Shown here one piece after another: positions 1 to 64,000 of a DNA stretch of 64,000 nucleotides (positions within the stretch are counted from its first letter, which is position 1; every line of letters starts with the position of its first letter). The stretch is from NCBI GenBank assembly GCA_947632065.1, contig CANRNO010000001.1, positions 5,803-69,802 of the forward strand, written 5' to 3'. The notes under the pieces are model-generated. The model was not told the DNA's origin, did not search any database, and worked only from the letters and a program-made list of their open reading frames with translations. The DNA comes from an uncultured Bacilli bacterium (lineage in GTDB: Bacteria > Bacillota_I > Bacilli_A > RF39 > UBA660). Both the position numbers and the translations under genes were made by a program.

Positions 1-1
1 T

Positions 2-166
2 AAAAAAATAGATTTAGATAGTTATATACCTGAGGATAAAAGTTATGTAAATAATGTAGTAAAACTAACAAGTGGAGTAAGTCGTGGAATAGAAAAATCT
101 ATGAATACTATTATGAGGTATATATTTAAAGAAATGGAAAAAGCAGTAAAAGAAAATAATAAGTAA
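2..166 (+). CDS. 3' end of an upstream gene entering the window (C-terminal fragment, unknown function)
   Basis: Open frame from the window edge to TAA at 164-166; no homology recognised. Confidence 0.3.
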   Translation, partial: KKIDLDSYIPEDKSYVNNVVKLTSGVSRGIEKSMNTIMRYIFKEMEKAVKENNK

Positions 167-215
167 TATTTAAAAAGAAATATAAATCTGTTAAAATAAT
201 ACATAGGAGGTCTAT

Positions 216-695
216 ATGAAAGATATTAATTTTAAAATAGATAATATAAACTTTTTATGTAGAAGTTGTGCTATTGTAAGAAATAATGATAAAGTTTTAT
301 TCCAAAAACTAAAAAAAGATACCTTTTGGGCTTTACCCGGAGGAAAGATTGCCTTAGGAGAGACGACGAAAGACGCGATAAGAAGAGAGTTAAAAGAAGA
401 GTTAGATATAGAAGATATTAGTATAAAAGATACCTCATCTGTTGCTGAAAACTTCTATGTTAAAAACAATACTAAGATACATCAATATATATTTACTCAT
501 AAAGTAGTATTTAACGATCCTAAATATAATGATATAGAAGATACATTTGATAGTAAAGAAGAAGGTAAAGATACAATATTTACTTGGATAAAAACAAGTG
601 ATTTAAAAAAGTCTTTAATAAAACCAGATTATATAATAGATATAATATTAAAAGATAATGATGATGTAGTTTTTTCAACTAACATAGAAGATTAA
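216..695 (+). CDS. NUDIX hydrolase
   Basis: 159-aa ORF with a Nudix box (ALPGGKIALGETTKDAIRRELKEELDIE); GGAGG RBS upstream. Confidence 0.7.
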   Translation: MKDINFKIDNINFLCRSCAIVRNNDKVLFQKLKKDTFWALPGGKIALGETTKDAIRRELKEELDIEDISIKDTSSVAENFYVKNNTKIHQYIFTHKVVFNDPKYNDIEDTFDSKEEGKDTIFTWIKTSDLKKSLIKPDYIIDIILKDNDDVVFSTNIED

Positions 696-766
696 AGTGT
701 TTTTGCTTTAATCTTTTAATATATAAATAAATTTGTTATAATAAGTAGTGTTTAGGAGGTGTCAAA

Positions 767-2560
767 ATGCAAGAATTTATAAGAAACTTTTGTATAATTG
801 CACACATTGATCATGGTAAATCAACTCTCGCAGATCGTATATTAGAAAAAACTAATGCTCTTGATAAAAGACAAATGAAAGATCAATTACTAGATTCTAT
901 GGATATAGAAAGAGAACGTGGTATAACTATTAAACTTAATACAGTAGAATTAACTTATAATTATAAAGGACAAGATTATTTTCTAAATTTAATAGATACT
1001 CCAGGACATGTAGATTTCTCATATGAAGTATCTCGTTCACTAGCCGCAAGCGAAGGAGCACTACTTGTAGTAGATGCCTCTCAAGGAATAGAAGCTCAAA
1101 CACTTGCCAATCTATATCTAGCCCTTGATAATAACTTAACAATAATACCTGTAATTAATAAAATAGACCTTCCTAATGCTGATGTAGAAAAAGTAACAGA
1201 AGAATTAATAAATCTTGGATTTGATAAAGAAGATATCGTTTTAACAAGTGCTAAAACAGGACAAGGAGTAGAAGAGTTACTTGAAAAAATAATAAAGATT
1301 ATACCTTCTCCAAAAGGAGATAGTAAAAAACCTCTAAAAGCATTAATATTTGATAGTATCTTTGATCCATATAAAGGAATAATCACAAGTATTAGAGTAG
1401 TAGATGGAGAAATAAGAAAAAAAGATATTATTTTAATGATGCAAACAAATGCCTTTTATGAAGTGTTATCTCTTAGTATAAATACTCCTAAAGAAAAAGA
1501 AGTAGATGTACTAAAAACAGGACAAGTAGGATACCTTTATGCATCAATTAAAAGTATAGAAGATGTAAAAGTAGGGGATACCATAACTCATAAAGATAAT
1601 AAATGTGATAAAGCACTTTTAGGATATAAACCAATGAAACCAACAGTATATTCAGGTATTTATCCAATAGAGTCAAATAAATTTGAAGATTTAAGAGAAT
1701 CTTTAGAAAAGCTAAAATTAAATGATGCTGCCTTAACCTTTGAACCGGAAACATCAACTGCTTTAGGATTTGGTTTTAGATGTGGTTTTCTAGGACTTCT
1801 ACATATGGAAATAATTCAAGAAAGACTTGAACGTGAATTTGGAATAGAAATAATCGCTACATCTCCATCAGTTATTTATAAAGTAGAATTAACAAATAAA
1901 AATACAATATTAGTAGATTCACCAAACAAAATGCCAGATAAAGTAAAAATAAAAAAGACACTTGAACCTTACGTTAAAATAAGTATCTTTTCACCAAAAG
2001 AATATATCGGACCAATAATGGAATTATGTCAAAACAAAAGAGGAAGTTTTCTAAATATGGATTACCTAGATGAAAAACGTGTTACCATAAATTATGAAAT
2101 GCCTCTTGCTGAAATAGTATATGATTTCTTTGATAAATTAAAGTCATACACTAAAGGATATGCTTCATTTGATTATGAAGTAACAGATTATAAAGAAAGT
2201 TCTTTAGTTAAAATGGATATTTTACTTAATGGAGAAATTGTAGATGCTCTAAGTTTAATAGTACATAAAGATTTTGCTTATAATCGTGGTAAAGCTATAG
2301 TTGCTAAATTAAAAGAAATTATTCCAAGACAATTATTCGAAGTACCAATTCAAGCAAGTATAGGATCAAAAATAATTGCTAGAGCTGATATAAAAGCTAT
2401 GAGAAAAAATGTTCTTGCTAAATGTTATGGTGGAGATGTATCACGTAAGAAAAAACTTCTAGAAAAACAAAAAGCAGGAAAGAAAAAGATGAAAATGTTA
2501 GGAAGTGTAGAAGTACCAAGTGAAGCATTCTTATCTATTTTAAAGGCTGATGAAAAATGA
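767..2560 (+). CDS. lepA: Elongation factor 4 (LepA)
   Basis: 597 aa; G-domain motifs AHIDHGKST and DTPGHVDF; LepA-specific C-terminal domain; the TGA stop overlaps the next gene's ATG. Confidence 0.95.
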
Positions 2561-3669
2561 TAAAAGCCATGTATGTTCATATCCCATTTTGTAATAATAT
2601 CTGTTCTTATTGTGATTTCCCTAAAATATATTATCAAGAAGATTTAATAGATAAATATCTAGATACACTAAACTATGAATTAGAAAAAGTTTATAAAAAA
2701 GAAATGATAGATACTATTTATATAGGAGGAGGAACTCCTAGTAGTCTTTCTTTAAAACAGACAATAAAACTATTTGAAATATTAAAAAAAGTTAAGAAAA
2801 GTAAAAATATAGAATTCACAATAGAAGCTAATTTCGATTCCATAACAGAAGAAAAATTAGATTTATATAAAAAGTATGGTATTAATAGAATAAGTTTTGG
2901 TCTAGAAACTACTTGTAATAAACATCTAAAATTTTTAAATAGAACTCTTTCTAAAAAGAAAGTAAAACAAGTAATAGATTATGCAAACAAAATGGGGATA
3001 AAAAATATAAATATAGATTTAATATATGGAATGCCAAAAGAGAGGATAGATGAATTAGAACAAGATTTAGATTTTATCCTTTCACTAGATATAACTCATA
3101 TCTCAACTTATTCTCTAATTATAGAAGAGCATACTAAACTTTTTATAAATAATATAGAAAATATAGATGAAGATTTAGACTATAAGATGTATGAGATAAT
3201 TAGGAAAAAATTAAAAGAAAATAATTTTTATCAATATGAGATTAGTAATTTTTCTAAAAAAGGCTATGAAAGTAGACATAACTTAACTTACTGGAATAAT
3301 GAAAAGTATTATGGTATTGGTCTTGGAGCATCTTCTTACATTAATGACAGAAGAATTACTAATACTAGAAGTATAAATAAATACTTAGAAAAAAAGTTTA
3401 TTTATACAGAAGAAAAACTAACTATAGATGATAAATGTATTTACGAAATGATTTTAGGACTTAGAAAAATAAAAGGAATAAAAAAAGAAGAGTTTTTTAA
3501 AAAATATAATTGTCATATCGAAGAAAAGTTTGATATAATGAATTTGAAAGATAAAAAATTGTTAGAAGAGAATAATGGATATATATTTATACCACAAGAT
3601 AAATTATATATTCAAAATGAAATACTTTTATCATTCGTAGGAGGTAGTAGTAATGGAAAAAGAGAGTAA
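2557..3669 (+). CDS. hemW: Radical-SAM haem chaperone HemW (HemN-like, oxygen-independent coproporphyrinogen-III oxidase family)
   Basis: CxxxCxxC motif ([10 protein letters not shown]), GGGTPS motif, 370 aa; classical lepA-hemW synteny. Confidence 0.85.
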
Positions 3670-4243
3670 AATAAAACAGTTTGAAAGAGAACTTAGATAT
3701 ATTAAAAGTGAAAGAATAAAAGAAAGTGCTGAAGTGATGATTTCTAAATTACCAGATTATTTTTTTGAAGTAGCCGCAGCATCCACAGGAAAATATCATC
3801 CTAAATATGCCGCAGGATTTGGAGGGCTTCTTCGTCATACAAAAGCAGCTGTTCGTATCGCACATGAATTATTAGATGATCCAGCAATCGGAGGAAAATA
3901 TACAGATGATGAAAAAGATATTATGTTAATGGGACTTATGCTACATGATGGTCTAAAACTAGGCAAAGATAAAGAACGCTATACTAGATTTGATCATCCT
4001 CTATTAATGGCAGAGTATATAAAAGAAAATAAAGAAGAATTAAGTCTAACAGAAGAAGAAATAAAACTAATCACATCTGTTATAAAAACTCATATGGGAC
4101 CATGGACCAAAGACTATCATGGAAATGAAGTATTAGAAAAACCAACAACTAAATATGAATGCTTTGTTCATATGTGTGATTATCTTGCAAGTCGTAAATG
4201 TCTACTTTTAGAATTCGATGATAACAACAATATCCTAGGATAA
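3653..4243 (+). CDS. HD-domain phosphohydrolase
   Basis: H..HD...D spacing (HTKAAVRIAHELL ... LMLHDGLKLG ... MCDYL); overlaps the hemW stop by 17 nt. Confidence 0.65.
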   Translation: MEKESKIKQFERELRYIKSERIKESAEVMISKLPDYFFEVAAASTGKYHPKYAAGFGGLLRHTKAAVRIAHELLDDPAIGGKYTDDEKDIMLMGLMLHDGLKLGKDKERYTRFDHPLLMAEYIKENKEELSLTEEEIKLITSVIKTHMGPWTKDYHGNEVLEKPTTKYECFVHMCDYLASRKCLLLEFDDNNNILG

Positions 4244-4260
4244 AAGAAAAGAGTGATAAT

Positions 4261-5646
4261 ATGGACTACACCATGTTAGTAAATAAATATCATAAAATTA
4301 ACAAAGAAGAAATAGAAAAAATAAAAAAAGTCTCTTCTAAAAATGTTCGAGGTAAAGACATTTTAATTGAAGAAGAGACTCTTCTTCACTTTAATGAGCT
4401 AAAAAAGTTTATTAAAGAAAAAGAAAATATAACTATTGGTATTGAAAGTGCTTTTAGAAGTATAGAAGAACAAGAAAAAATACTTGATGAACTTACAACT
4501 ATTTATGGTAAAGAATACTCTAAAAAATATGTTGCCATGCCCAAAACTTCAGAACATCATACCGCACTTGCTATAGACTTTGTAATAAAACAAAATGGTA
4601 AGTATCCTAAAGACAACAAAGAGATAATGAAAGATAAAAATATATATGAAAAAATACATCCATACTTATCAGATTTTGGATTTATTCTAAGATATCCAAA
4701 AGGAAAAGAAAAAATAACTAAATATAACTATGAACCATGGCATATTAGATATGTAGGTAAAAAAGCAAAGGAAATAGAAGAGAAAAAACTAACATTAGAA
4801 GAATACTACATAAAAAAAAATAGTGGAGTATTACTAGTAAATAAAGAAAAAGATATGACTTCTCGTGATGTAGTAAATATAGTAAGTAAAACATTAGGTA
4901 TCAAAAAAGTAGGTCATACAGGAACACTTGATCCTCTTGCTACTGGACTTTTAGTAATAACTATTGGTGATGCTACTAAAATAGGAGAATTACTCATAAC
5001 AAGCGATAAAGAGTATATTGCCGAGTTTAAACTAGGAGTTCTAACAGATACTCTAGACATAACAGGAAATATCCTAAAGAAAAAAGAAATAAAAGAGAAT
5101 ATAGATATAAAACAAGCTTTAAATTATTTTACTAAAACTTATATGCAAGAAGTACCAATCTTTTCCGCAGTCAAAATAAATGGTAAAAAACTATATGAAT
5201 ACGCAAGAGAAAATAAAAAAGTAAATCTTCCAAAAAAAGAAGTAACTATTAAAAAACTAGAATTACTAGAAGAAAAAGATAATACTTACAAAATAAAATG
5301 TTTAGTAAGTAAAGGAACATATATAAGAAGTTTAATAAGAGATATAGGAGAATATCTTAATACTTATGCAACTATGACTTCTCTTGAAAGGATAAATCAA
5401 AATAAATTTAATTTAAAAGATGCTTATACAATAGATGAAATAAAAAATAATAAGTTTAAAATTATCCCAATTAAAGATTCTCTTAATATAAAGAAAATAA
5501 ATATAAAAGACAATTTACTTTTCAAAGTAAAAAACGGTGCTAAAATAAATTTAAATGAAAAAGAAAAAGTTTTATTTTTAGATCAATATAATAATCCTAT
5601 CGCAATATATGAAGGAGACGGTAGAGCATGGAAAGTATTCTCATAA
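4261..5646 (+). CDS. truB: Fusion ORF: N-terminal VanY-like D-Ala-D-Ala carboxypeptidase (peptidase M15B, no signal peptide) fused to tRNA pseudouridine(55) synthase TruB
   Basis: N-terminal SEHHTALAIDF...EPWHIRYVG (M15 zinc-peptidase motifs); C-terminal GHTGTLDPLATGLLVI (TruB catalytic Asp motif). The junction lies at an A9 tract (4812-4820) with no in-frame start codon for the TruB half. Confidence 0.7.
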   Translation: MDYTMLVNKYHKINKEEIEKIKKVSSKNVRGKDILIEEETLLHFNELKKFIKEKENITIGIESAFRSIEEQEKILDELTTIYGKEYSKKYVAMPKTSEHHTALAIDFVIKQNGKYPKDNKEIMKDKNIYEKIHPYLSDFGFILRYPKGKEKITKYNYEPWHIRYVGKKAKEIEEKKLTLEEYYIKKNSGVLLVNKEKDMTSRDVVNIVSKTLGIKKVGHTGTLDPLATGLLVITIGDATKIGELLITSDKEYIAEFKLGVLTDTLDITGNILKKKEIKENIDIKQALNYFTKTYMQEVPIFSAVKINGKKLYEYARENKKVNLPKKEVTIKKLELLEEKDNTYKIKCLVSKGTYIRSLIRDIGEYLNTYATMTSLERINQNKFNLKDAYTIDEIKNNKFKIIPIKDSLNIKKINIKDNLLFKVKNGAKINLNEKEKVLFLDQYNNPIAIYEGDGRAWKVFS

Positions 5647-6308
5647 AGAAATTAAAAGAAAATAAAGATTTAAAATATAAAGAATTCAACTCAAAAATAA
5701 TTTCTACAAAATATCCTATGATAGGAGTTAAAACTCCAATATTAAAACGTATTGCTAAAGAAATAAGTAAAAAAGACTATAAAACATTTTTAAAAAATAA
5801 AAATACTGATTACTATGAAACAGTCTTAATAGAAGGATTTGTTATATCTAATATCAAAGATTTAAAAGAGATGCTTATATACTTTGATAAATTTATAAAA
5901 AAAATAGATAACTGGGCTATATGTGATATGACAGTATCTAGTATGAAAATAGTTAAGAAAAATAAAGATATATTTAAAGCTAAAATAAAAGAATATCTAA
6001 ATTCCAAAGAAGAATTTACAGTAAGAGTAGGGATTATACTACTTCTTGATTATTATATAGAAGAAGAATATTTAGATGAAGTATTTAGCTTAATAGATAA
6101 TATAAAAAGAGAAGAGTATTATATAAATATGGCAATAGCTTGGCTTATAAGTATTGCACTAATAAAATATAAAGATAAAACATTGAAGTATTTAAAAGTA
6201 TGTAATCTAGATGATTTTACATATAATAAAGCTTTACAAAAAGCAAGAGAATCAACAAGGATATCTAAAAAAGATAAAGTATATTATCAAAGTTTAAAAA
6301 GAAAATAA
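5628..6308 (+). CDS. DNA alkylation repair enzyme-like HEAT-repeat protein (AlkC/AlkD family)
   Basis: 226 aa; an N-terminal region resembling the DNA-alkylation-repair (PF08713) family; the start overlaps the truB end. Confidence 0.5.
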   Translation: MESILIKKLKENKDLKYKEFNSKIISTKYPMIGVKTPILKRIAKEISKKDYKTFLKNKNTDYYETVLIEGFVISNIKDLKEMLIYFDKFIKKIDNWAICDMTVSSMKIVKKNKDIFKAKIKEYLNSKEEFTVRVGIILLLDYYIEEEYLDEVFSLIDNIKREEYYINMAIAWLISIALIKYKDKTLKYLKVCNLDDFTYNKALQKARESTRISKKDKVYYQSLKRK

Positions 6309-6319
6309 AGGTGGTTATA

Positions 6320-6661
6320 ATGAACTTAAAAAATAAAAGAATAATATCTATATCATCAATAATAATATTTATGATCGCAATACCATTTATAATTGTTAGT
6401 ATGCAAGATATTAAATCAGGATTACTTTCAATTCTTATTATGATTATAGATCCAATATTATCTATATTTATAGGTATTATAATTGGAGAAGATTATAAAG
6501 ACTTATGGTATATACCAATTATAGAAATATTACTATTCTTATTATTTTTCTTTATAATTTTTAAAGATGTTGCAACAGAATATCTGCTAGTTGCAATTAT
6601 CTATCTAACATTATCAATAACTGCCATAATTATTACAAATTTAATACAAAAGAAAACGTGA
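6320..6661 (+). CDS. Small integral membrane protein (3-4 TM)
   Basis: Highly hydrophobic 113-aa ORF; GGTGG RBS 6 nt before the ATG at 6320 (the ORF track's GTG at 6311 is less likely). Confidence 0.45.
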   Translation: MNLKNKRIISISSIIIFMIAIPFIIVSMQDIKSGLLSILIMIIDPILSIFIGIIIGEDYKDLWYIPIIEILLFLLFFFIIFKDVATEYLLVAIIYLTLSITAIIITNLIQKKT

Positions 6662-6678
6662 TTAAATCACGCTTTTTT
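6653..6678. terminator. Bidirectional intrinsic terminator between convergent genes
   Basis: AAAA-cgtga-ttaaa-tcacg-c-TTTTTT: the stem is flanked by an A-run and a T-run, so it can terminate either strand. Confidence 0.45.
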
Positions 6679-7546
6679 ATTGATATAATTCATCTTTTAA
6701 AGTCTCTAAATTTTCTTTCATAATAGATAGATAATCTTCACCTTGATCTCTTTGTTCATCATCTAAATTATCAAGTCTGTTAAGTTTTAATAATTCTAAA
6801 GAATAATTTTTTAAAAGTTTATCAGTAGTAGAAGTATTATCAGCACCCTCAAAATTAAATATATAATTAATCTTTCCATCTTCTATAAGATCAATTACTT
6901 CACTAAGGTCTTTCTCAGAAATATCATCATCTAAACAATATACTTTAAGACCAAACTTTTCTAAATATTTTAAAGAACTATCATTAACAACTAAAACTTT
7001 ATTTAAAGAATTATCAACTGTTAATCTATAATCAGCATCCAACTCAGATAAACTTATTTTTAAAGAATTATAATGAGAATTAATAGATTTTTGTAAATAA
7101 GAACTTGTAATATATTCTTTTAGACCATCTTTAATATTTTGAGCCATAGTAAGAAGTGAATTAGGATTTAACCAAAGTTCTTCAGGAGAATAATCAGTCT
7201 CAAGAACATAAGCACTATCTATAATTTTTAATTCACTATTTAAATCAAGAAACTCCATCGCAAGATCTCTTTCTTTTTCAATAAGACCATTATAAACAAA
7301 TAAATCACGACTACTATAATCTTTCTTTTGTTTCTTGCTAACCTTATAATCATCAATAGAAACACCATCAGGATAAATAGAAGTAATAGTAGAATGATCT
7401 CCATATAATTTTTCAACTATATATTCATTAGGATAGTTAGTAACTACAACCTCACCACCATCCATATTATCTTGCTTACATCCAGTTGTTGAAAACACTA
7501 CAACAATTAGTAAAACGCTAAGACTTAACAACTTTAACTTTTTCAT
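6677..7546 (-). CDS. TroA/ZnuA-like metal-binding lipoprotein (solute-binding protein family; metal-ligand His of the PHxYEP motif lost)
   Basis: Lipobox [11 protein letters not shown] after the MKKLKLL start (GGAGG RBS; the start is trimmed from the ORF-track 7585); VVVTNYP...LFVYNGL pattern of cluster-9 SBPs; no ABC partner genes adjacent. Confidence 0.5.
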
Positions 7547-7763
7547 AATTTCCTCCTTTTGGTACAGGATCATATCCATAACCACCTAGTGGATTGCACC
7601 TCATTATTCTTTTTATTCCAAGATACACCCCTTTAAAAGAACCATGTATTAAAATAGCCTCTTTCATATACTCAGAACAAGTAGGAGTATATCTACAAGA
7701 TTTATGAAAATCTCCTGGTATTTTCTGATAAGAATTAATCAAAAAAATAAGTAACTTCTTCAT
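7518..7763 (-). CDS. yidD: Membrane protein insertion efficiency factor YidD
   Basis: 81 aa; conserved [10 protein letters not shown]...[14 protein letters not shown] signature. Confidence 0.85.
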
Positions 7764-7904
7764 ACAATCACCATGTTATAATTTTACTATATCTTTATAT
7801 AAATATCAATTATCTTTGAATTTTTTAATGTAAAAAACAAGAATAATAATTATATATAATTATAAAAAATTATTAAAATAAGTAAAAAAGTGTTATAATT
7901 TTAA

Positions 7905-8600
7905 ATGAAAGTTGGTGTTAAAGTGGAAGAGTTATTTAAAAAGTTAAATATAAAACCAAAAGACTTATCTTTATATGAAAAAGCCTTTTCTCATTCTTCG
8001 TATGCTAATGAACATAAAGCAAAACAAGATTATGAAAGATTAGAGTTTTTAGGAGATGCTGTACTTGATTTAGTAGTATCAGACTATCTTTATAAAAAAG
8101 AAAATCTTCAAGAAGGACAAATGACTAAAATAAGAGCAAGCTATGTATGTACGGATGCTAATGCCTTTTATGCCAAAGATTTAGGACTAGAGAAATATGT
8201 TAAAGTAGGTCATGGAGAAGAAAAAAAAGGAAAGACAATAGAAAAACATATCATTGCGGATACTTTTGAATCCCTAATGGGTGCAATATATTTAGACTTA
8301 GGATACCAAACAGTAAGAAGAGTAATTTTATCAATAGTACCTAAATATATAGAAGATAAAAATATAATGTTTTTTAAAGATTATAAATCAGTTCTTCAAG
8401 AATATACTCAAACAAGTAAAAAATCATTAAATTATGAAATTATTAAAGAAGAAGGACCAGCTCATGATAAGAGTTTCACAGTTGCTGTAATGATTGATGA
8501 AATAAACTATGGAGAAGGTAGTGCTAAAAGCAAAAAAAGTGCAGAACAAGAAGCTGCCCGTAAAGCCTTAGAAAAACTTGCTAAAAACAGCGAAATTTGA
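7905..8600 (+). CDS. rnc: Ribonuclease III
   Basis: ERLEFLGDAVLDLVVSDYLY RNase III signature plus a C-terminal dsRBD; start not certain (7905 vs the GTG at 7923). Confidence 0.9.
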   Translation: MKVGVKVEELFKKLNIKPKDLSLYEKAFSHSSYANEHKAKQDYERLEFLGDAVLDLVVSDYLYKKENLQEGQMTKIRASYVCTDANAFYAKDLGLEKYVKVGHGEEKKGKTIEKHIIADTFESLMGAIYLDLGYQTVRRVILSIVPKYIEDKNIMFFKDYKSVLQEYTQTSKKSLNYEIIKEEGPAHDKSFTVAVMIDEINYGEGSAKSKKSAEQEAARKALEKLAKNSEI

Positions 8601-8653
8601 TATAATTAACTAGTTGTATTTACGTCCCACAACAAAAAGAAAGGAGAAAAATA

Positions 8654-10309
8654 ATGAGTAAAATTAAAATTTTCAGTTTAGGAGGACTAAACGAAAATGG
8701 AAAAAATATGTACGTCGTAAATGTAGACGGAAATATATTTGTTTTTGATGCCGGTTTAAAATTTGATAATGATAAAAATTTAGGAATAGATTATATCTTA
8801 CCTAACTTTGATTATTTAATTAAAAATAAAAGAAAAATTAAAGGTATTTTCTTAACGCATGGACATGAAAGTAATATGGGAGCAACCAAAGATATAATAG
8901 AGGCAATACCAAGTATTAATGTTTATGCCACAAAACTTACTATGGAAATACTAAAAAGAGATTTAGAAGATAATGGAGTGAAAAAAGCTAATTTAAAACA
9001 AATTAGACCACATCACAAAATAGAATTTGGAAAAGATCTTGCTATATTCCCAGTAAGTATAACGCATTCTATTCCTGATGCAGTATGCTATGTATTGTAT
9101 ACAAAAGATGGTGCGATTGTTTATACAGGAGACTTTGTCTTTGATTCAACTATGATGGGACCATATAAAACAGATATTGGAAAACTAGCATATGTTGGAA
9201 AACAAGGAGTACTATGCCTACTTGCAGAATCAATGTATGCATCTCGAAAAGGACATACATCTCCACATAATAGAGTATCAAGTTTTATAAGAGAAGTACT
9301 TGTAAAACATGAAAATAGAATAATCGCCACAATTTTTCCGGCACACTTTTATAGAATTCAAGAAATATTTAATGAAGTATCCAAAACACATCGTAAGATT
9401 GTAGTTATGGGTAAAAACTTACAAGAGACAATTAATAAAGCAATTGAAGAAAAATACTTAACTGTAAATAAAAATAGAATAGGGGATTTATCTAATTTAA
9501 ATGATAAAGATGTAGTTGTTTTAATATCAGATGAAAAAGAAAGACCATTTGTAAATTTAGAAAAAATTGTAAAGGGATATGATAAATACATAAAATTAAA
9601 AGAAACAGATACTATCTTTATCACAGAGCCATCTTATGAAGGAGTAGAAAGAAGAATGACTATGCTTATGGATGAGATTGCTATTATGGGAATCGATGCA
9701 GTAAGTCTTTCAAATAAAAAACATCTACTTCATCATGCATCTAGTGAAGATTTAATGTTAATGATAAATTTAATGAATCCAAAATACTATTTTCCAGTAC
9801 AAGGAGAATACAAAGATCAATGTGCAAATGCTGAAGTTGCTGAATCTCTAGGAATTAAAAAAGAAAATATTCTACTAAAACAAAATGGAGATGTAGTAGA
9901 ATTTGTAGATGGAAAACTAAAAGAGACAACTGAGCATATTGAGACAGATGAAATATTAATAGATGGTAGAAATCAAGGAGATATTGGATATTTAGTTCTT
10001 AAAGATAGAGAAATGTTAGGAGAAAATGGTATCGTAATTGTTAGTTGTACATTAGATAAGAAAACTAAAAAAATAATTGGAGGACCAGAAATTCTAACAA
10101 GAGGTTTTGTCTACGTAAAAGAAAATCAAGATCTTTTAGAAGAAACTAAAGAAATATCTTTACAAACAATAGAAGATAATATTGTAGTAAACTCCAAAAG
10201 AGTAGACTATACAAAAATAAAAAATGATGTAAGAGAAAGATTAGGTAAATTCTTTTATCAAACAACTGAGTCAAAGCCTATGATTATTACAGTTATCCAA
10301 GAAGTATAA
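8654..10309 (+). CDS. rnj: Ribonuclease J (metallo-beta-lactamase/beta-CASP)
   Basis: 551 aa; HGHESNMG (the HxHxDH region) and beta-CASP motifs; strong AAAGGAG RBS. Confidence 0.9.
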   Translation: MSKIKIFSLGGLNENGKNMYVVNVDGNIFVFDAGLKFDNDKNLGIDYILPNFDYLIKNKRKIKGIFLTHGHESNMGATKDIIEAIPSINVYATKLTMEILKRDLEDNGVKKANLKQIRPHHKIEFGKDLAIFPVSITHSIPDAVCYVLYTKDGAIVYTGDFVFDSTMMGPYKTDIGKLAYVGKQGVLCLLAESMYASRKGHTSPHNRVSSFIREVLVKHENRIIATIFPAHFYRIQEIFNEVSKTHRKIVVMGKNLQETINKAIEEKYLTVNKNRIGDLSNLNDKDVVVLISDEKERPFVNLEKIVKGYDKYIKLKETDTIFITEPSYEGVERRMTMLMDEIAIMGIDAVSLSNKKHLLHHASSEDLMLMINLMNPKYYFPVQGEYKDQCANAEVAESLGIKKENILLKQNGDVVEFVDGKLKETTEHIETDEILIDGRNQGDIGYLVLKDREMLGENGIVIVSCTLDKKTKKIIGGPEILTRGFVYVKENQDLLEETKEISLQTIEDNIVVNSKRVDYTKIKNDVRERLGKFFYQTTESKPMIITVIQEV

Positions 10310-10310
10310 A

Positions 10311-10345
10311 AAGTTACTAATAAAAATAGTAACTTTTTTTTAGAA
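10311..10345 (+). terminator. rnj intrinsic terminator
   Basis: agttacta-ataaaaa-tagtaact stem followed by T8. Confidence 0.55.
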
Positions 10346-10448
10346 ATATGCAATAAAATATAATTTTTCCTATTATATAATAAATGGAGGCTCAATTTAG
10401 AGCGTTTGCCTTTTAAAGTCCATAGGGGGTTTAAAAGGAGGTGATACT

Positions 10449-10517
10449 ATGAGTAAGAAAGATTTATTAATTGGATTACTTATAGTAGTCATTATTTTGT
10501 TAATTGTCTATAATTAA
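10449..10517 (+). CDS. 22-aa hydrophobic peptide MSKKDLLIGLLIVVIILLIVYN (candidate type I toxin, copy 1)
   Basis: AAAGGAGG SD 6 nt upstream; charged N-terminus plus a single TM helix; stop immediately followed by a palindrome; a paralogous copy lies 317 bp downstream. Confidence 0.4.
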   Translation: MSKKDLLIGLLIVVIILLIVYN

Positions 10518-10525
10518 TAAAAAAA

Positions 10526-10544
10526 GCACTCAATTTGAGTGCTA
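10526..10544 (-). terminator. Minus-strand intrinsic terminator (agcactcaatttgagtgct preceded on + by A6, i.e. followed by T6 on the minus strand), copy 1
   Basis: Perfect 9/9 inverted repeat; the T-run is on the minus strand only, so it terminates a transcript converging on the small ORF. Confidence 0.45.
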
Positions 10545-10618
10545 ACCAAAAACTATTAGGTAAGCCTCAATACTTGGGCCTTCCTTTTTATTTTATGTAA
10601 TTATCATCTGTTATATTC

Positions 10619-10647
10619 ATATTATCATAAGTAAAATTAATTTTCAA
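10619..10647 (-). promoter_or_regulatory. Minus-strand sigma-A-like promoter TTGAAA-17-TGaTAATAT driving a ~90-nt antisense RNA toward the 10526-10544 terminator
   Basis: Reverse complement of 10619-10647 reads ttgaaa attaattttacttatga taatat with an extended TG; conserved in both cassette copies. Confidence 0.35.
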
Positions 10648-10765
10648 TCTATAAATTTTATAAAAAGTGAAAAAAGTTTTATTTTTCCTAGTATATAATA
10701 AGTGAAGGTTCAAATGAGCGTTTGCCTCTTAATAATCTAAAGGGGGTTAGGAGGAGGTGATTGCT

Positions 10766-10834
10766 ATGAGTAAAAAAGATTTATTAATTGAATTACTTAT
10801 AATAATCATTATTTTGTTAATTGTATTTAATTAA
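10766..10834 (+). CDS. 22-aa hydrophobic peptide MSKKDLLIELLIIIIILLIVFN (candidate type I toxin, copy 2)
   Basis: Same architecture as copy 1: GGAGGAGG SD, 22 codons, stop followed by the same palindrome at 10842-10860. Confidence 0.4.
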   Translation: MSKKDLLIELLIIIIILLIVFN

Positions 10835-10841
10835 TAAAAAA

Positions 10842-10860
10842 AGCACTCAATTTGAGTGCT
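10842..10860 (-). terminator. Minus-strand intrinsic terminator, copy 2
   Basis: Identical palindrome agcactcaatttgagtgct, with an A-run on the plus strand upstream. Confidence 0.45.
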
Positions 10861-11006
10861 AAACCAAACAACAAGGTAAGCCTCAATACTTGAGCCTTCC
10901 ATTTTTATTTTATGTAATCTTCTTCTGTTATATTAATACTATCATAACCATATTTAATTTTCAATCTGTAAATTTTAAAATTAGACTTTTTTTTATTAAT
11001 CTTACA

Positions 11007-11015
11007 TGATATAAT
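11007..11015 (+). promoter_or_regulatory. Extended -10 (TGaTATAAT) for the HerA-like gene
   Basis: tgatataat lies 16 nt upstream of the RBS and the GTG start at 11031. Confidence 0.4.
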
Positions 11016-11030
11016 TAAAAAGAATAGAGG

Positions 11031-12902
11031 GTGTTTCAAGTGCTAGGAAAGATTATAGAAATAGAAGATAATTACGTAACAGTACAACTAAGTATAGATA
11101 TTACAAAGCAACCAAACCTTGCTAATCTTCATGTTGTCTTTGAACATGGAGAAGATAAAATAGTAGGGGAAATTTTAAACGTCGATAAAACAAAAATGTT
11201 AATAGCCGTAGTAGGTGAATTAAAAGGAACTTGGTTTGCATCAGGAATTTCTGCTAAACCATCATTTGCATCCACTGTTAGAATTATCAAAATGGATGAA
11301 TTAGAATTGATATTAGGAAGTCAAAAGTTAGAAACAGGACAAACTTATTTTGGGCTTAGTAATGTTTATAAAAACTATAAAATTAATGTTAGTATAAATG
11401 ATTTCTTTTCAAATCACTTTGCTATACTTGGAAACAGTGGTGCTGGTAAATCATTTACAGTATCAGGAATTTTTCAAAGACTTTTCTCATCTCCAACAGC
11501 ATCCCCAACAAATGCTAATATATTTTTCTTTGATGCTTATGGAGAATATACAAGAGCATTCTCTAATATGACAAATATAAATCCAGCACTTCATTATAAA
11601 GTTTATACAACTAATACAGAAATGGCAACTGATGAAATATTAAAGATACCTGCTTGGTTACTAGATGTAGATGATCTAGCACTTCTTTTAGATGTTACCA
11701 CAGCCAATCAATTACCAATAATTGAAAAAGCCCTAAAACTTGTACCAATAATTGCTAGTAACACAGAAGGTGTAGTAAAATATAAAAATGATATAATCGC
11801 AAGAGCCTTAGAAGATATATTACTTAGTGGAAATGATTCTACTAAAATACGTGACCAAGTTACTGCGGTACTTACAAAATTTAATACTAAAGAATTAAAT
11901 CTAGAAAGTCAAATTGCTCAACCTGGATATGTAAGAAGTCTAAAACAATGTCTTTATATAGATAAAACAGGTAAGATGCAAGAAATGGAACTTGTAGTAA
12001 ACTTCATTAAAAGTTTTATAGATGATTCCCTTGATATAGAATCAATTCCTAAAGGAAATGTTTATTATAATTTAAAACACTTAGAAGAAGCAATGGAATT
12101 TGCTCTAATATCTGAGGGTATATTAAAAAGTGAAAAAGTATATGACTTCGCTAATGTTTTAAGTGTAAGACTTCATTCAATGGTAAAGTCATCTGAGTCA
12201 CAATATTTTGATTATAACCATTATGTAACAAGAGGAGAATACATAAGAGAATTACTTACAGATGTTAAAACAGGTGGTAAATGTCAAATTGTAAACTTCA
12301 ATATCAGTTATATAGATGATAGACTTGCAAAAGCAATAACAAAAATAATTTCTAAATTGTTATTCCAAACAGCAGTAGAAAACCCAAATCGTGGAAGTGT
12401 TCCTTTTCATATTATAATAGAAGAAGCACACCGTTATGTTATGAAAGATACAGATATTGAAATTTTAGGATACAATATATTTGATCGTATTACAAAAGAA
12501 GGACGTAAATATGGAGTATTACTCGGACTTATTACTCAACGTCCTAGTGAACTATCAGATACAGCAATCTCTCAATGTTCAAACTTTGTAATACTAAGAA
12601 TTTTACATCCAAAAGATTTGGACTATATCAAAAACATGGTACCTAATGTAACAAGTGAAATGATTATTCAACTTAAAACATTAAAACCAGGTAATTGTAT
12701 TGCTTTTGGAAGCGCATTTAAAATACCAACTGCGATGTATATGGAAAAACCAGATCCAGAACCACTAAGTAACAACGTCGATGTTAAAAATATCTGGTAT
12801 AAAGCACCAGTTACCGCACCAACTGCCCAAACTGCTCAACCAGCATCTCAAGCAGCAGCTAATTTTGGTATTAACGCACCGCAACAAACTGTACAAAATT
12901 AA
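11031..12902 (+). CDS. HerA/FtsK-superfamily ATPase (DUF87, HAS-barrel plus RecA-like fold) with a low-complexity Ala/Gln/Thr/Pro tail
   Basis: Walker A GNSGAGKS, Walker B IIIEEAHRYV, and LGLITQRPSELSDTAISQCSNFVILR (HerA arginine-finger region); GTG start with an RBS. Confidence 0.7.
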   Translation: MFQVLGKIIEIEDNYVTVQLSIDITKQPNLANLHVVFEHGEDKIVGEILNVDKTKMLIAVVGELKGTWFASGISAKPSFASTVRIIKMDELELILGSQKLETGQTYFGLSNVYKNYKINVSINDFFSNHFAILGNSGAGKSFTVSGIFQRLFSSPTASPTNANIFFFDAYGEYTRAFSNMTNINPALHYKVYTTNTEMATDEILKIPAWLLDVDDLALLLDVTTANQLPIIEKALKLVPIIASNTEGVVKYKNDIIARALEDILLSGNDSTKIRDQVTAVLTKFNTKELNLESQIAQPGYVRSLKQCLYIDKTGKMQEMELVVNFIKSFIDDSLDIESIPKGNVYYNLKHLEEAMEFALISEGILKSEKVYDFANVLSVRLHSMVKSSESQYFDYNHYVTRGEYIRELLTDVKTGGKCQIVNFNISYIDDRLAKAITKIISKLLFQTAVENPNRGSVPFHIIIEEAHRYVMKDTDIEILGYNIFDRITKEGRKYGVLLGLITQRPSELSDTAISQCSNFVILRILHPKDLDYIKNMVPNVTSEMIIQLKTLKPGNCIAFGSAFKIPTAMYMEKPDPEPLSNNVDVKNIWYKAPVTAPTAQTAQPASQAAANFGINAPQQTVQN

Positions 12903-12976
12903 AAGAAGTACTTGTTGCTAAAAAGAATTTGTGCTAAAATGTAATGTAGTGATAATAAAAATGGAGGAATTAAGAT

Positions 12977-13411
12977 ATGGCATTTGATAAATTTAAAGGA
13001 ATATTAGGTGGAAATGAAGACGAAGAAATGGATGTGGCAGGAACAGATGATGAGTTCTATTCAACTTCTCGTGAAGAATTCCACGAAAACAACGGTATGG
13101 CTGAAAGTAAAATGATGTTACTAGAGCCACGAGCTTATTCTGAAAGTCAACAAATCGCAGATTATTTAAAAAATAGAAGTGCAGTAGTAGTAAATCTAAA
13201 AAGAGTAACTCCAGATCAAGGAAAAAGAATAGTAGATTTCCTAAGTGGAACACTATATGCAATTGGAGGAGATTTACAAAAGTTAGGTGGAGGAATATTT
13301 CTATGTACACCAAACAATGTAGATGTTGAGGGGAAAATTAGTGATGATGCTACTACAAAACCTGCAAAAAGTAAAAAGACTAAAGATGACGATGATGAAT
13401 TCGATTGGTAG
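12977..13411 (+). CDS. sepF: Cell division protein SepF
   Basis: C-terminal SepF domain: [43 protein letters not shown]. Confidence 0.8.
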
Positions 13412-13452
13412 AAGTATTATAAAAATTTAAACTCATATCTCGAGGTGATATT

Positions 13453-13887
13453 ATGGAGAAGTTTGGTTATGAAACTAATGGCTATAATAAAGAACAAGTT
13501 AATCAGTTTGTAAATGATGTGATAACACAAACAGAAAATATTGTAAAAAAATGTAAAGACCAACAAAAACAAATAGAAAAATTAAAAAATCAACTTAGTC
13601 ATTATCAAACAGTAGAAACAGAACTTAAAAAAACTGTTATACAAGCTGAAAAAGCTAGTGAAAAAATGAAAGAAATGGCTAAAGAAGAAGCAATCATGAT
13701 TATAAATGATGCTAAAAATAACGCTTCGAGAATAGTAAATGAAGCTTTATTAAAAGCTGATAAAATAGAAACTAAAAGAGATGTATTAGAAAAGAATCTA
13801 CAAATATTCAAAAGAAAATTAAAACTAGTTGTGGAACAGCAGATGGCTGTTGTTGAAGAAATAGATACTTTAGAAATTATAGAGTAA
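13453..13887 (+). CDS. DivIVA-domain coiled-coil protein (DivIVA/GpsB family)
   Basis: N-terminal GYxxxQVNxFVNDV DivIVA motif followed by a long coiled coil. Confidence 0.75.
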   Translation: MEKFGYETNGYNKEQVNQFVNDVITQTENIVKKCKDQQKQIEKLKNQLSHYQTVETELKKTVIQAEKASEKMKEMAKEEAIMIINDAKNNASRIVNEALLKADKIETKRDVLEKNLQIFKRKLKLVVEQQMAVVEEIDTLEIIE

Positions 13888-13975
13888 TCTATTTTTTTCA
13901 ATATAAAATAAAATCTTACTTTTAATGTTTAATAATTTTTGTTATAATTAAAGAGTAAAAAAGGGGAATAGAAAA

Positions 13976-14875
13976 ATGAAGATACTTTGTTTAGGTCATG
14001 CGACATATGATACTACATTACCAATAGAAAACTACCCGATAGAAAATCAAAAATATAGAACAGAAGATAAAATAGAATGTGGAGGAGGACCAGCATCCAA
14101 TGCTGCTTATCTACTTTCAAAATGGGGACTTGATGTTTCCTTTGCAGGAGCAGTTGGTAATGATATATATGGACAAAAAATAATTGATGAGTTTAAGAAA
14201 ATAGGTGTAAATACAAAATATATAGAAAAAATAGGAGAAAAAACATCAAGTGGATATATAATAGCTAATTTACAAAATGGTTCTAGAACAATTATAACTG
14301 CCGCAACTCCTAAAATAGCAAAACTATCAACAACAATAGAAGAAAAATATGATTTTATATTATTAGATGGTGAACATTTAGAAAGTGCTAAAGAAGTATT
14401 AGAAAATAATCCACAAGCCAAAAGTATACTAGATGCTGGAACATTAAAAGAAGCAACAAAAGTACTTGGAAGTAAAGTAGACTATCTTGCATGTTCAAAA
14501 GTATTCGCAGAAGATTTTATCCAAGAAACATTTAAAGAAGATAAAAGTAATTGGATAAAAATATTTAAAAAATTAGAAGAATATTTTAAAACAAATATAA
14601 TTATCACTTTAGAAGATAAAGGTTCTATGATAAAATATAATAATGAGTATTTAATTGTTTCAAGTATAAAAGTAAAGGCATTAGATTCAACAGGAGCAGG
14701 AGATATATTCCATGGGGCCCTTGCTTACTTTTTAATAAATAATTATACTCTAGATAAAGCAGTAACACTGGCTAATATCACAGGAGCCTTATCAGTTGAA
14801 AAAATAGGATCAAGATATGCAATGCCAGAATTAGAAGAAGTAATAAAAATAGGAAGGGAACATGGTGTTTTATAA
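13976..14875 (+). CDS. PfkB-family carbohydrate/nucleoside kinase (ribokinase-like)
   Basis: GGGPASNAA N-terminal motif and GAGDIFHGALAYFL PfkB signature 2. Confidence 0.8.
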   Translation: MKILCLGHATYDTTLPIENYPIENQKYRTEDKIECGGGPASNAAYLLSKWGLDVSFAGAVGNDIYGQKIIDEFKKIGVNTKYIEKIGEKTSSGYIIANLQNGSRTIITAATPKIAKLSTTIEEKYDFILLDGEHLESAKEVLENNPQAKSILDAGTLKEATKVLGSKVDYLACSKVFAEDFIQETFKEDKSNWIKIFKKLEEYFKTNIIITLEDKGSMIKYNNEYLIVSSIKVKALDSTGAGDIFHGALAYFLINNYTLDKAVTLANITGALSVEKIGSRYAMPELEEVIKIGREHGVL

Positions 14876-15122
14876 TAATTTAGATAGTATAGACTTACAT
14901 GGAGAGACAAGAGAAAGTGCTAAAATATTAGTAAATGATTTTATCGATGATGAATTAAAACAAAAAAAATATGAATTTGTAATAGTTCATGGTATCGGTA
15001 AAGGAATAGTTAGAAAAAGTGTTCATGAGACACTAAAAAAGAATAAAAAAGTAAAAGAATATAAATTAGATAATTTTAATATTGGTTGTACTATAGTACA
15101 GTTAAAAGAAGGTGAAAGATAG
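14862..15122 (+). CDS. Smr-domain protein
   Basis: IDLHGETRESA...VIVHGIGKG matches the Smr (MutS2 C-terminal-like) fold; overlaps the previous gene by 14 nt. Confidence 0.6.
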   Translation: MVFYNNLDSIDLHGETRESAKILVNDFIDDELKQKKYEFVIVHGIGKGIVRKSVHETLKKNKKVKEYKLDNFNIGCTIVQLKEGER

Positions 15123-16486
15123 TGTATACTGAAGAGTATGAAGATAATAGTAGTTCTATAAAAAAGGTTTTAATAAAAATAGTCATAGTTTTAATTATTT
15201 TAATAGTCTCATTTGTTTTAAAAAAAGTTATGCTTACAGATAAGTATATTAATAAAGAAAACATAAATACAAATCCTTATACTAATGCAACATACAAAGA
15301 TAATATAGAACATATTAATAATGTTATGTTAGGTTATTTTGATGAGGATAAAATCAAAGAAGTAAAAGATAAACCATATAAAGTTACAATAAAAGAATTA
15401 ATAGATGAGGGTGTTTTAGTATCCATTGTTGATGCTAATGATAAAATATGTAGTGCAAAAAAATCATATGTAGAAATAACTCCAATAGAAAATAAAGAAA
15501 ATGAATACATTTTAAAAACTAATTTAAAATGTAGTAAAGAAGATAATTATGTATTAAAACATCTAGGACATTATAACTATTGTAGTGATTTTCTATGTGA
15601 AAAAGAACGTGTTACTATTTCAAAAAAAGCAACTTCACCATCTAAAGTAATAAAATTTGGAAATGAAGATAAAATAAATAAAGATATTGATGTAGATCCA
15701 AAAGAAGAAACACCATATATACCACAAGAAGATCAAACAAAACAATTTGAATATGCTAAAACAACTGCTGCAACACTAGGTACATGGTCAAAATGGTCTG
15801 GATGGACTAAGACTTCATGTACTACACCAAAAGAAAATTGTGATGATAGAAATCCTTTATGTCGTAGAAAAATAGTTATACACGAAAGAGATGAACAAAT
15901 AAAAAGTTATTCAAATAAATACCAAGCACCAAGAAAAGAATTAAAACAAGCAACAACATCAGAAATAAAAGGATGTAATAATTACAACTACATAGTAATA
16001 GATAATGTTATATATGCAACAAATGCAGTATATACAATGCTAAATAGTGTTAGTTCTGCAACTAAATCAACTCAAGGAAATTGGGAATATAGAGGAGAAC
16101 AATCTTTTGATACACCACAATCTGACTCAGTTTATAAAGTATATAAATTTGTAAAAATAGACTTTTCTGCATGTGAAGAAACTTGTGAAGGTAAACCTTT
16201 AAAATACGTATATGATGTATATGAATTTACTGGTACTTTAGAAAATGCTAGTGCTAATCCAACTTATCTTTGTAAAGGATCAGTATCTAAAACAGTAGCA
16301 CTCTATAAAACAACAGATGTAGTAGATACAAGTTCTAGAAAAGAGCCTGTCTATGGAAAAGTATGTTACTATAATATGAAAACTAGAAATGTAAAAACAA
16401 AAGGAAATACAAAAAAAGAATATAGTAATTTTAACAATCAAGAACTATTAGCTAATAACTATTACTATACAGGTAAAGTTAAATAA
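15122..16486 (+). CDS. Membrane-anchored Cys-rich extracellular protein of unknown function
   Basis: N-terminal TM (KIVIVLIILIVSFVL) and about 20 Cys spread over a 400-aa ectodomain; no recognised domain. Confidence 0.45.
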   Translation: MYTEEYEDNSSSIKKVLIKIVIVLIILIVSFVLKKVMLTDKYINKENINTNPYTNATYKDNIEHINNVMLGYFDEDKIKEVKDKPYKVTIKELIDEGVLVSIVDANDKICSAKKSYVEITPIENKENEYILKTNLKCSKEDNYVLKHLGHYNYCSDFLCEKERVTISKKATSPSKVIKFGNEDKINKDIDVDPKEETPYIPQEDQTKQFEYAKTTAATLGTWSKWSGWTKTSCTTPKENCDDRNPLCRRKIVIHERDEQIKSYSNKYQAPRKELKQATTSEIKGCNNYNYIVIDNVIYATNAVYTMLNSVSSATKSTQGNWEYRGEQSFDTPQSDSVYKVYKFVKIDFSACEETCEGKPLKYVYDVYEFTGTLENASANPTYLCKGSVSKTVALYKTTDVVDTSSRKEPVYGKVCYYNMKTRNVKTKGNTKKEYSNFNNQELLANNYYYTGKVK

Positions 16487-16509
16487 AACGCATAAAATAA
16501 ATAAAAAAG

Positions 16510-16538
16510 TTGACAAAAACTCCCTAATATGGTATAAT
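16510..16538 (+). promoter_or_regulatory. Consensus sigma-A promoter TTGACA-17-TGgTATAAT
   Basis: ttgaca (16510-16515), a 17-nt spacer, tataat (16533-16538) with an upstream TG; serves the 16590 gene. Confidence 0.6.
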
Positions 16539-16589
16539 ATGTACTGTTTAAAGGATATAGTAAATATTCTTGTAAGGGGGTTTTTATTT

Positions 16590-17009
16590 ATGGATAAATC
16601 ATACATATTTGAATATCTAGATGAAAATGATTTTCGTAAAAAAGAAAGATCTGTAAGAAAATATAATATGTTAGCTTATAAAAAATTAACTTTTAATTAT
16701 TATCCTGAATTACGTAAAGGTAATTTCTTAGGAGAAGAGAAAAGTAGAAACGATAAGGATAAAACTATATCATATGTATTAAAATTACCTACAGATGAAT
16801 TATTTGCGAAAGTTCATGGAGTAATATGTGTTCATTATACAGTTTATACTGAAAAAGGAATCATATTACTTACAAACATTACACCAGAAGAAATATTATC
16901 CGAAGGACATAGAGCAGAATTATCAACTTATAAAGGTGTAATGATTTCTAAAAGTAATCCAGAAAAAGATATGTTTAAAATTAATTTATTAAATATGTTA
17001 AATAAATAG
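16590..17009 (+). CDS. Hypothetical 139-aa protein
   Basis: AAGGGGG RBS then the ATG at 16590; the ORF-track start at 16539 lies inside the -10 region and is therefore rejected. No confident homology. Confidence 0.45.
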   Translation: MDKSYIFEYLDENDFRKKERSVRKYNMLAYKKLTFNYYPELRKGNFLGEEKSRNDKDKTISYVLKLPTDELFAKVHGVICVHYTVYTEKGIILLTNITPEEILSEGHRAELSTYKGVMISKSNPEKDMFKINLLNMLNK

Positions 17010-17028
17010 AACTTAGATTAACTAAGTT

Positions 17029-18789
17029 CTATTTTATTTTACCTTCATACATATCTTTAAATATACCAGGAATAGTTTTTAATTCATCATAATTTCCTGA
17101 TTGAACAATTTTACCTTTATCAAATACTAATATAGAATTACAATTTTCAAGAGTAGTTAATCTATGAGCAATAGATATAACAGTAGTCTTGTTTTTCTTT
17201 TGCATTTTTTCAATTTGTTTTTGAATATATTTTTCAGATGTATTATCTAAAGCAGAAGTAGCCTCATCTAATATTAATATTTTTGGTTTTCTAAGAAATA
17301 CCCTTGCTATCGCAATACGTTGTCTTTGTCCTCCAGATAAATTATTACCACCTTCACTAAGAATAGTATCATATCCATTTGGAAGAGATTCAATAAAATC
17401 ATCTATATATGCACAAGAAGCAGCTTCTTTTATTTCTTCATCACTAACATCACTTTTTATTCCATAACAAATATTTTCTCTAATAGATCCAGCAATTAAA
17501 AATGGATTTTGAGGAACTAAAGCTATTATATCAGATATATTTTTTCTATTTAAACTAGATAAATTTCTATTATCAATAATAATATTACCATCATTATTTT
17601 TTTCTAATTTTACAAGAAGTTTTATAAAAGAAGATTTACCACAACCAGAAGGACCAGCAATACCAATAAATTCTCCTTCATTAATATTTAAACTTAAATT
17701 ATCAATAACTAACTTATCACCTTTTGAATAAGAAAAAGAAACATTGTCTACTTGTATTAAAGATTTAATTTTTTTACTAATCTTTTTACCTCTAGTATTT
17801 TTATATGAAAAATCTTTATCTAAATCAACAATCTTAAAATATTCATGAGCAAGAATAGTAGATTCTGATAACTCATCAAAAATTCTATGAAGTTCACGAA
17901 GTGGAGTAGTAAGTTGAGTAAAACATAAATAAGCAGTAAGTACAGTACCAACACTAATTACACCTTCACCTGCAAGATATGCAGATATTCCAATAACAAT
18001 AACAGTAAAGAAAGCCTCATTAATAAACTTTAAACAATCATAAAATGCCATAGCCTTATGATGTTTCATTTCCTTATTTCTTAAATATTCAGACTTATCT
18101 TTAAATCTTAAAACTTCATTTAAAGCATTATCAGTAACTCTAATAACTTCAATACCATTAATAAGTTCTACAACAACACCATCCATAGAAGATTTCTCTT
18201 CCATTAACTCAACACGTATACCTTTTTGAGTAGATATTTGTCTAAATACAATCAATACACCAATAGGAATAACAAGTAACATAAAAATAGAAAGTAGTAG
18301 GGGTAGTTTACTAAAAATAACTACTATAGCAGCAATCCCACTAAATATTGCTGGAGCAAAATCCATAAATAAAAGTTTTAAAAGTCTAATAGTACCCTCT
18401 AAACTACGATTAAGTCTACCATGAATATTACCAGACATATTTTCTTTAAAGAAGTTAAGAGGAGCATGAAGTAAAGAATTAATCGCATTCACTCTAGCAT
18501 CCTTCTCACATCTAGTACAAGTATCTTCAACAATAACTCTACGTATAACTTTTATTATTTCATTAGAAACAGTAATAATTAATATAAATACTAAAAATGG
18601 AATAATACTAACAAATGATAAATTATCTTGTTTTAAAACATCATCAGTAAGTCTTCCAATTGATAAAGGAAGTAATTGACTTAATACCGCAGATATAATC
18701 ATTATTAAAACAATAATTAAAAAATTAACTTTTTGTCTAGTATTAAGCATACCATAAATTCTTTTTATTAAATTATCTTTTTTACTCAT
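17029..18789 (-). CDS. ABC exporter, fused permease/ATPase (multidrug/lipid export type)
   Basis: Six-TM N-terminal half, then Walker A GPSGCGKSS, signature LSGGQRQR and Walker B ILILDEATSALD; start trimmed to MSKKD, which has a GAGGAG RBS. Confidence 0.85.
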   Translation of the reverse strand: MSKKDNLIKRIYGMLNTRQKVNFLIIVLIMIISAVLSQLLPLSIGRLTDDVLKQDNLSFVSIIPFLVFILIITVSNEIIKVIRRVIVEDTCTRCEKDARVNAINSLLHAPLNFFKENMSGNIHGRLNRSLEGTIRLLKLLFMDFAPAIFSGIAAIVVIFSKLPLLLSIFMLLVIPIGVLIVFRQISTQKGIRVELMEEKSSMDGVVVELINGIEVIRVTDNALNEVLRFKDKSEYLRNKEMKHHKAMAFYDCLKFINEAFFTVIVIGISAYLAGEGVISVGTVLTAYLCFTQLTTPLRELHRIFDELSESTILAHEYFKIVDLDKDFSYKNTRGKKISKKIKSLIQVDNVSFSYSKGDKLVIDNLSLNINEGEFIGIAGPSGCGKSSFIKLLVKLEKNNDGNIIIDNRNLSSLNRKNISDIIALVPQNPFLIAGSIRENICYGIKSDVSDEEIKEAASCAYIDDFIESLPNGYDTILSEGGNNLSGGQRQRIAIARVFLRKPKILILDEATSALDNTSEKYIQKQIEKMQKKNKTTVISIAHRLTTLENCNSILVFDKGKIVQSGNYDELKTIPGIFKDMYEGKIK

Positions 18790-19001
18790 AATAATACTCC
18801 TCAAATTAAAATAATATACCATAACTTAATATATCAGTATATTATTTATTATACAATATAAATTCAATTATTTACATTTAGATTTTGTAAAACATTTTTA
18901 TGATTATTATTTTTTATTGTTTTTTTATTTTACGACAATTTTACACTTTGATATTTAGTAAAATAGTTATTATCTGATATAATATAATTGGGAGTGATAA
19001 T

Positions 19002-19730
19002 ATGGAACTTATATTTTTAGGTAGAGGAGCTGCGTTTAATCCTAAAGAAGGCAATAATAGTGCTTATTTTATTGAAGATGAAAGATTGTTTTTAATTGAT
19101 TGTGGTGAAAGCGTTTTTGAAAGAATTATAGAAAACAATTTACTTGATGAAGTAAAAGAAATTAATTTAATGATTACTCATACTCATTCGGATCATATAG
19201 GAAGTCTTGGAAGCTTAATTATGTATTGTTATCTTGTTAAAAAGATTCCTGTATATATTATAATGAAAGAAAATGCTTTACATAAGAAAAATATTGATTT
19301 ATATCTTACTTCTTGTGGTTGTGATAGTAATGCTTATAAATATGTTAATGAAGAAAATTATGATAATAAATTTAAATCTTTTTCTTCTATTAGATATATA
19401 GAAACTCATCATGCTAAAAACTTACATTGTTATAGTTTGGTATTTGAGACTAGTCGTGGTATTGTTTATTATTCATCTGATAGTGATGATATTACCTATA
19501 TTAGGGATTTATTATCTGGTGATAAAGATATTGATAAGTTATATGTTGATACTAATTCTTTAGATACTGATAATGGACATTTATATATAGGAGTTTTAGA
19601 TCGAGAAGTTCCATATGAATATAAAAATAAAATATATTGTATGCATATTAATAATGATGAATGTATTGAGATGGCTAAGGGATTAGGTTTTAATGTTGTT
19701 GAAGTATTAAAAAGGGAAAAACATGATTAG
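19002..19730 (+). CDS. MBL-fold metallo-hydrolase
   Basis: THTHSDHIGSL (the HxHxDH motif); T-rich codon usage unlike the flanking genes. Confidence 0.65.
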   Translation: MELIFLGRGAAFNPKEGNNSAYFIEDERLFLIDCGESVFERIIENNLLDEVKEINLMITHTHSDHIGSLGSLIMYCYLVKKIPVYIIMKENALHKKNIDLYLTSCGCDSNAYKYVNEENYDNKFKSFSSIRYIETHHAKNLHCYSLVFETSRGIVYYSSDSDDITYIRDLLSGDKDIDKLYVDTNSLDTDNGHLYIGVLDREVPYEYKNKIYCMHINNDECIEMAKGLGFNVVEVLKREKHD

Positions 19731-19783
19731 TTTTTCTTTTTTTACTAAATAAAAAAAGACTTAAAAAAGCCTTTTATTTCATA

Positions 19784-19868
19784 TGGTGCGAGTAACAGGA
19801 GTTGAACCTGCAAGGGTTACCCCGCTAGATCCTAAGTCTAGTGCGTCTGCCAATTCCGCCATACTCGC
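19784..19868 (-). tRNA. tRNA-Leu (anticodon TAG), long variable arm
   Basis: The reverse complement reads GCGAGTATGGCGGAATTGGCAGACGC...CTTAGGA...GGTTCAACTCC...CGCACCA; the cloverleaf is foldable by eye and CCA is encoded. Confidence 0.85.
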
Positions 19869-19873
19869 ATATG

Positions 19874-19950
19874 TGGTGGACCCTGATGGACTCGAACCAT
19901 CGACCACTCGGTTATGAGCCGAGAGCTCTAACCAACTGAGCTAAGGGTCC
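19874..19950 (-). tRNA. tRNA with CAT anticodon: Met, or more likely the lysidine-modified Ile2
   Basis: Reverse complement GGACCCTTAGCTCAGTTGGTTAGAGC...CTCATAA...GGTTCGAGTCC...GGTCCACCA; it closely resembles the Bacillus tRNA-Ile(CAU) scaffold. Confidence 0.85.
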
Positions 19951-20102
19951 GTTGCTATTTAATAATAACATATTTAATAAAACTATGCAAGAAAAAACTC
20001 AAAAATTATAATAATTATAACGCTTTTAAGACTTTGCTTAATTGAATTTTTTCGTTTTATATGATATCATATACACTAAATTAAATCAAGGAGAGATATA
20101 TA

Positions 20103-20771
20103 ATGGGAGAAAAAATACAAAAAATGAAATGGGATTTACATTCTCTTAAATGGAAATATTCATTAATATGGGGTTTTTCTAATAATAGTGTTAAACTTTA
20201 TGATGATGAATTGATAGAAAAACTTAGAGATGTTTATTATGGAGATTTTCCTGCTTCTATTATATTGCTTTCAAATTTTCTTTCTAATGGTCATTGTTAC
20301 AAAAGAGCATTACTTTTAGCATCCGCCTTATTAGATACAGATGATGATATTAAATTAGTTTATGCAAGTATCAATAGTATTAAACTTAATCCTACTATGA
20401 AAGATTTTAGTTCTGATCATTGTTTTGTTTTAAGAACTACTAAAGATAATAAACAATTAGTATATGATACTTCTAATGGATTAGTTTATGATAAAAAAAT
20501 ATACTGGAAAATAGAAAAACCTAAAGTTAGAAAAGTAAATGATAAAGATAGTATTAAAAAATTTCTTGAAGAAAATAAAAATAATGAAATTGTTAAGGGA
20601 GATCCTTTTATAAAGTCTATTACTTTACCTATGATAGAGAATACTTATGGTAATGTTAATGAAGTATATTCTTTTAAAGGAATAGAACTATTACAAAGAG
20701 AAGTAGAACTTTATAAGAAAAAAATTAATTATAATAAAAAGAAAACTTTTACTAAATATAAAAAAGTGTAA
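20103..20771 (+). CDS. Hypothetical protein with a Cys...His...Asp arrangement (possible permuted-papain/transglutaminase-like peptidase)
   Basis: GHCYKRALLLA ... SDHCFVL ... YDTSNG; T-rich codon usage; no confident family assignment. Confidence 0.4.
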   Translation: MGEKIQKMKWDLHSLKWKYSLIWGFSNNSVKLYDDELIEKLRDVYYGDFPASIILLSNFLSNGHCYKRALLLASALLDTDDDIKLVYASINSIKLNPTMKDFSSDHCFVLRTTKDNKQLVYDTSNGLVYDKKIYWKIEKPKVRKVNDKDSIKKFLEENKNNEIVKGDPFIKSITLPMIENTYGNVNEVYSFKGIELLQREVELYKKKINYNKKKTFTKYKKV

Positions 20772-20844
20772 ACAATTTACACTTTTCTTTTATTAATAAA
20801 GATAAAAGTGATATAATAAAAAGGTAGAAAGGTAGGAAAATATT

Positions 20845-21870
20845 ATGAAGTGTGTCGCAATAAAAGACAAAAAATTATTAGAAGTTACAGAAATTGAAGA
20901 ACCTAAAGGGGGAAATGGTGAAGTAATAATCGATGTTAAAAAAACAGGTATCTGTGGAAGTGATATACATAACTGGGATGCAGGGTCACCTGTAGGCTTA
21001 GTAATGGGACATGAATATTGTGGAGTAGTAACAGATCCAGGAAGTCGTGAAGATTTAAAAGTAGGAGATAGAGTAACAGCACTTCCAATATCACCATGTG
21101 GACATTGTCATGCATGTACAACAGGAAATCCTCAATATTGTCCAGAAACTTGGACTTATGCAACAGGTCTTTCTTTAACTAATCCAGGAGGACTAGCACC
21201 TAAGATGGCAATAAGACCAGATATGGTTATTAAAGTTCCAGATGAAATAAGTGATGAAGAAGTAGCAATGGTAGAACCAACTGCAGTAGGACTTCATGCA
21301 GTACATTTAGCTGATATCAAAGTAGGAGAAAAAGTATTAGTTGTAGGTGGAGGAATCATTGGACTTGTAACTGCAATGTTTGCTAAAAAAGAAGGAGCAA
21401 GTTATGTAGCGCTTTCTGAGACTAATGAAAAACGTGGACAAAAAGCAGTTGAACTTGGAGTAGTTGATGAATGGTTTAATGCTCTAGATGAAAACTTTGT
21501 TAAAAACTCTACTGCTAAAACAGAAGATGGATATGATGTAGTAATAGATTGCTGTGGTAACGCTCCAGCAGTAACAAGCGCAATAATGACAGCACGCCCA
21601 GGAGGACTTGTAGTTCTTGTAGGAGTAAGTCCAGTACCAATTTCAATCCCAACAGTTGCTGCAGTAATGAAAGAAGTAAACTTACAAGGAGCAATTGCTT
21701 ATACTAAAGAAGAATTTATTACTTGTATAGAAGGAATTGCTAATAAACAAATAGATGTAATGCAATTTATGACTAAAATAGTTAGTCTAGATGAAGTACA
21801 AGATGCTTACTTAGATTTAACATCAGGAAACACTGATAACATAAAAATATTAGTTGATCCAAATATTTAA
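20845..21870 (+). CDS. Zn-dependent medium-chain alcohol/polyol dehydrogenase
   Basis: GICGSDIHNW, GHEYCGVV, the structural-Zn Cys cluster (CGHCHACTTGNPQYC) and a GGGIIGL Rossmann motif. Confidence 0.85.
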   Translation: MKCVAIKDKKLLEVTEIEEPKGGNGEVIIDVKKTGICGSDIHNWDAGSPVGLVMGHEYCGVVTDPGSREDLKVGDRVTALPISPCGHCHACTTGNPQYCPETWTYATGLSLTNPGGLAPKMAIRPDMVIKVPDEISDEEVAMVEPTAVGLHAVHLADIKVGEKVLVVGGGIIGLVTAMFAKKEGASYVALSETNEKRGQKAVELGVVDEWFNALDENFVKNSTAKTEDGYDVVIDCCGNAPAVTSAIMTARPGGLVVLVGVSPVPISIPTVAAVMKEVNLQGAIAYTKEEFITCIEGIANKQIDVMQFMTKIVSLDEVQDAYLDLTSGNTDNIKILVDPNI

Positions 21871-21956
21871 ATAAAAAAGTATTAGATTAATTTCTAATAT
21901 TTTTTTTTGTTTAAAAATTAAATTTATTTACATAATAAAAAAGAAAGGAGAAAATA

Positions 21957-22187
21957 ATGGAAGAAAACTACAGTGAAGTTCCAAATATAATTACTGGAAA
22001 AGATTTAGATTATTTATCAGATATGTTTTTATGGAACTATGAAGCTTTAAAAAAATCTGTTGAAGCATCTAATAATGTAGAAGATGATGACTTAAAAACA
22101 GTAATAGATAAAGCAAGTGACCTTTTTGATAATAATTTAAATATAATTTTAAAAACTTTAGAAGTAGGAGGTGGACAAGGTGAATAA
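21957..22187 (+). CDS. Small protein paired with the CotF-like gene (function unknown)
   Basis: 76 aa; overlaps the next gene by 17 nt (translational coupling). Confidence 0.4.
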   Translation: MEENYSEVPNIITGKDLDYLSDMFLWNYEALKKSVEASNNVEDDDLKTVIDKASDLFDNNLNIILKTLEVGGGQGE

Positions 22188-22410
22188 TCAAATTTCTAAT
22201 CCAAAAGTAGAAGTAGAAAAAGGAATAGATTTAAATGATAAAGATTATATTACTTGTGTATTAACCTCTTTAAAAGAACTTGAAAAGAATTATGCAATTG
22301 CATTAACAGAAGCATCTAATGAAGAACTATTTCAAAAATATTTTAACATTTTTGAAAATATTTCTAGACTTCAAAGAGAAGTATATGAAGTTATGTTTAA
22401 GAAAGGTTAG
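22171..22410 (+). CDS. Coat-F-domain (spore coat protein F-like) protein
   Basis: TSLKELEKNYAIALTEASNEELFQKYFNIFENISRLQREVYEVM resembles the CotF motif (..SSxYxTAIxEATNPELRQ..). Confidence 0.5.
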   Translation: MDKVNNQISNPKVEVEKGIDLNDKDYITCVLTSLKELEKNYAIALTEASNEELFQKYFNIFENISRLQREVYEVMFKKG

Positions 22411-22534
22411 TATATCTTAGAACAAGCAGAACAATTAAAGATTCAAAATAAATATCAAATGCTAAATAAAGAATATCAAGATTTAAATACATAATTTTAT
22501 GTTTTTTGTGCATAGTATTAAATATAAAGGAGAG

Positions 22535-22732
22535 ATGGATATGAAAATAGCATTAAGAATTGCTTTAATCTTTACAATTGTAGGAGCAATCAACTGGGGA
22601 TTAATAGGTCTTTTTGATTTTAACCTAGTCACTCTTATTTTTGGAGAAAACAGCATGCTTACAAGATTAGTCTATATTATAGTAGGACTTTGTGGTCTTA
22701 TAAATATAGGTTTCTATTTTGAAGAAAAATAG
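22535..22732 (+). CDS. DUF378 small membrane protein
   Basis: IVGAINWGLIGLFDFNLV is the DUF378 signature; AAGGAGAG RBS. Confidence 0.6.
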   Translation: MDMKIALRIALIFTIVGAINWGLIGLFDFNLVTLIFGENSMLTRLVYIIVGLCGLINIGFYFEEK

Positions 22733-22825
22733 CCAAAATTTGGTTGTTTTTTTATGTCTATTTACAATTTTTAGTTCTTGAAAATAGGTCTTACTTATGG
22801 TATCATTTATAATAGGTGATAGAAT

Positions 22826-23623
22826 ATGGAAAAGTTAAAAGTTTCTTATAGTTTCGACTATTTAAAAGAAGTATTTAATTATATATTAGTTCCTGTATTT
22901 ATAGTGTTACTAATAGTTTTAGTTGGTCTATTTATATATTCAAGAGTAGAAAAAGATCATACTACAGACCGTTATAATTATACTATTAATTTTTGGAGTT
23001 ATTTGATGTGTATAATATTGTCTGCTGCATTATTCGCAATTGCTTTAAGTTTTGTTGTATCATTGCATTCATCCATCGCAGGAAGACAAGTAGATCAAAC
23101 TAATTTGATTTATTTAGTATATTTATCACCAATTATACCTTTTGCTTTCTTAGTTTCAACAGGAATTCATTGGATAAAAATGTTCTTATCTTATAGAGAA
23201 AGTAGAAGAGAAGATCCAGAAGAAAAAGTAGAAGAGGAAAATACAAATGATTTACCACAAGAAGAAATAAAACAAGACAATCCATTTGAAAATCTTCAAA
23301 CTCAAGAAGTAGAAAAAACAATAGATCCAATACCTGTACAAACTTTAAGTGCAGAAGAAGAACAAGAAGAAATAGAAAATCCTATTGAAAATAATGAAAA
23401 CGTTGAAAATGATTCAGAAGAAAAAGTTGATTCTTTAGATAATGAAAAACCATTATCTGATGAAAAAATAGAAATACCTGAAGTTAAGCCAGAACCAACT
23501 CAAGAACCAGAGGAAAATATCCAAAACACAGAAGTTCTTGAAAGTTTAGAAGAAGAGGAAAAAGTTATCCCTGAAGAAAAAGATATAGAAGTATTAGATG
23601 TCTTAGAAGAAGGAGATAATTAA
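22826..23623 (+). CDS. Membrane protein (3 TM) with a long acidic Glu/Asp-rich C-terminal tail
   Basis: Hydropathy plus a highly acidic tail (residues 145-265); unknown family. Confidence 0.45.
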   Translation: MEKLKVSYSFDYLKEVFNYILVPVFIVLLIVLVGLFIYSRVEKDHTTDRYNYTINFWSYLMCIILSAALFAIALSFVVSLHSSIAGRQVDQTNLIYLVYLSPIIPFAFLVSTGIHWIKMFLSYRESRREDPEEKVEEENTNDLPQEEIKQDNPFENLQTQEVEKTIDPIPVQTLSAEEEQEEIENPIENNENVENDSEEKVDSLDNEKPLSDEKIEIPEVKPEPTQEPEENIQNTEVLESLEEEEKVIPEEKDIEVLDVLEEGDN

Positions 23624-23625
23624 TA

Positions 23626-24246
23626 ATGGCAAAAGCAAAAAAAGAAAAAAAGAGTAGTAATTTGTTAGTTATTTTATTAATATTAATTTTACTATTATTA
23701 ATTGTTTTACCACCAACTTTTAGAAGTTTATTTCCAAGAGAAGATGAAGAGGAAAAAATAGAAGAAACACCTAAATTAAATAATTTAACTAATTTATCTT
23801 GTCGTAAAAAAACAACAGATAATTATAATGTAACAGTAAATAACATATATCAAAATAATGATATTTCTAAAGTAACTATTAGTTATTCTCAAGTAGTAAA
23901 TGATCAAAATACAACAGAGACGCCAGATGCTAATGGAACAAGTGATACTACTACAAATACTCAGACACAGACAAATGATACAACTAGTCAAACTCAAACA
24001 AATACTGAACAACCAACAACCAATTCTCCTGTTATAGATAATGTCTTAGGAGAAATGGATGTATTAAGAACAATTGAGGCTATAACAAAAAATGAAACTG
24101 ATACAAATCATCAATTTTCAATAGTTATAAAAAATTTTGGTAATTTACCAATTCCAAACGAAATAACATTTAGATTACAAAGTTTAACTGTTCAAAAAAA
24201 ATTCTATGAGAATTTAGGATATACTTGTACAATAGTTAATACTTAA
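23626..24246 (+). CDS. Membrane-anchored Thr/Gln/Asn-rich protein of unknown function
   Basis: N-terminal TM LLVILLILILLLLIVL; low-complexity TNTQTQTNDTTSQTQTNTEQPTT region. Confidence 0.4.
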   Translation: MAKAKKEKKSSNLLVILLILILLLLIVLPPTFRSLFPREDEEEKIEETPKLNNLTNLSCRKKTTDNYNVTVNNIYQNNDISKVTISYSQVVNDQNTTETPDANGTSDTTTNTQTQTNDTTSQTQTNTEQPTTNSPVIDNVLGEMDVLRTIEAITKNETDTNHQFSIVIKNFGNLPIPNEITFRLQSLTVQKKFYENLGYTCTIVNT

Positions 24247-25058
24247 AATATAAATAATATAAATAAAGCAATGAAGAAAAGAATATTCTTTTCTTTTTTT
24301 ATTCTTTCTAAAAGATAAGATAGACTAACAGTACCTTCAAATAAAAATACTAAGGAATTTAAATAATCAAGTCTATTACTGAAACTAAAATAAGGAAGTT
24401 CTCTTAAAAGCCTAGTAGTAGGGTATAAATAAACATTCATCATCTTATCTCCTAAAACCCCACCAACAACAATAAGTTCAATAATTATAGTAAAAAAAGA
24501 AACAGTAAAATATCCTAATATACTTCTAGTATCAATAGAGTCTTCTTTAAAACCATAAAAAGCAAAAATAATAAGAAAAGGTAAAAAATTAGTAAATGAC
24601 ACATTAACAGAAGTATCTGATACAAATTCTACTAAATTATAAGGATTGATATAAAAACAAGAATTAATAATAACTATAAAGAAAACAACTATAAATATAA
24701 AAAATAATATTTCACTAATAGATTTTATTGAATCAAAACCTTTATATGTAACTATACTAATAACTATTAAAAGAGGTATTTTAATTATATATTTATTTAT
24801 ATTAGAAAAATAATTAGCACCTATAAAATTAATCATGTTATTAGTAATTAAGACTCCTAAAATTATATACACCAAACTAAGAATTATAGGAAACTTTCTA
24901 TTAGTTTTACTAATCAAAAACAAAAAAATAACTACAAATAAAAACAAAGATACCATCCACCATACTTTAGCATTCTCTACTAAATTAAAGATTGCTCTTG
25001 TCAAAAAGAATACAAGAGCAAAAAAAGAAATATCTGCTTTTTTCATAATTACCTCCAA
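24243..25058 (-). CDS. Spore germination GerAB-like membrane protein (APC-fold; shortened to 271 aa)
   Basis: Polytopic membrane protein at the 3' end of a gerA-type operon; B subunits are usually ~360 aa, so this one is truncated. Confidence 0.45.
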   Translation of the reverse strand: MEVIMKKADISFFALVFFLTRAIFNLVENAKVWWMVSLFLFVVIFLFLISKTNRKFPIILSLVYIILGVLITNNMINFIGANYFSNINKYIIKIPLLIVISIVTYKGFDSIKSISEILFFIFIVVFFIVIINSCFYINPYNLVEFVSDTSVNVSFTNFLPFLIIFAFYGFKEDSIDTRSILGYFTVSFFTIIIELIVVGGVLGDKMMNVYLYPTTRLLRELPYFSFSNRLDYLNSLVFLFEGTVSLSYLLERIKKEKNILFFIALFILFIF

Positions 25059-25615
25059 TCTATAGTTTTATATTTTTTAATATCAAAATTTTCTTTATCA
25101 TTATAAATTATTGGAATAAAAACTTTTTCCTTATTAATATAAGATTTTTTTAAATCATAAAAAGTAATAGTATTTTTACTATGATTTAGAAAAGTTTGTA
25201 AAGAAGAACTACTAAGTATTTTAGAATTATTATCATTTATAAATACTATATAAAAGTCTTCTCTTAATTCTTTAAAAGTATCTAATTTTTTTATTAGACT
25301 TTCCATATCTTTTTTTGAAACAGAATAATCTATAATTATATTTTCTAAATGTGATAAATATATATCTTTAGGAAATCTATTAAATTTTTTAAAACAATTA
25401 TCAATACTATTACAATTTATAATAGATTTACTATATTTTTTACTTATTCCATTATCAGAATTACTAGCATTAACTTCATTTAAAATAAATCTAAATTCAC
25501 TTTTACTTTTACCAATATAAATATTATTAATAATCATTAAATTATCAAGTTCCTTATATCCTAAACATCCAGTTAAGAAAAATATAAGACAAGAAATAAT
25601 TATTAGTTTTTTCAT
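25049..25615 (-). CDS. Spore germination GerAC-like lipoprotein (shortened to 188 aa)
   Basis: Lipobox FLTGCLG; sits between the A and B subunit genes; overlaps both by 4-10 nt. Confidence 0.45.
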   Translation of the reverse strand: MKKLIIISCLIFFLTGCLGYKELDNLMIINNIYIGKSKSEFRFILNEVNASNSDNGISKKYSKSIINCNSIDNCFKKFNRFPKDIYLSHLENIIIDYSVSKKDMESLIKKLDTFKELREDFYIVFINDNNSKILSSSSLQTFLNHSKNTITFYDLKKSYINKEKVFIPIIYNDKENFDIKKYKTIDWR

Positions 25616-27024
25616 TTATAACCACCTCTATGTATATTTTTAGTAAGAAGAGGATTCCTTAATTTATTTTTTTCTGTATTAGTCTTTATTAAAGCATCTT
25701 TTTGTTCATTAAAATTAAATGGGGAAAAAGGAAATAAATAAGGTTTATTAAATGTTTTTTGTGAAGTAAGTATTGAGATAATAACAATAAAACTTAAATA
25801 TATTCCATATATTCCAAGTAGAGCGGATGATAAAATTAGTAAAAATCTTAAATTTCTAATTGCATTCACTATTTCTATTTCATTAAATACAAGACCACTA
25901 ATAGCAGACAAAGCAATCACTATAATCATCATAGGAGACATTATTCCAGCACTCACCAAAGCATCTCCTAAAATAAGTCCTCCAAGTATTGATATTGCAC
26001 TACCAGTAGTAGATGACATCCTAATATCAGATTCTTTAAGTATTTCAAAAGAAATAATCATTATAATAGCTTCTAAAAATATAGGAAAAGGAGTATTAAT
26101 TTGACTAGATTTTAAATTAAGAAGCAAATTAACTGGTATAGCATCCTGATTATGAGTAATAAGAGCAATATAATAAGCAGGTAAAAATATAGAAATACAA
26201 AAAGCAATAAATCTTAAAATTCTAATAAAACTAGCATTTATAGGCTTTTGATAATAATCATCAGTAGTATGAAAAAAATCTATAAAAAACTGTGGTAAAA
26301 TTATTACTTGTGAACTCATATCAACAACTAAACAAACCTTTCCCTCTAAAAGAGCCATAGATGCTTTATCAGGTCTTTCTGTTGTAATAATAGTAGGAAA
26401 AAGACTAGAATTATTTTCTAAATTTCCTTTTAAATAAGTCGAATCAATAATACCATCAATATTAATCGTATTTAGTCGATTTTTAACATCTTTTACTAAA
26501 TTTTTATCTACTATATTATCCATATATAAAATTCCAATTTTAGTAAAAGTTAAAGTACCAATCTCTAAAGAATCTACTTTTAAGTATTCAGACTTTATCC
26601 TACGTCTTATAAGTCCTAAATTAGTATTATAATTTTCATTAAAACTATCTTTAGGTCCTCCAATAGTAACTTCCCCCTCCGCAGTATTAATCCCACGAGA
26701 AAGATCTGCTTTTAATTCAATCGCATAAATCAAATCATTACTACAAATAATAACTACAAAACCATAATTAACATAGTAAATAATCTTATCACTGTTAATA
26801 AGACTTATATTAGTATCTGGTAATATATCTTCTAGATGTTTAAAATCTTTTTTCTTTTTTATATTAATAAGACGTCTTAATACAAAGTCATTAATCATCT
26901 CTGAATCAGTTAAAACTTCATTAAATATTAAGGAAATATCTTTATTTAAAATTTTTAAGTCTTTAAAAATATAATCTTTACTAGATCCAATTCTACTCTT
27001 TATAGAGTCAACTAATTTTTTCAT
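25612..27024 (-). CDS. Spore germination protein GerAA/GerKA family (germinant receptor A subunit)
   Basis: LGLIRRRIKSE, the FPIFLEAIIMIISFEILKESDIRM region and 4-5 C-terminal TM helices: GerA family (PF03323). Confidence 0.8.
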   Translation of the reverse strand: MKKLVDSIKSRIGSSKDYIFKDLKILNKDISLIFNEVLTDSEMINDFVLRRLINIKKKKDFKHLEDILPDTNISLINSDKIIYYVNYGFVVIICSNDLIYAIELKADLSRGINTAEGEVTIGGPKDSFNENYNTNLGLIRRRIKSEYLKVDSLEIGTLTFTKIGILYMDNIVDKNLVKDVKNRLNTINIDGIIDSTYLKGNLENNSSLFPTIITTERPDKASMALLEGKVCLVVDMSSQVIILPQFFIDFFHTTDDYYQKPINASFIRILRFIAFCISIFLPAYYIALITHNQDAIPVNLLLNLKSSQINTPFPIFLEAIIMIISFEILKESDIRMSSTTGSAISILGGLILGDALVSAGIMSPMMIIVIALSAISGLVFNEIEIVNAIRNLRFLLILSSALLGIYGIYLSFIVIISILTSQKTFNKPYLFPFSPFNFNEQKDALIKTNTEKNKLRNPLLTKNIHRGGYK

Positions 27025-27091
27025 AATAACCTCCTAGTTTTAGTATGGTAAATAAAAAAATAATAATGTATAATATTTCTAGGTGATATAA

Positions 27092-28225
27092 ATGGAAGTA
27101 GTTATAGAAAAATTAGATCACTTTGGTCGTGGAATTACTTATATTAATGATAAAATTTGTTTTGTAGATTTTGCTTTACCAGAAGAAATAGTAGATATAA
27201 AAATCACAAAAGAGAAGAAAAAATATTTGGAAGGAAAAATTATAAAATTTATAAAAACAAGTGATAAAAGAGTTGAAAGTAAATGTCCATATTTTAAAGA
27301 ATGTGGAGGATGTGATTTAAGACATTTAATAAAGGAAGAACAAGAAATTTTTAAAACAGAAAAAGTAAAAGAAATATTATCTAAATTCGCAAATCTCTCA
27401 AGTAATAAAGTAAAGGATATAGTAAGTGTAAATAAAGATAATTATCGTAACAAAGTAGTATTCCATGTAAAGGATAAAAAGTTAGGTTTTTATAAAAGAA
27501 AAAGTCATGATTTAATAGAAATAGATTATTGTCTTAACTTAGATGATAGAATAAATAAGTTAATACCTGATTTAAAAAAGAAAGTAAAAAAAGATAATAC
27601 TAAAAGTATTATGGTAAGAGTATCTAACGATAATGATGATGTTATAATCAATAGAGATGATAAAGAAATAATATCAAGTATTAAAGATAAAAAATATTTA
27701 ATTACTAAAGATGACTTCTTCCAAGTAAATAAATTTTTAACAGAACACTTATATGATGAAGTAGTAAAAAATATAAAAAGACTTAACTCTAAAAAAGTAT
27801 TAGATTTATATTGTGGTACTGGAACAATTGGTATATATGTATCAGATTATGTAGATAGTGTAGTAGGAGTAGAGAAAGTATCATCTAGTATAAAGTCTGC
27901 GAATAAAAATAAAGAGTTAAACAAAATAGATAATATAAAGTTTATTGAAGGTTCATCAGAAGAAGTTTATCCTAAGTTAAAAGAAGAATTTGATACTGTA
28001 ATATGTGATCCTCCAAGAAGTGGATTAGAAAAAAGAGTAATAGATACTCTAAAAGAAATGACACCTAAAAATATAATTTATATCTCATGTGACCCAGTAA
28101 CTCTCGCAAGAGATTTAAAAATATTAAAAGAAATATATGACATAGAAGAAATCACACCATTTGATATGTTTGAAAATACTTATCATGTTGAATGTATATG
28201 TTTATTAAAATTAAAGAATAAGTAA
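27092..28225 (+). CDS. TRAM-domain 23S rRNA (uracil-C5)-methyltransferase (RlmD/RumA family)
   Basis: N-terminal TRAM domain, a 4-Cys cluster (CPYFKECGGCDLRH), SAM-MTase motifs (DLYCGTG, CDPPRSG) and a catalytic Cys near the C-terminus. Confidence 0.8.
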   Translation: MEVVIEKLDHFGRGITYINDKICFVDFALPEEIVDIKITKEKKKYLEGKIIKFIKTSDKRVESKCPYFKECGGCDLRHLIKEEQEIFKTEKVKEILSKFANLSSNKVKDIVSVNKDNYRNKVVFHVKDKKLGFYKRKSHDLIEIDYCLNLDDRINKLIPDLKKKVKKDNTKSIMVRVSNDNDDVIINRDDKEIISSIKDKKYLITKDDFFQVNKFLTEHLYDEVVKNIKRLNSKKVLDLYCGTGTIGIYVSDYVDSVVGVEKVSSSIKSANKNKELNKIDNIKFIEGSSEEVYPKLKEEFDTVICDPPRSGLEKRVIDTLKEMTPKNIIYISCDPVTLARDLKILKEIYDIEEITPFDMFENTYHVECICLLKLKNK

Positions 28226-28274
28226 TAAATTTGCTTATTTTTTTATTTTCCATTAACAAAAGAGGAATATGAAA

Positions 28275-28303
28275 ACTTGAAGTTCCACTTTGGAATTTCA
28301 AGT
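28275..28303. other. 13-bp stem / 3-nt loop hairpin (acttgaagttcca ctt tggaatttcaagt)
   Basis: Near-perfect inverted repeat with one G-U wobble; no flanking U-run on either strand. Confidence 0.4.
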
Positions 28304-28515
28304 ATAAAAAAATAATGGTGGTGTAAGAAAACTTCCATATACTTTCACAAAACTATGAGAAAATATATATCAAATAATAAGATAAAAAAAGTAGTTTTTT
28401 CGCTTTAAGTGCTATTAAAACTTTTTAAATCTCTATAATATAAGTGAGGGGAAAATATAGACAAAATTTAGCATTAAAAATAAATAAACACATATAATAA
28501 GAGTTAGGAAAGAAA

Positions 28516-28557
28516 TTGACTTTCCTAGTTTAATGTGTTATATTATTAACACATTAA
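28516..28557 (+). promoter_or_regulatory. Promoter TTGACT-17-TGtTATATT overlapped by a perfect 11-bp inverted repeat (ttaatgtgtta-N6-taacacattaa) operator
   Basis: -35 at 28516-28521 and -10 at 28539-28544; the palindrome at 28530-28557 spans the -10 and the transcription start. Confidence 0.5.
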
Positions 28558-28575
28558 TTGATGATTAACTTGGTT

Positions 28576-28674
28576 GCATTGAGAAGAATTTTATTCGAGG
28601 AACATATTAGTCAACCTAAATAATCACATCATGAATAGCATTGAGAAGAATTTTATTCGAGAAACATATTAGTC
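28576..28674 (+). repeat. Two 37-nt direct repeats (gcattgagaagaattttattcgaGgaacatattagtc, one mismatch) separated by 25 nt, in the leader of the MazF-like gene
   Basis: Copies at 28576-28612 and 28638-28674; the reading frame differs between copies, so no peptide is conserved. Confidence 0.8.
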
Positions 28675-28685
28675 TATTCGTTGTT

Positions 28686-28721
28686 AGGAAACTCTATTAT
28701 AGGGTTTCCTTTTATTGTTTT
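28686..28721 (+). terminator. Intrinsic terminator / attenuator between the repeats and the toxin start
   Basis: aggaaac-tctattatagg-gtttcct hairpin followed by tttattgtttt; GGAGG RBS and the ATG follow immediately. Confidence 0.5.
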
Positions 28722-28731
28722 GGAGGTAATT

Positions 28732-29106
28732 ATGAAAAATGGAGAAATATTTTATATAGATTTTAAAGGAAATAGAGGATCCGAAATCAATAATATTCAC
28801 TTAGGAATTATATTTACTATTCCCAAAATTAATAATATGGTATTTTGTATACCACTTACTAGTCCGAAACAAAAACATTTTAAAAATATAAGTTCTTTTA
28901 ATAAACGTAATTATAAAGAATTAAAATATCAAAATTTAGTATATATAGATATATCCGATTCCGTTGCGCTACTAGATCAAATGAGAACTATATCTACTCA
29001 AAGATTACTAAGTTCGTATAATATTATTCTAGATAATAAGAATATCAACTTAATAAAAACAAAAGTTAATAAATATATTACAAATATTATGAAAAAAGAA
29101 AAATAG
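28732..29106 (+). CDS. MazF/PemK-family endoribonuclease toxin; no adjacent protein antitoxin
   Basis: GEIFYIDFKGNRGSEINNIHLGIIFT vs MazF GDLIWVDFDPTKGSEQAGHRPAVVLS, then ...CIPLTS...VALLDQMRTIS (MazF: VALADQVKSI); GGAGG RBS before the ATG at 28732 (the ORF-track start at 28681 lies inside the terminator). Confidence 0.75.
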   Translation: MKNGEIFYIDFKGNRGSEINNIHLGIIFTIPKINNMVFCIPLTSPKQKHFKNISSFNKRNYKELKYQNLVYIDISDSVALLDQMRTISTQRLLSSYNIILDNKNINLIKTKVNKYITNIMKKEK

Positions 29107-29168
29107 AAAAACAGAAAAAAATATACTCTTTCAATTTATTCTTATATATTTTATAATAATAAAGAAAG

Positions 29169-31514
29169 ATGGTGATAATTATGGACTTAGAAAAATACAA
29201 AGATAAAGAAATATTAATGATAACTCCAAATGCACAAAAATTAAATATTTTAGATAGACTTACTAAAGATAGTAATTTATATAATATTAAATTTATGACA
29301 ATAGAGGAATTTAAAGAAAACTACTTTTATTCTTATGATGAAAAAACAATAGATTATTTAATGAGTAAATATAATCTACATATAGATATTGCTAAAATAT
29401 ATTTAGAAAATTTATATTTTATAGATTTAAATAAAGATTATCATCATTCTAAATTACAAACACTAAAAAATGTAAAAAAAGATTTAATAGAAAATAATTT
29501 ATTAAAAGAAAATAAAATATTTAAAAGTTATTTACAAAACAAAACTATAATAGTTGAAAATTATTATGATTTAGAACTTTACTTAATTAATACTTTAAAA
29601 AAATATAACACAACATTTATAACTAATGATAAAAAAGATATAAATTTTAAAGTTAAACATTTTCCTACTTTAGAAGATGAAGTAGTATATACCGCAGTAG
29701 AAATAATAAAACTAATAAATAAAGATATAGATATTAATAAAATATTTATTTCAATAGATGATGATTATGAATACTTACTAAAAAGAATATTTTTATATTT
29801 TAATATACCTATAAATATAAAAAGTAAAGATAGTATTTATGGTACTAAAATAGTTCAAGATTATTTAAAAACTTCTAAATTAGATTTAAAAAATAATAAT
29901 GAAATAACAAAAAAATTAATTGATGTTATAAATTCAATAGTAGAAATAAAAGCCTCTTCAAACTATAAAATAGTATTAAAAGACAAATTAAAAAATACTT
30001 ATATTACTCCTAAAACTTATATAAATGCTGTAAATGTTGTAGATATAGAAAAAAGAAGTTTTAAAGAAGATGAATACGTATTTGTTTTAGGTTTTAATCA
30101 AGATCACTTACCACATCTTTACAAAGATGAAAGTTTTATAAAAGATAATATGAAGGATGAAGTAGAGTTATTTAAAACACCAGAAAAAAATAAGAATAAA
30201 AAACATTCTATTTTAAATATTCTTACTAATATTAAAAATCTATCTATATCGTATAAAGATAAAACATCTTTTAGTGAATATTATAAATCAAGTCTAATAG
30301 AAGAAGAAAATATTGAAGTAGAAGATATAGAATTTAATAAATTTAAATATTCAAATATTTATAATAAATTAATACTATCAGAAGAGTTGGATTTATATCG
30401 TAAATATAAAGAAGAAAGTGATACTCTTCATATATTATCTAAACATTATAAAGATATAAATTATAATACTTATGATAATAGTTTTACAAACATCTCAAAA
30501 GATAAACTTTTAGATTATATAAAAAATCCTTTAATTCTGTCTTATACAAGTATGAATTGTTATAACTTATGTGCTTTTAGTTATTATATAAAATATATAT
30601 TAAAACTAGATCCTTTCGAAGATAGTTTTGCCGCAACTCTAGGAAGCCTTTATCATAAAGTACTTTCTTTAATGAAAGAAGAATACTTTAATTTTGATAA
30701 AGTATGGGATGAATTTCTAGAAGATAAAGAATTATCTAAAAAAGAAGAATATTTATTAATAAACTTAAAAGAAGAACTAAAAAATATAATAGAAAAGATA
30801 AGAGAACAAGAAGAATATACAACATTTGATAAAGCTTTTTATGAAAAAGAATTAAATATATTATTTAGAAAAGAAATATTAGTACAGTTTATCGGAACCA
30901 TTGATAAGCTTCTTTACAGTAATAATGTAGATGATACATATTTTTCTATAATAGATTATAAAACAGGACATGTCGATACAGCACTCACTAACATGGAATA
31001 TGGAATAAATATGCAACTACCTATATATTTATATTTAGTTAGTAAAAGTGATATCTTTGAAAGTCCAATATTTACTGGAATGTATTTTCAAAGAATATTA
31101 TCTTCAAAACCAAAATTTGATTCTAAAAAGAGCATAGAAGATATCAAAAACGAAAATCTAAAATTAGTTGGATACTCAACAGATAATGAAGAGATATTAG
31201 AAAAATTTGATAATACTTATGAAAATAGTAAAGTTATTAAAAGTTTAAAAAAGACTAAAAATGGTTTTGCTTATTACTCTAAAATATTAAATGATGAAGA
31301 TATATATAATATCTTAAAATATACAGATAAAGTAATTAATAATTCTATAGATAATATTATAAAAGGAGACTTTTCAATTAATCCTAAAATAACAAATGGA
31401 AAAGATAAAATCTCTTGTATGTTTTGTAAATATAAAGATGTATGTTTTGTAAAAGAGAAAGATTATAAACATCTAGAAAGTCATAAAGACTTATCTTTTT
31501 TGGAGGTGGAGTAG
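29169..31514 (+). CDS. addB: AddB/RexB-type helicase-nuclease subunit B (short form, 781 aa) with a C-terminal Fe-S PD-(D/E)xK nuclease
   Basis: C-terminal CYNLCAFSYY ... IDYKTGH ... CMFCKYKDVCF (Cys4 cluster around a DxK nuclease motif); lies directly upstream of addA, to which it is translationally coupled. Confidence 0.75.
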   Translation: MVIIMDLEKYKDKEILMITPNAQKLNILDRLTKDSNLYNIKFMTIEEFKENYFYSYDEKTIDYLMSKYNLHIDIAKIYLENLYFIDLNKDYHHSKLQTLKNVKKDLIENNLLKENKIFKSYLQNKTIIVENYYDLELYLINTLKKYNTTFITNDKKDINFKVKHFPTLEDEVVYTAVEIIKLINKDIDINKIFISIDDDYEYLLKRIFLYFNIPINIKSKDSIYGTKIVQDYLKTSKLDLKNNNEITKKLIDVINSIVEIKASSNYKIVLKDKLKNTYITPKTYINAVNVVDIEKRSFKEDEYVFVLGFNQDHLPHLYKDESFIKDNMKDEVELFKTPEKNKNKKHSILNILTNIKNLSISYKDKTSFSEYYKSSLIEEENIEVEDIEFNKFKYSNIYNKLILSEELDLYRKYKEESDTLHILSKHYKDINYNTYDNSFTNISKDKLLDYIKNPLILSYTSMNCYNLCAFSYYIKYILKLDPFEDSFAATLGSLYHKVLSLMKEEYFNFDKVWDEFLEDKELSKKEEYLLINLKEELKNIIEKIREQEEYTTFDKAFYEKELNILFRKEILVQFIGTIDKLLYSNNVDDTYFSIIDYKTGHVDTALTNMEYGINMQLPIYLYLVSKSDIFESPIFTGMYFQRILSSKPKFDSKKSIEDIKNENLKLVGYSTDNEEILEKFDNTYENSKVIKSLKKTKNGFAYYSKILNDEDIYNILKYTDKVINNSIDNIIKGDFSINPKITNGKDKISCMFCKYKDVCFVKEKDYKHLESHKDLSFLEVE

Positions 31515-34500
31515 ATGAACTGGACAGAAGAACAACTTGCCGCAATAAAAGAAAGTGGTAAAAACATAATTGTATCTGCTGGTGCTGGAAGTGGGAAAAC
31601 TGCTGTTTTATCAGAACGTGTTATAGAAAAAATAAAACAAGGAATACATATTAATGAACTACTTATTATGACTTTCACAAATGCCGCCGCCGCAGAAATG
31701 AAAGAAAGGATAAGAAAAAAATTATTAAAAGAAAAAAACTTCAAAGAAGAAATAGAATTACTTGATTCTGCCTACATCACAACATTTGATAGTTTTGCTT
31801 TATCAATAGTAAAAAAATATCATGACATACTAAACATTACAAATAAAGTAAAAATATGTGATGAGGCTTTAATTACTATTAAGAAAAAAGAACTTTTAGA
31901 TGAAATATTTGATGAATATTATGAAAAAGAAGATGAAAGTTTTCTAAATTTAATAAAAGACTTTTGCTTAAAAGATGATAAAGAATTAAAAAAATACATT
32001 ATATCAATTTATAATTCTATTTCACTAAAATATGATCCAATAGAATTCTTAGAAAAAGAATCTATAAATAATTTTAAAGAAGAAAATTTAAATAAAGTTG
32101 TAACTGATTATAATAATTTATTAAAAGAAAATATAAAAGAAATAGAAAATATATTAAGAAAATTATCCCTTACATTTTCATCAGATTATATGATGAAGTT
32201 ATATGCTCCTCTAGACAAACTTCTTAATGCCAATAATTATGAAGAAATAAAAAATTCTCTTGATATAAAATTACCACCAGTACCAAAAAACACAGAACTT
32301 GAAATTAAAGATTTGAAAGGAAATATAAAAACAATCACAGATGATTTAAAAAAAATGTGTATTTATTCATCAACTGAAGAAATAAAAGAAGATATCTTAT
32401 CTACTAAAAATAATACAATAGTTATTACAAATATTTTAAAAGAATTATTTAAAAGACTAGATGTTTATAAAAAAGAAGAAAGTTTTTATAACTTTAATGA
32501 TATATTTCATATGGCTATAAAAATAGTAAAAGATAATAAAGAAATACGCGATGAAGTTAGAAATAGTTTTAAAGAAATATTAGTAGATGAATACCAAGAC
32601 ACTAGTGATTTACAAGAATATTTTATATCACTAATTGAAGATAATAATGTTTATATGGTAGGAGATGTAAAACAATCTATATATCGTTTTAGAAATGCTA
32701 ATCCTTATATATTTAAAAATAAATATGATAACTATTCTAAAGATAATGGTGGTATAAAAATAGATCTTAATAAAAACTTTAGAAGTAGAAGAGAAGTATT
32801 ATCTAATATAAATTTAATATTTGATAAAATAATGTCTGATAATATTGGAGGAGCATCTTATAAACAGACTCACAGGATGCAATTTGGAAATAAAACTTAT
32901 GAAGAAGATGGACTTACAAAACAAAATTATAATTTAAAAATAAAAACATATGAAAAAGAAAAAAACATCTCAAACAGTATAAAAGAATCATTTATCATCG
33001 CAACAGATATAAAAGAAAAAATAAAAAATAAATATAAAATTTATGATGGAAATTTAAGAGAAATAAAATACTCAGATTTTTCAATATTACTTGATAGAAG
33101 TAAAGACTTTGATTTATATAAAAAAGTATTAGATTATTTTGGTATTCCAAGTGAAATAATAAAAAATGAAGAATTAACAAAAGAAGATGATATCCTAGTA
33201 TTAAAAAATTTATTTAAATTGATAATATTAATACATAATAAAACTTATAATCAAGAATTTAAATATTCATTTTTATCAGTAGGACGTAGTTTCTTATTTG
33301 ATTTAGATGATGATATATTATTTTCTTATTTCGTAAATAACAATTTTGAAGAAAGTGATATATTTATTAAATGTCAAGAAATAAGTAAAGACTTAGATAT
33401 TAAAACTCCAAGTATGGTTTTAGAAGAAATAATGAATACTTTCAATTATGAAGAAAAACTAATTACTTTAATAAATATTAAAAATTTAAGAACACGTATT
33501 GAATATATAATGACATTCTTAAAAGACTTCTCATATCTTGGAAACACTCCAGAAGATTTTATAGAATATTTAGATACAGTATTCACATCATCTCTACGTA
33601 TAGAGTTTCAAACTAAAAATACAAACTCTAATGCTGTAAAAATCATGACTATTCATACATCAAAAGGACTAGAATTTCCTATTTGTTATTTCGCAGGATT
33701 TACAAACTCATTTAACTTAAGAGATTTAACAGATAAAATACTTTATAATAATACCTATGGTATAGTACTTCCTAAAGTAGATGAAGTTATAAAAGCAACT
33801 ATCTTAAATGAATTATTAAAATATAATACTAAAAAAGAAGAAATAAGTGAAAAAATTAGACTTTTATATGTTGCGCTAACACGTGCAAAAGAAGAAATGA
33901 TTATAGTTTGTCCTACTTTTGAAAAAGATATTGAATTATCAGAATATACTCAAATGAAATATAAAAGTTTTTATAATATTATAGAAAGTATTAGATATGA
34001 ATTAGAAGACTATATTGAATTTATTGATATAGAAGTAAATAAAGACTTTCTAACAACTAGTTTTAAATCAGATTTAAAACTAAAAGAAGTAGAAGATTTT
34101 ATCGTAGAAGAATTAGACATTCCAACAGAAGAGGAAGAAGAAAAAAGATTTTCTAAAACAACTTTAGAAATCCAAACTAAAGAAGAAAAAGAAAAACTAC
34201 AAACAGGAACTAACTTTCACCAAATACTAGAAATGATAGATTTTAAAAATCCTAATTTAGAAATTCTAGATGAAAAAGAAAAGAACATGATAACCTCATT
34301 CTTAGAAAATGATATTATAAAAAATAATCTTGATGGAAATATATATCATGAATATGAATTTCTATTTAAAAAAGAAAATATTAATTATCATGGTATAATA
34401 GATTTAATGATAGAAAAAAGTGATAAAATAATTATTATAGATTATAAATTAAAAAATATAGATGATGAAAAATATAAAGACCAATTAAATGGTTATAAAG

Positions 34501-34580
34501 AAGCGATAAAGACCAAAACAAATAAGAAAATCAATACATATTTATATTCAATAATAGATAATAAATTTAAAGAAGTATAG
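31515..34580 (+). CDS. addA: AddA/RexA-type ATP-dependent helicase/nuclease subunit A (UvrD-like)
   Basis: UvrD motifs GAGSGKT, ILVDEYQDTS, VGDVKQSIYRFR and TIHTSKGLEF, plus a C-terminal RecB-type nuclease (IIDYK). Confidence 0.85.
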   Translation: MNWTEEQLAAIKESGKNIIVSAGAGSGKTAVLSERVIEKIKQGIHINELLIMTFTNAAAAEMKERIRKKLLKEKNFKEEIELLDSAYITTFDSFALSIVKKYHDILNITNKVKICDEALITIKKKELLDEIFDEYYEKEDESFLNLIKDFCLKDDKELKKYIISIYNSISLKYDPIEFLEKESINNFKEENLNKVVTDYNNLLKENIKEIENILRKLSLTFSSDYMMKLYAPLDKLLNANNYEEIKNSLDIKLPPVPKNTELEIKDLKGNIKTITDDLKKMCIYSSTEEIKEDILSTKNNTIVITNILKELFKRLDVYKKEESFYNFNDIFHMAIKIVKDNKEIRDEVRNSFKEILVDEYQDTSDLQEYFISLIEDNNVYMVGDVKQSIYRFRNANPYIFKNKYDNYSKDNGGIKIDLNKNFRSRREVLSNINLIFDKIMSDNIGGASYKQTHRMQFGNKTYEEDGLTKQNYNLKIKTYEKEKNISNSIKESFIIATDIKEKIKNKYKIYDGNLREIKYSDFSILLDRSKDFDLYKKVLDYFGIPSEIIKNEELTKEDDILVLKNLFKLIILIHNKTYNQEFKYSFLSVGRSFLFDLDDDILFSYFVNNNFEESDIFIKCQEISKDLDIKTPSMVLEEIMNTFNYEEKLITLINIKNLRTRIEYIMTFLKDFSYLGNTPEDFIEYLDTVFTSSLRIEFQTKNTNSNAVKIMTIHTSKGLEFPICYFAGFTNSFNLRDLTDKILYNNTYGIVLPKVDEVIKATILNELLKYNTKKEEISEKIRLLYVALTRAKEEMIIVCPTFEKDIELSEYTQMKYKSFYNIIESIRYELEDYIEFIDIEVNKDFLTTSFKSDLKLKEVEDFIVEELDIPTEEEEEKRFSKTTLEIQTKEEKEKLQTGTNFHQILEMIDFKNPNLEILDEKEKNMITSFLENDIIKNNLDGNIYHEYEFLFKKENINYHGIIDLMIEKSDKIIIIDYKLKNIDDEKYKDQLNGYKEAIKTKTNKKINTYLYSIIDNKFKEV

Positions 34581-34589
34581 GAGAGTATT

Positions 34590-35591
34590 ATGATATTAAA
34601 AATATTATTATTACTAATATTAATTTTTATTAATGGAGTTTTATCCGCAAGTGAAATTGCTTTTATATCACTTGATAAATTTACTTTGAAAAAAAATAAA
34701 ACATCTAAAGATAAAAAGATAATACAAATGAAAAAAGAAGAAAGTAAATTCTTATCTACTATTCAAGTAGGAATAACTCTCGCAGGATTTCTTGCCAGTG
34801 CTTTTGCTAGTGATACATTCGCAGATTATCTAATAAATGTTCAAGGAGTAAAAATAATAAATACTGCTTTTACAGAAACTTTCTTAATGATTATAATTAC
34901 ATTAATTCTATCTTATATAACACTAATATTTGGAGAACTTGTCCCAAAACAAATAGGAAGATCAAACCCTAAAAAAGTAGCATACCTCACAATTGATTTT
35001 ATCTATATAATATCTAAAATATTCTATCCAATAATTTTACTACTTACAAAAACAACAGAAATAATATGTAAAATTATAAGAATAAAAGGTAAAGAAGAAA
35101 AAATAACAGAAGAAGATATAAGAAATCTTATTATAACAAGTGAGGCAAGTGGAATTATTGAAGATAAAGAAAAAGAATATATTTTAAATATATTTAAATT
35201 TAATGATAAACAAGCACAAAAAATAATGACAAAGAAAAACAAAGTAATCTCAATAGATATAAAAGATAATAAAAAAGAGATACTAGAGAAAATAAAAAAT
35301 TCTCGCTTTACAAGATTCCCTGTATTAGATAATGATAAGATTTTAGGATTTATAAATGTAAAAGATTTAATATACATGCACAAAGTAAGAAAAAAGTTTA
35401 ATATAAAAGAAATTATTCATGAAGTATTATGCTTTGAAAAAGAAGAAATGATAGATGATATATTTAGAACTATGCAAAAACATCATGAGACATTTTCTAT
35501 TATTACAAAAAATAATAAACTAGTAGGTATTCTTACAATGGAAGATGCTATAGAAGAAATAGTTGGAAATATATCTGATGAATATAATTGA
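34590..35591 (+). CDS. CNNM/TlyC-family transporter (DUF21 + CBS pair)
   Basis: N-terminal DUF21 4-TM domain, a CBS pair and a C-terminal transporter-associated domain. Confidence 0.75.
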   Translation: MILKILLLLILIFINGVLSASEIAFISLDKFTLKKNKTSKDKKIIQMKKEESKFLSTIQVGITLAGFLASAFASDTFADYLINVQGVKIINTAFTETFLMIIITLILSYITLIFGELVPKQIGRSNPKKVAYLTIDFIYIISKIFYPIILLLTKTTEIICKIIRIKGKEEKITEEDIRNLIITSEASGIIEDKEKEYILNIFKFNDKQAQKIMTKKNKVISIDIKDNKKEILEKIKNSRFTRFPVLDNDKILGFINVKDLIYMHKVRKKFNIKEIIHEVLCFEKEEMIDDIFRTMQKHHETFSIITKNNKLVGILTMEDAIEEIVGNISDEYN

Positions 35592-35635
35592 TATTTTTAT
35601 AAATTATTATATAATATAAAAATAGGGGAGGAAGT

Positions 35636-36400
35636 ATGAAAATTAAAAATTTAAATATAGAAGTAGAAAGCAAATATTATAATGAAAAATTTACTTATCA
35701 GTATGATGAAGATTTGTTTGAAGAATTAAAACAAACAACAGGAATAGAAATTTCAGATTCTTGTGAAAATATTACCAAAACAGATATTTTCTCTATTAAA
35801 GGAGATAAAAGAAGATATGCAGTTTTAAATTATAATAAAAATCAAGAAGATTATGAAGATGCAGAATATGATGCGATAGATTTAGAAGATCAAGTCTTAC
35901 ATATTATACCAATACACACTCTTGAAGCGTTAAGCCATGAATTTACAACCTTATATTTTACAAATCAAGGAATATTAGGAATGAGTCAAACTTATTATAA
36001 TGATTTAGGTTATGGCCTTTCAGAAAAGTTTATATTAATACCTATATTAGGTACAGGGAAAAAAGAATTTTTATGGAATATCGCACCAATTATAGATGAA
36101 TATTTTTATAATATAAGTAATACAGAAAAGTTTTATGATATCTATTGTATAGAAAAAAATATTTTAGAAACAATAGAATTAAAATATGATTTTATTGAAA
36201 AGGCTATAAATTATGATGTAGTAGATGTTCAAGATTTCTTTAATAAAAGTTTTGAATTATATTATACTAAAAATGAAGATTTTTATGTAATGTGTCCAAG
36301 AACTTGTAAATTCTTTGAAAATCTTGATAAACAAATGGAAGAAGATTATTTAAAAAGAAAACAAAATAAAGAAAAAATAAATACAAAAATAATGAATTAA
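35636..36400 (+). CDS. Hypothetical protein
   Basis: 254-aa ORF with an AGGGGAGG RBS; no recognised family. Confidence 0.4.
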   Translation: MKIKNLNIEVESKYYNEKFTYQYDEDLFEELKQTTGIEISDSCENITKTDIFSIKGDKRRYAVLNYNKNQEDYEDAEYDAIDLEDQVLHIIPIHTLEALSHEFTTLYFTNQGILGMSQTYYNDLGYGLSEKFILIPILGTGKKEFLWNIAPIIDEYFYNISNTEKFYDIYCIEKNILETIELKYDFIEKAINYDVVDVQDFFNKSFELYYTKNEDFYVMCPRTCKFFENLDKQMEEDYLKRKQNKEKINTKIMN

Positions 36401-36439
36401 GGCACTAGAAAACTCTAGTGTCTTTTGTTATAATATTCT

Positions 36440-39070
36440 ATGATAATAAAGGAGCTGATTAAAATAAAAACAGATTGGTACCAAAAAGATATAGATAAAA
36501 TATATAAAGACTTAAATACAAAACAGGCAGGTCTATCATCACAAGAAGTTATAAAAAGAAGAGAAGAGGCTGGTCTTAATGTATTACCTAAAGGTAAAAA
36601 AGAAACTGTATTTGAAATATTTTTTAATGAATTTAAAGATCCTATAGTTCTTCTTTTAATAGTTGCTATTATCTCATCTTTTATAGTAGGAGAAATAATA
36701 GATGCTATTGCGATTATCTTTATAGTATTAATAGATGTATTAATGGGAACATATCAAGAAAATAAAGCCAACAATACCGCAGAAGCTCTAGAAAAACTTG
36801 TAACTGTTATGGTAAGAGTTATAAGAGATAAAAAAGAAGTAGAAGTAACTAGTGAAGAATTAGTAGTAGGAGACATATGTTTTTTAGAATCTGGCGATAA
36901 AATAAGCGCTGATATGCGTATTATAGAATCAGAAAACTTAATGGTAGATGAGTCTATACTTACAGGAGAAAGTATTCAAGTTCCAAAAACAAGTGATACC
37001 ATTAAAGGAAAAGATTTACCAATTACTGATCAAGATAATATCCTTTTTTCAGGTACTACTATAGTAAAAGGACGTGCTAAAGCAGTAGTAATAAAAACAG
37101 CTCTTGAAACAGAAATAGGAAAAATTGCAGATACCTTAACAAATACTAAAGAAGAAAAATCTCCTCTTACAATAAGAGTAGAAAAACTATCAAAACAAAT
37201 AAGTGCTTTAGTTTTAGTAGTTGCAATAATTATAACAATATTATTAATAACTAAAGGAGTATCTTATAACGAAATATTCCTATCAGTAATTGCCCTTGCA
37301 GTCTCAGCTATGCCAGAAGGACTACCTCTTGCTTTAACTATGGCTCTTACAATCGCATCTAATAAAATGGCCAAACAAAATGTAGTAGCTAAAAAATTAC
37401 ATTCAGTTGAATCCCTTGGAAGTTGTACTGTCATTGTAAGTGATAAAACAGGAACACTAACAGTAAATGAACAAACTGCTAAAAAAATAATTTTACCAGA
37501 CGGAGAATCTTTTGATATAACAGGAACAGGTTATGAAACAAAAGGAGAAGTAATAGGTAAATCCCTTGATAAAGCAAAATACTTATCTTTACTTGGATGT
37601 ATAAATAATGAGGCTAAAATAACAAAGAATGAAAGAATAGGTGACTCTATTGATATAGCATTCTTAATACTTTCAAAAAAGTTAAAAATAAATACTAGAA
37701 ATATAGAAATAATAGATTTAATACCATATGAATCAGAAAATAAATATTCCGCAGCCTTTTTCAAACAAGATAAAAAAACCTATTGTACTATCAAAGGTTC
37801 AGTAGAAAAAGTTCTATCCTTTTGTAGCAAAGTAGATGAAAAACAGATAAATAAACAAAATGAATTACTTGCAAAAGATGGATATAGAGTAATTGCTCTT
37901 GCTTGTTCTAAAATACAAGATAAAAAAGAATATAAAGAACAAGATATTAAAAATCTAGAATTTATTGGTCTAGTAGGATTTATAGATCCAATTAGAAAAG
38001 AAGCAATTACTTCCATTAAAGAATGTAAAAGTGCCGGTATAAAAGTTTTAATGGTAACAGGTGATCATCCACTAACATCATTTTCTATCGCAAAAGACTT
38101 AACACTAACAGATAAACAAAGTGATGTTACAGATGGAGTAGAAGTTACAAAATACTTAAAAAAAGGAGAAAAAGCCTTTGATAAATTTGTTATGAGTAAA
38201 TGTATCTTTACAAGAGTAACACCACTTCAAAAGCTAGAAATAGTAAAATCTTTAAAAAGACAAGGTGAATTTGTCGCAGTAACAGGGGATGGAGTAAACG
38301 ATGCTCCAGCAATAAAAACTGCTAACTTAGGAATAGCTATGGGAAGTGGTACTGATATAGCTCGTGAGACATCTAAAATGATTATAATGGATGATAACTT
38401 TAAATCTATAGTCTCAGCTGTAAAAGAGGGTAGAGTTGCCTATTCAAATATTAGAAAAATAATTTTATTTCTAATTTCTTGTGGACTAGCAGAAGTACTT
38501 TTCTTTACATTATCAATTATTTTCAATATGCCTATGCCACTGGTTGCTATCCAACTTCTTTGGCTTAATATGGTAACAGACGGTATCCAAGATTTTGCCT
38601 TATCTTTTGAAAAAGCAGAAGATGACATAATGAATGAAAAACCAAAAGATCCAAAATCTTCACTTTTTGATAAAACACTTTTAAAAAATATTTTAGTATC
38701 CGGAACATATATAGGCCTAATTGTATTTGCAGTCTGGTATTTTCTAATAAATCACTTACATATGAATATAAGTATTGCTCGTGGTTATATAATGGCTTTA
38801 ATGGTATTTATCCAAAATATTCATGTATTTAACTGTAGAAGTGAAAAACAAAGTGCTTTTAAAATATCTCTATCAAGTAATAAATTAATATTCTATGGAG
38901 TCATCGCATCCATAGGTCTACAACTTATAGTAATGAATGTAGAGATACTGAGTACTTTTCTAAAAACAACAATAATTCCATTTAAAGAAATGTTATATTT
39001 ATTTATTATCGCATTTACTATAATACCAGTAATGGAAACTTATAAAAAACTAAATAATAAGAATTTATAA
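36440..39070 (+). CDS. P-type cation-transporting ATPase (type IIA Ca2+-ATPase-like)
   Basis: DKTGTLT phosphorylation motif, TGDHPLT, VAVTGDGVNDAPA; 876 aa; start uncertain (no good RBS before 36440). Confidence 0.9.
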   Translation: MIIKELIKIKTDWYQKDIDKIYKDLNTKQAGLSSQEVIKRREEAGLNVLPKGKKETVFEIFFNEFKDPIVLLLIVAIISSFIVGEIIDAIAIIFIVLIDVLMGTYQENKANNTAEALEKLVTVMVRVIRDKKEVEVTSEELVVGDICFLESGDKISADMRIIESENLMVDESILTGESIQVPKTSDTIKGKDLPITDQDNILFSGTTIVKGRAKAVVIKTALETEIGKIADTLTNTKEEKSPLTIRVEKLSKQISALVLVVAIIITILLITKGVSYNEIFLSVIALAVSAMPEGLPLALTMALTIASNKMAKQNVVAKKLHSVESLGSCTVIVSDKTGTLTVNEQTAKKIILPDGESFDITGTGYETKGEVIGKSLDKAKYLSLLGCINNEAKITKNERIGDSIDIAFLILSKKLKINTRNIEIIDLIPYESENKYSAAFFKQDKKTYCTIKGSVEKVLSFCSKVDEKQINKQNELLAKDGYRVIALACSKIQDKKEYKEQDIKNLEFIGLVGFIDPIRKEAITSIKECKSAGIKVLMVTGDHPLTSFSIAKDLTLTDKQSDVTDGVEVTKYLKKGEKAFDKFVMSKCIFTRVTPLQKLEIVKSLKRQGEFVAVTGDGVNDAPAIKTANLGIAMGSGTDIARETSKMIIMDDNFKSIVSAVKEGRVAYSNIRKIILFLISCGLAEVLFFTLSIIFNMPMPLVAIQLLWLNMVTDGIQDFALSFEKAEDDIMNEKPKDPKSSLFDKTLLKNILVSGTYIGLIVFAVWYFLINHLHMNISIARGYIMALMVFIQNIHVFNCRSEKQSAFKISLSSNKLIFYGVIASIGLQLIVMNVEILSTFLKTTIIPFKEMLYLFIIAFTIIPVMETYKKLNNKNL

Positions 39071-39165
39071 AATCGGTTCAATAGGATAACCGATTTTTAT
39101 TGAAATTTTTTTAAAAATTTGCTAAAATATAGGCAGAAAAAAGCGTTATAAAGAAGGAGTATAAA

Positions 39166-40956
39166 ATGGGGAAGAAAAGAAAAAATAAAGAGATACCACA
39201 AGTAAAAACTAATGAAAATATCAAAGAAAAAGAAATAAAAGAACCCGTAAAATTAAAAGATGAAACCTCAGTAAAAATAATAGTAATATCAGGAGAATCT
39301 TATTTTGATGGAAGTTTTATTGGTCTTTTAGGTTGGAAAATATTAGGATACATCCTAACAATTATAACTTTTGGACTTGCTTATCCATTTGCTTTATGTA
39401 TGAGATATAATTGGCAACTAAAACATACCGTTATAAACGGAAAAAGATTAAAATTTGATGGACATGGATATCAATTAATAGGTAAATGGATTTGGTGGTG
39501 GATACTAACCATTATAACATTAGGAATATATTATATATTTATACCTGTTCAAAAACAAAAATGGATTGTAAAACATACTCATTACGAAAGCTATGATAAA
39601 GATTCAGAAGAAGATGAAAATAACAAATCAGAATTTACTGGTAATATCTTTTCATACATTGGATGGTCTTTTCTAACATCATTTATAGCTATATTCTCCT
39701 TTGGATTACTTCTACCAATATCTATTTGTTTAATGACAAATTATAAAATAAAACACACTATATATGATGGAGAAGAATTAGAATTTACAGGAGATCCAAT
39801 AAATCTATTAATAAACTGTCTAAAATGGGTTGGACTTACTCTAATTACTTTTGGAGTTTATTTGATTGTATTAAAAGTATCAGTTATAAAATGGCAAGTA
39901 AAACACATTGCTAAAAAAGGAGTAAGTAAAAATACTTTCTCTACTGAAAAATATCTTTTAATACCATTAATTATATCTTTTATATCCTTTATAATCGTCT
40001 CTATTTTTGCATACCCTTTAATAGATGATTATATAGATAGTATAAAAGAAGAAATAGATTATATTATACAAGATGAAGTATATACTGGCCAAGATTGGGG
40101 AGATAAATATGCCCTATATTTAAAACATCATATATTTGATGAAACAAATAAAGTAAAAATTGCTATAGTAAATGTAGATGACTCATCTTCCCCAGAACTT
40201 TTCATTAACTATATTGATAAAAATAAGGAAAATATCACAAAATTCCTTTATATAAAAGGAAAAACAGTAAAAAGTTCTAGAAACTATAAAAACGCATCAA
40301 TTAAATTATTATGTACTGTAGAAGATGAAGAATATAAATGGGCAGTATTTATACCAGAAAAAGAAAGTGAAGACGGAAAACTATATTTTACAGATAAATT
40401 AATGAAAGAAGATTTTGAAAAAGTAGAATATAAAAAAGATGATAAAGAATTTCAAAGAAAATATATAATTCATAATATTAATTTAATTTATTATTATGTA
40501 TCAAAAGATGATTTACATAACGATATGAATGCCTTAATAGGAAATTACGAAGGAGATAATTATATAACATCATCCCTTGATAATGAATTTAAAAAAGAAA
40601 TAGAAGCAGCAAGATTAGAAATAGAGAATCTAAAAAGATTACAAGTTGGAGATTATTATGCTAAATACGGTACTTATAAACTTTATACAAATGGTTTACA
40701 CAGTACAGTTGCTTTAGTAGAAGATGATGAAATATTTGAATTAAAAGTAGGTGGAGTTTGTCATATAAAAAGAACAAATCATTTAGGAAATGAAATAGAT
40801 AAAGATTGTACTTATCAAGTTACAGATTCAAATTATACAATAGATTCTAAAAGGATTGCCACTATAAATGTTACCTATGAAGGAGGAAATACTAATTATC
40901 AAGTAAAAGATAATAATGTACTTACTAATTCATGGTATACCTTAAAACTTAAATAA
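39166..40956 (+). CDS. Membrane protein with three tandem DUF898 (YjgN-like) modules plus a ~300-aa C-terminal soluble domain
   Basis: GLLGWKILGYILTIITFGLAYPFALCMRYNWQLKHTVINGKRLKFDG-type module repeated three times. Confidence 0.55.
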   Translation: MGKKRKNKEIPQVKTNENIKEKEIKEPVKLKDETSVKIIVISGESYFDGSFIGLLGWKILGYILTIITFGLAYPFALCMRYNWQLKHTVINGKRLKFDGHGYQLIGKWIWWWILTIITLGIYYIFIPVQKQKWIVKHTHYESYDKDSEEDENNKSEFTGNIFSYIGWSFLTSFIAIFSFGLLLPISICLMTNYKIKHTIYDGEELEFTGDPINLLINCLKWVGLTLITFGVYLIVLKVSVIKWQVKHIAKKGVSKNTFSTEKYLLIPLIISFISFIIVSIFAYPLIDDYIDSIKEEIDYIIQDEVYTGQDWGDKYALYLKHHIFDETNKVKIAIVNVDDSSSPELFINYIDKNKENITKFLYIKGKTVKSSRNYKNASIKLLCTVEDEEYKWAVFIPEKESEDGKLYFTDKLMKEDFEKVEYKKDDKEFQRKYIIHNINLIYYYVSKDDLHNDMNALIGNYEGDNYITSSLDNEFKKEIEAARLEIENLKRLQVGDYYAKYGTYKLYTNGLHSTVALVEDDEIFELKVGGVCHIKRTNHLGNEIDKDCTYQVTDSNYTIDSKRIATINVTYEGGNTNYQVKDNNVLTNSWYTLKLK

Positions 40957-40974
40957 AACTTGCAAATTTATAAA

Positions 40975-41003
40975 AAAAATAGTATATTATATGTACTTAC
41001 CAA
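40975..41003 (+). promoter_or_regulatory. Probable rpsO promoter TTGCAA-17-TATATT followed by a structured leader
   Basis: ttgcaaatttataaaaaaaatagtatatt; the leader contains the inverted repeat ccaattc...gaattgg. Confidence 0.3.
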
Positions 41004-41071
41004 TTCCCGGTTAAAAGACTTTCCGACTTTTTACTTAGAATTGGCAGAATTTAAAGAAAGGAAGTGTTAAT

Positions 41072-41341
41072 ATGGCTTTAACAAAAGATGAAAAAACAAA
41101 AATCATTGAAAAGTTTAGAATCAATGATACAGATACAGGTTCAGCAGAAGTTCAAATAGCTATTCTAACAGAAGAAATCAAACAATTAACAGAACATTTA
41201 AAAACACATATTCATGATTATCATTCTCGTCGTGGTCTTCTTAAAAAAGTTGGACAACGTCGTAATATGTTAGGATACCTAGCAAGAACAGATGTAACTA
41301 GATATCGTAAATTAATTAAAGAATTAGGTTTAAGAAAATAG
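41072..41341 (+). CDS. rpsO: 30S ribosomal protein S15
   Basis: 89 aa, MALTKDEK...[23 protein letters not shown]; canonical rpsO-pnp pair. Confidence 0.95.
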
Positions 41342-41360
41342 ACATTGGTCTATTTTTTTT
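41339..41360 (+). terminator. rpsO intrinsic terminator
   Basis: tagac-attg-gtcta followed by T8. Confidence 0.55.
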
Positions 41361-41402
41361 GATACTTTCATGATATAATGATACTTAGTGAGGAGTTATT
41401 AT

Positions 41403-43565
41403 ATGAAAAAAGAAATATTTAAATTAGATTTTTATGGCAAAGAAATAATAGTAGAACATGGAGAGATGGCTAAACAAGCAACAGGAGCAGTACTTGTAAG
41501 ATACAATGATACAGTAGTACTTTCAGCTGCAGTTTTAAATAAAGAAGTAAATCTTTTATCAGACTTTTTCCCACTTACAGTTAATTACCAAGAAAAACTT
41601 TATTCAGTAGGAAAAATTCCAGGAGGATTTATTAAAAGAGAAGGTCGTCCAACAGAAAATGCAACACTTGCAGCACGTATGATAGATAGACCTATGAGAC
41701 CATTATTCCCAGAAGGATTTAAAAATGAAGTACAAATTATAAATACAGTTTTATCAGTAGATCAAGATTGTTCACCAGAACTTACTGCAATGCTAGCATC
41801 TTCTCTAGCAGTCTCAATTAGTGAAATACCTTTTGATGGACCAATTGCGGGTGTTAAAGTAGGTTATGTTGATGGAAAATATATAATCAATCCAACACCA
41901 GAAGAAGCAGAAAAGTCAAGTCTAGACTTAACAGTTGCTGGAACAAAAGATGCTATCAACATGGTTGAATCAAGTGCTAAAGAAGTAAGTGAAGATATTA
42001 TGCTTAAAGCCCTAATGGAAGGACATAAAGCAATTAAAAAATTAATTAAATTTGAAGAAGAAATAATCAAAAAAATTGGTGTTCCTAAAATGGAATACGA
42101 AACTTTAGAAATAACAAGAGAACTAAGGGAAGAAGTAGAAGAACTTTCACGTGAAAAACTAGATAAAGCATTACGTATTAAAGAAAAACTAAAAATGCAT
42201 GAAGAAGTAGATGCTGTAAAAGAAAATACTATAAATACAATTTTACAAAAAGAAGAAAATCAAAATCTAGATAAAGAAGAAGAAAAAGAACTTACAACTA
42301 TGATTAATCAAATATTAAGTGATATAGAATATAAATTATTTAGAAGCATAGTTGTAAAAGAACATATTAGAGCAGACGGTCGTAAAATGGATGAAATAAG
42401 ACCACTTTCAACTGATATAGATATACTACCTAGAACTCATGGTTCTGCACTTTTCACTCGTGGAGAAACACAAGCATTATCAGTAACAACACTAGGTGCT
42501 CTAGGAGAACATCAAATATTAGATGGACTTGGACTTGAAGATGGAAAAAGATTTATGTTACATTACAATTTCCCACAATTCTCAGTAGGATCTACTGGAA
42601 GATATGGAGCACCAGGACGTCGTGAAATAGGACATGGTGCCTTAGGAGAAAAAGCCTTACTTCAAGTAATACCATCAGAAGATGAATTCCCATATACAAT
42701 TCGTGTTGTATCAGAAATTCTAGAATCAAATGGTTCATCTTCTCAAGCATCAATTTGTGCAGGATGTATGTCCTTAATGGCTGCAGGAGTTCCAATTAAA
42801 GCACCAGTTGCAGGAATTGCCATGGGACTTATAACAGATGGAGATGACTATACAATATTAACAGACATTCAAGGAATGGAAGACCATCTAGGAGATATGG
42901 ACTTTAAAGTTGCTGGTACAAAAACAGGAATATGTGCCCTACAAATGGATATTAAAATAAAAGGAGTAACAGAAGAAATATTAAAACAAGCTCTTGCTCA
43001 AGCTAAAAAAGCACGTCTAGAAATATTAAAAGTTATCGAAAAACAAATTAAAGAACCAAGAAAAGAAGTATCTAAATATGCTCCTAAGACTGTAACATTT
43101 ATGATTAAACCTGAAAAGATAAAAGATGTTATTGGTCGTGGTGGAGAAATGATTACTAAGATTATCTGTGAAGCATCAAATGTTACAGATGTAAATAATG
43201 TTAATGCTGTAAAAGTAGATCTAGAAGATGATGGTAGAGTAATTATTTATCACACTGATCAAGAAATAATAGATAAAACAAGACAAATGATAGAAGATGT
43301 AGTACGTGAAGTAGAAGAAGGAAAAATCTACAATGCAAAAGTTGTAAAAGTAGAAGATTTTGGTTGCTTTGTACAAGTATGGCCTGGATGTGAAGGATTA
43401 GTTCATATTTCACATCTTGATACAAAACGAGTAGAAAAAACAGAAGATGTTGTTAAAGTAGGGGATGAAATCATTGTAAAAGCAATCGGAACAGATAAAA
43501 GAGGAAGACTTAACTTCTCAAGACGTGATGCAATTAGCCCAAAAAAGAAAAAAGAGAAAAAATAA
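41403..43565 (+). CDS. pnp: Polyribonucleotide nucleotidyltransferase (PNPase)
   Basis: Two RNase PH domains, KH and S1 domains; start set at [12 protein letters not shown], which has a GAGGAG RBS. Confidence 0.95.
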
Positions 43566-43596
43566 ACAAAAGTTAATTATATATTATATATAAAAA

Positions 43597-43690
43597 GAAC
43601 ACCTAATAATGATGTGATATGAACCTCATTCCTTTGTCCAAGAAATGGGGTTCAGTTCATGATGTTAGGTGTTCTCTTTATTGTTTTACT
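43597..43690 (+). terminator. pnp terminator: an unusually long (~30-bp arm) imperfect hairpin followed by a U-run
   Basis: gaacacctaataatgatgtgatatgaacc ... ggttcagttcatgatgttaggtgttc, then tctttattgtttt. Confidence 0.5.
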
Positions 43691-43862
43691 TTTTAATTTT
43701 TTATTTAATGTTTCAGCACCTATACGAATAGTTGCTACTATTTTTCATTAGAAGTTGGTTTTTTTGTATTGGAAACATATGCTGATTGTGATAAAATTAT
43801 GTTATTGAATATTGCAATGTAGGTACATATATTTTTATTATTAAAATTTAGGAGTAAAAAAT

Positions 43863-44867
43863 ATGAGAAAAGAGAAAAAACAAAAATCAAAAAAATCATT
43901 AATCATAATAGCTATAATTTTTATAATTATTTCTATTATTTGTGCTTGCTTGTATTTTAATCGAAAAGAAAATAATAACAAAAATAAGCAGGAGACAATA
44001 GCTCTTAATGACAAAGAAAAACAAGTATTAAGTATTATATGTGAGATGAAATCATTTTATAGTCTAAATCCAGGTGGAACAAGAGTTGATATTAATGATA
44101 TAATTATTAACAATTTATTCTATGTACAAAACAAAAATGAGGATATTATGATAATAGGTTTAGATTGGTCAATGAGTTGGGATGGTAAATCAGTTAATCA
44201 AAAAATTGGCCTTATACCTGATAGTGATTATCCTAACAGAATTTCAAACGAAAGCATTAAATCATTTTATAAACAACCTGAAAATGCCGCAAATGAATTG
44301 ACAAATTCGTATGAAATGGCATTGAAAAGTTACGTAAATACAGATGAGCTATCTGAAGAATTTACATTGCTTGAAGTAGATAAGAGTAAAATAAAAGAAA
44401 TAGAAAACAAGGCTAACAAATATTTAAATTATGAAAAATATATGAGTCGTTGGAAAAAAATAAAGAATGAAAAAGAACAATATCAATATGGTTATCATGC
44501 ATTATATAGAGATGAAAATGGTAAGGATATTTCTATAAACTTTTTTGATGACGGTATATGTTCTACAAACTACAGTAATTTTAATTATAGTCAAAATCCT
44601 TCTGGAGTAATGCGTTACACAGTTAAATATATTAGCAATTCTTGTACTTATCGAGAAATATCTCAAAGAGAGTTAGAAATAATTGATGATACAATAGCTT
44701 CTAGAACTGCAACATCAGGAGGAATGACAATGAACGTAGGAAGTTCGAAAGTATCATCTAGTCCAATAAGAATTGAATTTGATGAAAACTATAAAACAAT
44801 TAAAATAATTAATGGACATTTTAATTATACTGGAGATCCAGCTTTCTTGACTTTTACAGAACAATAA
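43863..44867 (+). CDS. Membrane-anchored hypothetical protein (334 aa)
   Basis: N-terminal Lys-rich stretch plus a TM; no recognised domain; first gene of the pnp-smc islet. Confidence 0.4.
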   Translation: MRKEKKQKSKKSLIIIAIIFIIISIICACLYFNRKENNNKNKQETIALNDKEKQVLSIICEMKSFYSLNPGGTRVDINDIIINNLFYVQNKNEDIMIIGLDWSMSWDGKSVNQKIGLIPDSDYPNRISNESIKSFYKQPENAANELTNSYEMALKSYVNTDELSEEFTLLEVDKSKIKEIENKANKYLNYEKYMSRWKKIKNEKEQYQYGYHALYRDENGKDISINFFDDGICSTNYSNFNYSQNPSGVMRYTVKYISNSCTYREISQRELEIIDDTIASRTATSGGMTMNVGSSKVSSSPIRIEFDENYKTIKIINGHFNYTGDPAFLTFTEQ

Positions 44868-44937
44868 TACTTAGCAATAATTAAATGTAGTATTAAAAAT
44901 TATCGTAAATAAAAATATTTAAGAGGTGTAGTATTAA

Positions 44938-45363
44938 ATGAAAAAAAGATATATTATAATTTTTATAGTTGTTATATTTGCTATTATAAACATAGGTGCA
45001 TTGATTTATATTGTTAATGAAAATAATACAATAGTCTATGCAAAAAAATATGTAGCAACTTCTGATGATTCATGGGTAGAATTTTTTAGTGATGGAACTT
45101 GCTTTAGAAATATAAAACTAGATTATTGTAAATATAAAGTTGATGGAGATTTAATAATTTTAAAACAAAAGCAAACAGATGAGAATCTTGGATTAAGTAT
45201 GAAAATGGAACTTCATTTTAAAATTATAGATAGTGATAATCTAGAACATATTCATACTTGTTTTCCAGACTATAATGATGCTCATTCAGACTTTAATTGT
45301 GATAGTGATGAGAATAATCTTGAAAAATTAGGACAGACTGTAAAATATTCTTTAAAGAGTTAA
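44938..45363 (+). CDS. Membrane-anchored hypothetical protein (141 aa)
   Basis: N-terminal TM; Cys/His-containing C-terminal region; AGAGGTG RBS. Confidence 0.4.
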   Translation: MKKRYIIIFIVVIFAIINIGALIYIVNENNTIVYAKKYVATSDDSWVEFFSDGTCFRNIKLDYCKYKVDGDLIILKQKQTDENLGLSMKMELHFKIIDSDNLEHIHTCFPDYNDAHSDFNCDSDENNLEKLGQTVKYSLKS

Positions 45364-45451
45364 ATAAAATCACCAAAATATTAAATGCTCTCAATAAATT
45401 TTTATAATAGAAATTATTAAGTATTCATATACTTAATTAGGTGATAACTTC

Positions 45452-46312
45452 ATGAAAAAAACAAAACAAGTTATAATAAGTATTTCTTTAATATTACTAA
45501 GTTTTTTCTATACTAATAAAACAGTTGAAATATTAAGAAATGCTGATCCTATAATGAAAACAATTAAAAGTAAAGAAGAAAGTTTTAAAATAGAAGCAAC
45601 TAATGCTAAAATCGAAAAAAACACTATCACACCAGGAAGTAGTGGAAGTAAAATAAATCTAGATGATAGTTTTAAAAAAATGAAAAAATACGGAAGTTAT
45701 AATGAAAGTTTAATGGTTTTTGAAGAAGTAAAACCAGAAGTTTCAATAAATAATAATTATGATAAATTTATAATATCTGGAAATCAAGAAAAAGAAAATG
45801 TAGCATTACTATTCAAAGTATTTAGAGATGACGAAGTAGATGATATTCTAAATATATTAGAAGAATATAAAGTGAATGCTACTTTTTTTGTAGATGGATT
45901 ATGGCTTGAAAATAATCAAGAAAAAGTTGTTTATATGAGTGAGATAGACCAAGAAATAGAAATTTTAAATTATGATTCTTCCTATCAACAAAAATATTTT
46001 CAAAGTGCAGTAAACATTTCTCATTCACTAACAGGAACCCCACCAAAGTTTTGTTATGCAGAATATGAAAGAAAACAAGTTTTAAACTTATGTAAAAAGA
46101 TAAATCTACATACAGTAATTCCTTCTATTATTACAGAAGAAAATCCATTTGGGAATGTCAAAGAAAAACTAGAAAACGGTTCAATTATAAGTATGCCTTT
46201 AGGAGCAGTAGTAGAAAAACAACTGCCGACTATAATAAATTATATAAAGCAAAGAGGTTATAAAATTGTATCATTAGATGAATTATTAAGTGAAAAAGAA
46301 GTTATAAATTAA
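45452..46312 (+). CDS. NodB-homology (polysaccharide deacetylase-like) protein with degenerate catalytic motifs (PdaB/YlxY-like)
   Basis: ALLFKVFRDDEVDDILNILEEYKVNATFFVDGLWLENN matches NodB motif 1, but the HExxH-region His residues are replaced (IDQEIEILNYDSS). Confidence 0.45.
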   Translation: MKKTKQVIISISLILLSFFYTNKTVEILRNADPIMKTIKSKEESFKIEATNAKIEKNTITPGSSGSKINLDDSFKKMKKYGSYNESLMVFEEVKPEVSINNNYDKFIISGNQEKENVALLFKVFRDDEVDDILNILEEYKVNATFFVDGLWLENNQEKVVYMSEIDQEIEILNYDSSYQQKYFQSAVNISHSLTGTPPKFCYAEYERKQVLNLCKKINLHTVIPSIITEENPFGNVKEKLENGSIISMPLGAVVEKQLPTIINYIKQRGYKIVSLDELLSEKEVIN

Positions 46313-46364
46313 AAAGTATAAATACCTAAAAAGGTATTTTTTTTATAAAATTTTAAAAAAAGTA

Positions 46365-46428
46365 TTGACAAGTGTACTAAAGTACGCTTATAATTAAAGT
46401 GTAATGATTAAAGTGCACTAAAATCATT
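46365..46428 (+). promoter_or_regulatory. Consensus promoter TTGACA-17-TATAAT followed by a perfect 28-bp nested palindrome (taatgattaaagtgcactaaaatcatta) operator
   Basis: -35 at 46365-46370, -10 at 46388-46393; palindrome at 46401-46428 over the transcription start and leader, 30 nt before the start codon. Confidence 0.55.
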
Positions 46429-46457
46429 AAATAATTATGGGAAAAGGAGAGTATTTA

Positions 46458-47267
46458 ATGAGAGAAAGAAAAATGTGTTGGTGGATTACTGAAAAATGTA
46501 ACGAAAACTGCGAATATTGTTTCAGATCACTAAGTAGCATTAACAAATTCAACTTTGATGAACATATGAAAATATTAGAAAGGATAATTGACTTTGGAAC
46601 AGATCAAATTACTTGGTCTGGAGGAGAAGCATTGCTTGTAGATCATGCTCCAGAATTAATTAAATATGCTCATGAAAAAGGTATTTACAACAAAATAACA
46701 ACTAATGGTAAATTACTAACACCAGAAAAAATAGAAGAGTTAAAACCTTATATAGATTTAGTTGCTTTATCAATTGATTCATTTAATGATGAGACTAACA
46801 AAAAATTAGGACGTGGTATTGAACATAGAAAAACAGTTATGAATAGAATTAATCATCTAATGGCATCAGGTGTAAAAGTAGATATAAACACAGTAGTAAC
46901 AAGCCTAAACATCAAGGATTTAGATGATATGGGAGAGTTTCTTAGAGAAAACCCTATTTCTGGTAAATGGAAATTAATGACTTTCTTCCCAGTAAGAGAA
47001 AAAGCCCTTAAAAACAAAGATAAATTAGAAATAAGTGATGAAGAGTTTTTAACAGAAGTAAAAAGAATTATAGAAAAATATCCAGATATCAATATAACAT
47101 TTATGATGAATGATGAAATCCAACAACAATATCCAGGTGTAAGAGCTAACGGAGATTTGCTAGTAACACGTGATTACAATGATATGATATTTGGTAATAT
47201 GGCAACAGATGATAAAATAGAAAATCCATTTGAATATGATAAAAAATTCCAAAAAGTAAAAAAGTAA
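46458..47267 (+). CDS. Viperin-like radical-SAM enzyme (prokaryotic viperin, pVip-like)
   Basis: CNENCEYCF (viperin CNYKCGFCF), ITWSGGEALL (INFSGGEPFL), TNGKLL (SNGSLI), IDLVALSIDSFNDETNKKLGRG ([22 protein letters not shown]), VDINTVVTSLNIKD (KINSVINRFNVEE), GKWKLMTF (VRWKVFQ); start set at MRERK, which has an AAAGGAGAG RBS. Confidence 0.6.
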   Translation: MRERKMCWWITEKCNENCEYCFRSLSSINKFNFDEHMKILERIIDFGTDQITWSGGEALLVDHAPELIKYAHEKGIYNKITTNGKLLTPEKIEELKPYIDLVALSIDSFNDETNKKLGRGIEHRKTVMNRINHLMASGVKVDINTVVTSLNIKDLDDMGEFLRENPISGKWKLMTFFPVREKALKNKDKLEISDEEFLTEVKRIIEKYPDINITFMMNDEIQQQYPGVRANGDLLVTRDYNDMIFGNMATDDKIENPFEYDKKFQKVKK

Positions 47268-47294
47268 CTTTATAATTATCAATATAATAATTTA

Positions 47295-47322
47295 AAAGGA
47301 AGCTTCTTGCTTTCTTTTTTTG
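47295..47322 (+). terminator. Intrinsic terminator after the viperin-like gene
   Basis: aaaggaagc-ttctt-gctttcttt followed by ttttg. Confidence 0.45.
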
Positions 47323-47387
47323 TTTACAAAATATAAAAAAAATTATAATATAATAAGTATAAATTGTTAATTGAAAAGGAAAAATCT

Positions 47388-47903
47388 ATGAAGAAAGATA
47401 TTAATAAATTACCTAAAAGTATTATTTTAGTAAGACATGGGGAAAATATATTTAATGATAATATTCCAAATGATTTATTAGAGCTCTCACCACTTGGTAT
47501 TAAACAAGCAATGTGGGTAAAAGAAAAATTGAATAATAATTTTGATGTAGTATTTTCATCAACTTCAAAACGTACTATTGATACTGCTACTATAATATCT
47601 TCAAAAATAAAAGCTATCCAAGATAAAAGATTATTAGAAAAAGGATATGGTAATAATAAAAATGGAGATGAAACTTTAAAAGATGCTAAAAATAGATTCA
47701 AAGAAGTATTAGATGAAGTAATAAGAAAATACCCAAATAAAAAAGTATTATTTGTTATCCATGGAGCACTTATGAAACTTGCACAAGATGTAATAGAAAG
47801 TGAAAATCTAAAAAGAGATTCCATAGAAAACTGTGAAATAATAAAATATGAAAGAACCTCAGATGAAGTGTTTAATAAAATTATAGAAAAACCTTTTGAG
47901 TAA
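47388..47903 (+). CDS. Histidine phosphatase (phosphoglycerate-mutase superfamily, branch 1)
   Basis: ILVRHGEN (the catalytic RHG motif), SSTSKRTIDTA, and C-terminal VIHGALM (second His); own promoter TTTACA-17-TAATAT; the minus-strand ORF overlapping it (47324-47920) is rejected. Confidence 0.7.
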   Translation: MKKDINKLPKSIILVRHGENIFNDNIPNDLLELSPLGIKQAMWVKEKLNNNFDVVFSSTSKRTIDTATIISSKIKAIQDKRLLEKGYGNNKNGDETLKDAKNRFKEVLDEVIRKYPNKKVLFVIHGALMKLAQDVIESENLKRDSIENCEIIKYERTSDEVFNKIIEKPFE

Positions 47904-47936
47904 ATATAAAGATATTCCAAGCAGAATATCTTTTCT
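47904..47936 (+). terminator. Intrinsic terminator after the phosphatase gene
   Basis: aaagatattc-caagca-gaatatcttt followed by a T-rich run. Confidence 0.5.
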
Positions 47937-48014
47937 TTATATTAAATTTCCTTTTTTCCTTTTGATATTTATAAATTTTTGTTATAATGGAAATAGTCAA
48001 AAGTAGGTGATATG

Positions 48015-50969
48015 ATGTATTTAAAACAAATTAATACTAGTGGGTTTAAATCTTTTGCTAAAAAACTAGAAATATCACTAGGTAATAATATAACTTGTAT
48101 AGTTGGACCTAATGGTAGTGGTAAAAGTAATATAGTAGATGCTGTTAGATGGGTTTTAGGAGAACAAAGCGTTAAATCTCTACGTGGAGATAATACTATG
48201 AGTGACATTATATTCTCAGGAAGTAAAACTAGAAAACCATTAAATGTTGCAAGCGTCGAATTAATATTTGATAACAATGATCATTTTTTAAACATTCCCT
48301 ATACAGAGATATCTATCAAAAGAAGAATATATAGAAGTGGAGAAAATGAATATTTCTTAAATAATGAAAGATGTCGTCTTAAAGATTTAACTAATTTATT
48401 ATTAGATTCAGGTATAGGACGTGAATCATTTAATATTATCTCTCAAGGAGAAGTGGATAATATCCTATCATCATCTCCACAAGAAAGACGTGTAATATTT
48501 GAAGAAGCATCAGGAATATTAAAATACAAAAAAAGGAAAATAGAAGCATTAAGAAAACTAGAAAGAACACATAATAATTTAGATAGAATAAACGATATTA
48601 TCACCGAAATAGAAACCCAAGTAGAACCATTAAAAAGACAAAGTAAAAAAGCAAGAAAATATAAAGAAGCTAAAGATACTTTAGAAAAATATGAAATAGC
48701 CTTACTTGCCCATGATATAAAGTTCTACAAAGAAAAATTAGATACTATTATTAAGAAAATAGATGAATTAAATCAACAGATAATAGAACTTTCTAGTGAA
48801 ACATCTCTAATGGATTCAAAGTCTTTAGAAGATGCGTCTATTATATCAAAACTAGAACGTGATATTACAGAAGCAAATGAAAAATTATTAAAGACAACAG
48901 AAGAAGTAGAAAAGATAAATGGAGAACTTACTCTTTTGAAAGAAAGAAAGAAAAACCAAAAAGAAGATAGTGAAGTATTAGATGAAATAAGAAGATTATT
49001 AGAAGAAAAAGAGAGCTTATCATCAACCATTACTGTTGTAAAAAACGAAATAGAAAATATAAATAAAACACTAGAAGAAAATAAAAAATTAGAAAAAAAC
49101 CTTACAGAAGAGTTAAATAAAATAAAATCTAAAAAAGATAATCTTTCAATGAAAAGGAATTCTATTGATAGAGAACTTACTTCTCTTGATTATAAAATAA
49201 ATGGTCTTGAAAGAGAAATAGAAAATAATGACTCTTTTCCAATCTCTGTAAAAAAAGTATTAAATTCAATAAAATTAAATGGTATTTGTGATACTTTAGG
49301 TAATGTATTAAATGTAGAAGATAAATATCTAAAAGCCTTAGAGACCGCAACCGCATCTTCTAAAAACTTTATTATTACAAAAAATGAAAACTCAGCAAGA
49401 GATGCAATTTTGTACTTAAAAGAAAACTCTCTAGGACGAGCAACTTTCTTCCCACTTACAGTAATAGAAAAGAAAGAAGTAGATGCTAAAACATTAAAAG
49501 AGATAAAGGATAGCTCTGACTTTATAGATGTTTTAAGTAATTTAGTTACCTATGATAAAAAATATGAAAATATTATAAAAAATCAATTAGGTACCATTCT
49601 AGTATCAGAGAATATTGATAGTGCTATTAGATTATCTAAAAAAGTAAACAAAAGATATAGAATTATCACTTTAGATGGACAAACTATTAATACTGGTGGT
49701 TCTATGAGTGGTGGAAGTAATTATAAAAGTAAAAGTGTTATATCTTTAAGACGAGAATTAACAGTCTACAAAGAAAAGAAAAAGACATTAAAAGAAGAAA
49801 TAATTACTATAGAAGAACAATTAAAAGAAGTAGAAAAAGAACAAGAGGTAAAAGAAAAAGAATTCTTTAGTACTAAATCAAAAACAGTTTCATTAGAAGA
49901 AATGATAAATGTTCAAACAGAAAAAAAGAAAAACTCTGAAGAAAATCTTGAAAAGGTAAGTAAAGATTATGAAACTTATTCACATCTTAAAAATAAATCA
50001 ATCGATTCTAAAGAAGAAAAACTAACTTCTTTATATCATGAAAAACTTGCTTTAAAAGAAACTTTAAATAATGATATAAAACATAAAAATAAAACTTTAG
50101 AAGAATTAAAATTAAAACAAATAGAAAAAGCCGGAGAAGAAAAACTTAAAAATGCAAATCTTCGTAAATTAGAACATGAACTTTCTGATTATGAGGTAGA
50201 TAAAAATAGACTTGATGTAACACTTGATAATATGTTAAATACTTTAAACGAAGAATATTCAATGACTTATGAAAAAGCAGATAGTGATTATGAGTTAGAT
50301 ATAGAAGTAGAAGATGCAAGAAAAAAAGTTACCACTTGTAAAAATGAAATTAAAAAAATAGGAATGGTTAACTTAGATAGTATAGAAGAATATGAAAGAG
50401 TATCTACTAGATTTAACTTTTTAACAAATCAAAAAAATGACCTATTAAATGCTGAAGAAACTCTACTTTCTATAATGAATGATATGGATGAAGTAATGAT
50501 TTCTGAATTTGAAAAAACATTTAAAAAAGTTAAAGTAGAATTCCAAAAAGTATTTAAAGAATTATTTAAAGGTGGAAATGCTGATTTAATTTTAACTGAG
50601 CCTGATGATATTCTAACAACAGGAGTAGAAATAGTTGCATCCCCACCAGGTAAAAAACTAACATCAATTTCCCTTCTATCAGGAGGAGAAAAAACTCTAA
50701 CCGCAATAAGCCTACTATTTGCTATGCTAAATGTTAGAAGAGTGCCTTTCTGCTTATTTGATGAAGTGGAAGCAGCTCTAGATGAGGCTAATGTTGATGA
50801 GTTTGGAAAATATTTAGATCATTATAAAGATAAAACACAATTTTTAATTATAACCCATAAAAAGAAAACTATGGAATATGCTGATACATTATATGGTATT
50901 ACAATGCAAGAATCTGGTGTTTCTAAACTAGTTAGTGTTAAACTTAATGAAAAAGAAGAAATATTATAA
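48015..50969 (+). CDS. smc: Chromosome partition protein SMC (short coiled-coil form, ~984 aa)
   Basis: N-terminal Walker A GPNGSGKSN, a hinge region, and a C-terminal LSGGEKTLTAISLLFA signature plus Walker B LFDEVEAALD. Confidence 0.9.
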   Translation: MYLKQINTSGFKSFAKKLEISLGNNITCIVGPNGSGKSNIVDAVRWVLGEQSVKSLRGDNTMSDIIFSGSKTRKPLNVASVELIFDNNDHFLNIPYTEISIKRRIYRSGENEYFLNNERCRLKDLTNLLLDSGIGRESFNIISQGEVDNILSSSPQERRVIFEEASGILKYKKRKIEALRKLERTHNNLDRINDIITEIETQVEPLKRQSKKARKYKEAKDTLEKYEIALLAHDIKFYKEKLDTIIKKIDELNQQIIELSSETSLMDSKSLEDASIISKLERDITEANEKLLKTTEEVEKINGELTLLKERKKNQKEDSEVLDEIRRLLEEKESLSSTITVVKNEIENINKTLEENKKLEKNLTEELNKIKSKKDNLSMKRNSIDRELTSLDYKINGLEREIENNDSFPISVKKVLNSIKLNGICDTLGNVLNVEDKYLKALETATASSKNFIITKNENSARDAILYLKENSLGRATFFPLTVIEKKEVDAKTLKEIKDSSDFIDVLSNLVTYDKKYENIIKNQLGTILVSENIDSAIRLSKKVNKRYRIITLDGQTINTGGSMSGGSNYKSKSVISLRRELTVYKEKKKTLKEEIITIEEQLKEVEKEQEVKEKEFFSTKSKTVSLEEMINVQTEKKKNSEENLEKVSKDYETYSHLKNKSIDSKEEKLTSLYHEKLALKETLNNDIKHKNKTLEELKLKQIEKAGEEKLKNANLRKLEHELSDYEVDKNRLDVTLDNMLNTLNEEYSMTYEKADSDYELDIEVEDARKKVTTCKNEIKKIGMVNLDSIEEYERVSTRFNFLTNQKNDLLNAEETLLSIMNDMDEVMISEFEKTFKKVKVEFQKVFKELFKGGNADLILTEPDDILTTGVEIVASPPGKKLTSISLLSGGEKTLTAISLLFAMLNVRRVPFCLFDEVEAALDEANVDEFGKYLDHYKDKTQFLIITHKKKTMEYADTLYGITMQESGVSKLVSVKLNEKEEIL

Positions 50970-51055
50970 AAGATTAAATAAAATCTGTCTTTCTCTTTAA
51001 AAAAATATAAAAATATGATATAATTTCCTTCTGCGCTAAAAAGGAGGAAAGATAG

Positions 51056-51760
51056 ATGAAAAACATGATAGTTTCAGATTATGACGAAACATTATATCAA
51101 AACACATATCAACTAAGAGAAAACATAGAGGCTATTAAAGATTTTCGTAATCAAGGAAATATTTTTGTATTATCAACCGCAAGACCATATCATTCAATAA
51201 AAGAAGAAATAGACAAATATAATATTCCATTTGATTATTTAAGTTGTTCTGATGGAACTCATATATTCTATAATGATAGTTATCTTGCATCAGCACCTAT
51301 TAGCAGTAAAGCAATAAAGAAAATAACAGACATTGTTCCAAAACATTTAGAACCTGTCTTTTCCAAAAATAGCGAAAACGAAGTATTAGAAATGTATTAT
51401 AAAATAGATGGTACTTATGATGAAGAAAAAGTTTTATCATTAATAAATGAAAACTTAAAAGAGTATAGTAATTTAAGTGCTTTTTATGAATACATTTGGG
51501 AAGATAAGGTTATAATGATTAAAAGATGTGATATATCTAAATCAACTTCTGCAAAGAAAATTGCAAGACGTGAAAAAGTAGATTTTAGAAGAGTATTTAC
51601 AATAGGGGACGGACTTAATGATGTTCCTATGATTAAAGATTTTAATGGTTATGCTATAATAGGAGCTAAAGAAGAAGTACATGATGTATCACTTGGTTGT
51701 TATAAAACTGTAAGTGAGCTTATATATAATGTTTCAAAAAATACTGTAAAAGTAAAATGA
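51056..51760 (+). CDS. HAD-superfamily hydrolase (Cof-like phosphatase)
   Basis: N-terminal DYDETL (DxD motif) and C-terminal GDGLNDVPM. Confidence 0.7.
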   Translation: MKNMIVSDYDETLYQNTYQLRENIEAIKDFRNQGNIFVLSTARPYHSIKEEIDKYNIPFDYLSCSDGTHIFYNDSYLASAPISSKAIKKITDIVPKHLEPVFSKNSENEVLEMYYKIDGTYDEEKVLSLINENLKEYSNLSAFYEYIWEDKVIMIKRCDISKSTSAKKIARREKVDFRRVFTIGDGLNDVPMIKDFNGYAIIGAKEEVHDVSLGCYKTVSELIYNVSKNTVKVK

Positions 51761-51770
51761 GGTAATAAAT

Positions 51771-53048
51771 ATGTTTGTAGATGAGGTTAAATTAATAGTA
51801 AAAGCTGGTAATGGTGGAGATGGTTGTACTGCATTTCGCCGTGAAAAATACGTTCCAATGGGAGGACCTTTTGGAGGTAATGGTGGACATGGAGCAAGCA
51901 TCATATTTAAGGTAGATGAAGGGCTTCATACATTACTAGATTTAAGATATCAAAAGTTAATAAAAGGACATAAAGGAGAAAATGGTAAAGGTAAAAATCA
52001 ACATGGTAAGGGTGCAGAAGATGTTATTGTAAAAGTTCCAAGAGGAACAGTAGTAACAGATTTAGATACTGGACTTATTATTGCTGATTTAACTGATAAA
52101 GATAGTAGTTGTGTAGTTGCAAAAGGTGGAAGAGGAGGACGTGGTAACACTGCTTTTAAAACCCAAACAAATACAGCACCAGATTTCTCAGAAAAAGGAG
52201 AACCAGGAGAAGAAAGAGAATTAAAAGTAGAACTAAAAATGCTTGCTGATGTTGGTTTAGTAGGACTTCCAAGTGTAGGTAAATCAACTTTTATCTCATG
52301 TGTATCCCATTCACGTCCAAAAATTGCTGCTTACCATTTCACAACACTTTATCCAAATTTAGGAGTTGCAAAAAGTAAAAACAATAGAAGTTTTGTAATC
52401 GCAGATCTTCCAGGACTAATCAAGGGAGCCTCAACAGGAGAAGGATTAGGAGATAGATTCTTAAAACATATAGAAAGAACTAAAATCATTGCTCATGTCA
52501 TAGATATGTCAGGAAGCGAAGGAAGAGACCCTTATGAAGATTATCTTACAATAAATAAAGAACTAGAAGAATACAGTGAAAAACTATTAAAAAAACCTCA
52601 AATAATTATAGCCAATAAAATGGATATAGAAGGATCACAAAAATTACTTTCAGAATTTAAAAACAAAGTAAAAGATGTAGAAATATTTGAAATAAGCGCA
52701 GCGTTAAATAAAGGACTAGATAAAGTAATAGATCGTCTAGGTGAATTATTAGAAGACCTACCTGATACAACATTATATCAAGACGATGCTTTTGAAAGTC
52801 ATGTTTTATATAAATTCGAAAGTGAAAAACCATTTGAAATAGAAAAAGAAGATGATTCTACTTGGCATATTAAAGGAGAAAAAATAGAAAAATTATTTAA
52901 AATGACAAAAATAGAATCTGAAGAAGGAATGAATAGATTCCTAAAAAAATTAAGAAGACTTGGTGTAGATGATAAACTAAAAGAATTAGGAGTAAAAGAA
53001 AATGACCAAGTAAGAATATTAGATTTCTATTTTACATACAAAGATTAA
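51771..53048 (+). CDS. obg: GTPase Obg
   Basis: Gly-rich Obg fold N-terminus, G-domain GLPSVGKST and DLPGLI, C-terminal OCT/TGS-like domain. Confidence 0.95.
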   Translation: MFVDEVKLIVKAGNGGDGCTAFRREKYVPMGGPFGGNGGHGASIIFKVDEGLHTLLDLRYQKLIKGHKGENGKGKNQHGKGAEDVIVKVPRGTVVTDLDTGLIIADLTDKDSSCVVAKGGRGGRGNTAFKTQTNTAPDFSEKGEPGEERELKVELKMLADVGLVGLPSVGKSTFISCVSHSRPKIAAYHFTTLYPNLGVAKSKNNRSFVIADLPGLIKGASTGEGLGDRFLKHIERTKIIAHVIDMSGSEGRDPYEDYLTINKELEEYSEKLLKKPQIIIANKMDIEGSQKLLSEFKNKVKDVEIFEISAALNKGLDKVIDRLGELLEDLPDTTLYQDDAFESHVLYKFESEKPFEIEKEDDSTWHIKGEKIEKLFKMTKIESEEGMNRFLKKLRRLGVDDKLKELGVKENDQVRILDFYFTYKD

Positions 53049-53111
53049 TAAAAAAGTCTCAAAATGTTATGAATTTTGAGATTTTTAATATATAATAATA
53101 TTGGTGATATA

Positions 53112-53732
53112 ATGGATAACGAAAAGTATGAAAAAGAACTAAAAAATAAAGGCATAAAATTAATTGCTGGAGTAGATGAAGTAGGTCGTGGTCCCTTAGT
53201 CGGACCCGTTGTAGCCTCCGCTGTTATTTTAAAAGATAACTACTCTTTAGTTGGACTTACAGACTCTAAGAAATTAAGTGAGAAAAAAAGGAATTATTTC
53301 TTTGATGAAATAAAAAAACAAGCAATATCTATTGGAATAGGTATAATAGATGAAGAAAAAATTGATGAAGTAAATATTTATGAGGCAACAAAACTTGCTA
53401 TGAAAGAAGCAATAAATCAATTAAATCCTAAACCAGAACATATATTAATAGATGCTATGCCACTTGATATAGATATACCTACAACTTCCATTATAAAAGG
53501 GGATTTAAAAAGTATAACAATAAGTGCTGCTAGTGTAATTGCTAAAGTTACAAGAGATAAAATGATGTATGAATTAGATGAAAAGTATCCTATGTATGAC
53601 TTTAAAAACAATAAAGGATATCCAACTAAAAAACATCTAGAAGCACTAAGTGAATATGGAGTCTTAAAAGAACATAGAAAAACTTTTGGACCAGTAAAAA
53701 AAGAAATAGAAAAGTTAAAAGAGGTAAAATAG
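53112..53732 (+). CDS. rnhB: Ribonuclease HII
   Basis: [15 protein letters not shown] catalytic motif; start trimmed to MDNEKYE. Confidence 0.9.
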
Positions 53733-53736
53733 TATT

Positions 53737-54891
53737 ATGTTACAAAGAATATTTATTAAAGATTATAAAAATATAAATGATAGAAAAGTAAGAAGTAAAT
53801 ATGGAACTCTTGCTGGAGTTTTTGGAATAGTTACTAATCTTTTCTTATGTACTATAAAAATAATTATTGGACTAGCCGCAAGTAGTGTTACTATTATGGC
53901 AGATGGTTTTAATAATTTATCAGACTCACTATCATCAGTAATTACTCTAATTGGTTTTTATCTTGCTAAAAGAAAAGCAGATAAAGATCATCCCTTTGGA
54001 CATGCAAGATATGAATATCTAACAGGTACCCTAATTGCTTATTTCATATTTTTAATGGGACTATTTTTCTTAAAAGAATCAGTAGATAAAATAATTTCGC
54101 CACAAGCACTACATATAAGCGTTATAACTTATATAGTATTAATAATTGCTATTTTAATAAAACTTTTCCAAATGTATATTTATCTAGATCTAGCAAACGA
54201 TTCTAAAAGCCAAACTATAAAAGCAAGTGCATATGACTCAAGAAATGATGCTATCGCTACAACTACAGTATTAATATCTATGATAGTAATGAGCCTATTT
54301 AATATTAATATAGATGGAATAATGGGACTTTTAGTATCACTATTTATAATTTATTCTAGTATAAGTCTAATAAAAGAAATGATAGATCCTCTACTTGGAC
54401 AAAAAGCAACTAAAGAACAAGTAGATCTTATTACTAAAAAATTACTTAAATATGAAGATATAAAAGGAATACATGATTTAGTAATTCATAATTATGGTGA
54501 GACTACAACCTTTGTAACAGTACATGCTGAAGTAGATGATAAAATGACTTTAATAGAAGCAAATACTATTATGGATAATATAGAAATAGAGTTTTTTGAA
54601 AAATATAATATATATCTAACTATCCATACAGATCCAGTTAATTCAAATGATAAATTAACTAATAATCTAAAAAAAGAAGTAAAAAATATTTTAAAGAAAT
54701 TTGATAAAACTCTAACACTTCATGACTTTAGAGTAGTAAGTGCAAAAGACCATACTAAAGTAATTTTCGATGTAGTAATACCTTATGATAAAAACTATAA
54801 AAAAGAAGATTTACAAGAAATATTAAATAAGAGTTTTAAAGATAAAACTAAATATTATTTCTTAATAAAAATAGATAGACCATTTTATTAA
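53737..54891 (+). CDS. Cation diffusion facilitator (CDF) family transporter
   Basis: Six TM with HxxxD-type motifs (ADGFNNLSD; DSRNDAIAT), plus a C-terminal cytoplasmic domain. Confidence 0.8.
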   Translation: MLQRIFIKDYKNINDRKVRSKYGTLAGVFGIVTNLFLCTIKIIIGLAASSVTIMADGFNNLSDSLSSVITLIGFYLAKRKADKDHPFGHARYEYLTGTLIAYFIFLMGLFFLKESVDKIISPQALHISVITYIVLIIAILIKLFQMYIYLDLANDSKSQTIKASAYDSRNDAIATTTVLISMIVMSLFNINIDGIMGLLVSLFIIYSSISLIKEMIDPLLGQKATKEQVDLITKKLLKYEDIKGIHDLVIHNYGETTTFVTVHAEVDDKMTLIEANTIMDNIEIEFFEKYNIYLTIHTDPVNSNDKLTNNLKKEVKNILKKFDKTLTLHDFRVVSAKDHTKVIFDVVIPYDKNYKKEDLQEILNKSFKDKTKYYFLIKIDRPFY

Positions 54892-54992
54892 AATAAAGAT
54901 TTTTATATCTTTATTTTTTTGCGTACCTTTGTTTGAAAACTAGTTGCTTTTAAATAATATTTAGTTTATAATAAATTTAGGAAGTGATAATT

Positions 54993-55553
54993 ATGTATGA
55001 TTATATTACTGGAGAAGTAACACACATTTATAGTAATAGTATTGCCTTAGATAATAATGGAATAGGATTTTTAATTTATACACCAAATCCTTATAAATTC
55101 CAAGAAAATAAAAAGTATAAAGTATATCTCCACCAGCTAATAACAGAAACAGAAAACTCTCTTTTTGGTTTTGAAACACAAGAAGAAAGAGAACTATTTT
55201 TAAAATTAATTAATGTAAAAGGTCTTGGATGTAGAATGGCTCTTCCAATTATCGCAACTGGATCAATAGATGGAATAATTGATGCAATTGAAAGAGAAAA
55301 CATATTGTATTTAAAAAAATTCCCTAAAATAGGAGATAAACTCGCAAGACAAATGATTCTTGATTTAAAAGGAAAACTTGGAAGTATATCGAGTGATGTT
55401 GTAGTAGACGACGAAAGTTTAGATGAATTAAAAGAAGTTCTAAAAGGACTTGGATATAAAGAAAAAGATATTAAGGGTATAGTTAAGAAAGTAGATGTAA
55501 CTAAACCAATAGAAGAACAAATAAAAGATGCTTTAAAACTTTTACTAAAATAG
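54993..55553 (+). CDS. ruvA: Holliday junction DNA helicase RuvA
   Basis: MYDYITGEV start; HhH motifs (GLGCRMALPII; FPKIGDKLARQMILDLKG). Confidence 0.9.
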   Translation: MYDYITGEVTHIYSNSIALDNNGIGFLIYTPNPYKFQENKKYKVYLHQLITETENSLFGFETQEERELFLKLINVKGLGCRMALPIIATGSIDGIIDAIERENILYLKKFPKIGDKLARQMILDLKGKLGSISSDVVVDDESLDELKEVLKGLGYKEKDIKGIVKKVDVTKPIEEQIKDALKLLLK

Positions 55554-55564
55554 GAGGATAACTT

Positions 55565-56563
55565 ATGGATGAGAGAATTATTACAGAAGAAAAAATAGAA
55601 GAAGATAATGATACAGAACAATCAATAAGACCAGATTCCATAGAAGAATATATTGGACAAAAAGATGTAAAAGAAAATATAAAAGTATTTATTGAGTCCG
55701 CTAAGATAAGAGATGAATCTCTAGATCATGTTCTATTATATGGACCTCCAGGACTTGGAAAAACAACTCTTGCTCATATTATTGCTAATGAACTTGGAAG
55801 TGATATTAAAACTGCAACTGGTCCAAGTATAGAAAAACCAGGAGACTTAGCCGCAATACTTTCAACACTAGAACCAGGTGATGTTTTATTTATAGATGAA
55901 ATACATAGAATACCTAAATATATAGAAGAAATACTTTATCCTGCTATGGAAGATTTTTCACTTGATATAATAATTGGAAACGATGGTAATAGTCGTAATA
56001 TAAGAATAGACCTACCACCATTTACTCTAGTAGGAGCGACCACTAGAGCAGGAGATCTTACATCTCCCTTAAGAGATCGTTTTGGAATAATTGCTAAATT
56101 ACAATATTACACAAAAGAAGAATTAACACAAATAGTAAAAAGAACATCTCGTGTATTAGGTGTAACAATAGAAGATGATGCTGCAAAAGTACTTGCTAGT
56201 CGATCACGTGGAACACCAAGAATTGCTAATCGTCTTTTCAAAAGAGTAAGAGACTTCGCTTTAGTAGAAGGACTAGGTGTAATAGATAAAGAAATAACAG
56301 AAAAAGCCCTTGATAGACTTAAAGTTGATAACTTAGGATTAGATGAGGTTGATCATCAATTATTAAAATCAATTATATTTAAATTTAATGGTGGACCTGT
56401 TGGAGTAGAGGCAATCGCCTCAACAATAGGAGAAGAAGTATCAACAATAGAAGATGTATACGAACCATTCTTACTACAAAATGGACTTTTAAAAAGAACA
56501 TCTCGTGGTCGTGTAGTAACAAAAAAAGGATATGAAGCTTTAGGACTAGAAGAAATGGCATAA
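55565..56563 (+). CDS. ruvB: Holliday junction DNA helicase RuvB
   Basis: AAA+ Walker [12 protein letters not shown], Walker B LFIDEIHR, sensor and winged-helix domains. Confidence 0.95.
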
Positions 56564-56575
56564 AGGAGTAAAAAG

Positions 56576-57601
56576 ATGAATATAGAAGACTTTGATTATA
56601 ATTTACCAGAAGAACTAATTGCTCAAACACCAAAGAAAAAAAGAGATACTTCACGTCTTATGGTATTAAATAGAAAAACACAAGAAATAGAACATAAACA
56701 TTTCTACGACATAATAGATTATTTAAATAAAGGTGATGTTTTAGTATTAAATGATACTAAAGTATTACCTGCAAGACTTATTGGAGAAAAAGAAGAAACA
56801 AAAGCAGTAATAGAAATATTACTTCTAAAAAATATAGAAAATGATACTTGGGAATGTTTAACTAAACCAGCAAGAAGGATAAAAGAAGGAACTATTGTCT
56901 CTTTTGGAAATGGAATGTTAAAAGCAAAATGTATTAAAGTAGAAGATGAAGGAATAAGACATTTTGAACTTATATATGAAGGAATACTTTATGAAGTATT
57001 AGAAAAGTTAGGTACTATGCCACTTCCTCCATATATTCATAAGACACTAAAAGATCAAAATCGTTATCAAACAGTGTATGCCAAAGAATTAGGTTCCGCA
57101 GCAGCACCAACCGCAGGACTTCATTTTACAAAAGAATTAATGGAAAAAATAAAAAACAAAGGAATAATTATTACTTATGTAACACTTCATGTTGGACTTG
57201 GAACATTTCGTCCAGTAGAAACAGATAATATCCTAGATCATAAAATGCATGAGGAGTTTTACATAATGACAAAAGAAACAGCTGATATATTAAATAAAGC
57301 TAAAAAAGAAAATAGAAGAATAATATCAGTTGGAACAACTTCAACTAGAGTACTAGAAACAGTAAAGTCTCAAAATGATAAATTTATAGAAACAAGTGGT
57401 TGGACTAATATCTTTATTTATCCAAGATATGAGTTTAAAGCAATAGATGGATTAATTACTAATTTCCATTTACCAAAATCAACTCTAATAATGTTAGTAT
57501 CATCCCTTGCAGGACGTGAATTTATATTAAAAGCATATAAAGAAGCAGTAGATAAACAATATAGATTCTTCTCATTTGGAGATGCTATGTTTATTTTCTA
57601 A
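56576..57601 (+). CDS. queA: S-adenosylmethionine:tRNA ribosyltransferase-isomerase QueA
   Basis: [29 protein letters not shown] and VGTTS motifs. Confidence 0.95.
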
Positions 57602-57689
57602 AATACACAAATTGACAAAAATATTTCAATAAATATATTAAAATATTTATTGATTTCTTTTTAAATGTTATAATAAGCATATAGTGTAG

Positions 57690-58502
57690 GTGATGCCCAT
57701 GCAAAAAGCAAAAGGCTATTTTATGTTTATAATATTAAATGTTTTCTCAATACTCATTTTTATAATGGGAGCATTTATAATATTTAAAAGTTTTTCATTC
57801 GCACCAGCAAAAAATATTAAAGAATTAAATATAGAAAAAGATATAAATTATAAAATAGAAACCAAAGAAGAAAATAAAGAAATAAAAGAAAACGAAGATA
57901 TAATCGCATCCACAATTTCTAAAATAAAACCTAATTTTTCTATTACAATAAAAACGAAGAACAAACAAAATATAAAATATAAATATAAAGTAAATGCAAC
58001 ATTAAATGCTACATCTAATGAACAAATAGTAAAAAGTAAAAAATACACTTTAGTTCCAAAAAAAGAAATAAAACTAGAACAAGTAAATAAGGAAACAGTA
58101 ACAGAAGATTTAACATTAAATTATGAAGATTTTATAAAAGATAGTGAAGATATAAAAGCTGAAAGTGGAGAGCTAATAAATTCAACACTAATAGTAAATA
58201 TGAATATCGAAGGAGAAACTAAAAAAGAAACATTTTCAGAATTTCTAAAACTAAAAATACCAATAACTAATCAAAATAAAAAAATAAAAATAATTAAAAA
58301 CTATTCTAAAAAAGCAAAATCAATCGCACCTAAATATGTATTTAAAATAGAAAAATATAATTACTTATTAGGTGGTATAATAATATTAATTGGAGCATTA
58401 ACACTATTTATTACAAGTATTATTTATATAAAAAGAATAAAAGAAATTAAAAAAATAAGAAAAAGAATAACAAAATTAAAAAATGCTACTAAAAGAAGAT
58501 AA
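57690..58502 (+). CDS. Hypothetical Lys-rich protein with two TM segments
   Basis: A TM near the N-terminus and another near the C-terminus flanking a K/E/N-rich ectodomain. Confidence 0.35.
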   Translation: MMPMQKAKGYFMFIILNVFSILIFIMGAFIIFKSFSFAPAKNIKELNIEKDINYKIETKEENKEIKENEDIIASTISKIKPNFSITIKTKNKQNIKYKYKVNATLNATSNEQIVKSKKYTLVPKKEIKLEQVNKETVTEDLTLNYEDFIKDSEDIKAESGELINSTLIVNMNIEGETKKETFSEFLKLKIPITNQNKKIKIIKNYSKKAKSIAPKYVFKIEKYNYLLGGIIILIGALTLFITSIIYIKRIKEIKKIRKRITKLKNATKRR

Positions 58503-58517
58503 AAAGGATGTGATAAA

Positions 58518-58760
58518 GTGTCAGTATTTAATATAGTTATATATATTTTAGAAATTATATTATTAATAGCACTAATAATTCTATCTGTAAAATGTATATT
58601 TTTTATAGAAAATGCAAATAATTTTATTATAGATTTACAAAATAAGGTAAATTCATTTAATTATATTTTTTCATCAATTAATAAAGTAAGTTTATTTATA
58701 TTAAACATACCAAATTATATAAATAACTTTACAAATAAAATATTTAGAAGAAAGGGTTGA
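58518..58760 (+). CDS. Small membrane protein
   Basis: 80-aa hydrophobic ORF; overlaps the next gene by 4 nt. Confidence 0.3.
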   Translation: MSVFNIVIYILEIILLIALIILSVKCIFFIENANNFIIDLQNKVNSFNYIFSSINKVSLFILNIPNYINNFTNKIFRRKG

Positions 58761-59164
58761 TAATTATGTCAAAAGAAAGAAGTTTAACATCATTAGTCGC
58801 AGGAGTTGCATTAGGTATAGGATTAGGAGTATTATTCGCACCAAAGAAAGGTAGTGAAACAAGAGAAGATTTAAAAAAAGAATATAAAAAGATGACCAAA
58901 AAAATAGGAGAAATTGATAAAGAAGACATCGAAGAATTTATAAAAGATGCAAAAATAGAAATAGAACAAGAATTAAAAGATTTAAATAAAGAAAAAGTTC
59001 TAAAAAAAGCAAAAGACAAAGCAAACGAAATAAAAATAAGTTGTGATGAAATATTAAATATGGCAAAAGAAGCAGGTAATGAAAGTTTAGAAAAAGCAAC
59101 TAAAGAATTTAAAACAAAAACAGTAAAAGTATTAAAAGAAATAATTAATAAACTAGAAGCATAA
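58757..59164 (+). CDS. YtxH-like (DUF948) membrane-anchored coiled-coil protein
   Basis: LVAGVALGIGLGVLFAPKKGSETREDLKK N-terminus is typical of YtxH-family proteins. Confidence 0.45.
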   Translation: MIIMSKERSLTSLVAGVALGIGLGVLFAPKKGSETREDLKKEYKKMTKKIGEIDKEDIEEFIKDAKIEIEQELKDLNKEKVLKKAKDKANEIKISCDEILNMAKEAGNESLEKATKEFKTKTVKVLKEIINKLEA

Positions 59165-59189
59165 TTTTAATTATAAAAGATATTATTGG

Positions 59190-61799
59190 TTATACACCTC
59201 CAATAATATCTTTTTTTCTAAGAAATAGTTTTCTAATAAAGTCAACAGGTATTACAGTAATAGAGACTAATATCATAAATTGTAACTCTTTAAAAGTAAG
59301 ACCAATAGTTCTAAATAAACTACCACCATAATAAATAAGTAAAAGTTGTACTACAACTATAAATATTGTAATAGATAAAAACACTTTATTTTTAAATATA
59401 TTAGAAAAAATATTTAATCTATTAGTTCTAGCATTAAAACTATTAAAAATATTCATAAATATAAATAGTCCAAAGAATGCAGACATTAGATATCTACTAT
59501 CATTTCTATATATATCTTGAATAAAAGGAAGTTTTAAAAATAATATACAAAGAAGAGCAGAGTATATTCCAGTAAATAATATTTCTCCAATCATATAAGA
59601 ATTTATTATATGTTCATCTTTCTTCTTAGGAGCCTCTTCCATGTATTCAACTAAAGCAGGTTCAAAAGAAAAAGCCAGTCCAGTTAAAGTATCCATAACC
59701 ATATTAATCCATAACATCTGTATTACAGTAACAGGAGTATCAATTCCTATAAAAGGTCCAATAATAGATAAACTTATTGCACATAAATTAATAGTTAACT
59801 GACAAATGATGAATTTCCTAATACTTTTAAATATAGTTCTTCCATAAAGTATAGCCTTAGAAATAGATAAGAAATTATCATCAAGTATTACGATATCACT
59901 AGCAGCTTTACTAACTTCAGTACCACTTCCCATCGCAAATCCTACATCAGCATTTTTTAAAGAAGGAGCATCATTAACACCATCTCCAGTCATTCCAACA
60001 ATCAAGTCACAACTTCTCGCAATCTTTATCAGTCTTGTTTTATCACTAGGAAGACTTCTCGCAACTATTTTAAGTCTAGGAAGTATATTTATAACTTCTT
60101 CATCAGACATAGAATTTAATTCACTAGAAGTTATTAAAACATCATCTTTACTTTCTATTAAACCAACCTCATATCCAATAGATCTTGCAGTATCAATATT
60201 ATCACCAGTAAGCATTACAGTTTGAATTCCAGCACTTCTAACAAGCCTAAGACCTTCTTTAGCCTCATCCCTCAAATCATCTTTAATAGATACAATTCCC
60301 ACTAATGTTAAATCTTTAAAATCAGTAGAGTAGGACTCTGTTAAAAGTAAAACTCTACTACCATTACTAGAGACTTTTTTAATATAATTATTTATTTTCT
60401 CCTTATTGCTTAAAATTTTCTTATTTCCAACTTCATCATAATAAAAACTACAAAGAGGAAGTAATACTTCACTAGCACCTTTAACAAGATTAATAACTCT
60501 TTCATCATCTTTTATTAAAACAGTAGAATATTTATTTTTACTATCAAAAGGAGTAGAAGAGATTACTTTCAAATTTTTATTATTCATATTAGAAAATTTA
60601 AGAAGTGCTCTATCAGTTATATTTCCACCAACAATTTTTCCATTATCAAAAACACTTTCATTATTATATACAATAGATCTATTAACTATATTTTTATATT
60701 TAGGATAAAAATTCATATCATCCATATTTCTAAATTTTTTAAAATTACCACAAGTAATTTCTGAAACTTCTAATTTTCCTTTTGTAAGAGTACCAGTCTT
60801 ATCAGTAAATAAAATATTAATATTCCCAGCAGTCTCAATACCAACTAATTTCCTAACTAATACTTTATCTTTCAGCATTCTTCTCATGTTAGAAGATAAT
60901 ACTAAAGTAATCATCATAGGAAGTCCTTCAGGTACCGCAACTACAATAATAGTAACACATAAAGTTAGAGCATAAAGAATATAACCCATCATTAAATGAA
61001 AATTACTTAAAACACTTATTATTTTATCTAAAACAAAACCATTATCTATAACTATTTCAGAAAATAAATAAGAAAACGAAACTAAAAAGGCCCCAATATA
61101 TCCAAATCTACTTATAATGATTGCTAAATCTCTAAGTCTAGATTTTAAAGGACTAAGAGGAGGTTTCTCTTGTAGTTCCATATTCATTCTTCCATAAACT
61201 GTATTATTCCCAACTTCTAATACCTTAACTTTACATTTCTTAGAATAAACAGTTGTTCCTCTATAAACTTTATTTTTATCTAGTATATTATTTATATTTT
61301 TTACTGGAACTTTTAAAACATCCTTAGCCTCACCATTTAATAAAGACTCATCTACAGTAATTTCTCCTTCAACTAAAACACCATCAGCTGGTATCATATC
61401 ACCTGATGATAATATTAAAATATCTCCTTTAACTATTTTATCAATAGAAATAGTAGTAATCTTTTTATTTCTTAATACTCTACATTTTATTTTAGAAGAC
61501 TCATCTAATAATTTATTAAAAGCTTTTTCACTTCCATATTCTGAAATAGAAGATATAAAAGAAGCAATAAAAATCGCAATAACAATTCCTACAGTTTCAT
61601 ACCAATCAAAATCTTGTATTAAAAATATTGTTTTAATTCCAAGAGCAATTAATAATATTTTAATAATAGGATCTCCTAAAGATTCAATAAAAAGATTAAA
61701 AAAACTATTTTGTCTACTTTTATTAATGGTGTTATCTCCATATTTTTCAAGGCTTTCTTTAACTTCTTTATCTGTAAGTCCTACTGTATATCCTAACAT
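59190..61799 (-). CDS. P-type cation-transporting ATPase (second Ca2+-ATPase-like paralog)
   Basis: DKTGTLTKG, MLTGDNIDTARSIG and GMTGDGVNDAPSLK motifs; 869 aa. Confidence 0.9.
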   Translation of the reverse strand: MLGYTVGLTDKEVKESLEKYGDNTINKSRQNSFFNLFIESLGDPIIKILLIALGIKTIFLIQDFDWYETVGIVIAIFIASFISSISEYGSEKAFNKLLDESSKIKCRVLRNKKITTISIDKIVKGDILILSSGDMIPADGVLVEGEITVDESLLNGEAKDVLKVPVKNINNILDKNKVYRGTTVYSKKCKVKVLEVGNNTVYGRMNMELQEKPPLSPLKSRLRDLAIIISRFGYIGAFLVSFSYLFSEIVIDNGFVLDKIISVLSNFHLMMGYILYALTLCVTIIVVAVPEGLPMMITLVLSSNMRRMLKDKVLVRKLVGIETAGNINILFTDKTGTLTKGKLEVSEITCGNFKKFRNMDDMNFYPKYKNIVNRSIVYNNESVFDNGKIVGGNITDRALLKFSNMNNKNLKVISSTPFDSKNKYSTVLIKDDERVINLVKGASEVLLPLCSFYYDEVGNKKILSNKEKINNYIKKVSSNGSRVLLLTESYSTDFKDLTLVGIVSIKDDLRDEAKEGLRLVRSAGIQTVMLTGDNIDTARSIGYEVGLIESKDDVLITSSELNSMSDEEVINILPRLKIVARSLPSDKTRLIKIARSCDLIVGMTGDGVNDAPSLKNADVGFAMGSGTEVSKAASDIVILDDNFLSISKAILYGRTIFKSIRKFIICQLTINLCAISLSIIGPFIGIDTPVTVIQMLWINMVMDTLTGLAFSFEPALVEYMEEAPKKKDEHIINSYMIGEILFTGIYSALLCILFLKLPFIQDIYRNDSRYLMSAFFGLFIFMNIFNSFNARTNRLNIFSNIFKNKVFLSITIFIVVVQLLLIYYGGSLFRTIGLTFKELQFMILVSITVIPVDFIRKLFLRKKDIIGGV

Positions 61800-61952
61800 A
61801 TAATCACCTAAAAAATAATATGGAATAAATAGAGTATATAGTAAAATTTTAAAACATCAAATTTTTATTTTTTTTGCAATCCTTAAATTTAATAATTTAA
61901 TTTTATATTTTTATGATATAATATCTATATAAGATAAAAAGGAGTAGGAATT

Positions 61953-62483
61953 ATGAAAATATCTTTTGATAAAAAGAAAAATTATTTCAAATGTTTTGAT
62001 GAAGCACGTGGAGTTGCGATGAATAAAAACTATATTTTAAGGACTAAAAAGTTAAACTCATTTAGTTATACTGATTATATGTATTTTATTTTTTGTATCT
62101 TATTATTTGTTAGTATAATTATCATATGTATAAAAAACCCAGATACTAAAATTCTAGGAATATTATTTATTGTACTTGATATTATATTTTTAATTTTAAC
62201 TATAATAAGTACTTACTATATGTATTTTTGTAGAAAGAAAAGTCCTTCACTAGAAGTTATAATTGATAAAGAAGGAATTACTAATTTCTCTTACTATAAT
62301 ATAAAAATGGTATTTAGTTGGGATAAAATAAAAGCAGTCGTAGTAAAGAAAAATTCTATAACAGTCCTAACAGATACACCACTATATTTATATTTTGATA
62401 AATCAAAAGAAAGTAAAGTACTAAAAGAAATAAAGAAATATAAACCTGAAGTTACAATTATTAAAGATAAAAAGAAAAAGTAG
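61953..62483 (+). CDS. Hypothetical membrane protein (2 TM)
   Basis: 176 aa; AAAGGAG RBS. Confidence 0.4.
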   Translation: MKISFDKKKNYFKCFDEARGVAMNKNYILRTKKLNSFSYTDYMYFIFCILLFVSIIIICIKNPDTKILGILFIVLDIIFLILTIISTYYMYFCRKKSPSLEVIIDKEGITNFSYYNIKMVFSWDKIKAVVVKKNSITVLTDTPLYLYFDKSKESKVLKEIKKYKPEVTIIKDKKKK

Positions 62484-62490
62484 AGAGTAT

Positions 62491-63336
62491 CTACTTTTTT
62501 CTTGTTTGTTTTTTTATTAATTTTGCTTGTACGACAATTCTACCACCTTCATTGTTTTGACAAGTTGATAAAGTAAGTATATTATCATTGACACTAACAG
62601 GAGCATATGCTAAAGAAGTATTCCTCTTTTGCATCTCATCAATCCAATTCTTTTTACTCTCAGTTGTATCAAAACTAGTAGTTATATAATAACTTTCACT
62701 TTGTATAGTATAAATTGAAAATATTTGAAATAACATATTTTCCTTTGGAGTAGAAAGCCATATTACATAATTATCTTTATTACTTTGCCAACTCTTAGTA
62801 AGAGTATTTTTAAGTGAACCAAAAACAGTTTTATCAAGTCTACCATGTCCATAAATTACAGTATTATCACTTAAACCTTCAAGATTATTTCTATAATCCA
62901 TAAATACCCATCCAGCAGAGTTCCTACTTTTATCAAAAGCGTGATTAAGATAATACTTATTATCACTAGTTTTAACAACAGGATAATTAATATTTGTATT
63001 TTCCATATGTATGAAAGCAACAGTATCTTTATTTTTCTTTAACAATTCATCAAAATCAACTTCATAAAAAGGAAGACCTACATAATACCAATAATCACTT
63101 TCTTTATTACTATCAGGATTAACAAGTTCTCCATCATCTTTATTTTTCTTAATATCACTGATATCTTTTATATCATCAGTAATATCCTTAATTCTTATAT
63201 TATCTTTATACCATTCCGCTATTTTATAAAAAGAAAAAATTAAAATACATAAAAATATTGTAAGAAGTATCCAAAAAGCTTTAGAACGAAGTCTTTTTTT
63301 CTTAACTATCTTTTTTTTAGTTTCTTCTTTTTCCAT
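62491..63336 (-). CDS. Class B sortase
   Basis: NINYPVVKTSDNKYYLNHAF...GWVFMDYRN plus the catalytic TLSTC motif; start trimmed to MEKEETKKK, which has a GAGGTGG RBS. Confidence 0.7.
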   Translation of the reverse strand: MEKEETKKKIVKKKRLRSKAFWILLTIFLCILIFSFYKIAEWYKDNIRIKDITDDIKDISDIKKNKDDGELVNPDSNKESDYWYYVGLPFYEVDFDELLKKNKDTVAFIHMENTNINYPVVKTSDNKYYLNHAFDKSRNSAGWVFMDYRNNLEGLSDNTVIYGHGRLDKTVFGSLKNTLTKSWQSNKDNYVIWLSTPKENMLFQIFSIYTIQSESYYITTSFDTTESKKNWIDEMQKRNTSLAYAPVSVNDNILTLSTCQNNEGGRIVVQAKLIKKQTRKK

Positions 63337-63435
63337 GAAGACCACCTCACATTCCATATTATAACACATATACATAATAATTAATATATTTAATAAAAGA
63401 CAAAATTCGTGTATAATAAAAAAGGAAGTGATGAT

Positions 63436-63873
63436 ATGGAAAATACAAGACACTTAGGAGTATATGGAGTTATAATTAAAAATGATAAAATACTATTAGT
63501 AAAAAAATCCCGTGGAGCTTATACTTCAAAATATGATCTTCCAGGTGGAAGTATAGAGCACAAAGAACTACCAATAGAAACTTTAAAAAGAGAAATAAAA
63601 GAAGAGACAAATTTAGAAGTAGAAGAAGCTACTATTTTAAATGCTGACTCAGTTGTAGTAAAATGGGAATTTCTAGGTAAAATGCAATGTATGCACCATA
63701 TTGGTATTATCTATGATGTGAAAGTAAAAAGTGGAATTATAAAAACAGATAGTGATGGACTTGATTCATTGGGTGCTAAATACATTCCAATTAAAGAACT
63801 TACAAAAGATGATATAAGTCCACTTACATATAATACTCTAAAATTAAAAGGTTATAGATTAAAAGGAGAATAA
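63436..63873 (+). CDS. NUDIX hydrolase
   Basis: Nudix box LPGGSIEHKELPIETLKREIKEETNLEV; AAAGGAAG RBS. Confidence 0.75.
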   Translation: MENTRHLGVYGVIIKNDKILLVKKSRGAYTSKYDLPGGSIEHKELPIETLKREIKEETNLEVEEATILNADSVVVKWEFLGKMQCMHHIGIIYDVKVKSGIIKTDSDGLDSLGAKYIPIKELTKDDISPLTYNTLKLKGYRLKGE

Positions 63874-63874
63874 A

Positions 63875-64000
63875 ATGAAAGAAATAGAAAAGAAATTCCT
63901 AGTAAAAGATATAGACCTTACAAAATATAAATATATAGATATAACACAAGCTTACTTAAATACAACTAATCCAACTATAAGAGTAAGAAAATATGGTAAT
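63875..64000 (+). CDS. CYTH-domain (triphosphate tunnel metalloenzyme) protein, 5' fragment running off the window
   Basis: MKEIEKKFLVKD...IRVRKYG resembles a CYTH N-terminus (EiEkKFlv...RvR); AAAGGAGAA RBS. Confidence 0.5.
   Translation, partial: MKEIEKKFLVKDIDLTKYKYIDITQAYLNTTNPTIRVRKYGN

What the first reader, a model, noticed from the sequence alone, without database searches (positions are those of the whole stretch)
46365..47936. Viperin-like radical-SAM gene (pVip candidate) under an operator-controlled consensus promoter, partnered with a histidine phosphatase instead of a nucleotide kinase
The 269-aa radical-SAM protein matches viperin along its whole length: the CNxxCxYCF cluster, the SGGE motif, SxDSFxxExNxxxGRG, the NxVVxxxN block and the xKWKxxxF block. 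Viperins make 3'-deoxy-3',4'-didehydro-NTP chain terminators, and in bacteria they are antiviral genes usually next to CMP/UMP/TMP kinases. Here the only co-oriented neighbour is a PGAM-superfamily histidine phosphatase with an intact RHG catalytic motif, its own promoter and terminator. A phosphatase could detoxify or convert ddh-nucleotides, which would make this an undescribed variant of the module. The viperin gene has a textbook TTGACA-17-TATAAT promoter immediately followed by a perfect 28-bp nested palindrome (taatgatt-aa-agtgcact-aa-aatcatta), which suggests tight repression until induction.
Basis: partly seen in the sequence, partly recalled or inferred. Interest (0 to 1): 0.8.

Follow-up and report, generated by a model that had tools for sequence, protein, structure and literature searches.

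The report
Viperin-like radical-SAM gene, incidental phosphatase neighbour
The gene encodes an intact enzyme whose closest known relatives are the antiviral viperins, but it belongs to an unnamed sister family that lacks most conserved viperin pocket residues; the neighbouring phosphatase is a strain-specific insertion, not a partner.

Summary
The sequence features are real. There is a 269-aa radical-SAM gene (46458-47267) behind a 12/12 TTGACA/TATAAT promoter, followed by a 171-aa histidine phosphatase gene (47388-47903).

Viperins are the closest family by HMM, solved-structure sequence and predicted fold. However, the protein scores 145 bits against NCBI's curated cutoff of 180 and 158 bits on PADLOC pVip, where canonical pVips score 254-300. 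It falls outside the canonical viperin clade (92/100 NJ bootstraps). It also differs at residues invariant in canonical viperins: N77, H79, K120, K220 and R245 become C, W, Q, D and K, the pVip Asn becomes T, and the C-terminal RGG tail is missing. These changes are invariant in all 40 family members examined, so it is a functional sister family, not a proven ddhNTP synthase.

The phosphatase lies in a 672-bp indel that is absent from a roughly 95%-identical strain and sits behind a terminator. It never recurs: 0 of 9 other radical-SAM contexts have a phosphatase, and 0 of 3 phosphatase contexts have a radical-SAM gene. The recurrent partners in relatives are CYTH proteins, AAA_28 or PfkB kinases, DAHP synthase and LysR regulators.

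The promoter and palindromes travel with the gene into a different, defence-island-like context and are better conserved than synonymous sites. No regulator was found. The promoter spacer is 18 nt, not 17, and the palindrome is 24/28, not perfect.

The parts
46365..46394 (+). Sigma-70-type promoter, TTGACA-18 nt-TATAAT, 12/12 match to consensus
   Evidence: Found by the promoter scan. Only 2 perfect sites occur in the window, against 0.27 expected. It is conserved in L001/L003-6 and in L007.
46371..46388 (.). Palindrome O1 inside the promoter spacer (AGTGTACT-AA-AGTACGCT). One mismatch here; perfect (…AGTACACT) in the sister strain.
   Evidence: Seen. Within about 1 Mb of fetched loci it occurs only upstream of the closest versions of this gene.
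46402..46429 (.). Palindrome O2 just downstream of the -10 box: TAATGATT-AA-AGTGCACT-AA-AATCATTA (12/14 pairs)
   Evidence: Detected. It is unique in the window. It is conserved in L007 apart from a 1-nt change in the right-hand AA spacer. Folding the leader as RNA is not significant (z = -0.85).
46446..46449 (+). Ribosome-binding site GGAG, 8 nt before the ATG
   Evidence: Read directly from the sequence.
46458..47267 (+). Viperin-like radical-SAM enzyme, 269 aa. It carries the cluster cysteines C14/C18/C21, the SGGE SAM motif and Y225 (equivalent to mouse viperin Y302). The family-specific residues are C7, W8, W9, Q50, D142, R180, R229 and T237. There is no C-terminal RGG.Y.W tail.
47294..47318 (+). 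Intrinsic-terminator-like hairpin with a T-run, ending the radical-SAM transcript
   Evidence: Found: 10-pair stem followed by TTTGTTT.
47287..47958 (.). 672-bp insertion/deletion relative to a 93-96%-identical strain. It holds the terminator, a promoter-like site, the phosphatase gene and its hairpin.
   Evidence: BLASTN of L001 against the window, junction sequences and the gene lists of L003-L006.
47323..47351 (+). Promoter-like site for the phosphatase gene (TTTACA-17-TAATAT, 9/12)
   Evidence: Found. It is a weak consensus match only.
47388..47903 (+). Small histidine phosphatase (PGAM superfamily branch 1), 171 aa, with RHG and the second His intact. It is not functionally linked to the radical-SAM gene.
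   Evidence: Pfam PF00300 at 79 bits. It is far below every NCBIfam equivalog cutoff and has no PADLOC hit.
47908..47933 (+). A/T-rich hairpin (AAAGATATTC-CAAGCA-GAATATCTTT) followed by a T-rich run; possible terminator of the phosphatase gene
   Evidence: Read from the sequence. The terminator scan did not call it because it has too few G-C pairs.

Best explanation
The gene encodes an intact, stand-alone radical-SAM enzyme. It belongs to an unnamed family known only from metagenomes and MAGs, which is the nearest sister radiation to viperins but lies outside the clade of canonical viperins and pVips.

Shown here:
- It keeps the machinery for radical generation: the CxxxCxxC cluster, the SGGE and NG SAM motifs, and the partial TIM-barrel fold.
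- It keeps the Tyr that is invariant in viperins.
- Its substrate pocket is remodelled. Residues invariant in canonical viperins have changed (N77 to C, H79 to W, K120 to Q, K220 to D, R245 to K, and the pVip Asn to T).
- The C-terminal RGG.Y.W tail is absent.
- New residues (W8, W9, D142, R180, R229) are invariant across 40 family members.

Inferred:
- It probably performs viperin-type chemistry, that is 5'-deoxyadenosyl-radical H-abstraction followed by dehydration or rearrangement.
- The substrate is probably a ribose- or nucleotide-like molecule that is not held by a triphosphate clamp, such as a nucleoside, a monophosphate or a sugar phosphate. This fits the partners seen in relatives (PfkB or NadR-like AAA_28 kinases and CYTH triphosphate-tunnel domains).
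- I put the chance that the product serves conflict or defence at about 50%.
- The gene is transcribed alone, from a consensus sigma-A promoter to its own terminator.
- The promoter is overlapped by two gene-specific palindromes that move with the gene, so it is probably held off by a trans-acting DNA-binding protein. That protein is not encoded in this window.

The histidine phosphatase next door is a separate transcription unit in a strain-specific 672-bp indel and is not part of the system.
For: Family placement:
- The best NCBIfam hit is viperin_w_prok at 145 bits; the next family scores 80.
- PADLOC pVip scores 158 bits, E = 6e-47.
- The nine best solved-structure hits are all viperins: 55-65 bits for the single sequence and 131-143 bits for the family profile, against about 82 bits for BlsE, SkfB and MoaA.
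- The AF2 model has pLDDT 90.8. Its best Foldseek matches are viperins at TM 0.78-0.80 and rmsd 2.7-3.0.

Outside the canonical clade:
- It is below the curated cutoff of 180 bits, as are eight relatives at 128-163 bits.
- Canonical pVips score 254-300 bits over the full PADLOC models.
- Only 6 of the 149 nearest 50%-identity representatives reach the cutoff.
- The NJ split separating canonical viperins from everything else has 92/100 support. The family clade has 100/100.

Remodelled pocket and function:
- The residue differences come, with the mouse viperin sequence verified against 5vsl.
- The family-specific residues are invariant in all 40 family members examined, which indicates purifying selection.

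Transcription and regulation:
- The gene has its own promoter and terminator.
- The promoter-plus-palindrome block is 87% identical between the window and L007, against 63% at synonymous third positions, even though the flanking genes are unrelated.
- The palindromes occur nowhere else in about 1 Mb of fetched DNA.

Partners and defence flavour in relatives:
- Recurrent partners are CYTH, AAA_28 and PfkB kinases, DAHP synthase and LysR.
- L007 carries an integrase, a Fic protein (PDC-S04, 333 bits) and HerA (364 bits). L008 and L112 carry TIR proteins. L011 carries a NERD protein. The wider family includes a SIR2_2 fusion.
Against: - No biochemistry was done, so the substrate and product are inferred from residue patterns and neighbours only.
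- The roles I assign to N77, H79, K120, K220, R245, K247 and R347 in triphosphate binding come from my memory of Fenwick et al. 2020. That paper could not be retrieved here. Only the conservation pattern was measured.
- K172 (equivalent to K247) is kept, and the family-specific R180 and R229 could rebuild a phosphate site, so an NTP substrate is not excluded.
- PADLOC-type annotation would probably still label this protein pVip.
- In the window itself all neighbours are housekeeping genes (pnp, a ylxY-like deacetylase, smc, obg). Relatives sit next to a bona fide DAHP synthase and a TrhP-like U32 protein. Both points favour metabolism over defence.
- The tree is neighbour-joining on 70 sequences, and the deeper branching is unresolved (25-29/100).
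- No regulator was identified, so operator function rests on conservation alone.
Confidence: 0.55

Rival explanations
1. It is a genuine but divergent stand-alone prokaryotic viperin. It converts CTP, UTP or GTP into 3'-deoxy-3',4'-didehydro-NTP chain terminators and protects against phage.
For: - Viperin models are by far the best hits.
- The conserved Tyr, K247, the S/D/S and N222 motifs and GRG are all kept.
- 88% of bacterial viperins lack a kinase neighbour.
- Some homologs lie beside defence-type genes.
Against: - It is below the curated cutoff, at 145 vs 180 bits.
- It scores about 100 bits below canonical pVips, and the C-terminal 30 model positions are unmatched.
- It lies outside the canonical clade in 92/100 bootstraps.
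- Five invariant pocket residues have changed, including a K-to-D charge reversal. The conserved pVip Asn is T, and the RGG.Y.W tail is missing.
Confidence: 0.2
2. The radical-SAM gene and the histidine phosphatase form a two-gene module. The phosphatase dephosphorylates or detoxifies the radical-SAM product.
For: - The two genes are adjacent and co-oriented in the window and in four near-identical rabbit-gut contigs.
- The phosphatase catalytic motifs are intact.
- There is a loose precedent: the Ophion defence system pairs a viperin-related radical-SAM enzyme with a PHP phosphatase.
Against: - The phosphatase lies in a 672-bp indel absent from a 93-96%-identical strain that keeps the radical-SAM gene.
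- A terminator and a separate promoter lie between the genes.
- None of the 9 other close-family contexts has a His phosphatase, and no His phosphatase was among the recurrent neighbours in 66 dereplicated wider-family contexts.
- None of the 3 independent phosphatase-homolog contexts has a radical-SAM gene. The strain lacking the adjacent copy carries a 59%-identical paralogue elsewhere.
- Ophion OpnA is not a close relative.
Confidence: 0.04
3. It is a housekeeping or biosynthetic enzyme with no role in defence, for example in a shikimate- or PEP-linked small-molecule pathway or an RNA or nucleotide modification pathway.
For: - In the window it lies between core genes (pnp, a ylxY-like deacetylase, smc, obg) and is present at that locus in both strain haplotypes.
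- Relatives at 35-43% identity sit in a conserved co-oriented cluster: GreA, a TrhP-like U32 protein, DAHP synthase, a methyltransferase, the radical-SAM gene, a second radical-SAM gene or methyltransferase, and CYTH. Others sit beside LysR regulators, which are typical of metabolic operons.
- In closer relatives the gene keeps a bona fide DAHP synthase neighbour in two different gene orders.
Against: - The close family is patchy and sits in a different context in nearly every genome. It moves with its own promoter and is sometimes in integrase/HerA/Fic or TIR neighbourhoods.
- None of the proposed pathway partners is present within 64 kb here.
- The conserved synteny of the U32 cluster may partly reflect shared ancestry of related gut Bacilli rather than function.
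Confidence: 0.25

Closest known systems
Prokaryotic viperins (pVips; NCBIfam NF038283, PADLOC PDLC02903/4) and eukaryotic viperin/RSAD2 (PDB 5VSL, 6Q2P, 7N7H, 7N7I)
   Same: Both share the radical-SAM core with CxxxCxxC, the SGGE, TNG, SxDS, GRG, NTV and (R/K)WK motifs and the conserved Tyr (Y302 in mouse, Y225 here). Viperins are also the best fold match (TM about 0.8). The gene is a single gene and is often stand-alone.
   Different: It scores 145 bits against a cutoff of 180 and lies outside the canonical clade. N77, H79, K120, K220 and R245 have become C, W, Q, D and K. GGEP has become GGEA. The xGEND loop is replaced by FFPVRxxAxxN. The nucleobase-loop Asn has become T. The C-terminal F..RGG.Y.W tail is absent.
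Ophion OpnA (a viperin-related radical-SAM enzyme in a validated three-gene anti-jumbo-phage system with a PHP phosphatase and a PRTase; bioRxiv 10.1101/2025.09.30.679545)
   Same: [quoted passage not shown]
   Different: OpnA shares only generic radical-SAM core similarity with this protein: no significant BLASTP match, and hhalign 87% over the core. Its partners, PHP and PRTase, are absent here. The phosphatase here belongs to a different superfamily and is not conserved with the gene.
MoaA (GTP 3',8-cyclase), the usual outgroup for viperin trees
   Same: It has a radical-SAM core and an NTP substrate, and it is the next-nearest annotated enzyme class.
   Different: It scores much lower: 77 bits on TIGR02666 against a cutoff of 284, and TM 0.68-0.71. 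This protein has no second C-terminal Fe-S cluster motif.
PGAM-superfamily histidine phosphatases (PF00300; for example CobC alpha-ribazole phosphatase, PspA)
   Same: The neighbouring 171-aa protein has the RHG motif, the second catalytic His and a Pfam score of 79 bits.
   Different: It is far below every equivalog cutoff (best is CobC at 49 bits against 163). It belongs to a lineage-specific set of small paralogues found in unrelated contexts.

Membership tests
Viperin / pVip | Radical-SAM core: CxxxCxxC cluster motif plus SAM-binding motifs | tested here: met
   C14/C18/C21, SGGE and TNG are present. Pfam Radical_SAM scores 90 bits.
Viperin / pVip | Score at or above the curated family threshold (NCBIfam NF038283, 180 bits) | tested here: not met
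   It scores 145 bits, and eight relatives score 128-163 bits. The bona fide pVip P0056 scores 261 bits.
Viperin / pVip | Full-length match to pVip profile models | tested here: not met
   On PADLOC PDLC02903 it scores 158 bits over model positions 2-227 of 257. Six canonical pVips score 254-300 bits over positions 1-257.
Viperin / pVip | Branches inside the clade of characterised viperins | tested here: not met
   In the NJ tree the split separating 10 canonical viperins from all others has 92/100 support. A viperin-plus-family grouping has 4/100. Caveat: this is a distance method with limited sampling.
Viperin / pVip | Viperin fold (partial beta-alpha barrel closed by a C-terminal extension) | tested here: inconclusive
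   The core fold matches best to viperins (TM 0.78-0.80). The terminal tail segment carrying RGG.Y.W has no counterpart.
Viperin / pVip | Conserved basic or polar residues lining the nucleotide-triphosphate site (mouse N77, H79, K120, K220, R245, K247, R347). The roles are from my memory of Fenwick 2020; invariance was measured here. | tested here: not met
   Only K247 is kept (K172). The others are C7, W9, Q50, D142 and K170, and the tail is absent. This holds in 40 of 40 family members.
Viperin / pVip | Conserved active-site Tyr (mouse Y302) | tested here: met
   Y225 is invariant.
Viperin / pVip | Conserved Asn in the beta-8 loop of prokaryotic 'promiscuous' pockets (Shomar 2023) | tested here: not met
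   All 7 prokaryotic canonical sequences have N at the column aligned with mouse C314. The family has T237.
Viperin / pVip | Produces ddh-nucleotides and protects against phage | not testable with these tools
   This needs expression, LC-MS and plaque assays.
Viperin / pVip | Enrichment in defence islands | tested here: inconclusive
   About 4 of 10 close-family contexts have defence-type neighbours (HerA, Fic/PDC-S04, integrase, TIR, NERD). The window context is housekeeping.
Radical-SAM + phosphatase two-gene module | Adjacency conserved across homologs | tested here: not met
   Only 1 of 10 close-family contexts has it, and none of the 3 phosphatase-homolog contexts does. It is absent from a 93-96%-identical strain.
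Radical-SAM + phosphatase two-gene module | Co-transcription | tested here: not met
   A terminator-like hairpin at 47294-47318 and a promoter-like site at 47323-47351 lie between the genes. This is a prediction only.
Histidine phosphatase superfamily, branch 1 (PF00300) | RHG motif, second catalytic His, and Pfam gathering score | tested here: met
   LVRHGEN and VIHGA are present. It scores 79 bits against a cutoff of 21.7.
Repressor-controlled promoter (operator) | Palindromes overlapping the promoter, conserved beyond the neutral rate | tested here: met
   The block is 87% identical against 63% at synonymous sites between the window and L007, which are different contexts. The elements are unique to this gene.
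Repressor-controlled promoter (operator) | An identified cognate DNA-binding protein | tested here: not met
   No adjacent regulator is present. No homolog of the LysR or XRE-HTH partners of relatives occurs in the window.

The most novel reading that the evidence does not exclude
The window gene is a stand-alone representative of an undescribed sister family of viperins. This family has swapped the triphosphate clamp for a different pocket (W8, W9, Q50, D142, R180, R229).

Its recurrent partners in relatives are CYTH triphosphate-tunnel domains, nucleoside- or sugar-type kinases (AAA_28/NadR-like and PfkB), DAHP synthase and LysR or XRE regulators. Under this reading the family makes a modified nucleoside, nucleotide or sugar that is not a ddhNTP.

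In that case the gene would be an inducible, horizontally mobile, single-gene effector controlled by a dedicated operator.
Probability: 0.35. Interest if true: 0.7.

Novelty: new variant of a known kind. Interest (0 to 1): 0.45.

Why it matters
Viperins are the textbook case of an antiviral enzyme shared by bacteria and humans, and their ddh-nucleotide products are drug leads. A sizeable sister family shows up here: 58 representatives at E ≤ 1e-30, and 143 of the 149 nearest representatives fall below the curated viperin cutoff. The family keeps the radical machinery but has a rebuilt substrate pocket and different partner enzymes, so it could make a different class of modified nucleotide or sugar.

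There is also a practical point. HMM-based defence annotators are likely to label such genes 'pVip'. This case shows that the label can be wrong at the level of substrate and partners. The specific claim of a radical-SAM-plus-phosphatase module does not hold.

Tried and rejected
- **Riboswitch or leader RNA.** Rfam found no hit across 45800-48200 at E ≤ 1. Folding the leader as RNA gave z = -0.85. This idea was rejected.
- **Phage origin of the operator.** An exact 17-mer from O2 is absent from IMG/VR.
- **Phage-borne homologs.** Only 3 weak hits (21-29% identity) appeared in viral contigs. The BFVD fold search returned only generic radical-SAM proteins.
- **Identity with Ophion OpnA.** Rejected.
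- **Other operator copies or a regulator in the window.** None found.
- **Known operator consensus.** From memory, I compared the palindromes with the LexA/Cheo, Fur, NrdR and CIRCE consensus sequences. Some half-sites look similar (Fur-like TAATGAT and CIRCE-like AGTGCACT), but the spacing or orientation is wrong. This was not pursued.
- **Homology among small downstream genes.** The small genes downstream of other stand-alone homologs show no similarity to one another or to the phosphatase.
- **Structural papers.** I could not retrieve the viperin structural papers (Fenwick 2017 and 2020, Lachowicz 2021, Bernheim 2021). Residue roles are therefore from memory.
- **AFDB fold library.** It was unavailable.
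Full report
**What is in the sequence.**
The region 46365-47936 holds two separate + strand genes.
- The first gene is a 269-aa ORF (46458-47267) that starts at an ATG 8 nt after GGAG. It hits Pfam Radical_SAM at 90 bits.
- The second gene is a 171-aa ORF (47388-47903). It hits His_Phos_1 at 79 bits and has RHG and the second catalytic His intact.
- The promoter scan finds TTGACA (46365) and TATAAT (ending 46394) matching 12/12, with an 18-nt spacer rather than the reported 17. Only two perfect sites occur in the 64-kb window, against 0.27 expected.
- The 28-bp element at 46402-46429 has perfect outer 8-bp arms and a perfect inner AGTGCACT. The two AA spacers are not complementary, so it is 12/14 pairs, not perfect.
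- A second palindrome, AGTGTACT-AA-AGTACGCT, fills the promoter spacer (46371-46388) and is perfect in the sister strain.
- A terminator-like hairpin with a T-run (47294-47318) lies between the two genes.
- All neighbouring genes, from pnp to smc and beyond, are co-oriented. The phosphatase is therefore not the only co-oriented neighbour.

**Is it a viperin? Evidence for a close relationship.**
- The best NCBIfam model is viperin_w_prok at 145 bits. The next family scores 80 bits and MoaA scores 77.
- PADLOC pVip scores 158 bits.
- The nine best solved-structure sequences are all viperins. They score 55-65 bits with the single sequence and 131-143 bits with a family profile, against about 82 bits for BlsE, SkfB and MoaA.
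- An AlphaFold model (pLDDT 90.8) matches viperin structures best, at TM 0.78-0.80 and rmsd about 2.8 Å. SkfB reaches 0.76 and MoaA 0.68-0.71.
- The viperin-like description is therefore correct at the level of nearest family and fold.

**Is it a viperin? Evidence against membership of the canonical family.**
- The score of 145 bits is below NCBI's curated cutoff of 180. Eight close and distant relatives also score below it, at 128-163 bits, whereas a bona fide pVip picked up in the same search (P0056) scores 261.
- Six canonical pVips score 254-300 bits on the PADLOC models across their full length. The window protein and its relatives score 138-168 bits, with the last ~30 model positions unmatched in the window protein (and in P0054 and P0047).
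- Of the 149 nearest representatives in a 1.84-billion-protein library, only 6 reach the approximately 180-bit level.
- I built a neighbour-joining tree of 70 sequences. The split that isolates the 10 canonical viperins (mouse, Nematostella, Trichoderma and seven prokaryotic sequences) has 92/100 bootstrap support. The window family is a 100/100 clade of its own. A viperin-plus-family grouping appears in only 4/100 replicates.

**Active-site comparison.**
I aligned the family with the mouse viperin sequence, which I verified residue by residue against PDB 5VSL. At positions invariant or nearly invariant in the canonical set, the family differs as follows:

| Canonical viperin feature | Window family |
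|---|---|
| N77 | C7 |
| H79 | W9 |
| K120 | Q50 |
| K220 | D142 (charge reversal) |
| R245 | K170 |
| GGEP | GGEA |
| xGEND loop | FFPVRxxAxxN |
| Asn that all seven prokaryotic canonical sequences have at the mouse C314 column | T237 |
| C-terminal F..RGG.Y.W tail | absent |

- K247 (K172 here) and the conserved Tyr (Y302, Y225 here) are retained.
- From memory of Fenwick et al. 2020, which I could not retrieve here, the changed residues and the tail P-loop hold the triphosphate. The Asn is described by Shomar et al. as the main nucleobase-stabilising residue of prokaryotic pockets.
- Every one of these family-specific residues is invariant in 40 family sequences sharing 62-97% identity. This is a selected, functional active site with a different specificity, not decay.

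**The phosphatase.**
- A rabbit-gut MAG contig (CANQHJ010000026, labelled 'uncultured Bacilli') is 93-96% identical in DNA to the window across pnp-deacetylase-radical-SAM-smc-obg. It lacks window 47287-47958, the 672 bp that carry the terminator, a promoter-like site, the phosphatase gene and its hairpin.
- Both haplotypes occur in assemblies with adjacent ENA accession numbers (ERZ272490xx–ERZ272494xx).
- That same MAG carries a 59%-identical phosphatase paralogue elsewhere, among unrelated genes.
- Two further phosphatase homologs lie in unrelated contexts. One sits in a tandem array of four paralogues and the other sits upstream of relA.
- In the other direction, none of nine other independent contexts of close radical-SAM homologs (68-97% identity) contains a histidine phosphatase. 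No histidine phosphatase appears among the recurrent neighbours in 66 dereplicated contexts of the wider family.

**What does recur with the family.**
- In close relatives (68-72% identity), the radical-SAM gene sits beside a roughly 440-aa protein that combines an XRE HTH, an AAA_28 (NadR-like kinase) domain and a CYTH domain. This is seen in three independent contexts.
- Two of those three contexts also contain a bona fide DAHP synthase (346 bits against a cutoff of 335), in two different gene orders.
- Relatives at 35-43% identity fall into three recurrent arrangements:
  - GreA, a TrhP-like U32 protein, DAHP synthase, a methyltransferase, the radical-SAM gene, a second radical-SAM gene or methyltransferase, a cytidine deaminase and CYTH.
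  - CYTH, the radical-SAM gene and LysR.
  - LysR, a radical-SAM gene with a receiver-like extension or a neighbouring PfkB kinase, and a Spo0A-like regulator.
- Fusions to PfkB, LysR and SIR2_2 also exist.
- None of these partners has a homolog in the 64-kb window, so the window gene is a stand-alone version.
- Shomar et al. note eukaryotic viperins fused to a 'triphosphatase or cyclase domain'. A full-text search found no paper linking CYTH, radical SAM and viperin.

**The promoter and palindromes.**
- An 84%-identical homolog (L007, from a second rabbit MAG) lies in a completely different neighbourhood: integrase, a Fic protein (PADLOC PDC-S04, 333 bits), HerA (364 bits) and an HTH_38 protein.
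- L007 nevertheless carries the same TTGACA, O1, TATAAT and O2 block.
- From the -35 box to just past O2 the two sequences are about 87% identical, whereas synonymous third positions of the coding regions are 63% identical. Sequence further upstream and the 3' terminators are unrelated.
- The elements occur nowhere else in the window or in about 1 Mb of fetched loci.
- Folding the leader as RNA is not significant, and Rfam finds nothing.
- I therefore accept that these are DNA operators that belong to the gene. The binding protein is unknown, and 'tight repression until induction' remains an inference.

**Most likely mechanism.**
- *Shown:* the gene encodes an intact radical-SAM enzyme of a viperin-sister family. 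It has its own consensus promoter, conserved palindromes and a terminator. The phosphatase is an unrelated, strain-specific insertion.
- *Inferred:* the enzyme performs viperin-type 5'-dA-radical chemistry, since the Tyr and the SAM and cluster motifs are kept. Its substrate is ribose- or nucleotide-like but is not gripped as a triphosphate. This fits the lost clamp residues and the kinase and CYTH partners of relatives.
- *Inferred:* expression is held off by a host factor at O1 and O2.
- I put a defence or conflict role at about 50%. In favour are the mobility, the defence-type neighbours in about 4 of 10 contexts and the SIR2 fusion. Against are the housekeeping surroundings here and the DAHP synthase, U32 and LysR links, which point to metabolism.

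**Novelty and verdict.**
- The finding as written, a pVip with a phosphatase partner, is not supported in its most interesting part.
- What remains is a well-defined, unnamed sister family of viperins with a remodelled pocket and distinctive partners. Ophion's OpnA is a precedent for viperin-related but distinct defence radical-SAM enzymes, but it is not a close relative.
- I rate it a new variant of a known kind, of moderate interest.

Noticed in passing
window 43616-45372: A second strain-specific indel (1757 bp) lies between pnp and the deacetylase gene. It carries two ORFs (43863-44867, 334 aa; 44938-45363, 141 aa), each with a hydrophobic stretch near the N-terminus (by eye). Neither has a Pfam or PADLOC hit. 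The region is absent from the 93-96%-identical MAG contig L001.
   Followed up: partly
L001 11906-13465 (corresponds to window 53047-53049): The sister MAG has an extra 1560 bp after obg, encoding a 368-aa protein without Pfam hits. This is a third indel between the two strains within 15 kb.
   Followed up: no
L032, L039, L041, L043, L047, L050 and others (metagenome loci): A conserved co-oriented cluster surrounds relatives of the window protein at 35-43% identity, in about 14 dereplicated gut-metagenome lineages. Its order is GreA, a 692-aa TrhP-like U32 protein, DAHP synthase, a methyltransferase, the viperin-like radical-SAM gene, a second radical-SAM gene or methyltransferase, a cytidine deaminase on the opposite strand, and a CYTH protein. 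It could be an RNA or nucleotide modification cluster or a small-molecule cluster.
   Followed up: partly
L011 6817-8145; L002 (gene +1); L108 2882-4186: A roughly 440-aa protein fuses an XRE HTH, an AAA_28 (NadR-like kinase) domain and a CYTH domain. It sits directly beside close family members (68-72% identity) in three contexts, twice together with a bona fide DAHP synthase. It is the best candidate for a true partner of the family.
   Followed up: partly
P0062, P0083/P0094, P0160, P0198, P0127 (representative library): Several domain fusions occur in the wider family: radical-SAM with a PfkB kinase, radical-SAM with a LysR regulator, and SIR2_2 with radical-SAM. A canonical viperin is fused to a type I restriction T1RH-like C-terminal domain. 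One 651-aa protein has a long N-terminal membrane-like extension.
   Followed up: partly
L007 2812-10777: The 84%-identical homolog that shares the promoter-operator block sits in an island. The island holds a phage-type integrase, a Fic protein (PADLOC PDC-S04, 333 bits), an HTH_38 protein and a HerA ATPase (364 bits).
   Followed up: partly
window 46424-46433 and 46452-46461: A 10-nt perfect complement pairs the right arm of O2 with the start-codon region (UCAUUAAAUA with UAUUUAAUGA), and this pairing forms the MFE structure of the leader. It is not better than shuffled sequence (z = -0.85), so it is probably an effect of A/T richness.
   Followed up: yes
window 16510-16538: This is the only other perfect TTGACA-N17-TATAAT site in the window. 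It lies directly upstream of the ORF at 16539-17009.
   Followed up: no
L022 4363-6318: Four tandem His_Phos_1 paralogues, two of which look split or truncated, lie next to two PHP-domain proteins and a GrpB protein in a metagenome contig. This points to lineage-specific expansion of these small phosphatases.
   Followed up: no
cluster of P0002; P0045: Short fragments of the radical-SAM protein (65 aa and 148 aa) are recorded on many contigs: 24, 8, 6 and 17 contigs, up to 67 kb long. They may be truncated or disrupted copies that are common in some gut population.
   Followed up: no
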